Assembly: GCA_964016885.1 (NCBI GenBank)
Contig: OZ024742.1
Location: forward strand, 65,720,001 to 65,784,000
Length of the DNA stretch: 64,000 bases
Origin: Eledone cirrhosa
Taxonomy: Eukaryota
Direction: 5' to 3'
Below are positions 1 through 64,000 of the stretch, in pieces. Both the position numbers and the translations under genes were made by a program. Each line of letters opens with the position of its first letter. Positions within the stretch are counted from its first letter, which is position 1. Under the pieces are notes generated by a model, which saw only the letters and a program-made list of their open reading frames with translations, was not told the DNA's origin and ran no database searches.

Positions 1-12
1 ATACATACATAG

Positions 13-53
<41 letters not shown>

Positions 54-220
54 GTGTACATCCATATATACATACGCACACGACATATAAAAATATACAA
101 ATATGCACACATAATATAAATATTTATATATGTATGTATACATATGCACTTCTTACACACCACATACACACACACATATACATATACATACATATATATA
201 TATATGAATATACATCATCC

Positions 221-314
<94 letters not shown>

Positions 315-849
315 TTTATGTTTTCCATAAGATGTTAATGAATAAAAACTGCATACTTCGAATATAATTCAATACCATTTTATTATTAATATATATTACC
401 CCAACCCCCACTACCAGAAATAAATTCGTTTTCCAATTAAATTTAATTCAGTGTTTCGAAAATCACTTTGTGGGAATTTCATATCATCATTTGCCCCTTG
501 TTCTAGACGATTCTATAGAAATCCCAATATAAAAAATAAAAAGTTAGGTATAAGGAAATTACATGACAACAATGTATCTGAATGTCTATATATATATACA
601 CACAAACGCACATATATATAAATATACATATATACACAGACACACATATATATATATATATATAAATATATTATAAATATATGTGTATATGTATATCATA
701 TAATGTTTGGGTATATATATATTATACATATATTATATATATATGTATAATATACGCATATATATATATATATATACATATGACATATATATATAATATA
801 TGTATAATATATATATATATATATATATATACACAAACATTATATAATC

Positions 850-1035
850 GGTGAATTGGCAGTATCGGTGGAGGGTTGGTCGCCATGCCTTCTAGCATAG
901 TTACGTCCCTTTACGGTCTGAGTTCAAATCCCGCCAAGGTTAACTTTGCCTTTCATCCTTACGGGGTCGATAAAATAAAGTACCAGTAGTGTACTGGGTA
1001 ATTGCTGGCCTTGTGCCTAAAGTATAAACAATTAT
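850..1035 (+). mobile_element. tRNA-derived SINE, octopus-type family A
   Basis: B-box-like GAGTTCAAATCC followed by conserved core tttcatccttacggggtcgataaaataaagtaccagt; same core recurs elsewhere in the window. Confidence 0.75.
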
Positions 1036-1543
1036 ATAATATACATATATACATATATTTATAATATATATATATATATATATATATAAATCATGCACAC
1101 AAACACATTTAGAATGAAACGGGATAATACTTGTATGCAGGCACTCGCAAACAATAAAACTTAATAAGATGTTCACTCGCCTAATTCACTCAAATACACA
1201 AAAGACCCTCCTCACTTTCTCGAGCGCATGTGAACAAATTCCCACACTCATACATAAACACAAACGCTCAAGCACACACGGATAGAAACACATCCACAAA
1301 CTTGTGTTACCACGTGGACAGACACACAATTGCGCGCATAAATACTCTCACTTATGCAGTACAACACACATATTCTCAGTCACATGCATTCATATATATG
1401 TGTGTGTTGCGGGTGGGTCGTAAACTGGTGATGATGATACATATGTATATATACATACATACGCACACACACACACATATATATATATATGCATATATAT
1501 ATAGAGAGAATAGAAAACGCCTATGGAAGCATCGTAGCTGCCA

Positions 1544-1607
<64 letters not shown>

Positions 1608-1625
1608 ACATATATATATAGGTAA

Positions 1626-1772
1626 GTTATTCCGGGTTGAATCGGAGGTAACCACAGGAAGTAAGGTACTCAATACATAACAGAGTATAAAAGTTTTAAT
1701 ATAGATGATATTCTACAGGACTAGAACTGTTTCATTCTTTAGAAATCATCAGGAATCTGGCTTTCCAAAATA

Positions 1773-1775
<3 letters not shown>
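1626..1775 (-). mobile_element. Penelope pLTR-like non-coding module, family H1
   Basis: Near-identical to 20844-20995 and 40824-40970; flanked by (TA)n; carries a hammerhead. Confidence 0.7.
1710..1756 (-). ncRNA. Type I hammerhead ribozyme, family H1
   Basis: Minus strand attc-CTGATGA-tttctaaagaat-GAAA-cag ttctagtc ctg-TA-gaat; stems I, II and III pair; GUA cleavage triplet. Confidence 0.8.
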
Positions 1776-1824
<49 letters not shown>

Positions 1825-1825
1825 T

Positions 1826-2022
1826 AACGAAGAAAGTGTGGTAAGGAACCAGATGGACCATAACGCACCAGAGTACTCAATACTTAGAGTAGTAGAGTGG
1901 GTAATAGGAAAATGTTTAACTCCGACGGCAGAGCTCAAGCTGTTTTGACGGCTATTTCTGGAGTCCAGAAATAGCCGCCGAAACGGCTTGAGCTCTGCCG
2001 TCGCGATTAAACATTTTCCTAT
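1826..2022. mobile_element. Family H2 pLTR-like fragment ending in a fold-back palindrome (about 1905-2022)
   Basis: Homologous to 19072-19210; both arms carry the 3' half of an HHR (GAAAcggc...gccgTC); pivot ctgga-g-tccag. Confidence 0.7.
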
Positions 2023-2402
2023 ATATAAATATATATATATACACACACACTCATATATTTATATATATATATATATATATATATACGCACACTCATATAT
2101 ATATATGTATATATATATATATAAAGAGAGAGATTTTACACGCGATATAATAGTGACAAATTTTATTTTGCTGTAAATTGCAGGATACTCGTAGAGCAAT
2201 TTCTATATCAATATATCGATTATGCACTCAATATATCGACAGATCTCTCTTTTTCAATTTCTCCCCCTCACTCTCAATGTGTGTGTAAATATATGTATAC
2301 ATATAAAAACACATACATATATATATATATGACACATATATGACTTTGTATGTATGTGTGTGTATATATGTGTCTATCTATTTTATCTATACATACATCC
2401 TT

Positions 2403-2463
<61 letters not shown>

Positions 2464-2780
2464 CACATAGACGCATATATAATCTATGTTTGTATTTATT
2501 GATCTTAATGAATCGATTATAATATCTATCAATGCTCTCTCGGCTAGTCATAGAATCAATCAACTGATCAATCAGTCAGCTCATCATTCAAATAGCGAGT
2601 CAGTCAATTATTTTGTCATTCATTGATATACGTCAGTGTATCAATCAATGAAACCTCTAGCATATCACCCAATGTACGAGCACGCAATAAAGCCTCGTAT
2701 TAGTCAATCAAATAACCATTGAATCAATCATTCAATGAATTAACGAAACATATCACTGAATCCATTAATAATACATTTAG

Positions 2781-4620
2781 TAATTTATCACTCTAGAAAA
2801 TAATGGTTACCTGAACCAATTTCATGATCTATCAATCAAATAATTTGTTAATTTATCACTCTAGAAAATAATGGTTACCTGAACCAATTTCATGATCTAT
2901 CAATCAAATAATTTGTTAATTTATCACTCTAGAAAATAATGGTTACCTGAACCAATTTCATGATCTATCAATCAAATAATTTGTTAATTTATCACTCTAG
3001 AAAATAATGGTTACCTGAACCAATTTCATGATCTATCAATCAAATAATTTGTTAATTTATCACTCTAGAAAATAATGGTTACCTGAACCAATTTCATGAT
3101 CTATCAATCAAATAATTTGTTAATTTATCACTCTAGAAAATAATGGTTACCTGAACCAATTTCATGATCTATCAATCAAATAATTTGTTAATTTATCACT
3201 CTAGAAAATAATGGTTACCTGAACCAATTTCATGATCTATCAATCAAATAATTTGTTAATTTATCACTCTAGAAAATAATGGTTACCTGAACCAATTTCA
3301 TGATCTATCAATCAAATAATTTGTTAATTTATCACTCTAGAAAATAATGGTTACCTGAACCAATTTCATGATCTATCAATCAAATAATTTGTTAATTTAT
3401 CACTCTAGAAAATAATGGTTACCTGAACCAATTTCATGATCTATCAATCAAATAATTTGTTAATTTATCACTCTAGAAAATAATGGTTACCTGAACCAAT
3501 TTCATGATCTATCAATCAAATAATTTGTTAATTTATCACTCTAGAAAATAATGGTTACCTGAACCAATTTCATGATCTATCAATCAAATAATTTGTTAAT
3601 TTATCACTCTAGAAAATAATGGTTACCTGAACCAATTTCATGATCTATCAATCAAATAATTTGTTAATTTATCACTCTAGAAAATAATGGTTACCTGAAC
3701 CAATTTCATGATCTATCAATCAAATAATTTGTTAATTTATCACTCTAGAAAATAATGGTTACCTGAACCAATTTCATGATCTATCAATCAAATAATTTGT
3801 TAATTTATCACTCTAGAAAATAATGGTTACCTGAACCAATTTCATGATCTATCAATCAAATAATTTGTTAATTTATCACTCTAGAAAATAATGGTTACCT
3901 GAACCAATTTCATGATCTATCAATCAAATAATTTGTTAATTTATCACTCTAGAAAATAATGGTTACCTGAACCAATTTCATGATCTATCAATCAAATAAT
4001 TTGTTAATTTATCACTCTAGAAAATAATGGTTACCTGAACCAATTTCATGATCTATCAATCAAATAATTTGTTAATTTATCACTCTAGAAAATAATGGTT
4101 ACCTGAACCAATTTCATGATCTATCAATCAAATAATTTGTTAATTTATCACTCTAGAAAATAATGGTTACCTGAACCAATTTCATGATCTATCAATCAAA
4201 TAATTTGTTAATTTATCACTCTAGAAAATAATGGTTACCTGAACCAATTTCATGATCTATCAATCAAATAATTTGTTAATTTATCACTCTAGAAAATAAT
4301 GGTTACCTGAACCAATTTCATGATCTATCAATCAAATAATTTGTTAATTTATCACTCTAGAAAATAATGGTTACCTGAACCAATTTCATGATCTATCAAT
4401 CAAATAATTTGTTGATTTATCACTCTAGAAAATAATGGTTACCTGAACCAATTTCATGATCTATCAATCAAGTAATTTGTTAATTTAACACTCTAGAAAA
4501 TAATGGTTACATCAACTAATTTCATAATCTATAAATGAAAGAATTGTTTAATTTATCACTCTAGTAAATAATAGTTAAATCAAATAATTTATTGATCTGT
4601 CAATGAAGGCATTGGTTAGT
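2781..4620. repeat. 68-bp tandem satellite, about 27 copies
   Basis: Unit taatttatcactctagaaaataatggttacctgaaccaatttcatgatctatcaatcaaataatttgt; about 24 apparently identical copies (2781-4412), then about 3 decaying copies. Confidence 0.95.
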
Positions 4621-5059
4621 TTGTCATTCACTCATTAAATCAATGAATTATTCTACCAACCAATAATTCAATCTATTTTAAATCATCCAACGAAGTAGAT
4701 AATTATTAATTCAACCAGAAAATCAGTCAACCACTCTTTAGGTCAATCGTTTAATCTCAATCAGATTATAGCTAATTAATCTTACTGTACACTGTACACC
4801 AGACAGTTAAATAATCGCTATAGGAATGAAGAGTAGCGTAATGTAAGTAGTTTTTATTAATCTATTTTGTCTACAACTTTCACGATACCGAGTTCATATC
4901 CTCCTCGGTTTATATGTAACTAGTAGGAGCGAGGGGTTGGGCTGGATTTGCCGACAAAAATGTCTCCTCGCTTTTGTAACCAAGTTCATATCTGGCCAGA
5001 TTGATCTATTTCTCATGAGAGAGGATTTTATTTCTCGTGTGAGATGGGGTACCATTCAT

Positions 5060-5365
5060 TTATTTGACCCGTAACTCTTGATGGTATCTGGACATAACAG
5101 ATTTCTTTCAGAGAAGGATAGCGTGTGGCTGTGTGTGTATGTGTGTGTGTGAGAGAGAGAGAGAGAGACAGACGGGGGGGGGGGGGAAGAGAGATAGAGG
5201 AAGTGAAAATGAAAAACAAAGGAAGAATCGACCCAGTACAAGACTGGTACATTTTTATCGACATCGAAAGGATGAAATACAAAGTTGATCTCGGCGGATT
5301 TGAACTGAGAGTGCCGAGAGCTAGATCAAATACCACAAAGCATTCTATTCGACGTTCTAATGACT
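5060..5365 (-). mobile_element. SINE family A, diverged
   Basis: actggtacatttttatcgacatcgaaaggatgaaa...gcggatttgaact is the reverse complement of the SINE core and B-box. Confidence 0.65.
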
Positions 5366-6125
5366 TGGGTATGGTCACGTCAAAATATTCCCCCAGTTAT
5401 ATGTCTGTATCAGTGATACAAAGCGGTCAATTATTGATTCCTAACATTAGTATCATGTCATACATTTTTGGGAAGGCTGAAATTGGTTAAATTGACCCAC
5501 AATTTCGATGCTACTATTTTAACAATCCCTGTATCGCGGAAAGATGAAAAACAATTTTGATCTCGGTAGAGGTTCAACTCAGAACCTAAAGTGATGTGAT
5601 TAAATACTCTAATGCATTTTGTCAACGCTCCTCTAACGACTCTGTCGAGCTACATCCCTTTATGTGGTTAATAGTAAGATATAATGGAAAAAAAATGGTG
5701 ATGTAGAGGTTATGATGCGGACAGATATATAGGCTATGGTGGTTGCATTGGGTGTTGTAGGTAGTAAGATAGATAATTAAAGGAAAAGAGAGAGAGAGAG
5801 AGAGAAATAGATAGATAGATAGATATATAGATATGTTTCTTTATTAGCCACAGGGGCACAAAAGAAGGGGACAAATACAAAGGGGGAAGGTTACATACAA
5901 TAAAAACGTGTAAAATATTATCACAAATGCAATTTAAAAATTAGTCGATTTTCCCCAATAGGGGGAGACATTACATATGGGTAACACATACCCCCGGAAA
6001 AAAATGTGCAACCCTCATCTCCAGGAGTACGAAGAGTTTGTACTCCTTTCCTCTCCTCCTCTTTTTCCTCAACCTACAGGCTGATATAGAGAGATAGATA
6101 GGTAGATAGACAGATAGATAGATAG

Positions 6126-6175
<50 letters not shown>

Positions 6176-8169
6176 CGAGAGATTGAGGTGTGTGTGTGTG
6201 GGGGGGGGGGGCATGGAGCATAAGTAAACGTTTTTGTTGTAGTTTAGCTCAGACCTTCACAGACTGAGTAAAGATATGTTCAAAGTTATTCCAATAGTAA
6301 CCACCGCATCTATTTTCAGAAATAGTCCTTCAATTTTTAAGAAGGGAGGATGCGATCCGAGGGAGGGTTACTCACTTTTTCTAGCAAGTCATGTGATTAC
6401 GTAGAAAATACCCCGATATATTTCTATGTATATGTAGTATACACCATGTATGAAATATGCGTGTCTCTGTGTACGTGTAAATGAGATACGAAAACATAAC
6501 ATAAACCAGAACTCTGTTTATTTAAACAATAAAAATTACATTACAATGTCACAATGACATTTCTTTCGCACACATACACACAAACAAATACAAACGTAAA
6601 TATACACACAGTTAGACATACAGATAGATATGCATATACATACACACGGGTGATGTACACATACCGATAGATGGAGATAGATTCACAGACACTCAGGTTC
6701 AGACACACTCATGCCCATACATATACAAACACGTAACCATATACACAGAGGCACCCAGACACACATATAAACACATATACACATATAATTGCACTTACAC
6801 AGGTGTATTATGGGTGAGAAAGAAAAGCTGGTCCACTAACAGGTGGCTGCCTAAATGTGAACATTTTAACGTGAATTGTGATTCCTGTTTATATTGTCAA
6901 AAACATTTAACAGTTTTACGAATGCAATGAACAGGTCCTGGTGTTACACCTTATTCTTCTTCGCGAAACTTCTTCAATCAAAGATCATGGCGACACGTCT
7001 TCGAGTTATGTAAAGATGTATTGGGATTTTGTAATGTTTTCTGATGCTGATTGTACGATCATCTTGAGTAGGATTTTCGCCAATCTTTTCCCAACAATGG
7101 ACAAGGAGTGTTATATCTGCACTGTTAAGGCAAATGTATTTGTCTCCTCTGTTTACGAATATGTTCACACAATTGAATTATACATTTCTGATTCTATAAT
7201 ACTATGATATCCGGATAAACTGCCCTTGTGAAAATGTAACTACCATTCCCTGAAAATCTCTGTTGAAATATTGTTTGGTTCAGAAGCTTCCGTGTTTCAG
7301 AATGTTTTTAGGGCAACAAATATTTTCAAAGGCTGCTAGCTTGTCAAGATAGCGTATGATTAGTATTTTACAAAATTCCACAACAGCTGATGGAATCACC
7401 GATTTATTCTAGTTTAGAAGTTGTTTGAAGCATTCTTCCCTGCGCTCAACTATTACTGACTAGTCTTTCTGTAGATATCTGCAACTTAATGCCACATACA
7501 TAAAAACAAAAACACACCAAATATACACAATCTTATACACACATACATCTCAACACACACTCATCAGTATACAAACATCAACACAGTCAGATAGAAAAAC
7601 ATACCAACACACTCACATCAACAGACAAACCAATAACAGATACACATTAACTCTCTGCTGCATCAAATAATATACACTTACACTCACATACAAAGAAATC
7701 AAGTAGTACAAACAGATGTACATACACATATGTAAACACACAGTAAAGTCAGTGACCTAAAGAAGCCCCCTAGCACCTATTTGCTCATCACAAGGCAATA
7801 AATTATGGTTATTGATATATCTATTTATACGTCATCTTCAGATCAGCCAGTTAAAACCAAGCTTTCAGACACTTGGTAAATATGTTGCTGTTGGTACTGT
7901 TGTTTTAGATTGTTAGTTTTTCTGTTGTATATATTACTGTTGTTACATTGCTGTTGTAATTAATGTTCTGTTTGCTGGAGAACTGTAATTTCTGAAGGAC
8001 TTAAATTCAGCTGGAAAAAGGCACTGGAAGACTGCCAATGTTTAATACAACTTATCTACTTGTATTTATCTATGCATGTTTACACGCACACACGCACAGA
8101 CACACATACATAGACACGGACACAGACACACACACACACAAAGATAGACACACACAGACACACACACAG

Positions 8170-8245
<76 letters not shown>

Positions 8246-8466
8246 ACACACATATATATATAAATATATATGTAGATGTATATATCCATTTTGATATTTG
8301 GTGTTGATTTCTCAAATTGCCGGTTAGAGAGAGAGTGGCAAAATCCCGACTCTTGGTGCCGTGTTCGGGATTTTACCTATCTCTATACCCACTCTGCATC
8401 TCCCCCATGCATCGAGTACTCTCATTAGTGGTCTCCGTGTTCTCAGCATCGCAGATTCTCTCTCTC

Positions 8467-8500
<34 letters not shown>

Positions 8501-8505
<5 letters not shown>

Positions 8506-8652
8506 TTCGACAGCTAGATCCGAGCTGTCGAAACGGCAGGAGCTCAGCTGTCATGATCCTGACTCTTTTCCTATTACCCACTCTGCTACCCTAAGTATTG
8601 AGTACTCTGGTGCGTTATAGTCCACCTGGTTCCTTACCACACTTTCTTCGTT
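8501..8652 (+). mobile_element. Family H2 pLTR-like fragment with short inverted start and partial HHR
   Basis: gccgtttcgacagct-agatccg-agctgtcGAAAcggc...gctgTC followed by the H2 tail; (TA)n flanks. Confidence 0.65.
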
Positions 8653-9392
8653 ATATATATATACACACATATTGTGATGATACGATCGTAAGAACGTCAG
8701 ATTAATCCTCGACAGCACACAATGTCCTTGAGCAAGAGACTCTATTTCAAATTAATTCAGTCCACACAATTCGCAAGATGAGTTATACATACTCTTCAGA
8801 CGATTGACTGTGGAAAAAATATGACATAAAACTGTCACCAAAATAATTGCATATATAGCGAGCAGTAATGCTATTCTGTCTGTCGTAATCTGCCGAGTCC
8901 TACACACACCGTTGTCATTACATTGCAATATTATGAGCTGCCAGTTGCGTCATCTACGCTCTATATTGAATATTTCCTGGCTATAATATATCTCCAACTA
9001 GTGGGACCAGCAGCATGCAAATATGACCAATGTTGAGCCCATCCTGCTGGAATAGCACTTGCGCTGGGTTGAACACGTGGTTCTTATTGTGGATTCAAGG
9101 ATTTTTAATACTGGGCTTTACAGCGATCTGAAATGTGGAAGCTGTCGAAGAGGACGTCTGAAGCTCTGTTATAAGAATTCATCAAACGAACCCCAAACGA
9201 AGTGGGTTGCCTAATTCCGATTAGATGGGGGAAGGCAGCCACAGATCATGAAATATGAAAGAGTACAGTAAAGAAGGGGGGAAACATTGGCAGAATCAAA
9301 CTGGGTGGAACAACAAAAACAAAGAAGTGAATGAGTGGGAAAGGTAAGAAGAGAGGAGAAGACAACAAAAGGGAGATAATGATATATGAATA

Positions 9393-9492
9393 CAGGGTGT
9401 CCCCCCAAATCTATACACACTTTTATTACCTGTGCAGGCAATATTCATTAGAATGCTGTTGAAGTGCGTATACGTTTTTTGTGGACACCCTT
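9393..9492. mobile_element. Tc1/mariner-type MITE
   Basis: TIRs cagggtgtcc...ggacaccct, TA flanks; similar to the ends of 42916-44119 and to about 35210-35282. Confidence 0.7.
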
Positions 9493-9510
9493 TATATCCT
9501 TATATATATA

Positions 9511-9669
<159 letters not shown>

Positions 9670-10944
9670 GCACACACACACACACTCTCACACATACGTA
9701 TGTATAATTTATGAATAGCTCATCGATCTCAGCAAAATGTAATGAAATTCGGCCGATGTCTTCCAATAGGTTACCACAACAACCAGAACTAATGGTACTG
9801 GTGCATGCCGCCTTCATGTCAAATCACTAAAGACCTTTAATAATTCTTCTTTACTAACGCTGTTAAAACCAGGACTTGAGCAAGCTTGTGTGATATCACA
9901 CAGAATGCACTATATGATACATGTGATATATGTGTGTGTATGTGTGTATGTGAGTGTGTATGTGTGTATGTGTGTATGTATGTGTGTGTGTGATTGTGCG
10001 TGTGTATGTATGGTGGGCAATGTTGATGGAGGAGCATCGATTAGGTACATTAGTAATGTGGTGTCTGAATGGTCAAAGCTCCTCAGCAAATATGGCTGCA
10101 TTCACTATTGCTGTTAGATGTTGGTTTGGTGAGGTTGCTGTCAAAGTTGTCTTTGTTTTGTTGTTGTTGTCACCGTTGTAGTTATTGATATAGTTGTTGA
10201 TTCTGTTGTTATTGTTATTGCTGTTCTTGTTAATATGGTTGTTATCATTATTATTTTTATGGTCGGTGTTACAGTTGTTATTGTTGTTGTTATTGTGATG
10301 GTGGTAGTGGTGGTTGTTATTGCTATTGCTGCAGCTGATGTTATTCAAACAGACATTACCATATGCATACACATGCAATAATTTCAATCCTATACACACG
10401 ACCAGATATTCACACACATACACATCTAGCGCATTAATACATGCACACACAAGCAAACAAAAATCATTAAAAAATATGTGATGACGTACACTGTATCACA
10501 AACAGTCCCACGTATGCACACAACAACACACAAACACCCATTCATACCCACAATCATTCGCACAAACACACACAAACCTATGCAAATACACTGCCACGCA
10601 CGCTCAGACAAACATTCAATCACACATTCACACACATAGCCACACAATCACACACATATACATAGTCCTGCAGTCACACACACAAATGTAGCCTCTTGGT
10701 TATATACACACATACAAAATCACCCCGTCATATATACATACACACAGCTACATTGACTTACGTAGTCACATTACTACATACACGTACACATGCGCATATA
10801 TATATATATATATATAGATATATATATATATTCGCATGTGTACGTGGTTTTTGTATGTGTGTATGTGACCAAGAGGCTACATTTGTGTGTGTGACTGATA
10901 TATATATATATATATATACAACCATATATAATCGTATATCAACA

Positions 10945-11135
10945 AATAATTGTTTCTACTTTTGGCACAAGGCCAGCAAATTACCCAGTGCATTACTGGT
11001 ACTTTATTTTATCGATCCCGTAAGGATGAAAGGCAAAGTTAACCTCGGCGGTATTTGAACTCAGAATGGCAAGGGCCGTAACTCTATGCGTCAAAGCATG
11101 GCGTCCGACCCTCTACCGATACAGCCAATCCACAT
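10945..11135 (-). mobile_element. SINE family A
   Basis: Reverse-complement copy of 850-1035. Confidence 0.75.
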
Positions 11136-11329
11136 ACTCACATAAAACATATCAGACAACACACATAATCATTGCTGTTGTTATAATGAGGCCCATGATA
11201 TTGTTAAAGTTTATTTTTTTTTTGTAATAGTTGTTTCTCTTTTGTTGTATTATGTACTTTTGTAATTGTTGTATTTCCTGTTGCTACCGCCGTTGTTGCT
11301 GTTGTTGTTTTTGTATCCGCTATAATGTG

Positions 11330-11630
11330 AAAGTACGTAGCTGACTGGTTAAGGTGTTGTGAGTTCGATTCCTGGCGGTGCGTTTTGTATCCTTGAGCAA
11401 GACACTTTATTAAACGTTATTACATCTACTCAGCTGGCAAGAATGATTTGTAATTATGATTCAAAGAAGTAGCCTTTTAACATACTGTGCTACGTTGAAT
11501 CTACCCCGAGAACAACGTTAAGGGTACTCAGTGAAATCCTCAGTCGCCTGCACGTTAGATCCATGGGTTGTTTCGTTTAATCAAACAACAGGAATACACC
11601 TCGTTGTAATCGAGAGAGGACGAATAATTA
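11330..11630 (+). mobile_element. tRNA-derived SINE family B
   Basis: A/B-box head (tggttaaggtg...gagttcgattcc) followed by ccttgagcaagacacttt; related copies at about 42213, 45490 and 52690-52870. Confidence 0.65.
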
Positions 11631-12399
11631 ATGTTCTTATTTATAGAAGGGTTTTAGTTACTGTTGTTTCAACTGATTTTGTTATAGCAACATTCATTCC
11701 AACTGTTGTTGTTGTGGCTGTTTTCATTTCTGTAAAGAGTTTTTGTTGTTGCTGAATCTTTCAACACAGTTTTTATTGTTGTTGGAATGACTGCGGTGAT
11801 TCGTTATGTAATACTCTTGGTGGTGTTGCTGCTGTAAATCTTTTTGTTATTGCTGATACTGTTATTTTATTTTTAATTGCTGCTGTGATATTTAATATAC
11901 TCCTATTAATGCTGCTGATGTAACTTTTGATGTTACTGTGTTTACACTTATTCCGGGTTTTATTATTGGCGTACATATTTGTGTTCATGAATATTTGCTG
12001 TACTAAGTTGTAAACTATTCAACATAAATATGCCGACGCCTCCCAATTTATATCCCGGTTTCTGCAAATATAATTCCTACGTGTACACACCCACCCAACC
12101 ACCCACAGACAAGCAGACAGACTCGCATACAGACACCCACACAAACACACACACACCACATAGAAGTTTAAATCCGCTTTTTCATGCATGTAACCTCATC
12201 GTAGATTTCAGCATTTTACGATTAGCCCTAACCACATTTTCCAGTTTTTTTCTGGGTTCTACATCTATTGCAGCTTCCTTCCATTGGTATTCCCTGACAA
12301 TTTCTCACCCACACACATCTCAAGTCCATACCAATGCAGTATTCTGTTCTTACACGACTCGTCGTTCATACACACTAAAATGACACATCGGATGGTGTT

Positions 12400-13260
12400 T
12401 GCTCATTCAACCTTTCTTCAGCCTTCGTATGCCCTTTGCCTTTATTGCTTATGTCTTGCTGTCAAGTGTAGATTATGCCTAAGTGAGTAGGTGTCATAAA
12501 ATCTACAATTGGCTCATAAAGAGAGTACCTTCATTGTCAAGAGAGGTAGACGTTTACTAAGCGTTTTTCAGTCTGTTCTCATTCTAGCTTCTATGATTCA
12601 GAGAAACTCCAACCTCAACTAATTAGGACACATAACTAACAGAAACTATCAACTATTTCTATGGTGCTCTCCTGTGATTAGACAACTTTAATTTCACTGC
12701 TCCTACTACCAACTATTCCTCTCCATATACTATCTCTTCTGTTATCATACCTATAATCCAACTCAACCTATTGTGAACACAATCTACATTCTGTACACTG
12801 TATAGAGTTCATATCCACCCCATTTCTACATATCTAGTACGTCTACTTCTCTAATTGAACCCAAATCGTGTCATCTTCCTTCTTACTACAACTTTGGTCT
12901 TTGCTAGGCTTACTGCTCTTTAAACTCTGCTGTTGGTGATCGAACTTTGTGAAGAAAAATATCCCATGTTGATGCGCAGTCTGCAATGGGCGGAGTTTAG
13001 CGTCAAAGTAGTAGGTAGTAGGCTTACGCTGAAACATTTCGATGTTAGATGTTGTTCTCACAACAGGAATTCCTTCTTAAGCTCTTCCACATATTCGGTT
13101 ATAAGACCTTCCCAAGTTTTGATATTTGATACTATGGCCAGACTTGAAAACTATAATAAAGTGGTGGAAGCTGAGTCTTCATAAACACCCACCTGCACAT
13201 TTAATTCCACACTAAACTCATTACCTGGTCATCCTTTACTGACAGCACATCTGTGCATAG
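12400..13260 (-). pseudogene. Degenerate LINE reverse transcriptase fragment
   Basis: Complex, coding-like sequence with LINE 3'-end-like remnants; many stops. Confidence 0.4.
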
Positions 13261-13285
13261 CTTGCATTGCTCTCACGCGCCACTC

Positions 13286-13330
<45 letters not shown>

Positions 13331-13953
13331 CTCCATACATCCGTGTAACTTACCACTTTTCAACCATCCTCTAACACCATTACCTATATAACTCACCCAC
13401 ACACACATCCCAAAACAAATTTTTTTATCCACACGCCACCCACACCCACAACACGCTTAAACCACACACACGTGCTTCCCACCACATATTTACACCCTCA
13501 GCCCCCTGATTCCTCTCCCCCACCCCCTATCCACACACGCACAGACCCTCCGACACACAACCCCCCCCCCCACACCTTCCTGAACATGCAACCCCGTTCT
13601 TCCCCCAACCCTCACTTTCACATACACACACACACACACACACGCACACCTAACCACACACACCACCTTCAGCCCTCCCCGCTCGGACACCCCGTCTCCC
13701 TCTCCCCACTCCACCCGCCTCCACCTCTACTCACCCCACACCCTTCCACCACCTGTTTACCCCCCTTTTAATTTCAGTTTATTTTGATCATGCCTTTATT
13801 TTTAAATGTTCTCATTCCTTGTATTTTGATCATGCTTTATTTTTATTTATTATTTATTATAATTTTGTCTTTATTTGTTAATTTTTCATTCGCACCGTTT
13901 CCTTTCGCTATATGTCTCTCCACCACTCCCCTACACACCTTTTGAACTCTTAC

Positions 13954-13984
13954 CTGAAGAAGGGCTTATGCCCGAAACGTCGTC
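13954..13984 (+). ncRNA. Minimal hammerhead-like core (stem I not evident)
   Basis: CTGAAGA-a-gggc ttat gccc-GAAA-cgtcg-TC, followed by aataaa and (TA)n. Confidence 0.5.
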
Positions 13985-14068
13985 CTCCACCTACCCCCCA
14001 CTCTCCTGAGCGTGAAGCTAATAAACATTTGTCGTACTGCCTCTCTGTTCTGTCCCTGTTCAATTTTT

Positions 14069-14106
<38 letters not shown>

Positions 14107-14202
14107 CGGCGATGAATTAGTTTTGCGAGGTTTTTGATATGAAATCGTGCGTCGAAGTATAAGAATATATATATATATATATGTATATATTATATATATA
14201 TA

Positions 14203-14247
<45 letters not shown>

Positions 14248-14567
14248 ATATGGGGTGGGGTGGCGTAAATGCATGATAAACTATAGGGTTTACTTGTTAA
14301 AATGATATTCATGGCAACGAAGCAAATGGAGTGAAATAGTTGTTTTCTATGATAGAAGCTGAATGTTTATAAATCCCTTGTAGAACATCTCCATTTTTCT
14401 CTACTTAAGGAGGTTGTTAATAGAGCTGCCGATTATGATATTGATGTATAACTGTAAAAAATGAAATATTTGATACACATTACTTTCTTCAAGTTTACTT
14501 CACTGTTTAATTTGTTAAGTGGAGAGGGTTGCTGTGGTAGCAGAAAGTAAAGGCTAGATAGGACAGC

Positions 14568-14687
<120 letters not shown>

Positions 14688-15360
14688 ATTACGACGATAA
14701 AATGACCGAAAGATAGGAGGAAGAAGACGAAAAAGAAGAAGACGAAGAAGAAGAAGAAGAAGAAGAAGAAGAAGAAGAAGAAGAAGAAGAAGAAGAAGAA
14801 GAAGAAGAAGAAGAAGAAGAAGAAGACAAAAAAGAGAAAAAACACTGACAGAAAAAGAGAAATAAGAATGTTGAGATAAAAGACAGAAGACAAAAGACTT
14901 GAAGGTATAACACAAAATAAACCAGTGGAGTAGGAGTCAAAGACATTTTAGTAGAACTAATCTTTCCAACTAATCATGGCATGAAAAATATGTCAGCATT
15001 GGAGAGGGATTACTGGAAAGGAAACAGATGGATTATCTATAAATATTCATCGGTCAATAGCAATCAGATATGGTTTAGAACTGCTGCGAAGGTCGTAGAG
15101 TTAAGATAACTTTAGTAGTGGTAGTGATGATAATAATGACAGTGTAACATTAATAGAGGCTCTAATAGTAGTGTTATTAACGGCGGTAGTAATAGTGTTG
15201 GTACTAATGTTAGGGGTAATGGCGGAGATATGTGGAAAACAAATGGCGGAAAATAATATGTTTGTATCTAAAATGCACGTCAATATACATCAATATGGCG
15301 GAGAAAGTCACCAATTCATAATTAAGTATTACACATACACACACATAGAGCTATGCCCAC

Positions 15361-15517
<157 letters not shown>

Positions 15518-15579
15518 TTATATATATATATATATATATATATTTACATGCATACATATATACATAGATACACCACAAA

Positions 15580-15647
<68 letters not shown>

Positions 15648-16166
15648 TTTGTGTATCTATGTATCTCGTATGTATCCATGTAAATATCTTTCTCCTTTTT
15701 GCATGTGTCTTCGTGTGTCAGCGTGATCATGTGAGCGATCTGTTTGATTTATTTGTTGCTTTTCTCTGTTAATGCCATCTGTTACACTTGGGGATAGTCA
15801 CTTCAACATGTCATACATACATTTACATGTGTGAGATATGCACAAATACACACATCACTTTCTTTTTCTCTCTCTCTGTCTTCTTTTCTCGCAATCTCTG
15901 TCTTCTGTTCTCAAGACATTTAGCTATATACCTCTATATATGTCTATATCTATATAGATATGTATATATAAATATGCATGTGTATATATATTTATATATG
16001 TAGCATATATATATATATGTCTATATATGTGTACATATAGAGATATGTATTTACATATATGTATATGTACCCCACCACACCCACATATATTATATTTAAT
16101 ACAGAAAGGTCTTTTACAGAACTAGAACTGTTTTATTTGTATCAAAAATGCCCGATGATCTCAGTC

Positions 16167-16222
16167 GAGCATTTCTGATGATTTCATATACGAATGAAAC
16201 AGTTCTAGTTCTGTAGAAGCTC
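16167..16222 (+). ncRNA. Type I hammerhead, H1-related
   Basis: gagcattt-CTGATGA-tttcatatacgaat-GAAA-cag ttctagtt ctg-TA-gaagctc; inverted partial copy at 16111-16140. Confidence 0.75.
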
Positions 16223-16270
16223 TTCCTATATTAGTCAATGTGGTTACCCCCCATTTAACTCTGGATCTAC

Positions 16271-16349
<79 letters not shown>

Positions 16350-17497
16350 GTGTATGCATGTGTGTGTGTGTATGTGAGTATGTCAGTGAATGCTTATACT
16401 CATATATACTGAAACATCATAGCTATATTGTAAGAAAATGAATGAATAAAACACGTATATATTTTCTTTATTATATGTTGAATTCACTCTCCGTTCACGA
16501 CTACTAAGACTCTTATATCTGAACCTGATATTTATATATGCATATGCAAAAACACCACACACACACACGCACACACACACACACGCACGTGTATATGTAT
16601 ATAAAATATGTATATATATATATACATATAAATATATATGCGTGTGTGTGTGTGTGTGTGTGTGTGTGCGCATTCGTATATTTGTATGTGTATATCGCTG
16701 TATATGTGTCAATTTTCTACTCTATAGATACTAAATTGATTCCGCTGATGCGGTAACATTAAGTAGGGAGGACAATGAAATGATACATAAGCAGCACGAC
16801 TTCCTCATTACGTAGTCTACTTGAATTGTTTAGCTAGTATAATCAGTTGAATGATGAATTAGAGAGACTAAAGCAAAACGACCTAAACGACCTTGTGAGG
16901 GTAATTATAATTTATATATTATTTTATTTTGCACATATGATATGTCGGTACAGGTGTCCGTTGGCATATTAGAACAAGAAGCCAAATATTACTCGAACCT
17001 CCCTACTACCTGGTATATCATTGAAAAAAAAACAAAAAACAAAAAACAACAAACAAACGAAAAGCACTGTTTATGTTCCATTACGGTATAATGGATCATG
17101 TCTTATCATGAGAACCTTTGTTCATTCCCACTGCATGGATTCTTTGTAGAATGATCTTTTAATACATAGTCTCGGGTGAACTCAATTCCTTAGTAAAGCT
17201 GGGTAGGCAGATACAATTTATTGAAAGAATGGCCCTTGTCACATCCTGATTCACCCTGAGAATAACTTTACGAGTGCTTTTCTGCGTGGAATACTCAGCT
17301 TAGGAATAATTTTATTTTAACGTGTAGACTCTTCCGTCGAACGAAAAATTCGAAACCGATCTTTAGAAACAATATTACCGAGTAGATTAAAAAGAAAGCG
17401 TGAGTGCCATGCCATTACTGCAACTACAATTGAACAATAAAGAACATATATATAAAGAACATATATGAATAAATAAAATTAGAATTTTATTTCTTAT

Positions 17498-17596
17498 CCT
17501 AGCATACTTATATATACTAGCAGAACTTATATATACTACCATACTTATACATACTAGCATACTTATATATACTAGCATGCTTATATATACTAGCAG
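17498..17596. repeat. About 18-bp minisatellite, about 5 copies
   Basis: tagcatacttatatatac repeated with variants. Confidence 0.7.
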
Positions 17597-17906
17597 AAAA
17601 ACCATGGTTAGCATGTGTAGTGTGCCTATTGATATTATACGCAAGTATATATGCATGTAAATATGATACATCAAATAAAATCGTAATTGACAATATACAC
17701 AGAAATTGAACGAAGACTGCGTTACATTGTCTTATGTAATCAGTAACGTAATCCATGATACATTAAAAACAGACGATATTATATATAATCCTTTCTAGCG
17801 AATATGTGAAAAGATGGCTCTGTATATATGTATATAGATGTTTATTTAAGTATTGTTTTCTTTATCTAGGTGTGCTTAAGGAAGTATGTATGTTCGTATA
17901 CATATA

Positions 17907-17995
<89 letters not shown>

Positions 17996-18003
<8 letters not shown>

Positions 18004-19037
18004 CGTAAAATAAGAAAATTATAAAATTAACTTACTTACTAAAAAATCACTTCCAACTAATTAGTTTCTGGAATGGAGTAAATATATTTTCCGAAGAAAC
18101 ATAGGGAAAATCATTCCGTCATCAGGAAAGTCTTTTTCCGTATAGGTCTCCAGGCATAGCGAGGACACTGGAAACGTATTAAAAAAATAATTCAGTGGAA
18201 TGGAAATAGCGATGCGTGGACTGGATTCCAAGCCATTGAGAAAATCACTGCCTCTACGTCCGTGGCAAATTCAAAAAGAATCAATCACGTGACATCGAGG
18301 TCAATCAGTGGAAAGCGAGTGGTTATTAAGACAGCGGCTAGCTTACTACCATAGTAGCAGTCATGGCCAAATATTGCTCGACAAATGAATTGGAGATAAT
18401 TATAAGGAATTTATATCTAGTAACATTTATATACACACAGATGCATATCAATGCTAGCAAATATATAGGTTTTGTCTTATTAACAATGTGGTTCAATGCA
18501 TGGGGTTGCAGAACAATAATATGAGAGACGTAAAATAAGAAAATTATAAAATTAACTTTTTTAGTAAGTAAGTTAATTTTATAATTTTCTTATTTTACGT
18601 CTCTCATATTATTGTTCTGCAACCCCATGCATTGAACCACATTGTTAATAAGACAAAACCTATATATTTGCTAGCATTGATATGCATCTGTGTGTATATA
18701 AATGTTACTAGATATAAATTCCTTATAATTATCTCCAATTCATTTGTCGAGCAATATTTGGCCATGACTGCTACTATGGTAGTAAGCTGGCCGCTGTCTT
18801 AATAACCACTCGCTTTCCACTGATTGACCTCGATGTCACGTGATTGATTCTTTTTGAATTTACCACGGACGTAGAGGCAGTGATTTTCTCAATGGCTTGG
18901 AATCCAGTCCACGCATCGCTATTTCCATTCCACTGAATTATTTTTTTTAATAAGTTTCCAGTGTCCTCGCTATGCCTGGAGACCTATACGGAAAAAGACT
19001 TTCCTGATGACGGAATGATTTTCCCTATGTTTCTTCG

Positions 19038-19040
<3 letters not shown>
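17996..19040. mobile_element. Retrozyme/pLTR-like 525-nt monomer plus inverted copy (family H3)
   Basis: atgagagacgtaaaataag... repeats at 17996 and 18521; 18557-19040 is the reverse complement of the left unit. Confidence 0.75.
18049..18131 (-). ncRNA. Type I hammerhead with long stem II and palindromic stem III (H3)
   Basis: actttc-CTGATGA-cggaatg...cattcca-GAAA-ctaattag-TT-ggaagt. Confidence 0.75.
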
Positions 19041-19073
<33 letters not shown>

Positions 19074-19164
19074 CGAAGGAAATGTGGTAAGGAACCAGGT
19101 GGACCATAACGCACCAAAGTACTCAATACTTGAGGTAGTAGAGTGTGTAATAGGAACCAGTAAG

Positions 19165-19258
19165 ACCCCGACAGCTGAGCTCAAGCCGTTTCGACGGCTA
19201 ATTCTGGACTAAATGAAAATTTATCCTGGTATTTAAATAGCCGATCTTCTCAAGGGGT
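19165..19258 (-). ncRNA. Type I hammerhead, U3-A8 variant (H2)
   Basis: Reverse complement of 20154-20247. Confidence 0.75.
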
Positions 19259-20153
19259 AATTCCATATATGGTCAAAGTGATTGTCAAAAATCAGTAGTA
19301 ATTCTGTGGTTGCAAATTAGTAGGGGAGATGGTGGCTAAACCTGCCAGTAGGAGAAAGAGGGGAGGGGGTGGAGTAGCCCCAATCAAGCGTTTGTAGTAC
19401 CAGCTACAGCTGGGCATGAGGTCAAAGAAGATACAGGGGAGGGGGAGGAAGTCGGAACGGTAGGTAGAACAATGGGGGGTAGAAATATATAGGAAAGAAA
19501 AAATACTGAGAGTGAAGAAAAGCAAATAAGTGTAAAGAAAAACAAATGAGTGTAAAGAAAAAAGTAAAGTAAATTAAATTCTACGACCTAGGTCTTTAGC
19601 TATTGTTAGTCTAGAATAAATAAATAAATAAAGAAAGAAAGAAGTAAAGAAAGAAATAAAGAAATAACGAAATAAGTAAAAGAACTAGGTGGGACGGAAT
19701 AGGCGAGGACCCTTTTAAGAGGTATAAGTACGTAAATGATACGGTGACGGGTCAACAAAAGGGGCCAAAATACTAAAGAGACTACCACGAAATAAACAAT
19801 AAAGGTTTCCATCCCGGGCACAATTCCAGCAACCACCCGGTGCAGCAAAGTGAACTAATACGAGATAATAATTCTGAGTCCCGAGAAAAATATATACTAA
19901 TGCTAACTCTAAAAGATCTATTTCTACCCCCCATTGTTCTACCTACCGTTCCGACTTCTTCCCCCTCCCCCTCCCCTGTATCTTCTTTGACCTCATGCCC
20001 AGCTGTAGCTGGTACTACAAACGCTTGATTGGGGCTACTCCACCCCCTCCCCTCTTTCTCCTACTGGCAGGTTTAGCCACCATCTCCCCTACTAATTTGC
20101 AACCACAGAATTACTACTGATTTTTGACAATCACTTTGACCATATATGGAATT

Positions 20154-20247
20154 ACCCCTTGAGAAGATCGGCTATTTAAATACCAGGATAAATTTTCATT
20201 TAGTCCAGAATTAGCCGTCGAAACGGCTTGAGCTCAGCTGTCGGGGT
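20154..20247 (+). ncRNA. Type I hammerhead, U3-A8 variant (H2)
   Basis: acccc-TTGAGAA-gatcggcta...tagccgtc-GAAA-cggct tgagctc agctg-TC-ggggt; all three stems pair; GUC triplet. Confidence 0.78.
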
Positions 20248-20258
20248 CTTACTGGTTC

Positions 20259-20290
<32 letters not shown>

Positions 20291-20334
20291 AAGTTAAATA
20301 AAAGTCAAATGATTAAAATTTAGCTTCGTTTATT

Positions 20335-20389
20335 ACTGCTATATATATTTCAGTGACAGCCATCTTTGGCTGTGACCTCTTCAGGCAGT
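20335..20389 (-). ncRNA. Type I hammerhead (H4)
   Basis: actgc-CTGAAGA-ggtcacagcc aaagat ggctgtcact-GAAA-tatata-TA-gcagt, then aataaa. Confidence 0.8.
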
Positions 20390-20764
20390 TTGAATTAGTA
20401 TGGTATAGACAAGTACATATGTTGTTTAGGTGTATGATATTGTCAATACTCTGATATGCCCAGTTCCTTGTTGGGTTGTTAATTCGTATATATATATACG
20501 TGTAGACATAAGGGAAATGCATGCGCGGCGCAGCAACCGGTGGCATGAACAGAACAAGCTGCTAGAAATGGCACCCACTAAAATGGCGAAACATTCTCCT
20601 GGTGAGTGTGTACATGTGTGATTTAGGTGAGGTTGGTTTCTCATTTCAATTTATACTTTTAATTTTATGTTTTTCCTATGCCTCTAGTAGCTTATATTCT
20701 CTTCACGCTGGTGGTTTGGAATTCCTGTAAAGAAAAACACTCTCTGTGTCTTTCCCCTCTATAT

Positions 20765-20843
<79 letters not shown>

Positions 20844-20925
20844 GTTATTCCGGGTTGAATCGGAAGTAACCACAGTAAGTAAGGTACTCAATACATAGCA
20901 GAGTATAACAGTTTTAATATAGATG

Positions 20926-20976
20926 AGATTCTACAGGACTAGAACTGTTTCATTCATTAGAAATCATCAGGAATCT
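20926..20976 (-). ncRNA. Type I hammerhead (H1)
   Basis: agattc-CTGATGA-tttctaatgaat-GAAA-cag ttctagtc ctg-TA-gaatct. Confidence 0.85.
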
Positions 20977-21586
20977 GGGTATCAAAAAATAAATATGGTA
21001 TTTATAGGTCTCTACAAGTGGTAGGAGAGGGTGGGGAGTGGGATGGGTGCAGGTCATTGGTTGATAGAGAAGGGAATTCATTAAAAGTTGTTTGTTTGTT
21101 TGTTTGTTTGTTTGTTTGTTTGCTTGTTTTTTTGTGAATGTGTCTGTTGATTTGGCATATTGTTGATTAGTTTAAGAGAAGTTCGAAGATAATAGGAAGA
21201 TATGCACTCAGTATTTTGAATCTGTCTGCAGAATTCCCTAGACCTTTGTCACTTAGTAGAACCTTAATGACTTTAGCTTTTAAAGAATCTCCCTTTTCTT
21301 TAATTCTATCGAGCATGAATGACCCCCCACTGATTTTATAGACATCTGCTAGCTTAAGAGAAACTTATTGACAAGGAATGGTATGCCATCCGGAACCTGT
21401 TTATAGAATTCTGTCTGCCTTTGTTACTCTAAAAACATAAATAAATATAAATTAACTATAGCTATGTAGAATTAGCTTTTAATGAATTCCCTTCTCTATC
21501 AACCAATGACCTGCACCCATCCCACTCCCCACCCTCTCCTACCACTTGTAGAGACCTATAAATACCATATTTATTTTTTGATACCC

Positions 21587-21637
21587 AGATTCCTGATGAT
21601 TTCTAATGAATGAAACAGTTCTAGTCCTGTAGAATCT
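21587..21637 (+). ncRNA. Type I hammerhead (H1)
   Basis: Same motif on the plus strand; 6-bp stem I agattc/gaatct. Confidence 0.85.
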
Positions 21638-21649
21638 CATCTATATTAA

Positions 21650-21703
<54 letters not shown>

Positions 21704-21706
<3 letters not shown>

Positions 21707-21976
21707 AAACACTGATACAAGTATAAATGTGTTCGTATTGCAAATGACCAAGTTAGCTAGATTGAAAAATACTAATTAAAATAATACAGTTTGCCTGTCT
21801 CGATCTAAAATAATAAATCAATAAAAACAAATCTATATTGGCAAAAGCCGTGATACCTGGACAAATTTAAATTTCAAACTTAAAATTTGTTTCGCAACCA
21901 TTAATTAGTATTTTTCAATCTAGCTAATTTGGTCATTTGCAATACGAACACATGTGTACTCGTATCAGTGTTTATC
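21704..21976. repeat. Inverted repeat, about 75-bp arms
   Basis: gataaacactgatac...tactaatta / taattagta...gtatcagtgtttatc. Confidence 0.8.
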
Positions 21977-22190
21977 CCTATCATTTGTATTACACGGCTC
22001 AGAAATATTCCTTTCTTTGAGCTAGTTAATTGTAAAAGACGATTTGAGTTTATATATATATATATATACACACACACACAAAGCGAATAACTATGTGTAT
22101 ACTCTGGGAATGTATCTTACATTGCCCATTGAGTACGCTGAGATGCAACCGGTCCTGGCATTAATAAATATGCTGGGTCCGTCAACTCCT

Positions 22191-22275
<85 letters not shown>

Positions 22276-22734
22276 TATATATATATATATATATATATGC
22301 ATATATATGTATATAAAATATACATACTACCTTAAGCACACCTAGAAAAAGAAAACAATTCTTAGATAAACATCTATATACATATATACAGAGCCATCTT
22401 TTCAGATATTCGCTAGAAAGGATTATATATACACAGCAACAGCTATGCAGACTTATTAAAAATAATGATGAAAACAAACAAATAAACATACAGAGAAAAA
22501 AGACAGCCATAGGCACACAGAAACACTGGAGTATACACGTTTCATATATATACATATACACACTTAAACACAATGTTTTCCAGTCCACTATAAATCTATC
22601 CAGGTATAGATCTTTAATTGAGCGTGAATAAGCGATTCATTCAACTCAATTTGTTGAATCTCACGATATTTCTTGTTTAATTAGATTGGACACAAAAAGA
22701 GGAATAATGAAATAAAAGAAATGAGGAGTAGGTT

Positions 22735-25385
22735 GTATGGTAGTGGTGGCGATGGTGGTGTTGGTGGTTGTGGTGGTGGTGGTGTTAGTGGTTGTAGTTG
22801 TGGTGGCGGTGGTGGTGTTAGCGGTTGTGGTGGTGGTAGTGGTGGTGGTGGTGGTGGTGGTGATGGTGGTGGTGGTGGTGGTGGTTGTTGTGGTGGTGGT
22901 GCTGGTGCTGGTGGTGTTAGTGGTTGTGGTGGTGGTGGTGGTGTTAGTGGTTGTGGTTGTGGTGGTGGCGGTGTTAGTGGTTGTGGTTGTAGTGGTGGTG
23001 GTGGTGGTGTTAGTGGTTGTGGTTGTGGTGGTGGTGCTGGTGGTGATGGTAGTGGTTGTGGTGTTGGTGGTGGTGATGATGGTAGTGGTGATGGAGGTGG
23101 CGGTGGTGGTGTTAGTGGTTGTAGTTGTGGTGGTGGTGGTGATGATGGTGGTGGTGATGGTGGTAGTGGTGGTGGTGTTAGTGGTTGTGGTTGTGGTGGT
23201 GGTGGTGGTGATGATGGTGGTGGTGATGGTGGTGCTGGTGGTGGTGTTAGTGGTTGAGGTTGTGGTGGTGATGATGGTGGTGGTGATGGTGGTGCTGGTG
23301 GTGGTGTTAGTGGTTGTAGTTGTGGTGGCGGTGGTGGTGTTAGTGGTTGTGGTTGTGGAGGTGGTAGTGGTGATGATGGTAGTGGTGATGGTGGTGGCGG
23401 TGTTAGTGGTTGTGGTTGTGGTCGTAGTGGTGGTGGCGATGGTGGTAGTGGTGATGATGGTGGTGGTGGTGTTAGTGGATGTGTTTGTGGTGGTGGTGGT
23501 AATGGTTATTATGGTAGTGGTGATGGTGGTGGTGTTAGTGGTTGTGGTGGTGGCGATGTTGGTAGTGGTGATGGTGGTGGCGGTGGTGGTGTTAGTGGTT
23601 GCGGTTGTGGTGGTGGTGGTGTTAGTTGTTGTGGTTGTGGTGGTGGTGTTAGTTGTTGTGGTTGTGGTGGTGGTGGTGGTGGTGGTGTTAGTGGTTGTGG
23701 CTGTGGTGGTGGTGGTGGTGTTAGTGGTTGTGGTTGTGGTGGTGGTGGTGGTGTTAGTGGCTGTGATTGTGGTGGTGGTCGCGGTGGTGATGATGGTAGT
23801 GGTGATGGTGGTGGTGGTGGTGGTGGTATTAGTAGTTGTGGTTGTGGAGGTGGTAGTGGGGATGATGGTACTGGTGATGGTGGTGGCGGTGTTAGTGGTT
23901 GTGGTTGTGGTTGTAGTGGTGGTGGAGGTGATGGTGGTAGTGGTGATGGTGGTGGTGGTGGCGTTAGTCATTGTGGTTGTGGTGGTGGTGGTCATGGTTA
24001 TTATGGTAGTGGTGATGGTGGTGGTGTTAGTGGTTGTGGTTGTGGTGGTGGTGGCGATGTTGGTAGTGGTGATGGTGGTGGTGGCGATGTTGGTAGTGGT
24101 GATGGTGGTGGTGGTGGTGGTGGTGTTAGTGGTTGTGGTTGTGGTGGTGGTGGTGGTGGTGGTGATGGTGATTGTGATGGTGGTGGCGGTGGTGGTGTTA
24201 GTGGTTGCGGTTGTGGTGGTGGTGGTGGTGTTAGTGGCTGTGGTTTTGGTGGTGGTGGCGGTGGTGGTGTTAGTGGTTGCGGTTGTGGTAGTGGTGGTGA
24301 TGATGGTAGTGGTGATGGTGTGGTGGTGGTGTGTTAGTGGTTGTAATTGTGGTGGTGGTGGTGGTGGTAGTGGTGATGATGGTAGTGGTGATGGTTGTGG
24401 CAGTGGTGGTGTTAGTGGTTTTGGTTGTGGTGGTAGTGGTGGTGATGATGGTGGTGGTGATGGTGGTGGTGGTGTTAGTGGTTGTGGTTGTGGTTGTGGT
24501 GGTGGTGTTAGTGGTTGTGGTTGTGGTTGTAGTGGTGGTGGAGGTGATGGTGGTAGTGGTGATGGTGGTGGTGGTGGTGGTGGTGGTGGTCGTGGTTATT
24601 ATGGTAGTGGCGATGGTGGTGGTGTTAGTGGTTGTGGTTGTTGTGGTGGTGGCGATGTTGGTAGTGGTGATGGTGGTGGTGGTAGTGGTGGTGGTGGGGG
24701 ATGTGGTGGTGGGTGTGATAATGGTGGTGGTGGTGGTGGTGGTGGCGATGGTACTGATGATGGTGGCGGTAGTGGTTGTGGTGTTGGTAGGGGTGATGGT
24801 GGTGATAGTGGTTGTGGTGTTGGCGGTGGTGGTGGTGATGTTGTTGGTGGTGGTAGTGGTTCTGGTGTTGGCGGTGGTGGTGGAGGTTGTGGTGGTGGTA
24901 GTGGTCGTGGTGTTGGTTGTAGCTGTGGTGGTGGTGTTGGAGGGGTGGTGGTGTTGGTGGTGGTGGAGTTGCTGGAGGTGGTGGTGGCGATAGTGGTTTT
25001 AGAGGCGGTGGCGGCGGTGTTGGTGATGGTGATGGTGGAGGTGGTGGTTGTGGTGTTGGCGGTGGTGGTGGAGGTTGTGGTGGTGGTGTTGGTGGTGGTG
25101 GAGTTGCTGGAGGTGGTGGTGGCGATAGTGGTTTTAGAGGCGGTGGCGGCGGTGTTGGTGATGGTGATGGTGGAGGTGGTGGTTGTGGTGTTGGCGGTGG
25201 TGGTGGAGGTTGTGGTGGTGGTGTTGGTGGTGGTGGAGTTGCTGGAGGTGGTGGTGGCGATAGTGGTTTTAGAGGCGGTGGCGGCGGTGATGGTGATGGT
25301 GGAGGTGGTGGTGGTTGTGGCGGCGGTGGCGGCGGCGGTGGCGGCGGCGGCGGCGGTGGTGGTGTCGTGGTGGTGGAGGTGGTGA
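22735..25385 (-). repeat. (NGT)n low-complexity tract; possible Thr-rich mucin-like exon
   Basis: Minus strand reads ACC/ACT/ACA Thr codons with Asn/Ile/Ala/Ser; 135-bp internal repeat at 24991, 25126 and 25261; three apparent 1-nt frameshifts. Confidence is for the repeat, not for coding status. Confidence 0.75.
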
Positions 25386-26329
25386 CGTTTGTGGCGGCCA
25401 GTTGATGCAAGACAAAATGGAAAATGAACAGCAAATCAAATCAAAAGACGTCATAGCATATAATTAAAACCAATATATATATAACAATAATATTTATTAT
25501 TATAATAGTGATGATGATAATGATAATATTAACGCCGATAAGAAAACGCGAAGCTAAAAAATATTTAAAATTTCATAAATATGACGAAACGAAACAAAAC
25601 TTTTTTCCATAGCCGAAAGAATTTAGCATGCTTAAAATGTTTTATTTCTCATTCTTCATTGATTTACGCGAATGATCTCCCTTCAAGCTACAACTCTCTA
25701 GATAATGAGGAAAAGTAGATTTGCGCGTGGCTGAGGGAGTTTCGTTGCGGATAGCCTCATACATTATATGAACACAATAGGTTTTGTGTTAATGTATATT
25801 TATTTGTTACAGCGTTTTGTTTTAAAAATTATAAAATTTTTATTAAATTCATTTTGGTTTTATTTCTCTTTCAAGAAGAATTGCGTCATTATTATTAAGA
25901 GAAGAGATATGCCATCTTGTGAATTTTAATATTACTAATAATTCTAATATATAGTGTCGTAGGTTTTGTTTCATAATTTCAAATGTATTCAATGTATACG
26001 CAGTTTACACGTAAGGGAACGAGGAACTGTGAGAAGTGGAAGGAGGTTCCAGGAGTGCTGAATCCGTTGACAATATTTCCTAGTTTTTAAAACGTATTTC
26101 TCATCTTAATGTTTGAAAAGTAAACGCAACATCATCCTCTTTTCTATTTGATTTATTACATAGGCACAAGGTCACTAATTTGTGGGGAAGGTTATAGTCG
26201 GAGATCATCTTTTGTCGAGTTAAGTAACACCATGTCGTCTGCAAATTTCAACCGACTGATTTTATACCTGCCTGTTGTGATACTACTTTCAACCCGGCTG
26301 CACTTGCCAATCCTGTTCATGAAAATAAC

Positions 26330-26515
26330 GGTTTCTTATATAGGCACAAGACCTGAAATTTTGTGGGAGAGGAAAGTCGATTAAATCAACCCCAGTGCGT
26401 GACTGGTACTTTATTTTATCGACCCCGTAAGAATGAAAGGCAAAGTTGACCTCGGTGGGTTTTAAGATCAGATCATAAGGGACCGTAACTCTATACTGCT
26501 AATCCACCGCCCTAA
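26330..26515 (-). mobile_element. SINE family A
   Basis: actggtactttattttatcgaccccgtaagaatgaaaggcaaagttgacctcgg. Confidence 0.75.
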
Positions 26516-26559
26516 ATTCATGAAAATAATAAACAGGAGAGGTGGCAGTATGCACCCTT

Positions 26560-27895
26560 AGCAGAGCCCGACTCCCATATTAAATGCTTTCGATTTGGCA
26601 CTGCCTTGGACAGTTTGGTGTGGGGAAAATGAATGACAAAGGACAGTGCCTTCCCGAGTTGTGCACCCATCGCAGCCTGTGCATCACCAACTCCTACTTC
26701 CGCATCAGACCACTACACAGTGTTTCCTGGGGACATCCGCACTCAAAGCATTGGCCTCAGCTGGACCTTATCCTCATCAGATGTGCCGCCATCAGGAACG
26801 TTCTCCACACACGCTCTTTCCACAGCGGGGACTGCGGCACAGACCACTCCTTGGTTGTAAGATAAGGTTACAACCGAAGAGATTCAAGCATGACAAGAAA
26901 CAGAGGAACACCCGCATCGATGTCAACAAGATATCCTAACCAAACCTTGTAGGGCAATATAAGGCCATGGTGGACACCAAGATAAGCACCCTCTACAAAA
27001 ACAAGGGCGAAATAATCGACTGCAACAACTAACTGGATGGGCATCCCGCTTCTCAGAATCGTCGGCAAAGTATTAACATGGTTCATTTTGATCCACTCGC
27101 AGAAGCTGGCAGAACGTGTCTACACAGAATCACAGTACGGTTTCCAAGTTGAAGATCAACCGTGGAATTGGTCTTCTCCCTTCGTCAACTCCAGGAAAAG
27201 TGCAGGGAACTCACCTAGACGGCCTTTTCGAGATATTTCCAAAGATTGGCTGACCACTGATCGAATCATTCTCCACTAAGATAAGAGGGAAGGTGCAGTT
27301 TAACGAGAGCACATCGGAGCCGTTCAACATTCACAGTGGCGTCAAACAAGGCTGCGTCCTTGCGCCCACACTCTGGGATTTTCCTCGCTCTGCTCTTGAG
27401 GTGCGCATTCAGTGCTGCAACGGAGAGGATCTTCCTGTGCACCTGATCGGACGACAAGCTTTGAACCTCGTCAGCCTCTGAGTGAGGACAAAAGTGTACG
27501 AGACCCTTATCACACATGCTGTTTCCCGATGATGTAGCGGTTGTGGCACACTTCCAGCAGGAACTCCAGATTCTGATGGACGATTTATCCCTTGCCTGCA
27601 GTGATTTCAGACTGATAATCAGCCTTAAGTAGACATACGTCTTGAGACAGGAAAAAGAATTACCGCCAGGCATCAAAATCGACTACGAACTTGATGCCGT
27701 CTATCAGTTCACTTACTTCGGTTCCATCATCACTGACCACGTCGCTCAGAACACTGCTCGACAAGAATATTGGGAAGGCAGTCACAATACTTGCTCGCCT
27801 CACAAACCGAGTGTGAAAAACCCTCAAGTTAACGGTAAAAACGAAGATGGCAGTGTATAAAGCCTGCGTCATCGGCTCTCTGTTGTCTGACAGTG
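26560..27895 (+). pseudogene. RTE-clade LINE fragment (AP endonuclease + RT, internally deleted)
   Basis: FGVGKMND...LCITNSYF...SKHWPQLDLIL...DCGTDHSLV (APE); GVKQGCVLAPTL and LFPDD (RT); frameshifts. Confidence 0.85.
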
Positions 27896-28109
27896 TTGTC
27901 TACGCCGTATCCTGGGTAGATCCTGTCAAGACAGTGTTCAACACCGAGGTCTTGATTCGTGCTGTCCTTCCCATAATGTCCACTGCGATACAACGACGTT
28001 GTAAAGAGACAACTGTGTTTAATTTATTAATTTTTAAACTTAAAATGAACACAAAAAGAAGGAATGTGAAAATTATGAAAAAACATATAACTGCTTTCTG
28101 TTTAGGGTT

Positions 28110-28245
28110 CATGCTAGCAAATTGATCTACTATATTATAACCGAGTTTACTAGACAACTCTTTTTTAACGGAGAGCAAAGCTAACACAGACAATCTTTTC
28201 TCGTCCATTTTTATACGAATGTAGGATTTTACGTGTTTCAACCAA
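28110..28245 (-). pseudogene. hAT transposase C-terminal dimerisation domain fragment
   Basis: KSYIRIKMDEKRLSVLALLSVKKELSSKLGYNIVDQFA resembles the hATC consensus. Confidence 0.6.
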
Positions 28246-28611
28246 TTAATGCCTCACACTGCAACTGCGTTAGTATTTGGTGTGGTCAGAAAATTGAGGA
28301 ACAATTTGTACAGTTTGGGATAATGGGGACAAATCTTAGTGGTAATCTTGGATTTAAGTATATTTTTGGTGGACATTTTCTCGAATTTGAATTTGCCATA
28401 TTGCATTATTATTCCTATGAATGAAAAACTCTGGTACGATTTCAGATTGACAGCCGATAATGTCAGAATGCGTGTCTGCTAAAATGTCTAATTGTTTCAC
28501 ATCATCTGCGTTGCCGAATTACCTCGACTTTAGCGAACTACGTCACTGATATATGTACTGTTATATGCATATTCTCACATATTCAGACCAAATTACATGT
28601 GTACCCCATTC

Positions 28612-28676
<65 letters not shown>

Positions 28677-28720
28677 TGAAAAAGAACAAAGGAACTATTA
28701 TGACATTATAACAAGTTTAT

Positions 28721-28767
28721 TGCCGACAGCCGTTTCGTCCTACCCCATGGTGGGACTTATCAAGGCA
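28721..28767 (-). ncRNA. Type I hammerhead, U3-A8 variant (H5)
   Basis: tgcc-TTGATAA-gtcc cacc atg gggt a ggac-GAAA-cggctg-TC-ggca, then aataaa; inside a module with short inverted ends at 28671-28900. Confidence 0.75.
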
Positions 28768-29009
28768 TATAACATGTGATTGCAAGATCATTGTTTACAT
28801 CAACGTATCACTCAAGGCTAGCAGTTTGAAATTGTTGTATACATCAGCAACTCCGCTTTAAGGGGGGCTCTTTTATATTAGTTGTTCTTTTTCACTAATA
28901 TTTCTGCTCTGCGTATGCGCATAGAGCTTAATTAGCTACCGTCACATATTTGGTAAGTCAGACGTGATCATCGCGATTCACATACGTCCTACTATACATC
29001 TTACTTATA

Positions 29010-29101
<92 letters not shown>

Positions 29102-29570
29102 GAAAAATTGAACGGGAACAAAACAGAGAGGCAGTACAACAAATATATATATATATATATATAGGGTTGAACAACGAAACAATTAAGACAAGGCCATTGT
29201 TTTACGATCGTTTCAAAGGAAAAATATACTTAAATATTATCTATATATTGACTAATCGATACCAGTTATACAAATCTATTGTATTGCACTCGATAAATAC
29301 ATCCATTCTGCCTTTAACGATGCTCATAATATGGAGTTGTGTAACTGCTAGCCATTAGGCAATATAACGATATCTTACATGCTCTTTGAAACGATCGTAA
29401 AACAATGGATTAGTACTAAACCATGTGTTTGTATTCATTCCAAAACAACTCAGAGTTGAAAATCCGAGGATGGTTTGCTAATTTTTTGTGAAACTAACTT
29501 CATACCGAACTGTCCTATGGACTCAGTGCTCTACTTACTGTGGATATAATCTCCCGGTGTTTTACCACTA

Positions 29571-29646
<76 letters not shown>

Positions 29647-29767
29647 GAGGTTATATTTAATTGGTTGGGATTCAACAAGCTTAAACATTTTTATAACTTG
29701 GTTGCCCTTGAAATATATATAATAAAATAATTATGGTTTTATAAATATAGTTTCCATTTATTAATAT

Positions 29768-29802
<35 letters not shown>

Positions 29803-29869
29803 AAAGAGATGAAATCGAAAATGCAACTGAAGTCTTATTTTTTTAAAAAATATATATATTTATTTGGTT

Positions 29870-29907
29870 CCTTTACCGGTTTCGCAGTTCTTCTGCTTTT
29901 CAAAAGG
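29870..29907 (-). ncRNA. Minimal type I hammerhead, U3-A8 variant (H6)
   Basis: cctt-TTGAAAA-gcag aagaa ctgc-GAAA-ccgg-TA-aagg. Confidence 0.75.
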
Positions 29908-30019
29908 TGAGTTGAGAGGGAGGGTCTGTGGTTTTTCTCACTCTCTTTTTCTTTATACTTTCACTCGTGTAGGACACCTCGGTTATTTTTCATTTTGTAA
30001 AAAAAAACCTCACTTTCTA

Positions 30020-30106
<87 letters not shown>

Positions 30107-30157
30107 TAATAATAAATTTGAAGACTAATAAATATATTTAATATATATATATATATA

Positions 30158-30401
<244 letters not shown>

Positions 30402-33400
30402 GTGTGATTACGTTGTTCGATACGAAAGAACTTGTGTCCGGCGCTTTGAGTACGTATCAGCTACTATATATATATATATATATATACATATACATACAGT
30501 TACACACATACACACACACACACACACACATACATATATATATATACATATTTATTTGTATAATATACATATAACCTGTCTAAACCAATCACCTTCCTTT
30601 ATAAAATATTCCATGTGTTCGGGTTGAATGATTTTTTTAAAAATAACGAAAGAATAGATTTCTTTGTATGCAATGGTAAAAATAGATGGGGAAACGAGTG
30701 GTCCAGACTGAGAGTAAAATTTCCATAATTCTATTCAATGAAAAATTGATAAATCGGTAGTATGGATTTGAAGTTTCTTCTATAGATATGAATGTTTTCC
30801 CACTAATATTGTTAGCTAGTGAGAGAACAAGCAATCAAACAAACAAACAATAACAATGTAGTTAAAATGAACTCAGCAATGTAGGGGGTAAAATGTGTTT
30901 TGTGAAGAAAGGGGGTGATGGAGAACATTAGTCGGCTGTTGTGAGACGCAGCGTTAAAAATGGATTATAAAAAAATGTTTATGAGTGCACAATTTTCCGA
31001 ATTTAGCCTTTTGTCCGACAACGATTAGCACATTCTTCGTATTTCAACTCATGTTTCAATTTTCTCTATAGTTTTTATTCAGTATAACATCTCATTGATC
31101 AATTGGTATTCCTAAAGCACAACAGAACCCACTAGCAAACGAGAAAAAAATAAGATAAGAGACGGAGCATTTCATATTCAGATTTCATTAACCCCCCCCC
31201 CCCTCCCCCACCCCCCACACACACACATACACTTTCACACACGCACACGCACACACCCATACACATAGTTATAACAATTAGACACAAGAAACAAAATCTG
31301 ACTGGAAAACCAACTAAAAACTGTAAATGTATTCAGGAATGATGTAAAAATGATTTTAAATTGATTACGAACGCCGAGATGTAAACACATCTGATACGGC
31401 AGGTATATCAACAAAAGCAGACATTATTTTTATTTACATCCGAACTTCTTGTCTGACGAAAATGTATTGAATAATTGTTGAATACCGACCTTTCTCGACT
31501 TTAAAAGTCTGTACAACGGTGTTGAATATGTAATACAGTCTCTCTCCCTTTTCTTAATATTGATACTCCGTCGGAGATTATGAATCGCGCTATGTTGGTG
31601 CTACTTTTATTTGATATCAGCTCATCAAGCTCGTACTAATTGCAAAAGTTGTACAAGCTGCAGCTTATTCTTGCTTGAGTGCCACTTGAGTAAACTTCAC
31701 TGAAGATGGATAAACTCCTGAAATACTAGAGTCTTGTGCTCTGACACTGCTTCCGAGTTAGCTGTGACATGTCCTCTGATTAAAACAACCATAGCGATTC
31801 CTTGTGTTTGTTTATTATACATAATCACATTTGATATGCTTTTATATGTGTCTCTATTATGAATCACAGTATGTTAGTTTTACTGCTAATTAAAGGTAGT
31901 ATTGTACTATCGGGCGTTTATGAACACAAAACAGTGTGTGCGCTAAAGAAGAATGAAATAAATTTATAAAAACCATCCTACTTGCAAAAATATCGTGGCA
32001 CATGGTTTTGTAATATTATACCAGAACTTAACATTAATATTAAGGACTTTTTAAAACAAAAAAAACGTCATATTTTGTCAGTTTAACCTTAGGTTCTTAC
32101 TTATGAAAGACACCCAGCAAAGGTAATTCCGTCTCGGAAAATATTATCCTGTGTATCATCACGGTTGGATGTCCTTTGAGCGTGTGTTTGGTTACTATTT
32201 TCAAAGAAGCCTGTACATGGTCGAGCAATCATTTACAAGCACAGTCATTGGCTCTTGAAGTAACACACAGTCAGTGGACATGTAGCGCCTACATGACAAG
32301 ATGGTAGAGGGTTATCAAGTGTCAGGAAGTAGTTGAAGAAATCAGTGTGGGCTTCAGTCTGTCTTATTCACAAGAGTCATCTTACTGTTGAATGTCTCTA
32401 TTCAAATCTTAGTAAAACGGTTATCATTCCAGCAACATGATTATTCGACAAATCTGATTTAGATTTCGAACTTCTAAAATCTAAGTTTAATTTAAACACA
32501 ATCACTGTCGGTTGAAAACTTAGATTTACTCTGAAGTAAATTATGGCATCGAAACACTGCTTAACACCATTAATTGAAAAATGACAATAGTCTACTATTT
32601 AAATGAATACTATAACGTTCTGCAGAAGCGAGCTAGAAAGCTACCGAATTTCACTGATTTAGCTATTGAATTAAATCAATTATGGCAATTGAGGAATATG
32701 CCCATTTATAATTGTTTCGACTTGGATGATACAAAGCCAGTACTGTAAAGACAGTTACGTATTACATGAAAGGAGAGAAACAAGTACGTTCCAAAAAATA
32801 ACACGACTCGGGTCGAAAAATATTGTTAGAGCATTTCCACACAGCATTAGTTAATCTTGAGCACTTTCACGTTTATAATTATCAATACATATGCCACAAA
32901 TATATACACATACAGACACAATTACTCCTCTGTTCAAACCTTCAGCAGATGCAGGAGCAGAAGGAAGAAAACTGAAGTAAAAGCTGAAAAGAAAAGAAGA
33001 AAAACAAATAGGTGAACATCTGTTTTAACCCTATATCTGGCCAACATTCTCTCATCTTTTTCTGTTCAAACCAGCAGTGATCGGCCGCTCATACTGATGT
33101 TAAGGTATTCTTCACATAATAAATAACATCAAAATCCCATAGATTCGATATTATGTGAGATAATTATATGAGATAAAGTGTTTACAACAAAAATATAGAG
33201 TAATGTAAATGCTACAGGGTTAGGTCTACTGGAAAGATGGGTGTGCTTTGAAAAAATATTTAACTAACCATAGATGTACCCCAAGGTAATACAAAGACTT
33301 AATGTTCAGAACCGTGACACTACAAATTAAGAAATAGTCAAATTAAATAATCAGAACAAATACGTTGCTGCACGAGGGAAGAAATTACTTCGATAGATAG

Positions 33401-34194
33401 ACAGATAGATAGATTTCTTTATTAGCCACAAGGGCGCAACAAGAAAAGGGGACAATACAAAGACATGCCGGGGATTTTACATACAGTCGTGTAAAAAATA
33501 TAAAAACAAACAATTAGGTAAATAGAAAGGGAGAGAATAGAGAGTGTGAGACAGTTAGATTGTGAGAACGAAAAAGGAAGCAGGAAGAATAGCAAGAGTA
33601 AAATAGAGTTAGTAATAATAATAAAAATGATTATACTGTTTAAATATTGTGTGCTCGTGTGTCTGTGTGTGTGTTCTTGCGTGTGTATGTGTGTGTATAG
33701 GTGTGTGTGTGTATAGGTGTGTCTGTGTGTGTATGTATGCGAGTGTGTGTATGTCTGCGTGTGTGTGTATGTGTGTGTGTGTGTGTGTGTATGTGCGCGC
33801 GTGTATGTGTGAGTGTGTGTGCCTATGTGTGTGTGAGTGTGTATCTTTTGTGGAGTAACATGATTTTGAAGTAAAAATGTGTTCTTAGCCTACGTCATGT
33901 TATCGCATGTTCTGATATTACACAGTTAGAATATATACGTCACTTAGAAGTCATTACAATATGGTGACGAGATGTCTCAAAACAATATTCCGCCAGGCAT
34001 ATATATGATCATATGTGCGCATTTATACACAGAGAATATTTTTGCAATTGGTTCCGCTGCTGATAATGAATTATGGGAAATTTTAGGGAGTATGGACTTT
34101 ATGTCCACATTAAAACACGCAGATACAGAAACATATGTGGAAAGATGTGTGGAGTGGTTAGCATATTGTGCCCCGACCGATGATTTACCACTCC

Positions 34195-34274
<80 letters not shown>

Positions 34275-34650
34275 GGCATATTGTGTCCCGATATTTTACC
34301 ACTATATATGTCACAATAGCCATATATATATATATATATATATATTCTTTCGGTCGTTTTGGAAGCCTCAACAATGCAGGTGGGTAATTCTCCGGGTAAC
34401 AAGATCCGGTGGTGAAGAGAGAGATGTAACTGAATGTAGAATGAGATGTATAGTGTGTAGATAACGTAGGAAAGAGCGTAAAAAAAATTATTATATATAT
34501 CTGTTAGAACACGAAAAGTGTGAAACAACAGAATGTTCACTTTTCGTGTTCTAACATATATGCCTAACTTCTTCATAAATTTTCCCGGGATAGCCGTGGT
34601 GGTGGTGATCGTATGTCATTGGCTAATTTTCAACCAATCAGAGTAAGTGT

Positions 34651-34710
<60 letters not shown>

Positions 34711-35397
34711 TATTCCCCCTCTCTCTATATATATCTTACGCTTTCGCTTTACACTCCTCCCCTTCAATAACACATTTCCCCCTCTCTATATATCTCTTCC
34801 ACTGTTACTTACGCCTGTTTCTCTCTATCTGTTCCGTCTTTATATATATCTCTCTTACTCTTTCGCTTTGCACTCCTCCCCTTCAATACCATCTCTCCCC
34901 CTCTCTATATATTTGTTACTCTATCGCTGCACGCTCCTCTCCTTCAATATATCAATTACACACGCTTTACACTCCTTTATCCCCAGCGCCCCTATATATA
35001 CACCCCCCCCCCTCTCTCCCGCATCTATATTTTAATGTACCGTTGCACCGTGAATATATGTGTCTATATATATATACATATATATTGTATATACACACAT
35101 TCATGTATGTGTATACACACTCATGTATGTATATACACTGGTTTTATGTGTGTTATGTGTGTATTGTAAATTTGTACTGTTAAAACACGAAACTAACATT
35201 CGATTGACACTTTGATTACCTGTACAGGCAATAGTTATTAGAATGCTGTTGAAGTGTGTATATATTTTTGGGGGACATCCTGTATATACACACATTATAT
35301 ATAATACAATAAACAGATAAATACACACATATATATATGAGCTTATTTAATTATAAATATTGTGAATTTTTAACTCAGTTCAATTATATATATAAAT

Positions 35398-35442
35398 GGC
35401 TTCTACAGGACTAGAACTGTTTCATTCGAAAGAAATCATCAT
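35398..35442 (-). ncRNA. 5'-truncated H1 hammerhead
   Basis: TGATGA-tttctttcgaat-GAAA-cag...ctg-TA-gaag; C3 and the 5' strand of stem I are lost. Confidence 0.55.
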
Positions 35443-36051
35443 AATATTGAGAGGGGGGACTAGATAAAATATTTCAAATCAAATGTGTATAAGTTATAAG
35501 TTAAAATGTATAAATAGAGACGATAGTGGAGGTATATCTGTTTAGTGGAACAGTAGACGATAGAATTAAATACAGACGAGAATCTCCCTTTAATGAAACA
35601 GCAGACGATAGAATTAAGGCAATTTAAATTTTCAGCATTTGCATTTCATCGTTACGGGGTCGATAAAATAAAGTACCAGTAATACACTGTCACTATAAGT
35701 AGACGACTTTCAAATTGAATTGTTGGTTCCATTTCTTTAGTATTTTCAATTGTAGTTATCTACTTAAAAAGCGTTACACGGTTAGAGACATAATTGGTAA
35801 GTTATATCTTCCCTATTAAACCATTGCATTCTTTCGCCTACAATAGAACAAAAATGAAATGTTCTTTAAAGAAACAGGAATATAACTTTATAAAAAAAAA
35901 AGTTGCATCCGCTTCTTTTATCATTGATAATTTTTTCGTTTTAATATTAATTGTTTTTTGTAGTTGTTTATATTAAAAATCTTACTGTAATATTTACTTA
36001 AACGAAGGCAGACATCTAAACTTATAGATTAATCTTGAGCGAAGGACTAGA

Positions 36052-36133
<82 letters not shown>

Positions 36134-36345
36134 AACGAAGAATGATAACATTTCAAGCAAAGAGTTTAATTAGGTAATGACTTACAAATTTGTTTCAGTA
36201 TATATTTAATATAATATTAATATATTTTGTAATATTATTAACTAATTATTATAATTAGCGCTTCAGGCTTTGTCTATATACTGAAACAAATTTGTAAGTC
36301 ATTACCTAATTAAACTCTTTGCTTGAAATTTTATCACTCTTCGTT
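36134..36345. repeat. Fold-back module with partial HHR 3' half
   Basis: About 70-bp inverted arms containing GAAA-caaatttg-TA-agtc. Confidence 0.65.
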
Positions 36346-36829
36346 TTGAATTTCTCCTAAGTATTCAATACTCTGTTGAGAAATACATTTTACATAAACA
36401 GTCTTTGTACCATTTATACGGTATTAATTACTTATATTTATATATATATATATATAGCGTATGATTAGAACTGTGTTTATTATTAATATTTTAATGGATT
36501 TAATGAAAAATTTTAGGTGTTCATATATATATTCTAAAAATGCGCGAAATCGTGAATCCGCGATAGTTGAACCGCCAAGTAGCGAGGTATCACTGTATAT
36601 ATGTTTAAATATATAGTGTAGCTGTGATGTATCTCGCGAGTGAATCGAGACCTGTCACTGACTTTGGTGTCCCCACTGCCGATGTGAATGAGCAACGCTG
36701 CACTTGTGAATTGGGTCTTGATGTTGCAGGCAGTTCATATACTTACAATGATGCGGTCCCACAAGCTTGTTCACATTCCTGTGCTAATAATCTAGATGGG
36801 CGTATTAAATTGGATGTGAAAGCAGCTTA

Positions 36830-37088
36830 CCGGATGCGGAATCGGGAGAAGTTGAGACAAAAACAGGCCGATTATAGAGCTGTGAATTTTGCTAAATTAA
36901 CACAAAAACAGGCCAAGTATAGATGTTCAAAACGGTATGAGTTGGCAAACAAGCAGGCCAAGTATAGATCTGCAAATTCAGCTATTATATCTCAAAAGCA
37001 AGCCGAGCGTAGAGCTTCTAAACGTACCGAGTTGGCTAAAGAGCAGACCAAGTACAGATCTGCAAATATCTTATTGCACAAACAATAA
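36830..37088 (+). pseudogene. 45-bp / 15-aa repeat ORF fragment, Helitron N-terminal-like
   Basis: KQADYRA / KQAKYRC / KQAKYRS / KQAERRA / EQTKYRS periodicity. Confidence 0.35.
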
Positions 37089-37294
37089 TTCTGCACAAAT
37101 GTTGCTCCATTATTAGATCTAATGTTGCAACGATACAGTTAAATGTTGTCTGTGTATTTTAAAAAAGATTTGCTTATAATCTTTTCAAATTTCATTACGC
37201 CAATGATTCAAGCTCAAATTGACATTATCTAAAAAATTGTACAAACAGCGGTGGATTAGCAGTAGTGAACAGATAAATCAGTCAATTTATTAAG

Positions 37295-37955
37295 ATTGAC
37301 TTGGCATCAATCAGCAAGACCTTCATTAGCTGCTCTCCAGCCATCTATTTAAAGCTGTATACATCTATGGTACGAATACACTTGGAGTTCGCGTCATCAG
37401 TCTGGAACCCCTATCTTGCTCAGAACATTGACCTCCTGGAAACTGTTCAGAGACATGCAACCAAGCGCATACCCTCCATCAGACACCTACCATACCCTGA
37501 ATATTTTGCTTCCCTCTGGCAATGGACTTGGCAAACACCCACAAAGTTATTAACCATCCGACCAACAACAACCCCGAACACCTTTTTGATCTCCATGTGT
37601 CTAACACGTGGACATGCCTACAAAGTCAGAAAACAACACAGCTCCCATGACTTTAGGAAATATTTCTTCATGCTCAGAGTTGCTGAAGGATGGAACAAAC
37701 TTCCTGCATCAGTTGTTAGCTGATGACACACTGCATCCTTTAAAACCATCATACATTCCGAAATACACCAAAACTACACCTGATGTCCCCCTTCCATACA
37801 CATGCACATATGTGTATATCATGACTCATGCACTGTTCTTTTTTCATAACGTATTTATATTACCCTATGTATTATATATGCACTTTTGATGAGTTGTAGT
37901 GCACCTCAGCATTGTACACAATATTTTCATTATTATTATCATTATTATTATTACA
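37295..37955 (+). pseudogene. CR1-group LINE 3' end
   Basis: LYTSMVRIHLEFASSVWNPY...LETVQRHATK...TRGHAYK...FFMLRVAEGWNKLP, with an (ATT)n tail. Confidence 0.85.
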
Positions 37956-38409
37956 CTCATTGATCCATTTTGCACTAACTCTGCATCAAGCACCCTCACC
38001 TAAATATTAACCAATCAAGGATCCAATACAGCTATCTGTTGGATGAGTATTGTATAGTGCCAAAAACGAAACCAATCAGTTTAGCAGAAAGTTTCCAGAC
38101 AAGAAACACGCATATTTTGCTATCCTCAAACACGTTTACACATGGCATGAAATATAACTAATCCGAGATGGCTAGGTTTCATCTTCTAACTGGATATACG
38201 AAATCCATTATGTCTTGACAACAACATGAAGTAACATTATGTTATTCACAGACACACTTTGTACACTGTTCCATATCAGAATGTATTTCCTTCGTCACAT
38301 TCACAAACAGTATTGAAAATATGTTCTTCGGCAAATAAAAATGTTTTGTTCATAATATTTCAACTAGCGATTGCTCTACTCCACGCACGACCACCATAAA
38401 TTAATGACC

Positions 38410-38595
38410 AGCTCAACACAAGTATTGGTAGAGCGTCAGACACCATGCTTTGCAGTATTGTTATGGTCCTTTGCATTCTAAGTTCAAATCCTGCCAAGGT
38501 TAACTTCGACTTTCATACTTACTAATTCGATAAAATAAAGTACCAGTAATGGACTGCCGTAATGGATTTGTGCCGAAAAATAGAAACACTATTAA
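38410..38595 (+). mobile_element. SINE family A, diverged
   Basis: agttcaaatcctgccaaggttaac...tcgataaaataaagtaccagt. Confidence 0.65.
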
Positions 38596-39145
38596 TGTGC
38601 AATAAGAGCAAAATATAACGACATTGCTCAATTATTTTATCTAATGTTGTAATAACACAAGGAAATGTTGTTTGTGTATTTTTTTTTATATTTGCTCATA
38701 GGCTTTTACAATTTCGCTCAGCCAACAACTATTAAAAAGTGAGTTGCTTATGATAACAATTTAATCACAAATTGTTGCTATCTTTTAATACACTCCAACA
38801 AGTCATCAAATTATGTACAATAAAAACAAATCTTATTAATTTGCTCAGGGAATATAAAGAAAATGTATATACACTGATAATTGCAATTGTATGTAAATAT
38901 TTTGTTTTTGTATTGTTTATTTTATGTTTTCTATTATGTATAATATATTGATTTAATATTGATTGTTTTTTGTAGTTGTTTATATTAAAAGTCTGAAAAT
39001 ATTTTTATACATCTTACACTAATATTTATAAGATAATTTATAATAACAATTACATAATCTAATTACATTACAACGATAATTTATTATTAATATATATCCT
39101 ATTTAACTAGAGTTATTACAAGCGTTGCCTTAAAAAAATATTAAA

Positions 39146-40100
39146 CTAGACATGAAAAATGCGCAAGCTCAAAAGTGCCACAGAATGTTATAATAAACCT
39201 TCAAAAGTGTGGGACTAGAGTTGTTGCTAAAAAATATTGTAATCATTATATATCGTACATTCTGTGGCATCCTTTATAAAAATAGCTTAAACCAACGAAG
39301 CCTTTATTTTTACGCTATTTCACTTAGTTAATTCTTAGAGTGTAACATATAAAAATAAATACATCTATGTTTAATGTAATAACAGCTATAAATAATTACG
39401 TAATATTATTATCATATACTCATAGTAACAAAATAATTGTGTTGAAAATTAATATGATGCTTATATGAACGATCAAATCTATAATGATAATTTCTTAAAT
39501 ATACTAATAGTAAAATAATTTAGTTATCTATTGTTACATTTTCATAGAACTATAATATTAACAATCGTATTGCATTATCACATTTTTATCACTACAAACT
39601 TTCATATTGGAATTACCTTAAGCCACTTATTATTACTTCGCTTTCGTACTTTTACAGCTGTAGATATTGCGCTGTATCTTATATCTAATATCAATATCTC
39701 ATGGTAATTTGCATGCAGTGTAAAATAGGTTTATTAATAACTTTAATATGAAATGTATTATACAGGGCTGCGGAGTCGGCCAAAAATTGACTGGCTCCAA
39801 CTCAGGATCCGATACTCCATTATTTCCTAAATTTCAGCTCCGCAGCTCTGTTATTATATTAATTAATTTATTTTATAGTTGTAAATCATATTTTTATATG
39901 TTACACTCTAAGAATTAACTAAGTGAAATAGCGTAAAAATAAAGGCTTCGTTGGTTTAAGCTATTTTTATAAAGGATGCCACAGAATGTACGATATATAA
40001 TGATTACAATATTTTTTAGCAACAACTCTAGTCCCACACTTTTGAAGGTTTATTATAACATTCTGTGGCACTTTTGAGCTTGCGCATTTTTCATGTCTAG
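39146..40100. repeat. Fold-back element, about 210-bp near-perfect inverted arms
   Basis: ctagacatgaaaaatgcgc...tgtaacatataaaaata at 39146-39357 mirrored at about 39888-40100. Confidence 0.85.
39763..39850. mobile_element. hAT-like MITE nested in the fold-back spacer
   Basis: TIRs cagggctgcggag / ctccgcagctctg; 8-bp flanks gtattata / ttattata (7/8 identical). Confidence 0.6.
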
Positions 40101-40204
40101 TATATATATATATAAATATATATATATATAAATATATTTATATATATATATACATATATATGGCATATTGTGACGTATATAGTGGTAAAATAACGGGACA
40201 CAAT

Positions 40205-40322
<118 letters not shown>

Positions 40323-40441
40323 CACTATGATTCCAGTTCCTCAGTGAAATAACAACCCAACCAGGAACTGGGCATATAAGAGTATTGACAAAGTTATACA
40401 CCTCAACAACATATGTACTTGTCTATACCACACTAATTCGG

Positions 40442-40496
40442 ACTGCCTGAAGAGGTCACAGCCAAAGATAGCTGTCACCAAAATATATATAGCAGT
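40442..40496 (+). ncRNA. H4 hammerhead copy with G12A change (probably inactive)
   Basis: actgc-CTGAAGA-...-AAAA-tatata-TA-gcagt. Confidence 0.65.
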
Positions 40497-40634
40497 AATA
40501 AACGAAGCTAAATTTTAAACATTTGACTTATTTATTTTATTTTATTTTACATTATTCCGGAGTAACCAAACCAACCTGCGCACTTCGTCGAGTGCTCCAA
40601 ACTGCATACTGAGATGTTGGTATACAACCAACAT

Positions 40635-40823
<189 letters not shown>

Positions 40824-40905
40824 GTTATTCCGGGTTGAATCGGAGGTAACCACAGTAAGTAAGGTACTCAATACATAGCACAGTATAACAGTTTTAATAT
40901 AGATG

Positions 40906-40956
40906 AGATTCTACAGGACTAGAACTGTTTCATTCATTAGAAATCATCAGGAATCT
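40906..40956 (-). ncRNA. Type I hammerhead (H1)
   Basis: Same sequence as 20926-20976. Confidence 0.85.
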
Positions 40957-41008
40957 GGGTATCAAAAAATAATATATTTATTTTTACCATATTTATTTTT
41001 TGATACCC

Positions 41009-41059
41009 AGATTCCTGATGATTTCTAATGAATGAAACAGTTCTAGTCCTGTAGAATCT
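41009..41059 (+). ncRNA. Type I hammerhead (H1)
   Basis: Same sequence as 21587-21637. Confidence 0.85.
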
Positions 41060-41071
41060 CATCTATATTAA

Positions 41072-41160
<89 letters not shown>

Positions 41161-41214
41161 TACATATATATGGCATATTGTGACATATATAGTGGTAAAA
41201 TAACGGGACACAAT

Positions 41215-41280
<66 letters not shown>

Positions 41281-41300
41281 TATATATATATATATATAGT

Positions 41301-42158
41301 ATATATAAAAAACATGAGAAGAAAGGAGAATACTGCGTGGTTGCACATAGGTTACATATGATAAAAAAGTCCTTCGTCAGTGATTTTCCAACCATCATTG
41401 GTATTACATCGCATTAAAAATCAGATACCTCAGGTTGGTGCGAGCAATAACTAAAAAACGTTATTGGGACCAGTAATTCGCGTAAAGTGAGGGGGACAAG
41501 TAAACAACATAGAAGGATAAAAGCAAACCGAAGATAGGAAAATAAACAAGCAACATGGTTGACCGGTCAGCATAAACTGGGTGGATTTCATGAGTGAGAA
41601 AGGTACAGACCGTCCGATGTGTGTGAGATGTAAGCAAGAAGAGACCCACTACAAGCCAAACGGGAGGAAGTGAGAAGGGGAGAAACAGAGAGTGAGTGAG
41701 TGGAAGTGTGAGGAAGAGGTCAGTCGAGAGAAAGTGTAACTGACAGAGGGGCGAAAGAAGGTGAGAGAAACAGAGAGAACGGAGAAGCAGAAAGAGAGAA
41801 ACAGACAAACGCAGTCGAGGTAAATATATATAAAAAACATGAGAAGAAAGAAGAATACTGCGTGGTTGCACATAGGTTACATATGATAAAAAAGTCCTTC
41901 GTCAGTGATTTTCCAACCATCATTGGTATTACATCGCATTAAAAATCAGATACCTCAGGTTGGTGCGAGCAATAACTAAAAAACGTTATTGAGACCAGTA
42001 ATTCGCGTAAAGCGAGGGGGACAAGTAAACAACATAGAAGGATAAAAGCAAACCGAAGATAGGAAAATAAACAAGCAACATGGTTGACCGGTCAGCATAA
42101 ACTGGGTGGATTTCATGAGCGAGAGAGGTACAGACCGTCCGATGTGTGTGAGATGTAA
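41301..42158. repeat. Partial tandem duplication, period 525 bp (about 1.6 units)
   Basis: catgagaag at 41313 and 41838; about 330 bp duplicated with few substitutions. Confidence 0.85.
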
Positions 42159-42170
42159 ATACACACACAT

Positions 42171-42201
<31 letters not shown>

Positions 42202-42212
42202 AATATATAGTG

Positions 42213-42420
42213 GAGGCACGTGGCCTAGTGGTAGGGTGTTGGACGTACGAACATAATGTTGGGTTCGATTCCTGGGCTGGGTTACGTGTTGTGTTCAGGA
42301 GCAAAATACTTCATTTCACGTTGACCTAGTATATTCAGCTTAAAATGAGTACCAGCGATGGACTAGCATCTTGTAATCTCTCAGTCGCTTCATGCAACCG
42401 GGATAAGCACAGACTTTGGA
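42213..42420 (+). mobile_element. SINE family B
   Basis: ggcacgtggcctagtggtagggtg...gggttcgattcc tRNA-like head. Confidence 0.7.
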
Positions 42421-42915
42421 CTTGTACATATATATATGTATGATATATATAGTGAACAGGGTCTACAACATTAACAAGATCTTAGAAATTTAATATTCCC
42501 GAATTTCGGATGAACAATATATTATCAAGGAGAATCCGTAGGTGCGGTGGCGGGTTAGAACCTTCGGACTAGAACGAGATTTTCTTCCTGGTGTCTGTTA
42601 TTTTATTTGTCATAAATTTTACATAAAACGGATATTTATTATTATATATACAACATATATACATATGTAATATGCATTGTTGCATAATATATGCATACAG
42701 AGGGTGCAGTTCACCCTGCTGCTGCATTAAGTGTGTCCGAAACTCGAGTCGGGGAACTATTTAGGCACCCGTTTACGTGTGTTGTATTGAAGTGTGTTTG
42801 TATATATAATATACATATATATTAAATATACAATATACTAATATATATATTAAATATAATATATATATTTATTATATATAATACACACACACTTGTATAT
42901 ATATATATATATATA

Positions 42916-44119
42916 CAGTGTGTCCCCCAAAATATATACACACTTCAACAGCAGATAACTCAAATCCGCTTTTTTACTTTTCAGATTTTACCCATCAGAA
43001 TTGATAATGGCTTCAAGACTTATCTACGAACAAAGGAACTTCATCCTAAAATGCTACTGGAAGTATGAAACCACAGTTGAAGTCCAAGGGTAGTGTAGAA
43101 GAGAGTTTCAGTCAGACCCACCAACGTGGCTAGCCATCTCTCGAATCAGTAAGTTTGAATTTGATAGAACTGTACATGATATACACACGAACCGTTCTGG
43201 TAGACCACGGACATAAACACGCCATAGAAAAGAAGAAAGGGTACTGGAAAGTTTTCACAGAAATCCCAGAAAATATTTGCGGCAAGGAAGCCGTGACGCA
43301 AGGATTTTAAAAATATCCATCCATCGCATTTAAAGTGTTGCAATTGGAAAAGTTATATCCCTACATTAGTCCATGTTGTCAATGAAAATGATCCAGACAG
43401 AAGAATAGAGTATGGCGAATGGTATATGGCAACATGCTTAGAAGATACACACTTTCCGACAATGTGGTGTGGTGGCATGAGGCTACATTTAAATTAAATG
43501 GTTGAATTAACCGTCACACCTGCACATACTGGAGGCCTGAAAATTCACATGTTACAGTGGAACATGAAGTTAATTTACCAGGAGTTACAGTGTGGTGTGG
43601 CATTACATCAAGAGGATTAATTGGACCATTCTTTTTTTGATGCTTCAGTGACTGGTCTCGTTTACTTGAACATTCTGCAACAGTCTGTCATGCCAAGCAT
43701 TAGAGACGTCTTTGAACATGAGGAATTTTATTTTCAGCAAGATGGGGCGCCACTACACTACCATTGTTATGTACGATCCTACATTAATGGGAACAGGTGG
43801 ATTGGAAGAAGTGGCTTTGTAGAATAACCTCCTCATTCACCAAACCCCACCTCTTTAGACTTCATCTTATGGGGATACTTAAAAGATAAAGTATATGCTA
43901 CCAAACCAACAACAATCGTTGAACTGAGAGTTGACATTGAACGAGAAGGCACTCAAATACCTAATACAATGTCTTTTGGTGCTAATAATTCCATTACCTC
44001 CCGCTATCACCTATGTCTGGACCAGAAAGGATATCAATTTGGGCAAGGCTATACACATTCTAATAAAAAAGGTCTGTACAAGTAATCAAATTGGGCATGC
44101 ATTTTTTGGGGACATTCTG
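42916..44119 (+). mobile_element. Tc1/mariner (DD37D/maT-like) DNA transposon with pseudogenised transposase
   Basis: TIRs cagtgtgtccccc...ggggacattctg with TA flanks; ATG at 43007; motifs [15 protein letters not shown] and PLDFILWGYLKDKVY; stops and frameshifts. Confidence 0.9.
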
Positions 44120-44417
44120 TATATATATGTAATAAATATATATTATACATACAATGTATATATATATAATATATACTATATATAAAATATAAAACATATA
44201 TAATATTTATATAACATATAATATATTTATAACACATATATAATATATATATTAATGTATATATATATATATATAGCTATATACACATATATGCATATGC
44301 ACATATATATATACATAACCTCAGACACAGACACACAAGGCACACACACACAAGGCACACACACACACTTACACACACACACAGACACAGACACACAAGG
44401 TACACACACTCACACTT

Positions 44418-44454
<37 letters not shown>

Positions 44455-44519
44455 CGCATATCGATATATGATTTTGATACAGAAACTGAGGAAAGAGTAA
44501 ATTAGATTTGAGTTCATTG

Positions 44520-44870
44520 TCTACAGAAATACCAGCATTCATCGTGAAATGATTTAATTATTTACTCAAAGTAATCTGGCCAATCAGGTCAGCATATCAT
44601 TTTCCGCAAGGATACCGACAGTATCGAAAGCCTTGTTTAAATCAATGATGTATCTGTTTTGGTGATTGCACTTCTCTTGCATGTCTCTTGCTATACAAAT
44701 CATACAGATTGTTTCTCTATCAGAACGGAAACTATACTGGGATTCCGGAAGGATATTACCTAAGAGAACATTTTTCAGGTGGCTAAGATAAATACTTGCC
44801 AGAACCCTCCCAACAGCTGATAATATTTACGGTTGCTTTCCTTATTCTGGCTCTTTAACGGAGAAAGTAT
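44520..44870 (-). pseudogene. RTE-like LINE RT fragment
   Basis: Minus strand LPESQYSFRSDR...MQEKC...IDLNKAFDTV. Confidence 0.7.
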
Positions 44871-45489
44871 ATTTTCAACTTTCCGTTCATTCAGAATAGT
44901 AGTATCTTCCCAGACTACACGACTGTTCTTTGATATTTTTTATTATATGACATTCACCAAAGCAGAAGATGACAGTGGATTTTCTATCTTTACTAGAAAC
45001 ATTACTAAGATTCAGGCTGGTTATTATTATTCCTACTACATATAATAAAAGTGAAATATTCAAGGAAGTCTCAAGAGATCTTTGGTCAATAGCGTCAATT
45101 TCTATAAAATCCAAATGAGACTCAAGCTTTACGGTACGACAAATATTCAGTCAAGCATTTTACAATCTCTGTTGTATCATGAATATATAAGAGACATCAT
45201 TAGAAACAAAGGATTAGGTGCTGAACATTTACGCATTATATAGACACTTGGACATATGCACACCTACATGCGTCAACTTGTTTCACTGCACATCCACACA
45301 TATATACACAGCTGCACTCAAACTTGTATACTTATACGCCAACTCAGATATTTATTATAAATATTCTACCCCCTTTTTGAACTACTAAGCTCATGAGATC
45401 AGAACCCAATAATAGATTTATACATTCATACAGACATGTATGTATGAAATATATATCCACACACACATATATATCTATATATAAATATA

Positions 45490-45655
45490 CAAGGCACATG
45501 GCTTAGTGGTTGGAACGTTGAGCTCACAATCTTAGGGTTGTGGGTTCGCATCCAGGACCGGGCAGTGCGTTGTAGTCTTGAGCAAAAAATTTTATTTGCC
45601 GTTGCTCCAGTTCACTCAGGGGCTTGTGCCTCGGAGTAACTTTCTAGGTGAAAAT
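45490..45655 (+). mobile_element. SINE family B
   Basis: ggcacatggcttagtggttgg...gggttcgcatcc...cttgagcaa. Confidence 0.65.
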
Positions 45656-46489
45656 CTACACACACACACACACACATATACATATACATATATATGTATA
45701 AATGCATGAATACATAAACGCAAATATGTGTATGTGTATATATGTTTAGATATATATATTACCTCACCCTTTTGTATATATACAGTTATGTTAGCAAAAG
45801 GTTCCTATTTAAAAGTGTATGGCTTGATTTGAAGGGAATTTGGCAGATCAAGGGAGCAAGAAGAAGCTCTGAAATGGAACACCGAGACTATTAGATATAA
45901 ACTGAATTTACCTTTGATATTATTGTTGAGTTGTGATACAAAAGGCAAGCAAAACGATAATGTAGTCTTATAGAACCTTGCCCACCCCCACTCACTGATG
46001 GAAGAACAGACAAACACAGACATACACATACACTTACACACGTGCATCTACATATACCCAATATTGTACTAACACTGATAGACCTTTTACGGCTGATTTC
46101 GCAAATGTATATTACAATGACTACCTAATACATATGTCTTGGTCTGTCGTGGGCCACCCAGAAACGTGTCGTTATTGTAACCATATTTCTAGACTATGTT
46201 GCCACATGTGTCTAATCAAAATAAGTTTACGAATCTCAGGCAAACCTGATCTTAAATATCTATCAAACCACTATAAGATTCCTTTTATACTTGACTTAAC
46301 ATGTTACTGAAATATCTTTTAACCATTTCGGTTATCGTTCCCATCCTCCTTTTTATCATTCCATATATCTTCTTCTTCTAGTTCCGTAACCCCCGATGGA
46401 GTCGTAGGGGCGCCCCTAATGACATACGGCGTTTCTTACACTCTTTCAACCTCGCGGAGCCCATCCCCTCTTCAGGTTTGGGTACAGCA

Positions 46490-46715
46490 GATTTCTTCCA
46501 GAGAAGGATAGAAAGGGACAGAGAGGAGGCGAGGAAGAGATATAGAGGTAGAATCAACCCCAGTACTACATTGGTACTTTTTTATCCACCTCGAAATGAT
46601 GAAAGGCAGGATTTGTTGGCTTCGGCAGGATTTGAACGCAGAGAGCAGAGCCGGAACGAATACCACAAATACACTCTATCCGACGTTCTAACGACTCTGC
46701 CAATTCGCCACCGTT
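46490..46715 (-). mobile_element. SINE family A
   Basis: Homologous to 5095-5365. Confidence 0.65.
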
Positions 46716-47829
46716 CGTTCCATATATAGATTTCTCAAAAAAAAAAAAAATTCTTATCTCAAATATTTTTATTTCCATTTCTGATTAATTTAATGATATA
46801 TGTTTTTCTCCATAGCATCAATTTTCATTTTATTACACCTTACTGAATTTCGTTTCGCATATACTATTGTACTGTTAGCTTCATCCCGCCATACATCATT
46901 GTTGCGTAGGTATTATACGTGTGTCTGTACGTGTGCTTAAGTTTCCTGTATGTGTGTACACACAGACACACACACACGCACACACACACACACATACACA
47001 CACATACACATATACATACATATATATATATATATATATTGTGTGTGTGTATGTGTGTGAGTGTGGGTGGGGGTTATATATGTGAGCTTTTAGATATAAA
47101 TTTCTCTGTGTGTGTATGTAAATGCATATTGTTGTATTTGTGTATGTGTGGATATGTTATCTCCCTACCACCAATTACATATTTGTATGTATTTAGTGAT
47201 AAGAATGTTAGAAAAATCTTTCGATTTTTTCAATTGCCACTTTTCCATATTCCACAAAATATTTAAAACCATGCTACCCCCCCACCACCTGTTTTCCTCT
47301 TACCTTATTTTATCACACAGGGTGTAACAAAACAATGTATAATGGTTTTATTCTGCAACCAATCAAAATATAGAACCACATTTAAATATTTTCATTATTT
47401 TTCTTGTAATTGTCTTGCGTTCGATTATATGTAATGGTTTAATTTGTTCTATCAATCACAATCTCCTAAATATCGGAACCGAGATAATGGGTGTAAATAT
47501 TACTGGAGTTTTCAGCTTCAAATAACTATAAAAGTACTCTATTATACATTATGTACACCCTTTTCTTCGTTTGCAGCTGTTTATGCACACACACGTAACG
47601 CACGCACACGCACACACACACACACACGTACATACAAACACACCATACATACACACATGTATGCAGCTATGCATAAGGCGCAAGTATGTCTGCGCGATGA
47701 AGGAGTTCGCATCGCAACCACATGATTTTAGGTTCAGTTCCACTTCGAGGCATCTTTAGTAAGTGTTCACAGACTCAGGCTGAACAGTGCTATGTTTTTA
47801 AAATTTGGTAGACAGTAACTGTGTGCCAG

Positions 47830-47889
<60 letters not shown>

Positions 47890-49339
47890 AAAAGAAAGAA
47901 AGTGTGGTAAGGAACCAGGTGGACCAGGATCTAGCTGCCGACACATGTGTGTGTATAAGTGTGTGTATGTCTATGTTTACCTCTAAAGAGATATTAAGTT
48001 CTCTGGCTGATAGGAATGGTTAAATGAAGGCAATGCTCCAGCATGGCGGCAGTATAATGACTGCGGACAATAAAAAAAAGAGAAAAGAACAACTCATATC
48101 CAGAAAAGAATTAAATATTCTGACTGGAATATTCTCATAATTGTGACCACAATCATACATATATGCAGAAATATCGGCATAGATACACACGTAGAAATTC
48201 CCACAATTCCACATATAGAAGCAGAACAAATACTCATACGCACGCATATAAACAAATGAATATTCAAACATCATACAACGCTCACTCGTGAAGTTAGAAA
48301 TTCTCACTAACTGACAAAGGTCCACACATACATGAAAGCACCAACACCATATATAAAGACACTAAAAATCACACAAGCGAACATGCAGTTTCAAAAAATT
48401 GCATGTAACAATTTGTGCGCATTTTCACACACACACACACACAAACACACATACTCCCATTCACGCATGCATATCCACATACACATATACATTTACCTAT
48501 ACATAACCTTATGCACAAAAACATATATACGCATACATATTCGCACATACATATTCACGTACAAATACGAAGATTCACATTCTATTTACGCAAAAATTAA
48601 CACACTGAATAAACGCACGCGTATTTACATATGCATATACAAAGCTACACATATACGTATGCTTACACGCAGAAACATATTCAAATACACGTATGCACAT
48701 ACATAGATAGTCATTACTACAGACAAATCTTTACATATATGCACGACTGCACAAACACACTTGCATCTCCCAACACATACACATAGGCACACATCGTCTT
48801 CACACAAGGACTACTTTAGTAAATTTTCTGCCGTTGTTCTAAGATAATTTGATAAATTTACAAAATGGAGGCCATTAAAATGGCGGCTTTTTAATTTTAT
48901 CAAATTTTCTGTTGAACAGGCTACATATAATTTTGATTGATTATTTCATCTGTTAACATTTATACACACAGATGCACACATGCACACATACACACAGGTA
49001 CACACCCATACACCCCCATACCGCTCTGTCCTTCTTGGGTCTTTCTCTGCCTCTCTTTAAATATCTGTCTTTTTTCTTACAATGTCTGCAAGTCTCGCTT
49101 TTGTTTCGTGTTTCCTGCCACGTTCAATGTCTGGTTTTGTCTTGTCCTCTCTCTCTTCCCCCTTTTCCCTATCTGTTGCTGTTTATCTTATCTTTTTCTT
49201 TGTCATTTTGCTTTCAAGAAAGAGAGAGAGAGAGCTAGAGATAGAGACAGAGAAAGAGAGAGAGGGGGGGGGGGCAAAGAGAGAGAGAGAAGGAGAGAGA
49301 GAAAAGATAGAGAGATAGAGTGAGCGAGAGATAGAGATT

Positions 49340-49370
<31 letters not shown>

Positions 49371-50426
49371 TGAGAGAGAGAGTGAGAGAGAGAGAAAGAG
49401 AGAGAGATCGACAGCTGTTTCCTTTTCTCACTCTTCTTGATTGTAATTCTAATTTTTTTTTATTATTCATCGTTCTCATTCTATATATTTCTTATTTTCA
49501 CTCCAATTCATTCTCTCTTCTTTCTCCATGTTCGTCTTTTTTTCATTTCACACTGTCTGCTATTGTTTGTACTCACTAATACAAAAACACATTTTCGCGA
49601 ATTCTTTGTCACTCACATATTCACTGATAGATGATTAGACATAATGAGACAGTATGTGTCTGTGTCTGTGGCTGAATGTAAAAAAAACCCAGCAAAATTA
49701 ATCACAACAGCAAATTACATGTAGACATGAAAAAGTTTCTATTTAACGGATGACATACTACAGCACATCATGTAGCAACATTTATTAAGTCTCTGTACCC
49801 TAACTTATCTTTTTGTCGTCACCTCGCCGAAGTAGATCAATCTTGGGAATTTCTGCGTGATCATTCAGCCTGTTAGAAATGGCAACCAAATCTTTTCGAA
49901 AGTATCGACTACCAACATGGGAGAAGAAGTGACAAATAGGGTAAGACTGTTCTATATACTCCTAAAAAAACGAGATGCTGATAGTTGGAACGGCTTTCAT
50001 CAGAGTTAATATGAGGCTAAGGTAAAATAATAACCCAACCTTATGATCATATCCATCAGATATCTACGTTAGCCATTAAAAGAAAATTCTTATTCTCTGC
50101 CATTCGATCTCTTTTCTTCTAATTCCTTCTTTTCCCTCGCTTTAATGTTATTTAATTTCAACGTTCAAACCATTCTTTCACATCATCTTTATCTCCCTTT
50201 TTCGTCCCCTCAACCCACTTCGGTTCCTATTACGCGTTCCCCAGTTTGAAATATTCGTGAAATAACTGCGAAGGTATTTTGAAGAAAGCCTCTTTTTTCT
50301 TACTTTCCTCTTTGCTTCTTTAAATATTTCTCCTTTCATATAATTTCAACCCTCTTATACATGTACACACACACATAGAGACACACAAACACGCACACAC
50401 GCGCATATACATACACACACGCACAG

Positions 50427-50547
<121 letters not shown>

Positions 50548-51190
50548 ACACACACACAAACATAGTTCCCACCCCACCCAGTTCACAACTTCACAACGGC
50601 AAACATTATCCTTATCAACCATTGTAACCTCAGAAGAACCGACGTGGCTGATGGCGAGGCGAGTTTCCCAAATTTTCAAACTTAAACGTCTTTGGCTCGA
50701 AGCCGCCAAACAAAGAAACGAATGTGTAATAGGAGAGAAGACTATCTGACAAAATTCATCAAAGTGTCACGAAGACCAGCTCTTGCAGAATTAATGGAAT
50801 CAAAGAAACCATAATGATTCACAAACATTTTGTGTTCGCTTTATCATAAACGCGGTCCGCTTACACATTTCAAAATGGCTACCCTCAAATATTATCGTTA
50901 GACGGAGAAGGTCAAAATGACATAAATGTCGTTAGCTTTATCGATTTTTTTTTCATTCGACTTCTAATACACTACGGTCTTGGTAACGGCATTCTGTCTA
51001 CGTTGAAGTCATATACAGACACAATGATAGACATAGGAGCAAACACATTGAAGCAAAGATGCATATGTACAGCGCCCACATCTCCCCAAATATATATATA
51101 TATATATATATACAAATATAAATATTTATCACATGAATATATATGTATACATATAATAAATATATACATATATATATAAATATATACATA

Positions 51191-51350
<160 letters not shown>

Positions 51351-51379
51351 TATACACATAATATATCTAGGACGGGTAA

Positions 51380-52460
51380 AATCCTCGAGATCCATGGACG
51401 AGTTCTTTCCAGCGGTTTCTGTCCTTCATCATCACCGCCATGTCCTGCGTCTCCCATAGACCAATGTCTATCCTTAGGACATCAATATATACCAACCTCT
51501 GTCTCCCTCTTATAGGTGTCTGTGTAGGGACTCCCACAGGACCACTGAGTGCAGTGTCAACTCTGAATGTCGGTGAGCATGTCCAGCTAACCTCAGTCTC
51601 CTCTGTTTACTTTCGAGCTGACCTTTAGGAGGCTCCCGACAGCTCTGAGTTCTTCATTCTCAGTGTATACTCATTAGTATTCAGAGCCATCCTCAGCATT
51701 CTCGTGTAGCATCCATCCACCATCTGAGTGAGTCTCTTGGTCAGTCTCCAAATCTCAAACCCGTACAGCAGCACATACTCCACTGTAGCAATGAAGTGTC
51801 GGATCTTCAGGTCTTAACGAAGGTCCGACTTCCACACCGATCTCAAACTGCGGCACGCCGCCCAGGCTTTGCTCGTCCTCTCAACCACATCATTCTCTGT
51901 GTACCTAATCTTTGCTCCTAGATACATGAAGTCCTCAACCAACTCTAGCGGTTTCCCACCGACATTCATAATCTTCTTTGGCTTCTTTATTTTCTCTACC
52001 AGATACTTCGTCTTACTTCCATTCATTCTCAGCCCCACACTCATCGACACAGTCTCCACCTCCTGCATCAACTCCTCTGCCTCTGTGTTTGTCACAAGAA
52101 CTATATTGTCAGCAATTTCAGCATCTGATATCTTTTTAGCCTTAACTCTCCTCCTCTGAGCCAGTGCTACAGTAAAGTCAGAGTGCTGGTGTTTCTCCAG
52201 CGTAAGGCGCATACAATAGTCCACTGTAATGATAACAATGTAGATAGACAATGTATCTCCCTGGAGCACACCAGACAGTATCTCAAATAACTACATCATC
52301 CCATCAGGCGTAATGACTTGGGATCTGGTGTTGGTGTTGAGCAGTGATATCACGTCCACTATCATCTTGGTGATTCCATAAGCCAGAAAGATCTTCATCA
52401 GGTGACGGTCCACAGAATCAAAGGCCTTCCTAAAGTCAATGAAAGCCATGACACCAGAAA
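51380..52460 (-). pseudogene. RTE/RTEX-like LINE RT 3' fragment
   Basis: FIDFRKAFDSV, GVLQGDTLS, IADNIVL, VEDFMYLG, followed by typical C-terminal remnants. Confidence 0.85.
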
Positions 52461-53245
52461 GGCTCATATAATATAGACACACACACACACACTCACACAC
52501 ACAGACACACATATATATATACGGCTTGAAAGAAATCTTGCAGTCCCAGTCAATGATGATATAAAATAAATTAATGGAATTACATATAAAAATGAAAATG
52601 TAATGAAATTAAAACAATAAATAAGAATGCATAATATAAGCTAAAATACCATAAAAGTTGGAGACAGTTGATCGTCATATCGGACCAAGTAAACAATGTT
52701 TCCATTGGTCCTTCCCTTCCACTGCTGATACCATCCGTTGTTGGCAACTTCCGGTGGGAAGAAAAATGTGAAATAAAGTATTTTTCTCAAGAACCTAAAG
52801 CAGTTTCTGGTTCAGGAATCGAATGTACAAATTTATGATTGTAAGAACACCCTAACTACTAGACCACGTGTTTTCAATAGAATGATATAAGGTATCAAAA
52901 CTGTAATGATATGAGTGTTCTATTTAATAAATTTATAGATAGACGATTAAAACAAAACTCAATTACAAATAATATACTTTTGTAATTTGTGATCTCAAAC
53001 TTTGAAACGATTTAGAATTTCGTTGATAAGGAATAGTAAATGTTATGAGGATTGAATGACTGTTAGGGAAACGAATGCGTATGTAAGCCCAAACTCTCAC
53101 ACGATGGACCAAGCAATTGATATCATTTGTTGCTTTATGAAATGTCACATCCATTCATACCTGTACAATATTAAATACATAGCTGAGGCAGTTCCAATTT
53201 CAGGATCTACCGAAGACACTATTATACGCACTCAAGCAGACGCAT

Positions 53246-53358
<113 letters not shown>

Positions 53359-53369
53359 TGTATGTATAT

Positions 53370-53602
53370 TATAAAATAACAGGAGGCTGGACTGGTGTAA
53401 TTCCTTAAAGGTTTATTATACTATGAACATTTCAATGACCGGGTTCAGTATGAATCCGGTGACATCATCAGGTATACGAAATTTAACAAAGGAATACCTA
53501 ATGATGTCACCGGATTCATACTGAACCCGGTCATTGAAATATTCATAGTATAATAAACCTTTAAGGAATTACACCAGTCCAGCCTCCTGTTATTTTATAA
53601 TA
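53370..53602. repeat. Fold-back module, about 105-bp arms (H7)
   Basis: 53370-53475 mirrored at 53494-53602. Confidence 0.85.
53418..53475 (-). ncRNA. Type I hammerhead (H7)
   Basis: atac-CTGATGA-tgtcaccgg...ccggtcatt-GAAA-tgttca-TA-gtat; the right-arm copy has CTAATGA (G5A). Confidence 0.72.
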
Positions 53603-53754
53603 ATTAACTCCGTACTCGCACCAGCAACAACACAAACGAAGACGTGTGAGTTGCATTACATCGAATGCTCTCCCTATATAATATTACATCAAGGCTGACT
53701 ATAGGGAATGACCAGTTCTATCCAGTGGTGAACCAACAAACCTAAATGTATATG

Positions 53755-53866
<112 letters not shown>

Positions 53867-54163
53867 AAAGTATGTCCATAGAATCATTTGATAAAATATA
53901 TACACCATTTCTTCTCCCAATCAGCATAATCAACCACACAAAAAACCAATTAAACCAGGCTATAAGATTAAAAGACACATATGAAGAAATAATAGATAAA
54001 TAAACGACAGCTATTTATTCGCGATCAACAGCTATAGAATATTTATCCAGTATTTCTTATAGCACGTGGAAATCAATTAAATATATCGTCAACCATACAC
54101 AATTAAGTATAAAATCAAAGTTAGAAGAAAAAATGTATATAAACATACCAAAAGTTATGTATG

Positions 54164-54237
<74 letters not shown>

Positions 54238-54819
54238 CATACATACATACCTATATAGATACATACATACGCACACACACACACAAACCTACACACAACC
54301 GTACACTTGTCTACATACCCTAGCAAATATTAAAAGTTAAATACTGCATACCAAAATCTAAAAATACAGTTAACATGATCGTAGTCACACACATACCTAG
54401 ACTCTTGAACCTATTAAATACTCATGTTCCTGTTTATCGGAGACACTCTAAAATCTTCAGAAATTCTTACACTGTAAGCTATAGACAATGTCGAATAAAA
54501 ATACTCAATCATAATAAATTATTCAGATGTAATATACAGCCACCCCAAAATGGGTGAAACCGAAGAAATTCAACCAACTGATTGGGCTGCTGTATATAGA
54601 AAATATTTTCGACAACGACCAAACAGAAAAAAGACATTTTCGTTTTGGGTATTAAACATACATACGCATCATTTTCTTTATCGAAAAGCTTTTTGATGTT
54701 TGTATTAACTATATACGTTCCGATATAGAGAAACGCAATTCACGTATCTCTCAAAGCCGAGTACACAAGTGTACGGTTGTGTGTAGGTTTGTGTGTGTGT
54801 GTGCGTATGTATGTATCTA

Positions 54820-54925
<106 letters not shown>

Positions 54926-55993
54926 CATACATAACTTTGGTATGAAAGATGGATGAATAGAAAAATCGTAAAATCAGGTGGATCATTGACGTGAAATCAG
55001 AGAAATAGAATGTGTGGTGAAGTAAATTTATGTATATCTAAAGAGCGTAAGTTACAACATTTATGGAGAACAACCTAAACAAAAATTTAAAAATATCCCA
55101 AATGTTCAAGCTAGAAACTTTCAAATATATTTCTATACCGGACATCTTTCACCCTTAGTCCTGCTAGTGAACAGCTTCCTTTTCATTCTTTCCGCCCCAA
55201 CTTTATACATTTAAAATAAATATTATATCACCTAATAAATGAATTTATTCAAAAGCAAAAAACAAACCTTATTTAGAAAAGGGGGAAACAAACAAATAGA
55301 AAAGGGGGAAACAAAAGAAAAGAAAGAATGAGGAAATATAGAAAAGAAAGAAGGAAAGAAGCAAAAGAACTGGTAAGGGAGGGGATGGAAAGAGCTCTGG
55401 TGTCGCAGAAGAGAGAAGGGGGAGGGTGATTGGGTTTGGGCCTAGGGAAAGGGAGCAGGAGTGCTGTGCTCCGCGGACAAGATGACAAAGGCATACCCCC
55501 GGATGATGGCAATGACACCACTGCAACATCCACCAAACGGGGCTCCCTCCTCAGATGGGCCGCCTACGCTCCGATCTTGCGGAGGAGCTCGGCAGTATGG
55601 GGTCCAAGTAGACCTGAGGTCTCGACGGTGATAGGTGCGAAGAGGGAGCGGCTGGATAAACCCGAGTAGAAACCGACATTTCTGACATTTACACCCATGT
55701 CCTTGCAACATATTAGTATTTCCAATTCTCAATTTAATCATCTTCATTACTCTTCGCCGTATATTTTACCTTTACTTCTCGATTATTTCGTATCCCCTCG
55801 TTACTCCTTCACGCACCCATCTCTCGGTCAGTTCTCTCTCTTATTCTGCCTTCTCTCATTACCGTTCATCTTTCTCTCACTACATAATATAAATTTAACT
55901 CAGGACCAAGAATTAGTCTTGCATAAGTACATTTATGTTGCTATTTGTCATTTAACAATCCTAACTTTAGGTATATATATATGTATATGTATA

Positions 55994-56065
<72 letters not shown>

Positions 56066-56081
56066 TATATATATATATATA

Positions 56082-56415
56082 TAAAAGGAATTCCAACTTT
56101 GTCTGATTTACTCGTTTTATTTACAATCCTTTAAAATTTATAATGGTATTAGAATGAAATAGTATGGTAGAATATTAAATCTTCAGGTTCATAATGTGTG
56201 GTGACAGTCAAGTTTGCAATTTTCAACTGTGAAAATTGCAAACTTGACTATCACCACACATTATGAACCTGAAGATTGCGAAAGCATGAAAGTACTTGTT
56301 CAATTAACACTTAACATTTAATATTCCACCATACTATTTCATTCTAATAGTATTATAAATTTTAGAGGATTGTAAATAAAACGAGTAAATCAGACAAAGT
56401 TGGAATTCCTTTTAT
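56082..56415. repeat. Fold-back module (H8); left arm lacks most of the HHR
   Basis: Inverted arms around 56225-56230; about 45 bp missing from the left arm. Confidence 0.8.
56264..56302 (+). ncRNA. Minimal type I hammerhead (H8)
   Basis: tgaac-CTGAAGA-t tgc gaaa gca t-GAAA-gtac-TT-gttca; palindromic GUAC loop III. Confidence 0.82.
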
Positions 56416-56453
56416 TAATATAATCTTCTATACACAATCATACACACCGTGTA

Positions 56454-56559
<106 letters not shown>

Positions 56560-56574
56560 ATCAATCCTAACTAT

Positions 56575-56646
<72 letters not shown>

Positions 56647-56691
56647 GATATTAAATAAATGGAAACTATATTTATAAAACCATATTTATTT

Positions 56692-56750
56692 CATTATATA
56701 TATTTCAGGGATATCATATTAACAATATGCTATGCCTTCCTCAGACAAAA
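56692..56750 (-). ncRNA. Possible hammerhead with weak stem I
   Basis: CTGAGGA-aggcata...tatccct-GAAA-tata-TA; its tail is shared with 29700-29765. Confidence 0.4.
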
Positions 56751-57612
56751 TACAATATAAACAGTTTTATAGATAAATAGATTTGACATACCGTACAACA
56801 TCGACTTGTATTTGAAAAGTTGAATTGGCAGTGAAAAAATTGTAAACAGAAAGAAAGAAAGAGAGAAAAAAAGGAAAGAAAGACAGAAAACGAAGAAAAA
56901 GAAGAAAAAGAAGAAATGCATTGAACAAAATAGAGAGATGGAAAGATAGATAAAGAGAAGAACTTCATGTAAAGAAACAGAGAGAGATATATATAGAGAG
57001 AGGAAATAGATAGAGATAGATATATATATAGAAAAATATGTAGTTGGACATCCGTTGAGTAAACGTATCAATGATACATTTATTTATTTATTTATTTATT
57101 TAGCTCTAGTATTAATGTAAGGGAGATATATGTGGTTAGGAGAGAAACCAGCTGTTATATAGAGAGAAAAATGAAAAATAACCAGACATAGGCGAGGCAT
57201 AAAAACCCTATGTTTTAATGTAGAAGTATTAATACGTATAAATATGTATAAAAACCAGGCACTATATTGAAAATATCAGTATTCCTGAATGAGACACGTA
57301 TCCATAATGTGTGAAAAGTAATGATCTTATGTTTAGTTTTAAAAAATTCATATGTTTATATGATAACTACAAACATCGATGTGAATTTACATGATCAACT
57401 CTGCAAACCCTAAGTTCACACGGAAAACATTCTCATTGTGCTATAAAAATTTAAGTATACACATATGTGTATATATATACACATATATATATAGAGTCTA
57501 TATTACTACTATTCTTGTCTTTACTCTACAATATTATCTATCGAGCAGAAATAGAGAGCAGATTTCAATATATTAATAAAAAATATATCAGAAACAAAAA
57601 CCAAAAAACAAC

Positions 57613-57645
<33 letters not shown>

Positions 57646-58100
57646 ATAATAAAATAGAAAACTAAAAAATATTACGAAAAAATATTACATATTAAAAATA
57701 TTACATATTAAAAATAAAAATATTAGAAAATACTACAATAATAAAAATAAACCACAAAGATCAACCCTTCAAAATTAATTGACAATATATTGCCAAGTTC
57801 ATTATAAACATCAGAGTCGAAAACAGATAAAGCTAAAAATTATTTATCAAATCGCATCTAGCAAAAATCATTTCAAAAAGTTTAGGGTGCCCATTTGGTC
57901 TACATGTGTTCTTATAATTAATATAGAAGTTTATCTAGTGTAACGTTTATTCGAAATATTTGGAGCATCAACTTTTAGGGTAGTTTAATTTTTCATGAAG
58001 AATGTTTAAATAAAAATAAAAATAAAAAGAAGAATAAAAAGAAGAAATCGAAAGATTTATCGGCTAGTTTCCCAAATAATTATAAATCAAACTAAATATA

Positions 58101-60316
58101 CTACATTTTAAATTTAAATTTATATTTAAAAGTTGAGTTTAATCTATGTTTGCAGCAACTGAATAAATTTGTCCGTAGATTAAGGGAATTTTTAGATTTT
58201 AGTATAAAGAATATCTCCTCTGCGCAGAGGTCACATGTCTCAGAGGATGAATTAAAAGGAATCCCTCTTGAGACTATATTCCAAGCCGTCGAATATCTAA
58301 CGTTATCTAGCTTAAGTTGCCAGAGTACGCCTGATAGTGCCGTTGAAGATTTTTGCTTGGATCTGTGAAAGAATTCTTGTGGTTATTATAGCGAAGTTTA
58401 AATTCCGTCGATGTGGAACCGACGTAGTTAAAAAAATTAGAATCAGTTTTAACATTACAATTGTATACTATATTTTTAACTAAGCAGTTGTTATTTAACG
58501 GACATTTAGATCTATCTCTACAGTTACATTTGTTAACTTGTATATTATTTATGCTATTATCACTAGGTTTTAAGTTCCTATTATTTATTCTATTAATATT
58601 TTGTGCTAAATTTTTGGTGGATGAGTAGGTTAATTTAATAGTATGTCTATTGAAAATTGAGTGATACCTATGTGTTCTAGGGAAGCGATTATCAAGAGCT
58701 TTAAAAAATAGTTTAGCGATGTGGGTTTTAATGTTTAGTGAGAAAGGGGGGGGGGCAAACCAAATTATGTTCCTAGTTCTATTTCTTTTTTGGCCCTTGG
58801 AATTATTGTAATGCTTTCTATTATAGTTGTTAAGGTTGTTGCCGTAATTAAAATAGTTGTTATTTTGTTTAGTTTGTCTATCATTATCTATGTACATAAT
58901 CTTATCAGTATATCCTGCTCTAGCTAACGCTTCATTGTAGTACTGGGCTTTTTCGTCGAAAATCTTTCTATTAGACGAGATTCTAGAGATACGTTTTTGA
59001 ACAGAGTTTACTATAGTGTTTTTGACAGATCTGGGGTGGTTAGAGTTAAAGCTGACATAGTTTACGTTTTCATTCAACTTGTGAAAAGCAGAGTGAAGAC
59101 ATGTGTTGAGATTTAATGTTATATCTAGGAAATTGACTATTCTATGGTTGTTCTCAATTTCTATTTTAAGATTAAAGTAATTAAAAAATTGTGTAATTTG
59201 TTTACATTTTCTATTTAGTTCAGAGTTATTATTATCAATAAGTAAAAGCATGTCATCTCTATATAAACCTCCGGTAGTACCAGGTATTTTCCTATGTAGC
59301 GAATTGATTAAAAATAAGCCCACAAGGTCAGTTACCTGAGCTGAGTCGGATGATCCCATAGTAATGTCAAAATTGCTATCTCTATCTGCTCTGGTCCATA
59401 GTTGGTCATTAAATTCTATCAATGTTTTCCTAGCCGATAATATAATATGCATTTCATTGCTAGTTAGGTCTGTATGTTTGAATGCGTAATTTAGTGCCTT
59501 ATTTAGTAGATTAGGGGTAATAGAAGAATAATAGTTAGCAATATCAAGTTGAATAAACTTATTATTATTGTTATATTTAATTTGCTTAAACCACTCAACA
59601 ACCTCTCCAGTTCCCTTCAACAAGCTCAGGTTAGATAAACAATCCAAGTTCTTAATTTGCTGTATCACCCTGTCAAGAATGTTTTTGCTTAATTTGCCCA
59701 GGTCCGATTTTGATGGTGCGATCAATCTAACTGGCAAGTCATTTTCAAAATTCCTCTTGTGATCTTTCATATTGATCTTCGGTTTCCTGGGCACGAAAGG
59801 TTGTGTTCTGTTCTCAATTTCCAACTCGTGCATTATACAAGATGCTTCGACATTCATTTTCTCAAGCTCGGCCTTATCTGCTACCTTGTACTTTTTCCTC
59901 AGTTCTTTCAGTATGAGGCCATTATACATGTCTTTCTGCACTCCATAGAGGTTGTTGGTCTTGTCAGATTTCGCCAAGATCTTCTCAGTTTTCTGTAAGC
60001 TCTCAATATTATCCTTAATGGCTTTCAGATATTCCTGGCCTTTGAAGTTTCTCTTGAATTTGACCCCTTGTATGATAGAAATTATATCGTTTTCAAAGTC
60101 AGATAAAAGTTTGTTAGGGGGTGGATTTCTTTTAGATTTGAAAACTTTGTTTAAGTCCGAGACATTTTCATTTATATTAGATTTATCAAAGTGGAATGCT
60201 CGCCACCTGATTCTCCTTATAAAAGAGTCAGATTTATCTATTAATTGTTTTATAAAGTCTTTGTTTCTAGGTAGAGGTATGTCTTTTAAAGAGGAAGTAA
60301 TCTTAAAGAATTCCAT
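58101..60316 (-). CDS. Penelope-like retroelement ORF (Naiad-type RT + GIY-YIG endonuclease), about 738 aa with one frameshift at the A-run 58350-58354
   Basis: FIRRIRWRA, QLDIANYYSSI, FDITMGSSD, GLYRDD, NFLDITLNL, CNCR..CPL, NIVY...YVGST, FKLRYNNH; the shifted frame continues STALSGVLWQLK...CDLCAEE...CCKHR to a TAG at 58101. Confidence 0.92.
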
Positions 60317-60442
60317 TTTTTCAGTTATAATATAAAGCGCTCAACAGTATTGGAGCAAGATACATGGATATTTACATAATATTTACTAGTATTTTACATA
60401 ATATTTACTAGTTGTAACCCAACAATTTAAATATAACTTTCC

Positions 60443-60476
<34 letters not shown>

Positions 60477-60494
60477 ATATATACATATAAATAT

Positions 60495-60574
<80 letters not shown>

Positions 60575-60765
60575 GGTTATGCACGAGTGTATTAATGTTT
60601 TCCAGGACACAGTGTTATGTACCGTGTAGTGGAATGTCAGCTTACAACAGAGTGGTGCTCAATGAAATGCAGAAAATAGGTGTATATTCCAGTTTAGCTA
60701 TATTCCGGGGCGTGTATAAAGAATTAAAAAGAACAGAAAGATGCAGTAAAAGAGATTTATTCGGT

Positions 60766-60880
60766 TCTTACGTACGTTTCAATAGACATCTATTTGCCTA
60801 GATCTCGCTACATCTATAATATTATATATTTAGTAGAGCATTCGATATCCAATGCACAATCGATCCCATATCATCAGAGA
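60766..60880 (-). ncRNA. Type I hammerhead with about 90-nt stem II insert (H9), same sense as the Naiad ORF
   Basis: tct-CTGATGA-tatggg...tctatt-GAAA-cgtacg-TA-aga; palindromic stem III; stem I only 3 bp. Confidence 0.7.
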
Positions 60881-60897
60881 TTATGTTTGAAACATAA

Positions 60898-61012
60898 TCT
60901 CTGATGATATGGGATCGATTGTGCATTGGATATCGAATGCTCTACTAAATATATAATATTATAGATGTAGCGAGATCTAGGCAAATAGATGTCTATTGAA
61001 ACGTACGTAAGA
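60898..61012 (+). ncRNA. Type I hammerhead (H9), mirror copy
   Basis: Same motif on the plus strand. Confidence 0.7.
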
Positions 61013-61056
61013 ACCGAATAAATCTCTTTTACTGCATCTTTCTGTTCTTTTTAATT

Positions 61057-61125
<69 letters not shown>

Positions 61126-61202
61126 CAAATATATAAATATATATACCTATAGTTAGGATTGTTAAATGACAAATAGCAACATAAATGTACTTATGCAAGA
61201 CG

Positions 61203-61245
<43 letters not shown>

Positions 61246-61321
61246 GAAAAGCTCACAGGCATAGATATGGGCGTACATACGTACACATATGCATGCATAA
61301 ACACCACAAATACACACACTC

Positions 61322-61407
<86 letters not shown>

Positions 61408-61692
61408 TCATGGATCTATCGATCTGTTTTGATTCTGTTCTGGCTGAACAACTATTTTATCAATAACACCAAACACTGATTTTTCGTGAAGTAGGAAAAC
61501 ACTTCTGATTATCACTAATTGCTTCCCAACAGCATTGGTGTTTCATTCATCATTTGGCAATCAGTCTAATTGCTGCTGGTCCGTCCCCTTAAAGTAGTAG
61601 TGGGCGGGTTCAATTCTAGACAAAATTTGAAAGCTGATTAATTTGTCGTCTAGATAGCTATCGATTTTAATATATATATTTTAATATATATA

Positions 61693-61829
<137 letters not shown>

Positions 61830-61889
61830 TCATATATATGCATATATATATATGTGTGTGCGTATGTGTGTTCGCGGAGTTTCTGTGTT

Positions 61890-61920
<31 letters not shown>

Positions 61921-62559
61921 GCTGTAAGTTGCGCACGCAAGTAGGTACACTTCACTACAATGCCTAAAACTTATTGATTCCACGTCTCAATTATTTTAGA
62001 TTGCATTTCAAAATTACGACAGAAATGCATGTTTGCATTATTCATTCAAATACACATTTTATCTACAACGTATAATTACTTAAAATTATACACACGCAAC
62101 ACACACGCATACACCCCCACCCGCACACACATATATATACATATATATAATATAATAATGATAATAAAAAGGACGATTTGTTATGTGTTCATTATGTTTA
62201 TCGAGTAGTTACGTGCGTTTCGCTATTGATGAGCTTAAGGTTCGATCTGTATCGATCTAGCCCGACTCTGGAATCTCTATACTGACAAAAAATTACGCAT
62301 CGAGTGCTCACTCTGGTGAACCTACAGTAACTGGACGTTACATTCCTCATATGTATATATATATATGAAAATAGGGAGAAAAAGACGATTATTAGGATGA
62401 AAAATATTTTTTTTCCCTTTTATTTTTTTTCTCTTTTTTTCTGGGTTAGAAAATGTTTAAAACAAAATATTTTATTTTGTGAGAAGTGTTAAGGAATTAG
62501 TTAATTTATTTATTAATTAACAATGGCATTTATTTATTTATTTATATATTTAATAATTG

Positions 62560-62600
62560 TTTATTACCGGTTTCAGCATTTTATGCATTATCAAAGGGGG
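62560..62600 (-). ncRNA. Hammerhead-like U3-A8 core in the 3' UTR/pLTR of the second Penelope-like element
   Basis: TTGATAA-t gcat aaa atgc t-GAAA-ccgg-TA-ataaa; stem I poorly paired. Confidence 0.5.
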
Positions 62601-63056
62601 GAATTTGCGTTGGTGTAAAATGTTGGTGATGTTGAACATGTTAAGGAAATGGGGAAGAAAGAATAATGTTATTTACAAACAAGGTTTTTGAATTGAAAAG
62701 AAAAAAGAAAAAAGAAAAAAAGGGGGGTAATGTGGAACATGATAAGGTAATGGGAAAGAACAAATAATATTATTTACAGGCATAGTTCTTGAGGATAGGG
62801 AGTTCAAAAGGTGTTATTATGGTAAGAGTGCTTAGTTGATCCATGATGGAGGCAAATGGTAGTCTGGGGTTTGATATGATTTCCCTTTTTAAAGAATTAA
62901 TATGCAGGGGGAGGTAATCCAGGGTGGTCAGGTAGGGGAGAGAGAAATGAGAGGGGGTAATTCATTTATATAAGAAAAAGGATTAGGTAGGGTGTTAGGG
63001 AGGTAACTCTTTAGAGAACATAGGAATTAGGTTTTGGTTCATTGTTCGTTCCAGTT

Positions 63057-64000
63057 TTAGTTTAGTAAGAAGTTTAGTCCATTAATTAGAGGTTGGAATT
63101 TGTTAATGAAGTACGTTTCCTTATTGGTACGATGGATGAAAGAAGCGTTGTCTATGAATTTGTAAATGGGGAAAATTTTAAAGTTTGGATGTTGGTTAGG
63201 TGTACAATTGGCGATATGTTCACTAAAAGCAATCTTTTTGTATTCCTGTATTTTGATTTGTGATCTACGGACGGTCATACTTTGTCGGAGGCTGTTTTTT
63301 TGCCTGTCCTATGTAGTGCTCTTGACAACCTGAGCAGGTCAAAACATAGATTAAGTTTTCAGATGCACATGTAAAGTTGTGTTTAACTGTGAAATGTTGT
63401 CCTTGTTTAAAATGGAATGTTGAACCTTCTATTAGATTTATGCATATGCCACAGTTGGGCCTTCCGCATTTTTTTACTGTAGGGTTTATTGTGAGGGTTG
63501 GTTAAATTTTAGCTTGTGTGAGGATGTTTTTTATGGATTTAGGTTGTCTTTTGCTCTTTATGATGTTGTGTGTTTGGAGGATTTTGATCATTCTTGGGTC
63601 TCTTTTTAATGAAGGAATGTTCTGGAGGATGGTGTCGAATGCCTCATTGTTGAGGGGGTTGTGTGTGGAGATGTATGGTAGAGTTTTCTGTTGCGGTTCA
63701 TTCCTGGGTTTGGGGTGTCTGAGTTCCTGGATGTTGAGTTTTAGGGCACGTTGGAATCCATTGTCGATTAGGGATGGTGGGTAGTTTCTGCTGATAAGTG
63801 TGTTCTTTAATTCTTCTAGTCGTGTGTATCATGTGTATTTATCTGAAACTATTGTGCAGTCCTTCTGGCTAGGTTATAAGTAATTGCCATTTTGTTATAG
63901 TGAGGGTGGCATGAGTTAAATGGAAGATATTGTTTGGAGTCTGGGGGTTTGTAGTATATGTCTGTTTCTATTTTGTTATTTGTTTTCTTGATGAGGATGT
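63057..64000 (-). pseudogene. Penelope-like element (Neptune/Poseidon-type), RT thumb + GIY-YIG, frameshifted; runs off the window edge
   Basis: ETDIYYKPPDSKQYLPFNSCHP, CGRPNCGIC, NLIYVLTCSGCQEHYIGQ, EHIANC, RTNKETYFINKFQP. Confidence 0.85.

What the first reader, a model, noticed from the sequence alone, without database searches (positions are those of the whole stretch)
17996..19040. 525-nt wrap-around ribozyme monomer (retrozyme / circular RNA candidate) plus its inverted copy
On the minus strand the unit begins with the same sequence that follows the HHR cleavage site (repeat at 18521 and 17996, period 525), so it is slightly more than one turn of a circular or tandem template. The inverted arm starts about 10 nt after the cleavage site and ends inside stem II. 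There is no ORF. This is the footprint expected from reverse transcription of a self-cleaved, circularised RNA, as known for non-LTR retrozymes; to my knowledge this unit is longer than typical animal examples.
Basis: partly seen in the sequence, partly recalled or inferred. Interest (0 to 1): 0.8.

Follow-up and report, generated by a model that had tools for sequence, protein, structure and literature searches.

The report
Penelope-type hammerhead repeat, mirror-image insertion
This is one copy of an abundant 525-base non-coding repeat carrying a predicted self-cutting RNA motif, inserted as two mirror-image arms in a TA repeat in the layout known for Penelope-type jumping genes, which likely copied it from an RNA whose front end the ribozyme had cut rather than from a circle.

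Summary
Two head-to-head arms (17998-18558 minus, 1.07 units; 18557-19039 plus, 0.92 unit; 4 differences in 471 columns) of a 525-nt non-coding unit lie between (TA)n tracts. The left arm holds one complete predicted type I hammerhead (0 of 3000 shuffles match). Public runs show an abundant, diverged family in three organisms, and the wrap-around junction is family-wide. The layout (inverted copy, one-sided 92-nt tail, TA target) is the published Penelope-like element (PLE) footprint and occurs in 10 of 60 TA-flanked segments of this window, so it does not show a circle. Only the wrap-around is special. Both inner ends stop 9-11 and 22-24 nt after the predicted cut, which fits a linear template with a ribozyme-cut 5' end better than a circle (one insertion only). 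A predicted 16-bp helix covers the cut site, and family variants seem to keep it. 525 nt is within the published range of 51-972 bp. No RNA data and no whole genome were available. The scan has noted similar hammerhead families of other sequence in this genome and a like layout in another genome. Verdict: a new non-autonomous PLE/retrozyme-type family; circular RNA not shown.

The parts
17912..17997 (.). Left (TA)n target tract
17998..18558 (-). Left arm, 561 nt = 1.07 units; 5' (inner) end at +22 to +24 after the predicted cut, 3' (outer) end at +57 to +61, running into (TA)n
17998..18089 (-). One-sided 92-nt extension (PLE-type tail), absent from the right arm's outer end
   Evidence: 6 of the 9 other inverted TA inserts have 68-93 nt
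17998..18033 (-). Wrap-around redundancy, identical to 18523-18558 (period 525)
   Evidence: junction near 18520 crossed by many diverged reads and contigs
18049..18131 (-). Predicted type I hammerhead ribozyme: stem I 18131-18126/18054-18049, core 18125-18119, stem II 18117-18112/18075-18070, GAAA 18068-18065, stem III 18065-18063/18058-18056, predicted cut between 18055 and 18054
   Evidence: activity untested
18302..18318 (-). Predicted blocker segment, pairs 16 bp with 18063-18047 (stem III, cut site, stem I 3' strand)
   Evidence: -17.2 kcal/mol; 6 of 500 shuffles as good; pairing probability 0.95-1.0; variants read by eye
18557..18562 (.). Head-to-head junction: run of six T, two of them shared by both arms
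18557..19039 (+). Right (inverted) arm, about 482 nt = 0.92 unit; starts +9 to +11 after the predicted cut, ends in the stem II insert 35 nt before the cut; carries only the 5' half of the ribozyme (CTGATGA at 19004-19010)
19040..19072 (.). Right (TA)n tract, shared with the next inverted insert (19073-20259)

Best explanation
This is a non-coding 525-nt repeat unit with a predicted hammerhead ribozyme, inserted as two head-to-head arms in a (TA)n tract, likely by a borrowed Penelope-type reverse transcriptase/endonuclease copying a linear RNA whose 5' end was likely made by ribozyme cleavage. Shown: the layout, the family-wide 525-nt wrap, abundance, and that both arms share the same rare alleles. 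Inferred steps: (1) a tandem or partial-tandem source locus is transcribed past one unit; (2) the upstream ribozyme cuts, while the downstream one stays uncut, possibly because a segment 250 nt upstream pairs over its cut site; (3) the PLE protein nicks both strands of (TA)n and starts two cDNAs at two internal AU-rich sites 92 nt apart (-35 and about +57), which gives the one-sided tail; (4) both cDNAs run to near the cut 5' end (+9 to +11, +22 to +24) and are joined there over a 2-nt overlap.
For: Inverted 5'-truncated copy, one-sided tail and (TA)n preference are described for PLEs (PMC8557442). A purified PLE protein nicks and extends both strands and starts at two internal sites that bound the tail (PMC11167929). 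10 of 60 TA-flanked segments in the window have this layout, 6 of the other 9 with 68-93-nt extensions, and two copies of one family share the same 68-nt extension. A Hydra-like PLE ORF lies at 58307-60316. Other copies end in (TA)n at the same outer site (loose ends at 18519: 14 contigs in X1, 17 in X2) and at 18401 (2, 3 and 1 contigs in X2, X3, X6). Simple fold-back is excluded: the left arm extends 92 nt beyond the right, and the right has about 13 inner nt that the left lacks there. Both arms carry the minority letter at 8 positions where most of run X1 differs. Both inner ends lie within 25 nt of the predicted cut (rough post hoc chance 0.05 if coupled, 0.002 if independent). Blocker helix.
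Against: One insertion only: no genome was held, so inner-junction positions could not be counted across copies. In the green anole PLE, cleavage was not needed in vitro and no RNA ends were found at the cut. The ribozyme has a C.A mismatch closing stem II, and its active fold is 3.9-12.7 kcal/mol above the ensemble in all 9 constructs folded, also without the blocker (the model ignores tertiary contacts). 8 of 9 Xenopus retrozyme dimers showed no cleavage in vitro. The right arm's outer end was not seen as a recurrent site in the loose-end rows shown (344 and 275 rows not shown), so it could be a later deletion into the TA tract. The blocker resembles the ribozyme's own 5' half and may be a decayed duplicate. 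Earlier unchecked notes report multi-unit arms for other families in this genome, which favour circles. No partner PLE with matching ends was found.
Confidence: 0.55

Rival explanations
1. Same element and same PLE machinery, but the template was a 525-nt circular RNA made by double cleavage and ligation.
For: The left arm passes through the cut site and exceeds one unit. The sense strand folds better than shuffles as a circle (z -4.5, 0 of 30; antisense -1.8; six controls +1.3 to -0.95). The blocker would protect a circle from re-cleavage, as stated for viroids and plant retrozymes. Circles are shown for coral, mussel and axolotl retrozymes. Earlier unchecked notes describe multi-unit arms in sister families.
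Against: A circle has no end, yet both arms stop just after the cut, the right one before completing a turn. The linear unit folds almost as well (z -3.75), and the paired fraction is only 0.61 against 0.57 in shuffles. No contig or read in 8 runs was shown to bridge ribozyme, tail and next unit with enough length on both sides (best side 33 nt); contigs break at repeats and the reduced-representation reads end mostly at AATT sites, so this is weak.
Confidence: 0.27
2. The unit is only the terminal repeat (pLTR) region of a long coding PLE, and the wrap is a partial-tandem junction special to this or a few insertions; no 525-nt unit moves by itself.
For: All insertion features are those of PLEs; neighbours in the window are 5'-truncated hammerhead-bearing ends without a wrap; most PLE hammerheads occur as single truncated copies.
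Against: Both arms carry the tail-to-body junction; 1,100-1,600 reads deep per run cross 18492-18548 in the raw-read runs, and diverged contig pieces span it in organisms A, B and C; overlapping pieces tile the unit, and the strongest loose ends shown are variants of the unit, not a new sequence; no ORF. A coding parent that shares the ends remains likely and is compatible with the best explanation.
Confidence: 0.12
3. A DNA-level palindrome (fold-back repair, MITE-like element or assembly artefact) with a chance ribozyme-like motif.
For: Near-perfect palindrome between microsatellites; no read or contig was laid across this insertion's own centre; Rfam has no hammerhead hit.
Against: Asymmetric arms that cannot be copied from each other; 4 differences between arms, two of which match the family letter in one arm only; full hammerhead core and three helices, 0 of 3000 shuffles; same layout with other hammerheads nearby.
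Confidence: 0.06

Closest known systems
Metazoan non-LTR retrozymes (Cervera and de la Pena 2020, PMC7229834, parts 2-4 of 6 read; Li, Clavereau and Pollet 2026, bioRxiv 10.64898/2026.07.22.740005, parts 1-3 of 5 read)
   Same: Non-coding, GC 36%, type I hammerhead with short palindromic stem III, unit of a few hundred bases, many copies, structured sense strand, PLEs in the same genome.
   Different: Here 1.07 + 0.92 units in inverted layout with one complete ribozyme, not a tandem array; long stem II with a C.A mismatch; cut site predicted to be blocked, whereas most metazoan retrozyme circles are said to leave it free; no circular RNA shown; 525 nt is above 170-400 nt but inside 51-972 bp.
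EN+ Penelope-like elements (Penelope/Poseidon, Neptune, Naiad, Hydra) and their non-autonomous derivatives such as MRC1 (Craig et al. 2021, PMC8557442, passages and the Hydra section read; Frangieh et al. 2024, PMC11167929, parts 1-2 of 4 read)
   Same: Inverted copy joined at the 5' ends, one-sided tail, (TA)n target with no readable target-site duplication, hammerhead near the 3' end, partial-tandem terminal redundancy.
   Different: No RT or endonuclease ORF; tail 92 nt rather than 30-40; the short outer end falls inside the ribozyme; both inner ends sit just after the predicted cut.
PLE hammerhead variants (Cervera and de la Pena 2014, PMC4209133, parts 1-2 of 4 read)
   Same: Larger helix II, extra nucleotide after position 9, G-C first stem II pair, small palindromic helix III suited to dimers.
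   Different: An extra A before G12 and a 50-nt stem II insert with a second helix.

Membership tests
Type I hammerhead ribozyme | CUGANGA, GAAA and NUH core with three helices, helix I open | tested here: met
   stems of 6, 6 and 3 bp; C.A mismatch at the base of stem II; 0 of 3000 shuffles
Type I hammerhead ribozyme | Match to an Rfam hammerhead model | tested here: not met
   no hammerhead hit at gathering or E up to 10; the long stem II insert is the likely cause (inference)
Type I hammerhead ribozyme | Self-cleavage at the NUH site | not testable with these tools
   no assay; the predicted active fold is not the most stable one
Non-LTR retrozyme | Non-coding unit, no LTR, GC under 50% | tested here: met
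   GC 0.36, longest ATG ORF 53 aa
Non-LTR retrozyme | At least two consecutive tandem units each with a complete hammerhead (the 'active' criterion of Li et al.) | tested here: not met
   at this locus one complete ribozyme only
Non-LTR retrozyme | Tandem multimers of the unit elsewhere in the genome | tested here: inconclusive
   no genome held; wrap joints in contigs too short to tell a tandem from a tailed 3' end
Non-LTR retrozyme | Unit length in the known range | tested here: met
   525 nt against 51-972 bp; above 170-400 nt
Non-LTR retrozyme | Stable, highly self-paired predicted structure | tested here: inconclusive
   z -4.5 on the sense strand but paired fraction 0.61 against 0.57
Non-LTR retrozyme | Expression as monomeric circular RNA | not testable with these tools
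   no RNA run could be laid
Non-autonomous Penelope-like element | Inverted 5'-joined copy, one-sided tail, microsatellite target, hammerhead near the 3' end, terminal redundancy | tested here: met
   against PMC8557442
Non-autonomous Penelope-like element | Many dispersed copies ending at recurrent 3' sites in (TA)n | tested here: met
   1570-1774 contigs laid per run in organism A; TA loose ends at 18519 and 18401
Non-autonomous Penelope-like element | 3' end homologous to an autonomous PLE of the same genome | tested here: inconclusive
   no match inside the window; genome not held
Autonomous Penelope-like element | ORF with RT and GIY-YIG endonuclease | tested here: not met

The most novel reading that the evidence does not exclude
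The unit encodes its own ribozyme switch: a conserved segment 250 nt upstream pairs over the cut site, so that in a longer-than-unit transcript only the first hammerhead fires. This yields a linear template with a cut 5' end and an intact 3' ribozyme and tail, which a PLE dimer copies from both sides of a (TA)n break. [quoted passage not shown] I did not see this described in six paper searches.
Probability: 0.25. Interest if true: 0.65.

Novelty: new member of a known kind. Interest (0 to 1): 0.38.

Why it matters
As a family it is one more non-autonomous PLE/retrozyme-type repeat, and a 2026 preprint already argues that animal retrozymes are such derivatives. Its value is mechanistic. A one-unit, two-armed copy records both start sites and both stop sites of reverse transcription relative to the ribozyme cut. 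Counting those positions over the family would decide between a linear cut template and a circle, an open point in both the PLE and retrozyme papers read. The 525-nt size and the predicted blocker make an easy in vitro test.

Tried and rejected
Whole-genome copy analysis: no genome held. Exact-pattern scans: 0 matches in metagenome contigs and viral contigs. Rfam: nothing at gathering; the E-value hits are microRNA models matching the palindrome centre, all below gathering, rejected. Earlier findings by sequence and nearby: none. Pfam on the nearby PLE ORF: only DUF2209 at E 0.14. The other 525-period repeat at 41300-42158 shows no similarity to this unit and no hammerhead; treated as coincidence. 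Pol III A and B boxes and the octamer (consensus recalled from memory): absent; one E-box and short TATA, CCAAT and Inr-like words, not taken as evidence. RNA-editing scars: the 3 arm substitutions read G>A, G>A and A>C against the family letter (for one of them inferred from its absence in the variant rows shown), so no sign of A>G editing. The first circular fold used a monomer two bases out of register (z -3.9) and was redone. Three opposite-strand joints in reduced-representation reads were set aside as possible library chimeras; one contig joint 18403/18522 could be head-to-head or tail-to-tail. The supplement of PMC8557442, which holds Hydra hammerhead alignments, was listed but not read; it may bear on which PLE clade the ribozyme resembles. 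Supplements of the bioRxiv preprint were not seen.

Full report
Observation. Between (TA)n tracts at 17912-17997 and 19040-19072 lie two inverted arms. The left arm reads on the minus strand from 18558 to 17998, the right arm on the plus strand from 18557 to 19039, so their 5' ends meet in the centre. They differ by 3 substitutions and 1 indel in 471 columns. The left arm's last 36 nt repeat its first 36 nt at a period of 525. There is no ORF and no other copy of the unit in the window.

The ribozyme. The minus strand has CUGAUGA (18125-18119), GAAA (18068-18065) and GUU (18057-18055), with stems of 6, 6 and 3 bp; stem II has a C.A mismatch at its base and a 50-nt insert, and stem III is palindromic. 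0 of 3000 shuffles gave such a motif, with thresholds taken from the observed one. Rfam misses it. None of the 40 variant rows shown in each falls in the catalytic core, but 95 and 216 rows were not shown. An extra nucleotide after position 9, a larger helix II and a palindromic helix III are described for PLE hammerheads (PMC4209133). Activity is untested, and the active fold is not the most stable one in any of 9 constructs.

The family. 12 of 15 listed runs hold part of the unit, none on record as RNA. I laid 8 runs. Contig sets of organism A gave 1774, 1622 and 1570 records, organism B 45, organism C 26; three reduced-representation runs gave 5035, 3856 and 3772 reads out of 12.5-12.8 million, mostly under 95% alike. 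Hundreds to thousands of copies is my inference, not a count. The tail-to-body junction near 18520 is crossed by over a thousand reads per raw run and by diverged contigs of all three organisms, so the 525-nt wrap belongs to the family. Other copies end in (TA)n at 18519 (14 and 17 contigs) and 18401 (6 contigs in three runs). Whether tandem multimers exist could not be told: wrap joints were found, but the only one with a stated side had 33 nt, no longer than a tailed 3' end.

The layout is ordinary for PLEs. Craig et al. describe an inverted 5'-truncated copy, a one-sided tail and (TA)n targets (PMC8557442). Frangieh et al. show that a PLE protein nicks and extends both strands, starts at two internal sites that bound the tail, and does not need ribozyme cleavage in vitro (PMC11167929). 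In this window 10 of 60 segments between TA runs have terminal inverted arms with a one-sided extension: 92 nt here, 68-93 nt in 6 of the other 9, and 14, 147 and 165 nt in the rest. Only this one repeats its outer end inside. Nine motifs pass my hammerhead descriptor, five of them one neighbouring family. A PLE ORF with Hydra-type motifs lies at 58307-60316; nothing links it to this unit by sequence.

How it was likely made. Neither arm can be a fold-back copy of the other: the left extends 92 nt further out, and the right has about 13 more nt at the centre. Both carry the minority letter at 8 positions where most of run X1 differs (18104, 18213, 18389, 18406, 18436, 18480, 18485, 18486), so they come from one source or were homogenised later. 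Two cDNAs primed from the two target strands, at -35 and about +57 relative to the predicted cut, fit this; both outer ends adjoin ATAT-like words that match the target. The inner ends lie at +9 to +11 and +22 to +24. A linear RNA whose 5' end is the cut explains both stops; a circle gives no reason to stop there, and the right arm stops before one turn. This rests on one insertion and is post hoc. I put the linear cut template at about 0.55 and the circle at 0.27.

A possible switch. The sense strand is more stable than shuffles (circular z -4.5, linear -3.75, 0 of 30 each; antisense -1.8, 2 of 30; six control stretches +1.3 to -0.95). Part of this is a 16-bp helix between 18318-18302 and 18063-18047 that covers stem III, the cut and the 3' strand of stem I (-17.2 kcal/mol, 6 of 500 shuffles as good, pairing probability 0.95-1.0). 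Read by eye: common changes at 18302 and 18316 turn G.U pairs into A-U, and a subfamily whose blocker reads CACUCC matches the common one-letter loss at 18051, which gives GGAGUG. These variants are on separate reads and are not phased. Other changes nearby (18318, 18319, 18321) lie at or beyond the helix end. Against selection: the segment resembles the ribozyme's own 5' half and may be a decayed duplicate, and removing it still leaves the active fold 3.9-9.9 kcal/mol unfavourable in this model. The helix could silence the downstream ribozyme of a linear precursor or protect a circle, so it does not choose between the two.

Comparison and membership. It works like a non-LTR retrozyme and like a non-autonomous PLE, which Li et al. 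argue are the same thing (bioRxiv 10.64898/2026.07.22.740005). It meets the PLE insertion features tested. At this locus it fails the 'active retrozyme' criterion of two consecutive complete ribozymes, and circular RNA is untested, so I file it as a non-autonomous PLE-type hammerhead element and not as a proven circRNA retrozyme. The length is unremarkable (51-972 bp), though above the 170-400 nt of PMC7229834. Rolling reverse transcription of a circle is proposed, not shown, in the parts read of PMC7229834, PMC4209133 and PMC7761336. Searches for octopus or cephalopod retrozymes listed no paper describing one (listings only); the label cephalopod comes from earlier notes, not from a test of mine.

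Earlier notes. The scan has noted two-armed hammerhead families of 310, 311, 422, 467 and 478 nt in this genome and a 1.1-kb palindrome of like layout in another; none matched this unit by sequence. They are unchecked. Most favour a circle because of multi-unit arms, one favours cut RNA units, and one calls the layout ordinary.

Verdict. Real, correctly described, a new member of a known kind. The circular-RNA inference is not shown and is the second-best reading. Interest 0.38; the novel case (ribozyme-defined 5' end with a built-in blocker) has probability 0.25 and interest 0.65 if true.

Noticed in passing
window 58307-60316, minus (continues to about 58100): 669-aa ORF with RT (RDD) and GIY-YIG-like motifs and Hydra-clade marks (RWR, DKT, CxCx5C linker). 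Read by eye, the C-terminal part with CxxC and CxH continues in another frame, so the copy looks frameshifted near 58350. Atlas neighbours score 0.96, some carrying RVT_1 or GIY-YIG. No hammerhead passed the descriptor at its 3' end.
   Followed up: partly
window 20843-21652, 40823-41074, 1611-1786, also 16171-16233 and 35390-35441: A second hammerhead family (short stem II with U.U at its base, long stem III, GUA cut) in five partial or two-armed copies; two copies share the same 68-nt tail.
   Followed up: partly
window 19073-20259, 30160-30299, 1827-2022, 8523-8651: A third inverted (TA)n-insert family with an 80-nt extension, adjoining the right arm; no hammerhead passed the descriptor.
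   Followed up: partly
window 20286-20485 and 40346-40547; 53374-53602; 60572-61059; 56084-56577; 21704-22050; 36134-36438; 39142-40104: Further TA-flanked inverted or truncated inserts, some with hammerhead cores (minus 20384, minus 53471).
   Followed up: no
window 41300-42158: Unrelated direct repeat, 334 nt at 98.5%, also with period 525, ending in (TA)n; contains CTGACGA but no full hammerhead and is not unusually structured.
   Followed up: partly
window 17780-17894 and 22317-22431: A 115-nt inverted pair (95%) brackets the whole cluster of inserts from 17.9 to 22.3 kb, perhaps an older element whose TA tract took successive insertions.
   Followed up: no
window 2781-4577 and 22738-25384: A 68-bp tandem array of 26 near-identical copies, and a 2.6-kb GGT-rich array that gives long open frames on both strands.
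   Followed up: no
window 18401 (read data): A further recurrent 3' end joined to (TA)n, 118 nt beyond the main one, in three runs and two organisms; some templates extend at least about 175 nt past the cut position.
   Followed up: partly
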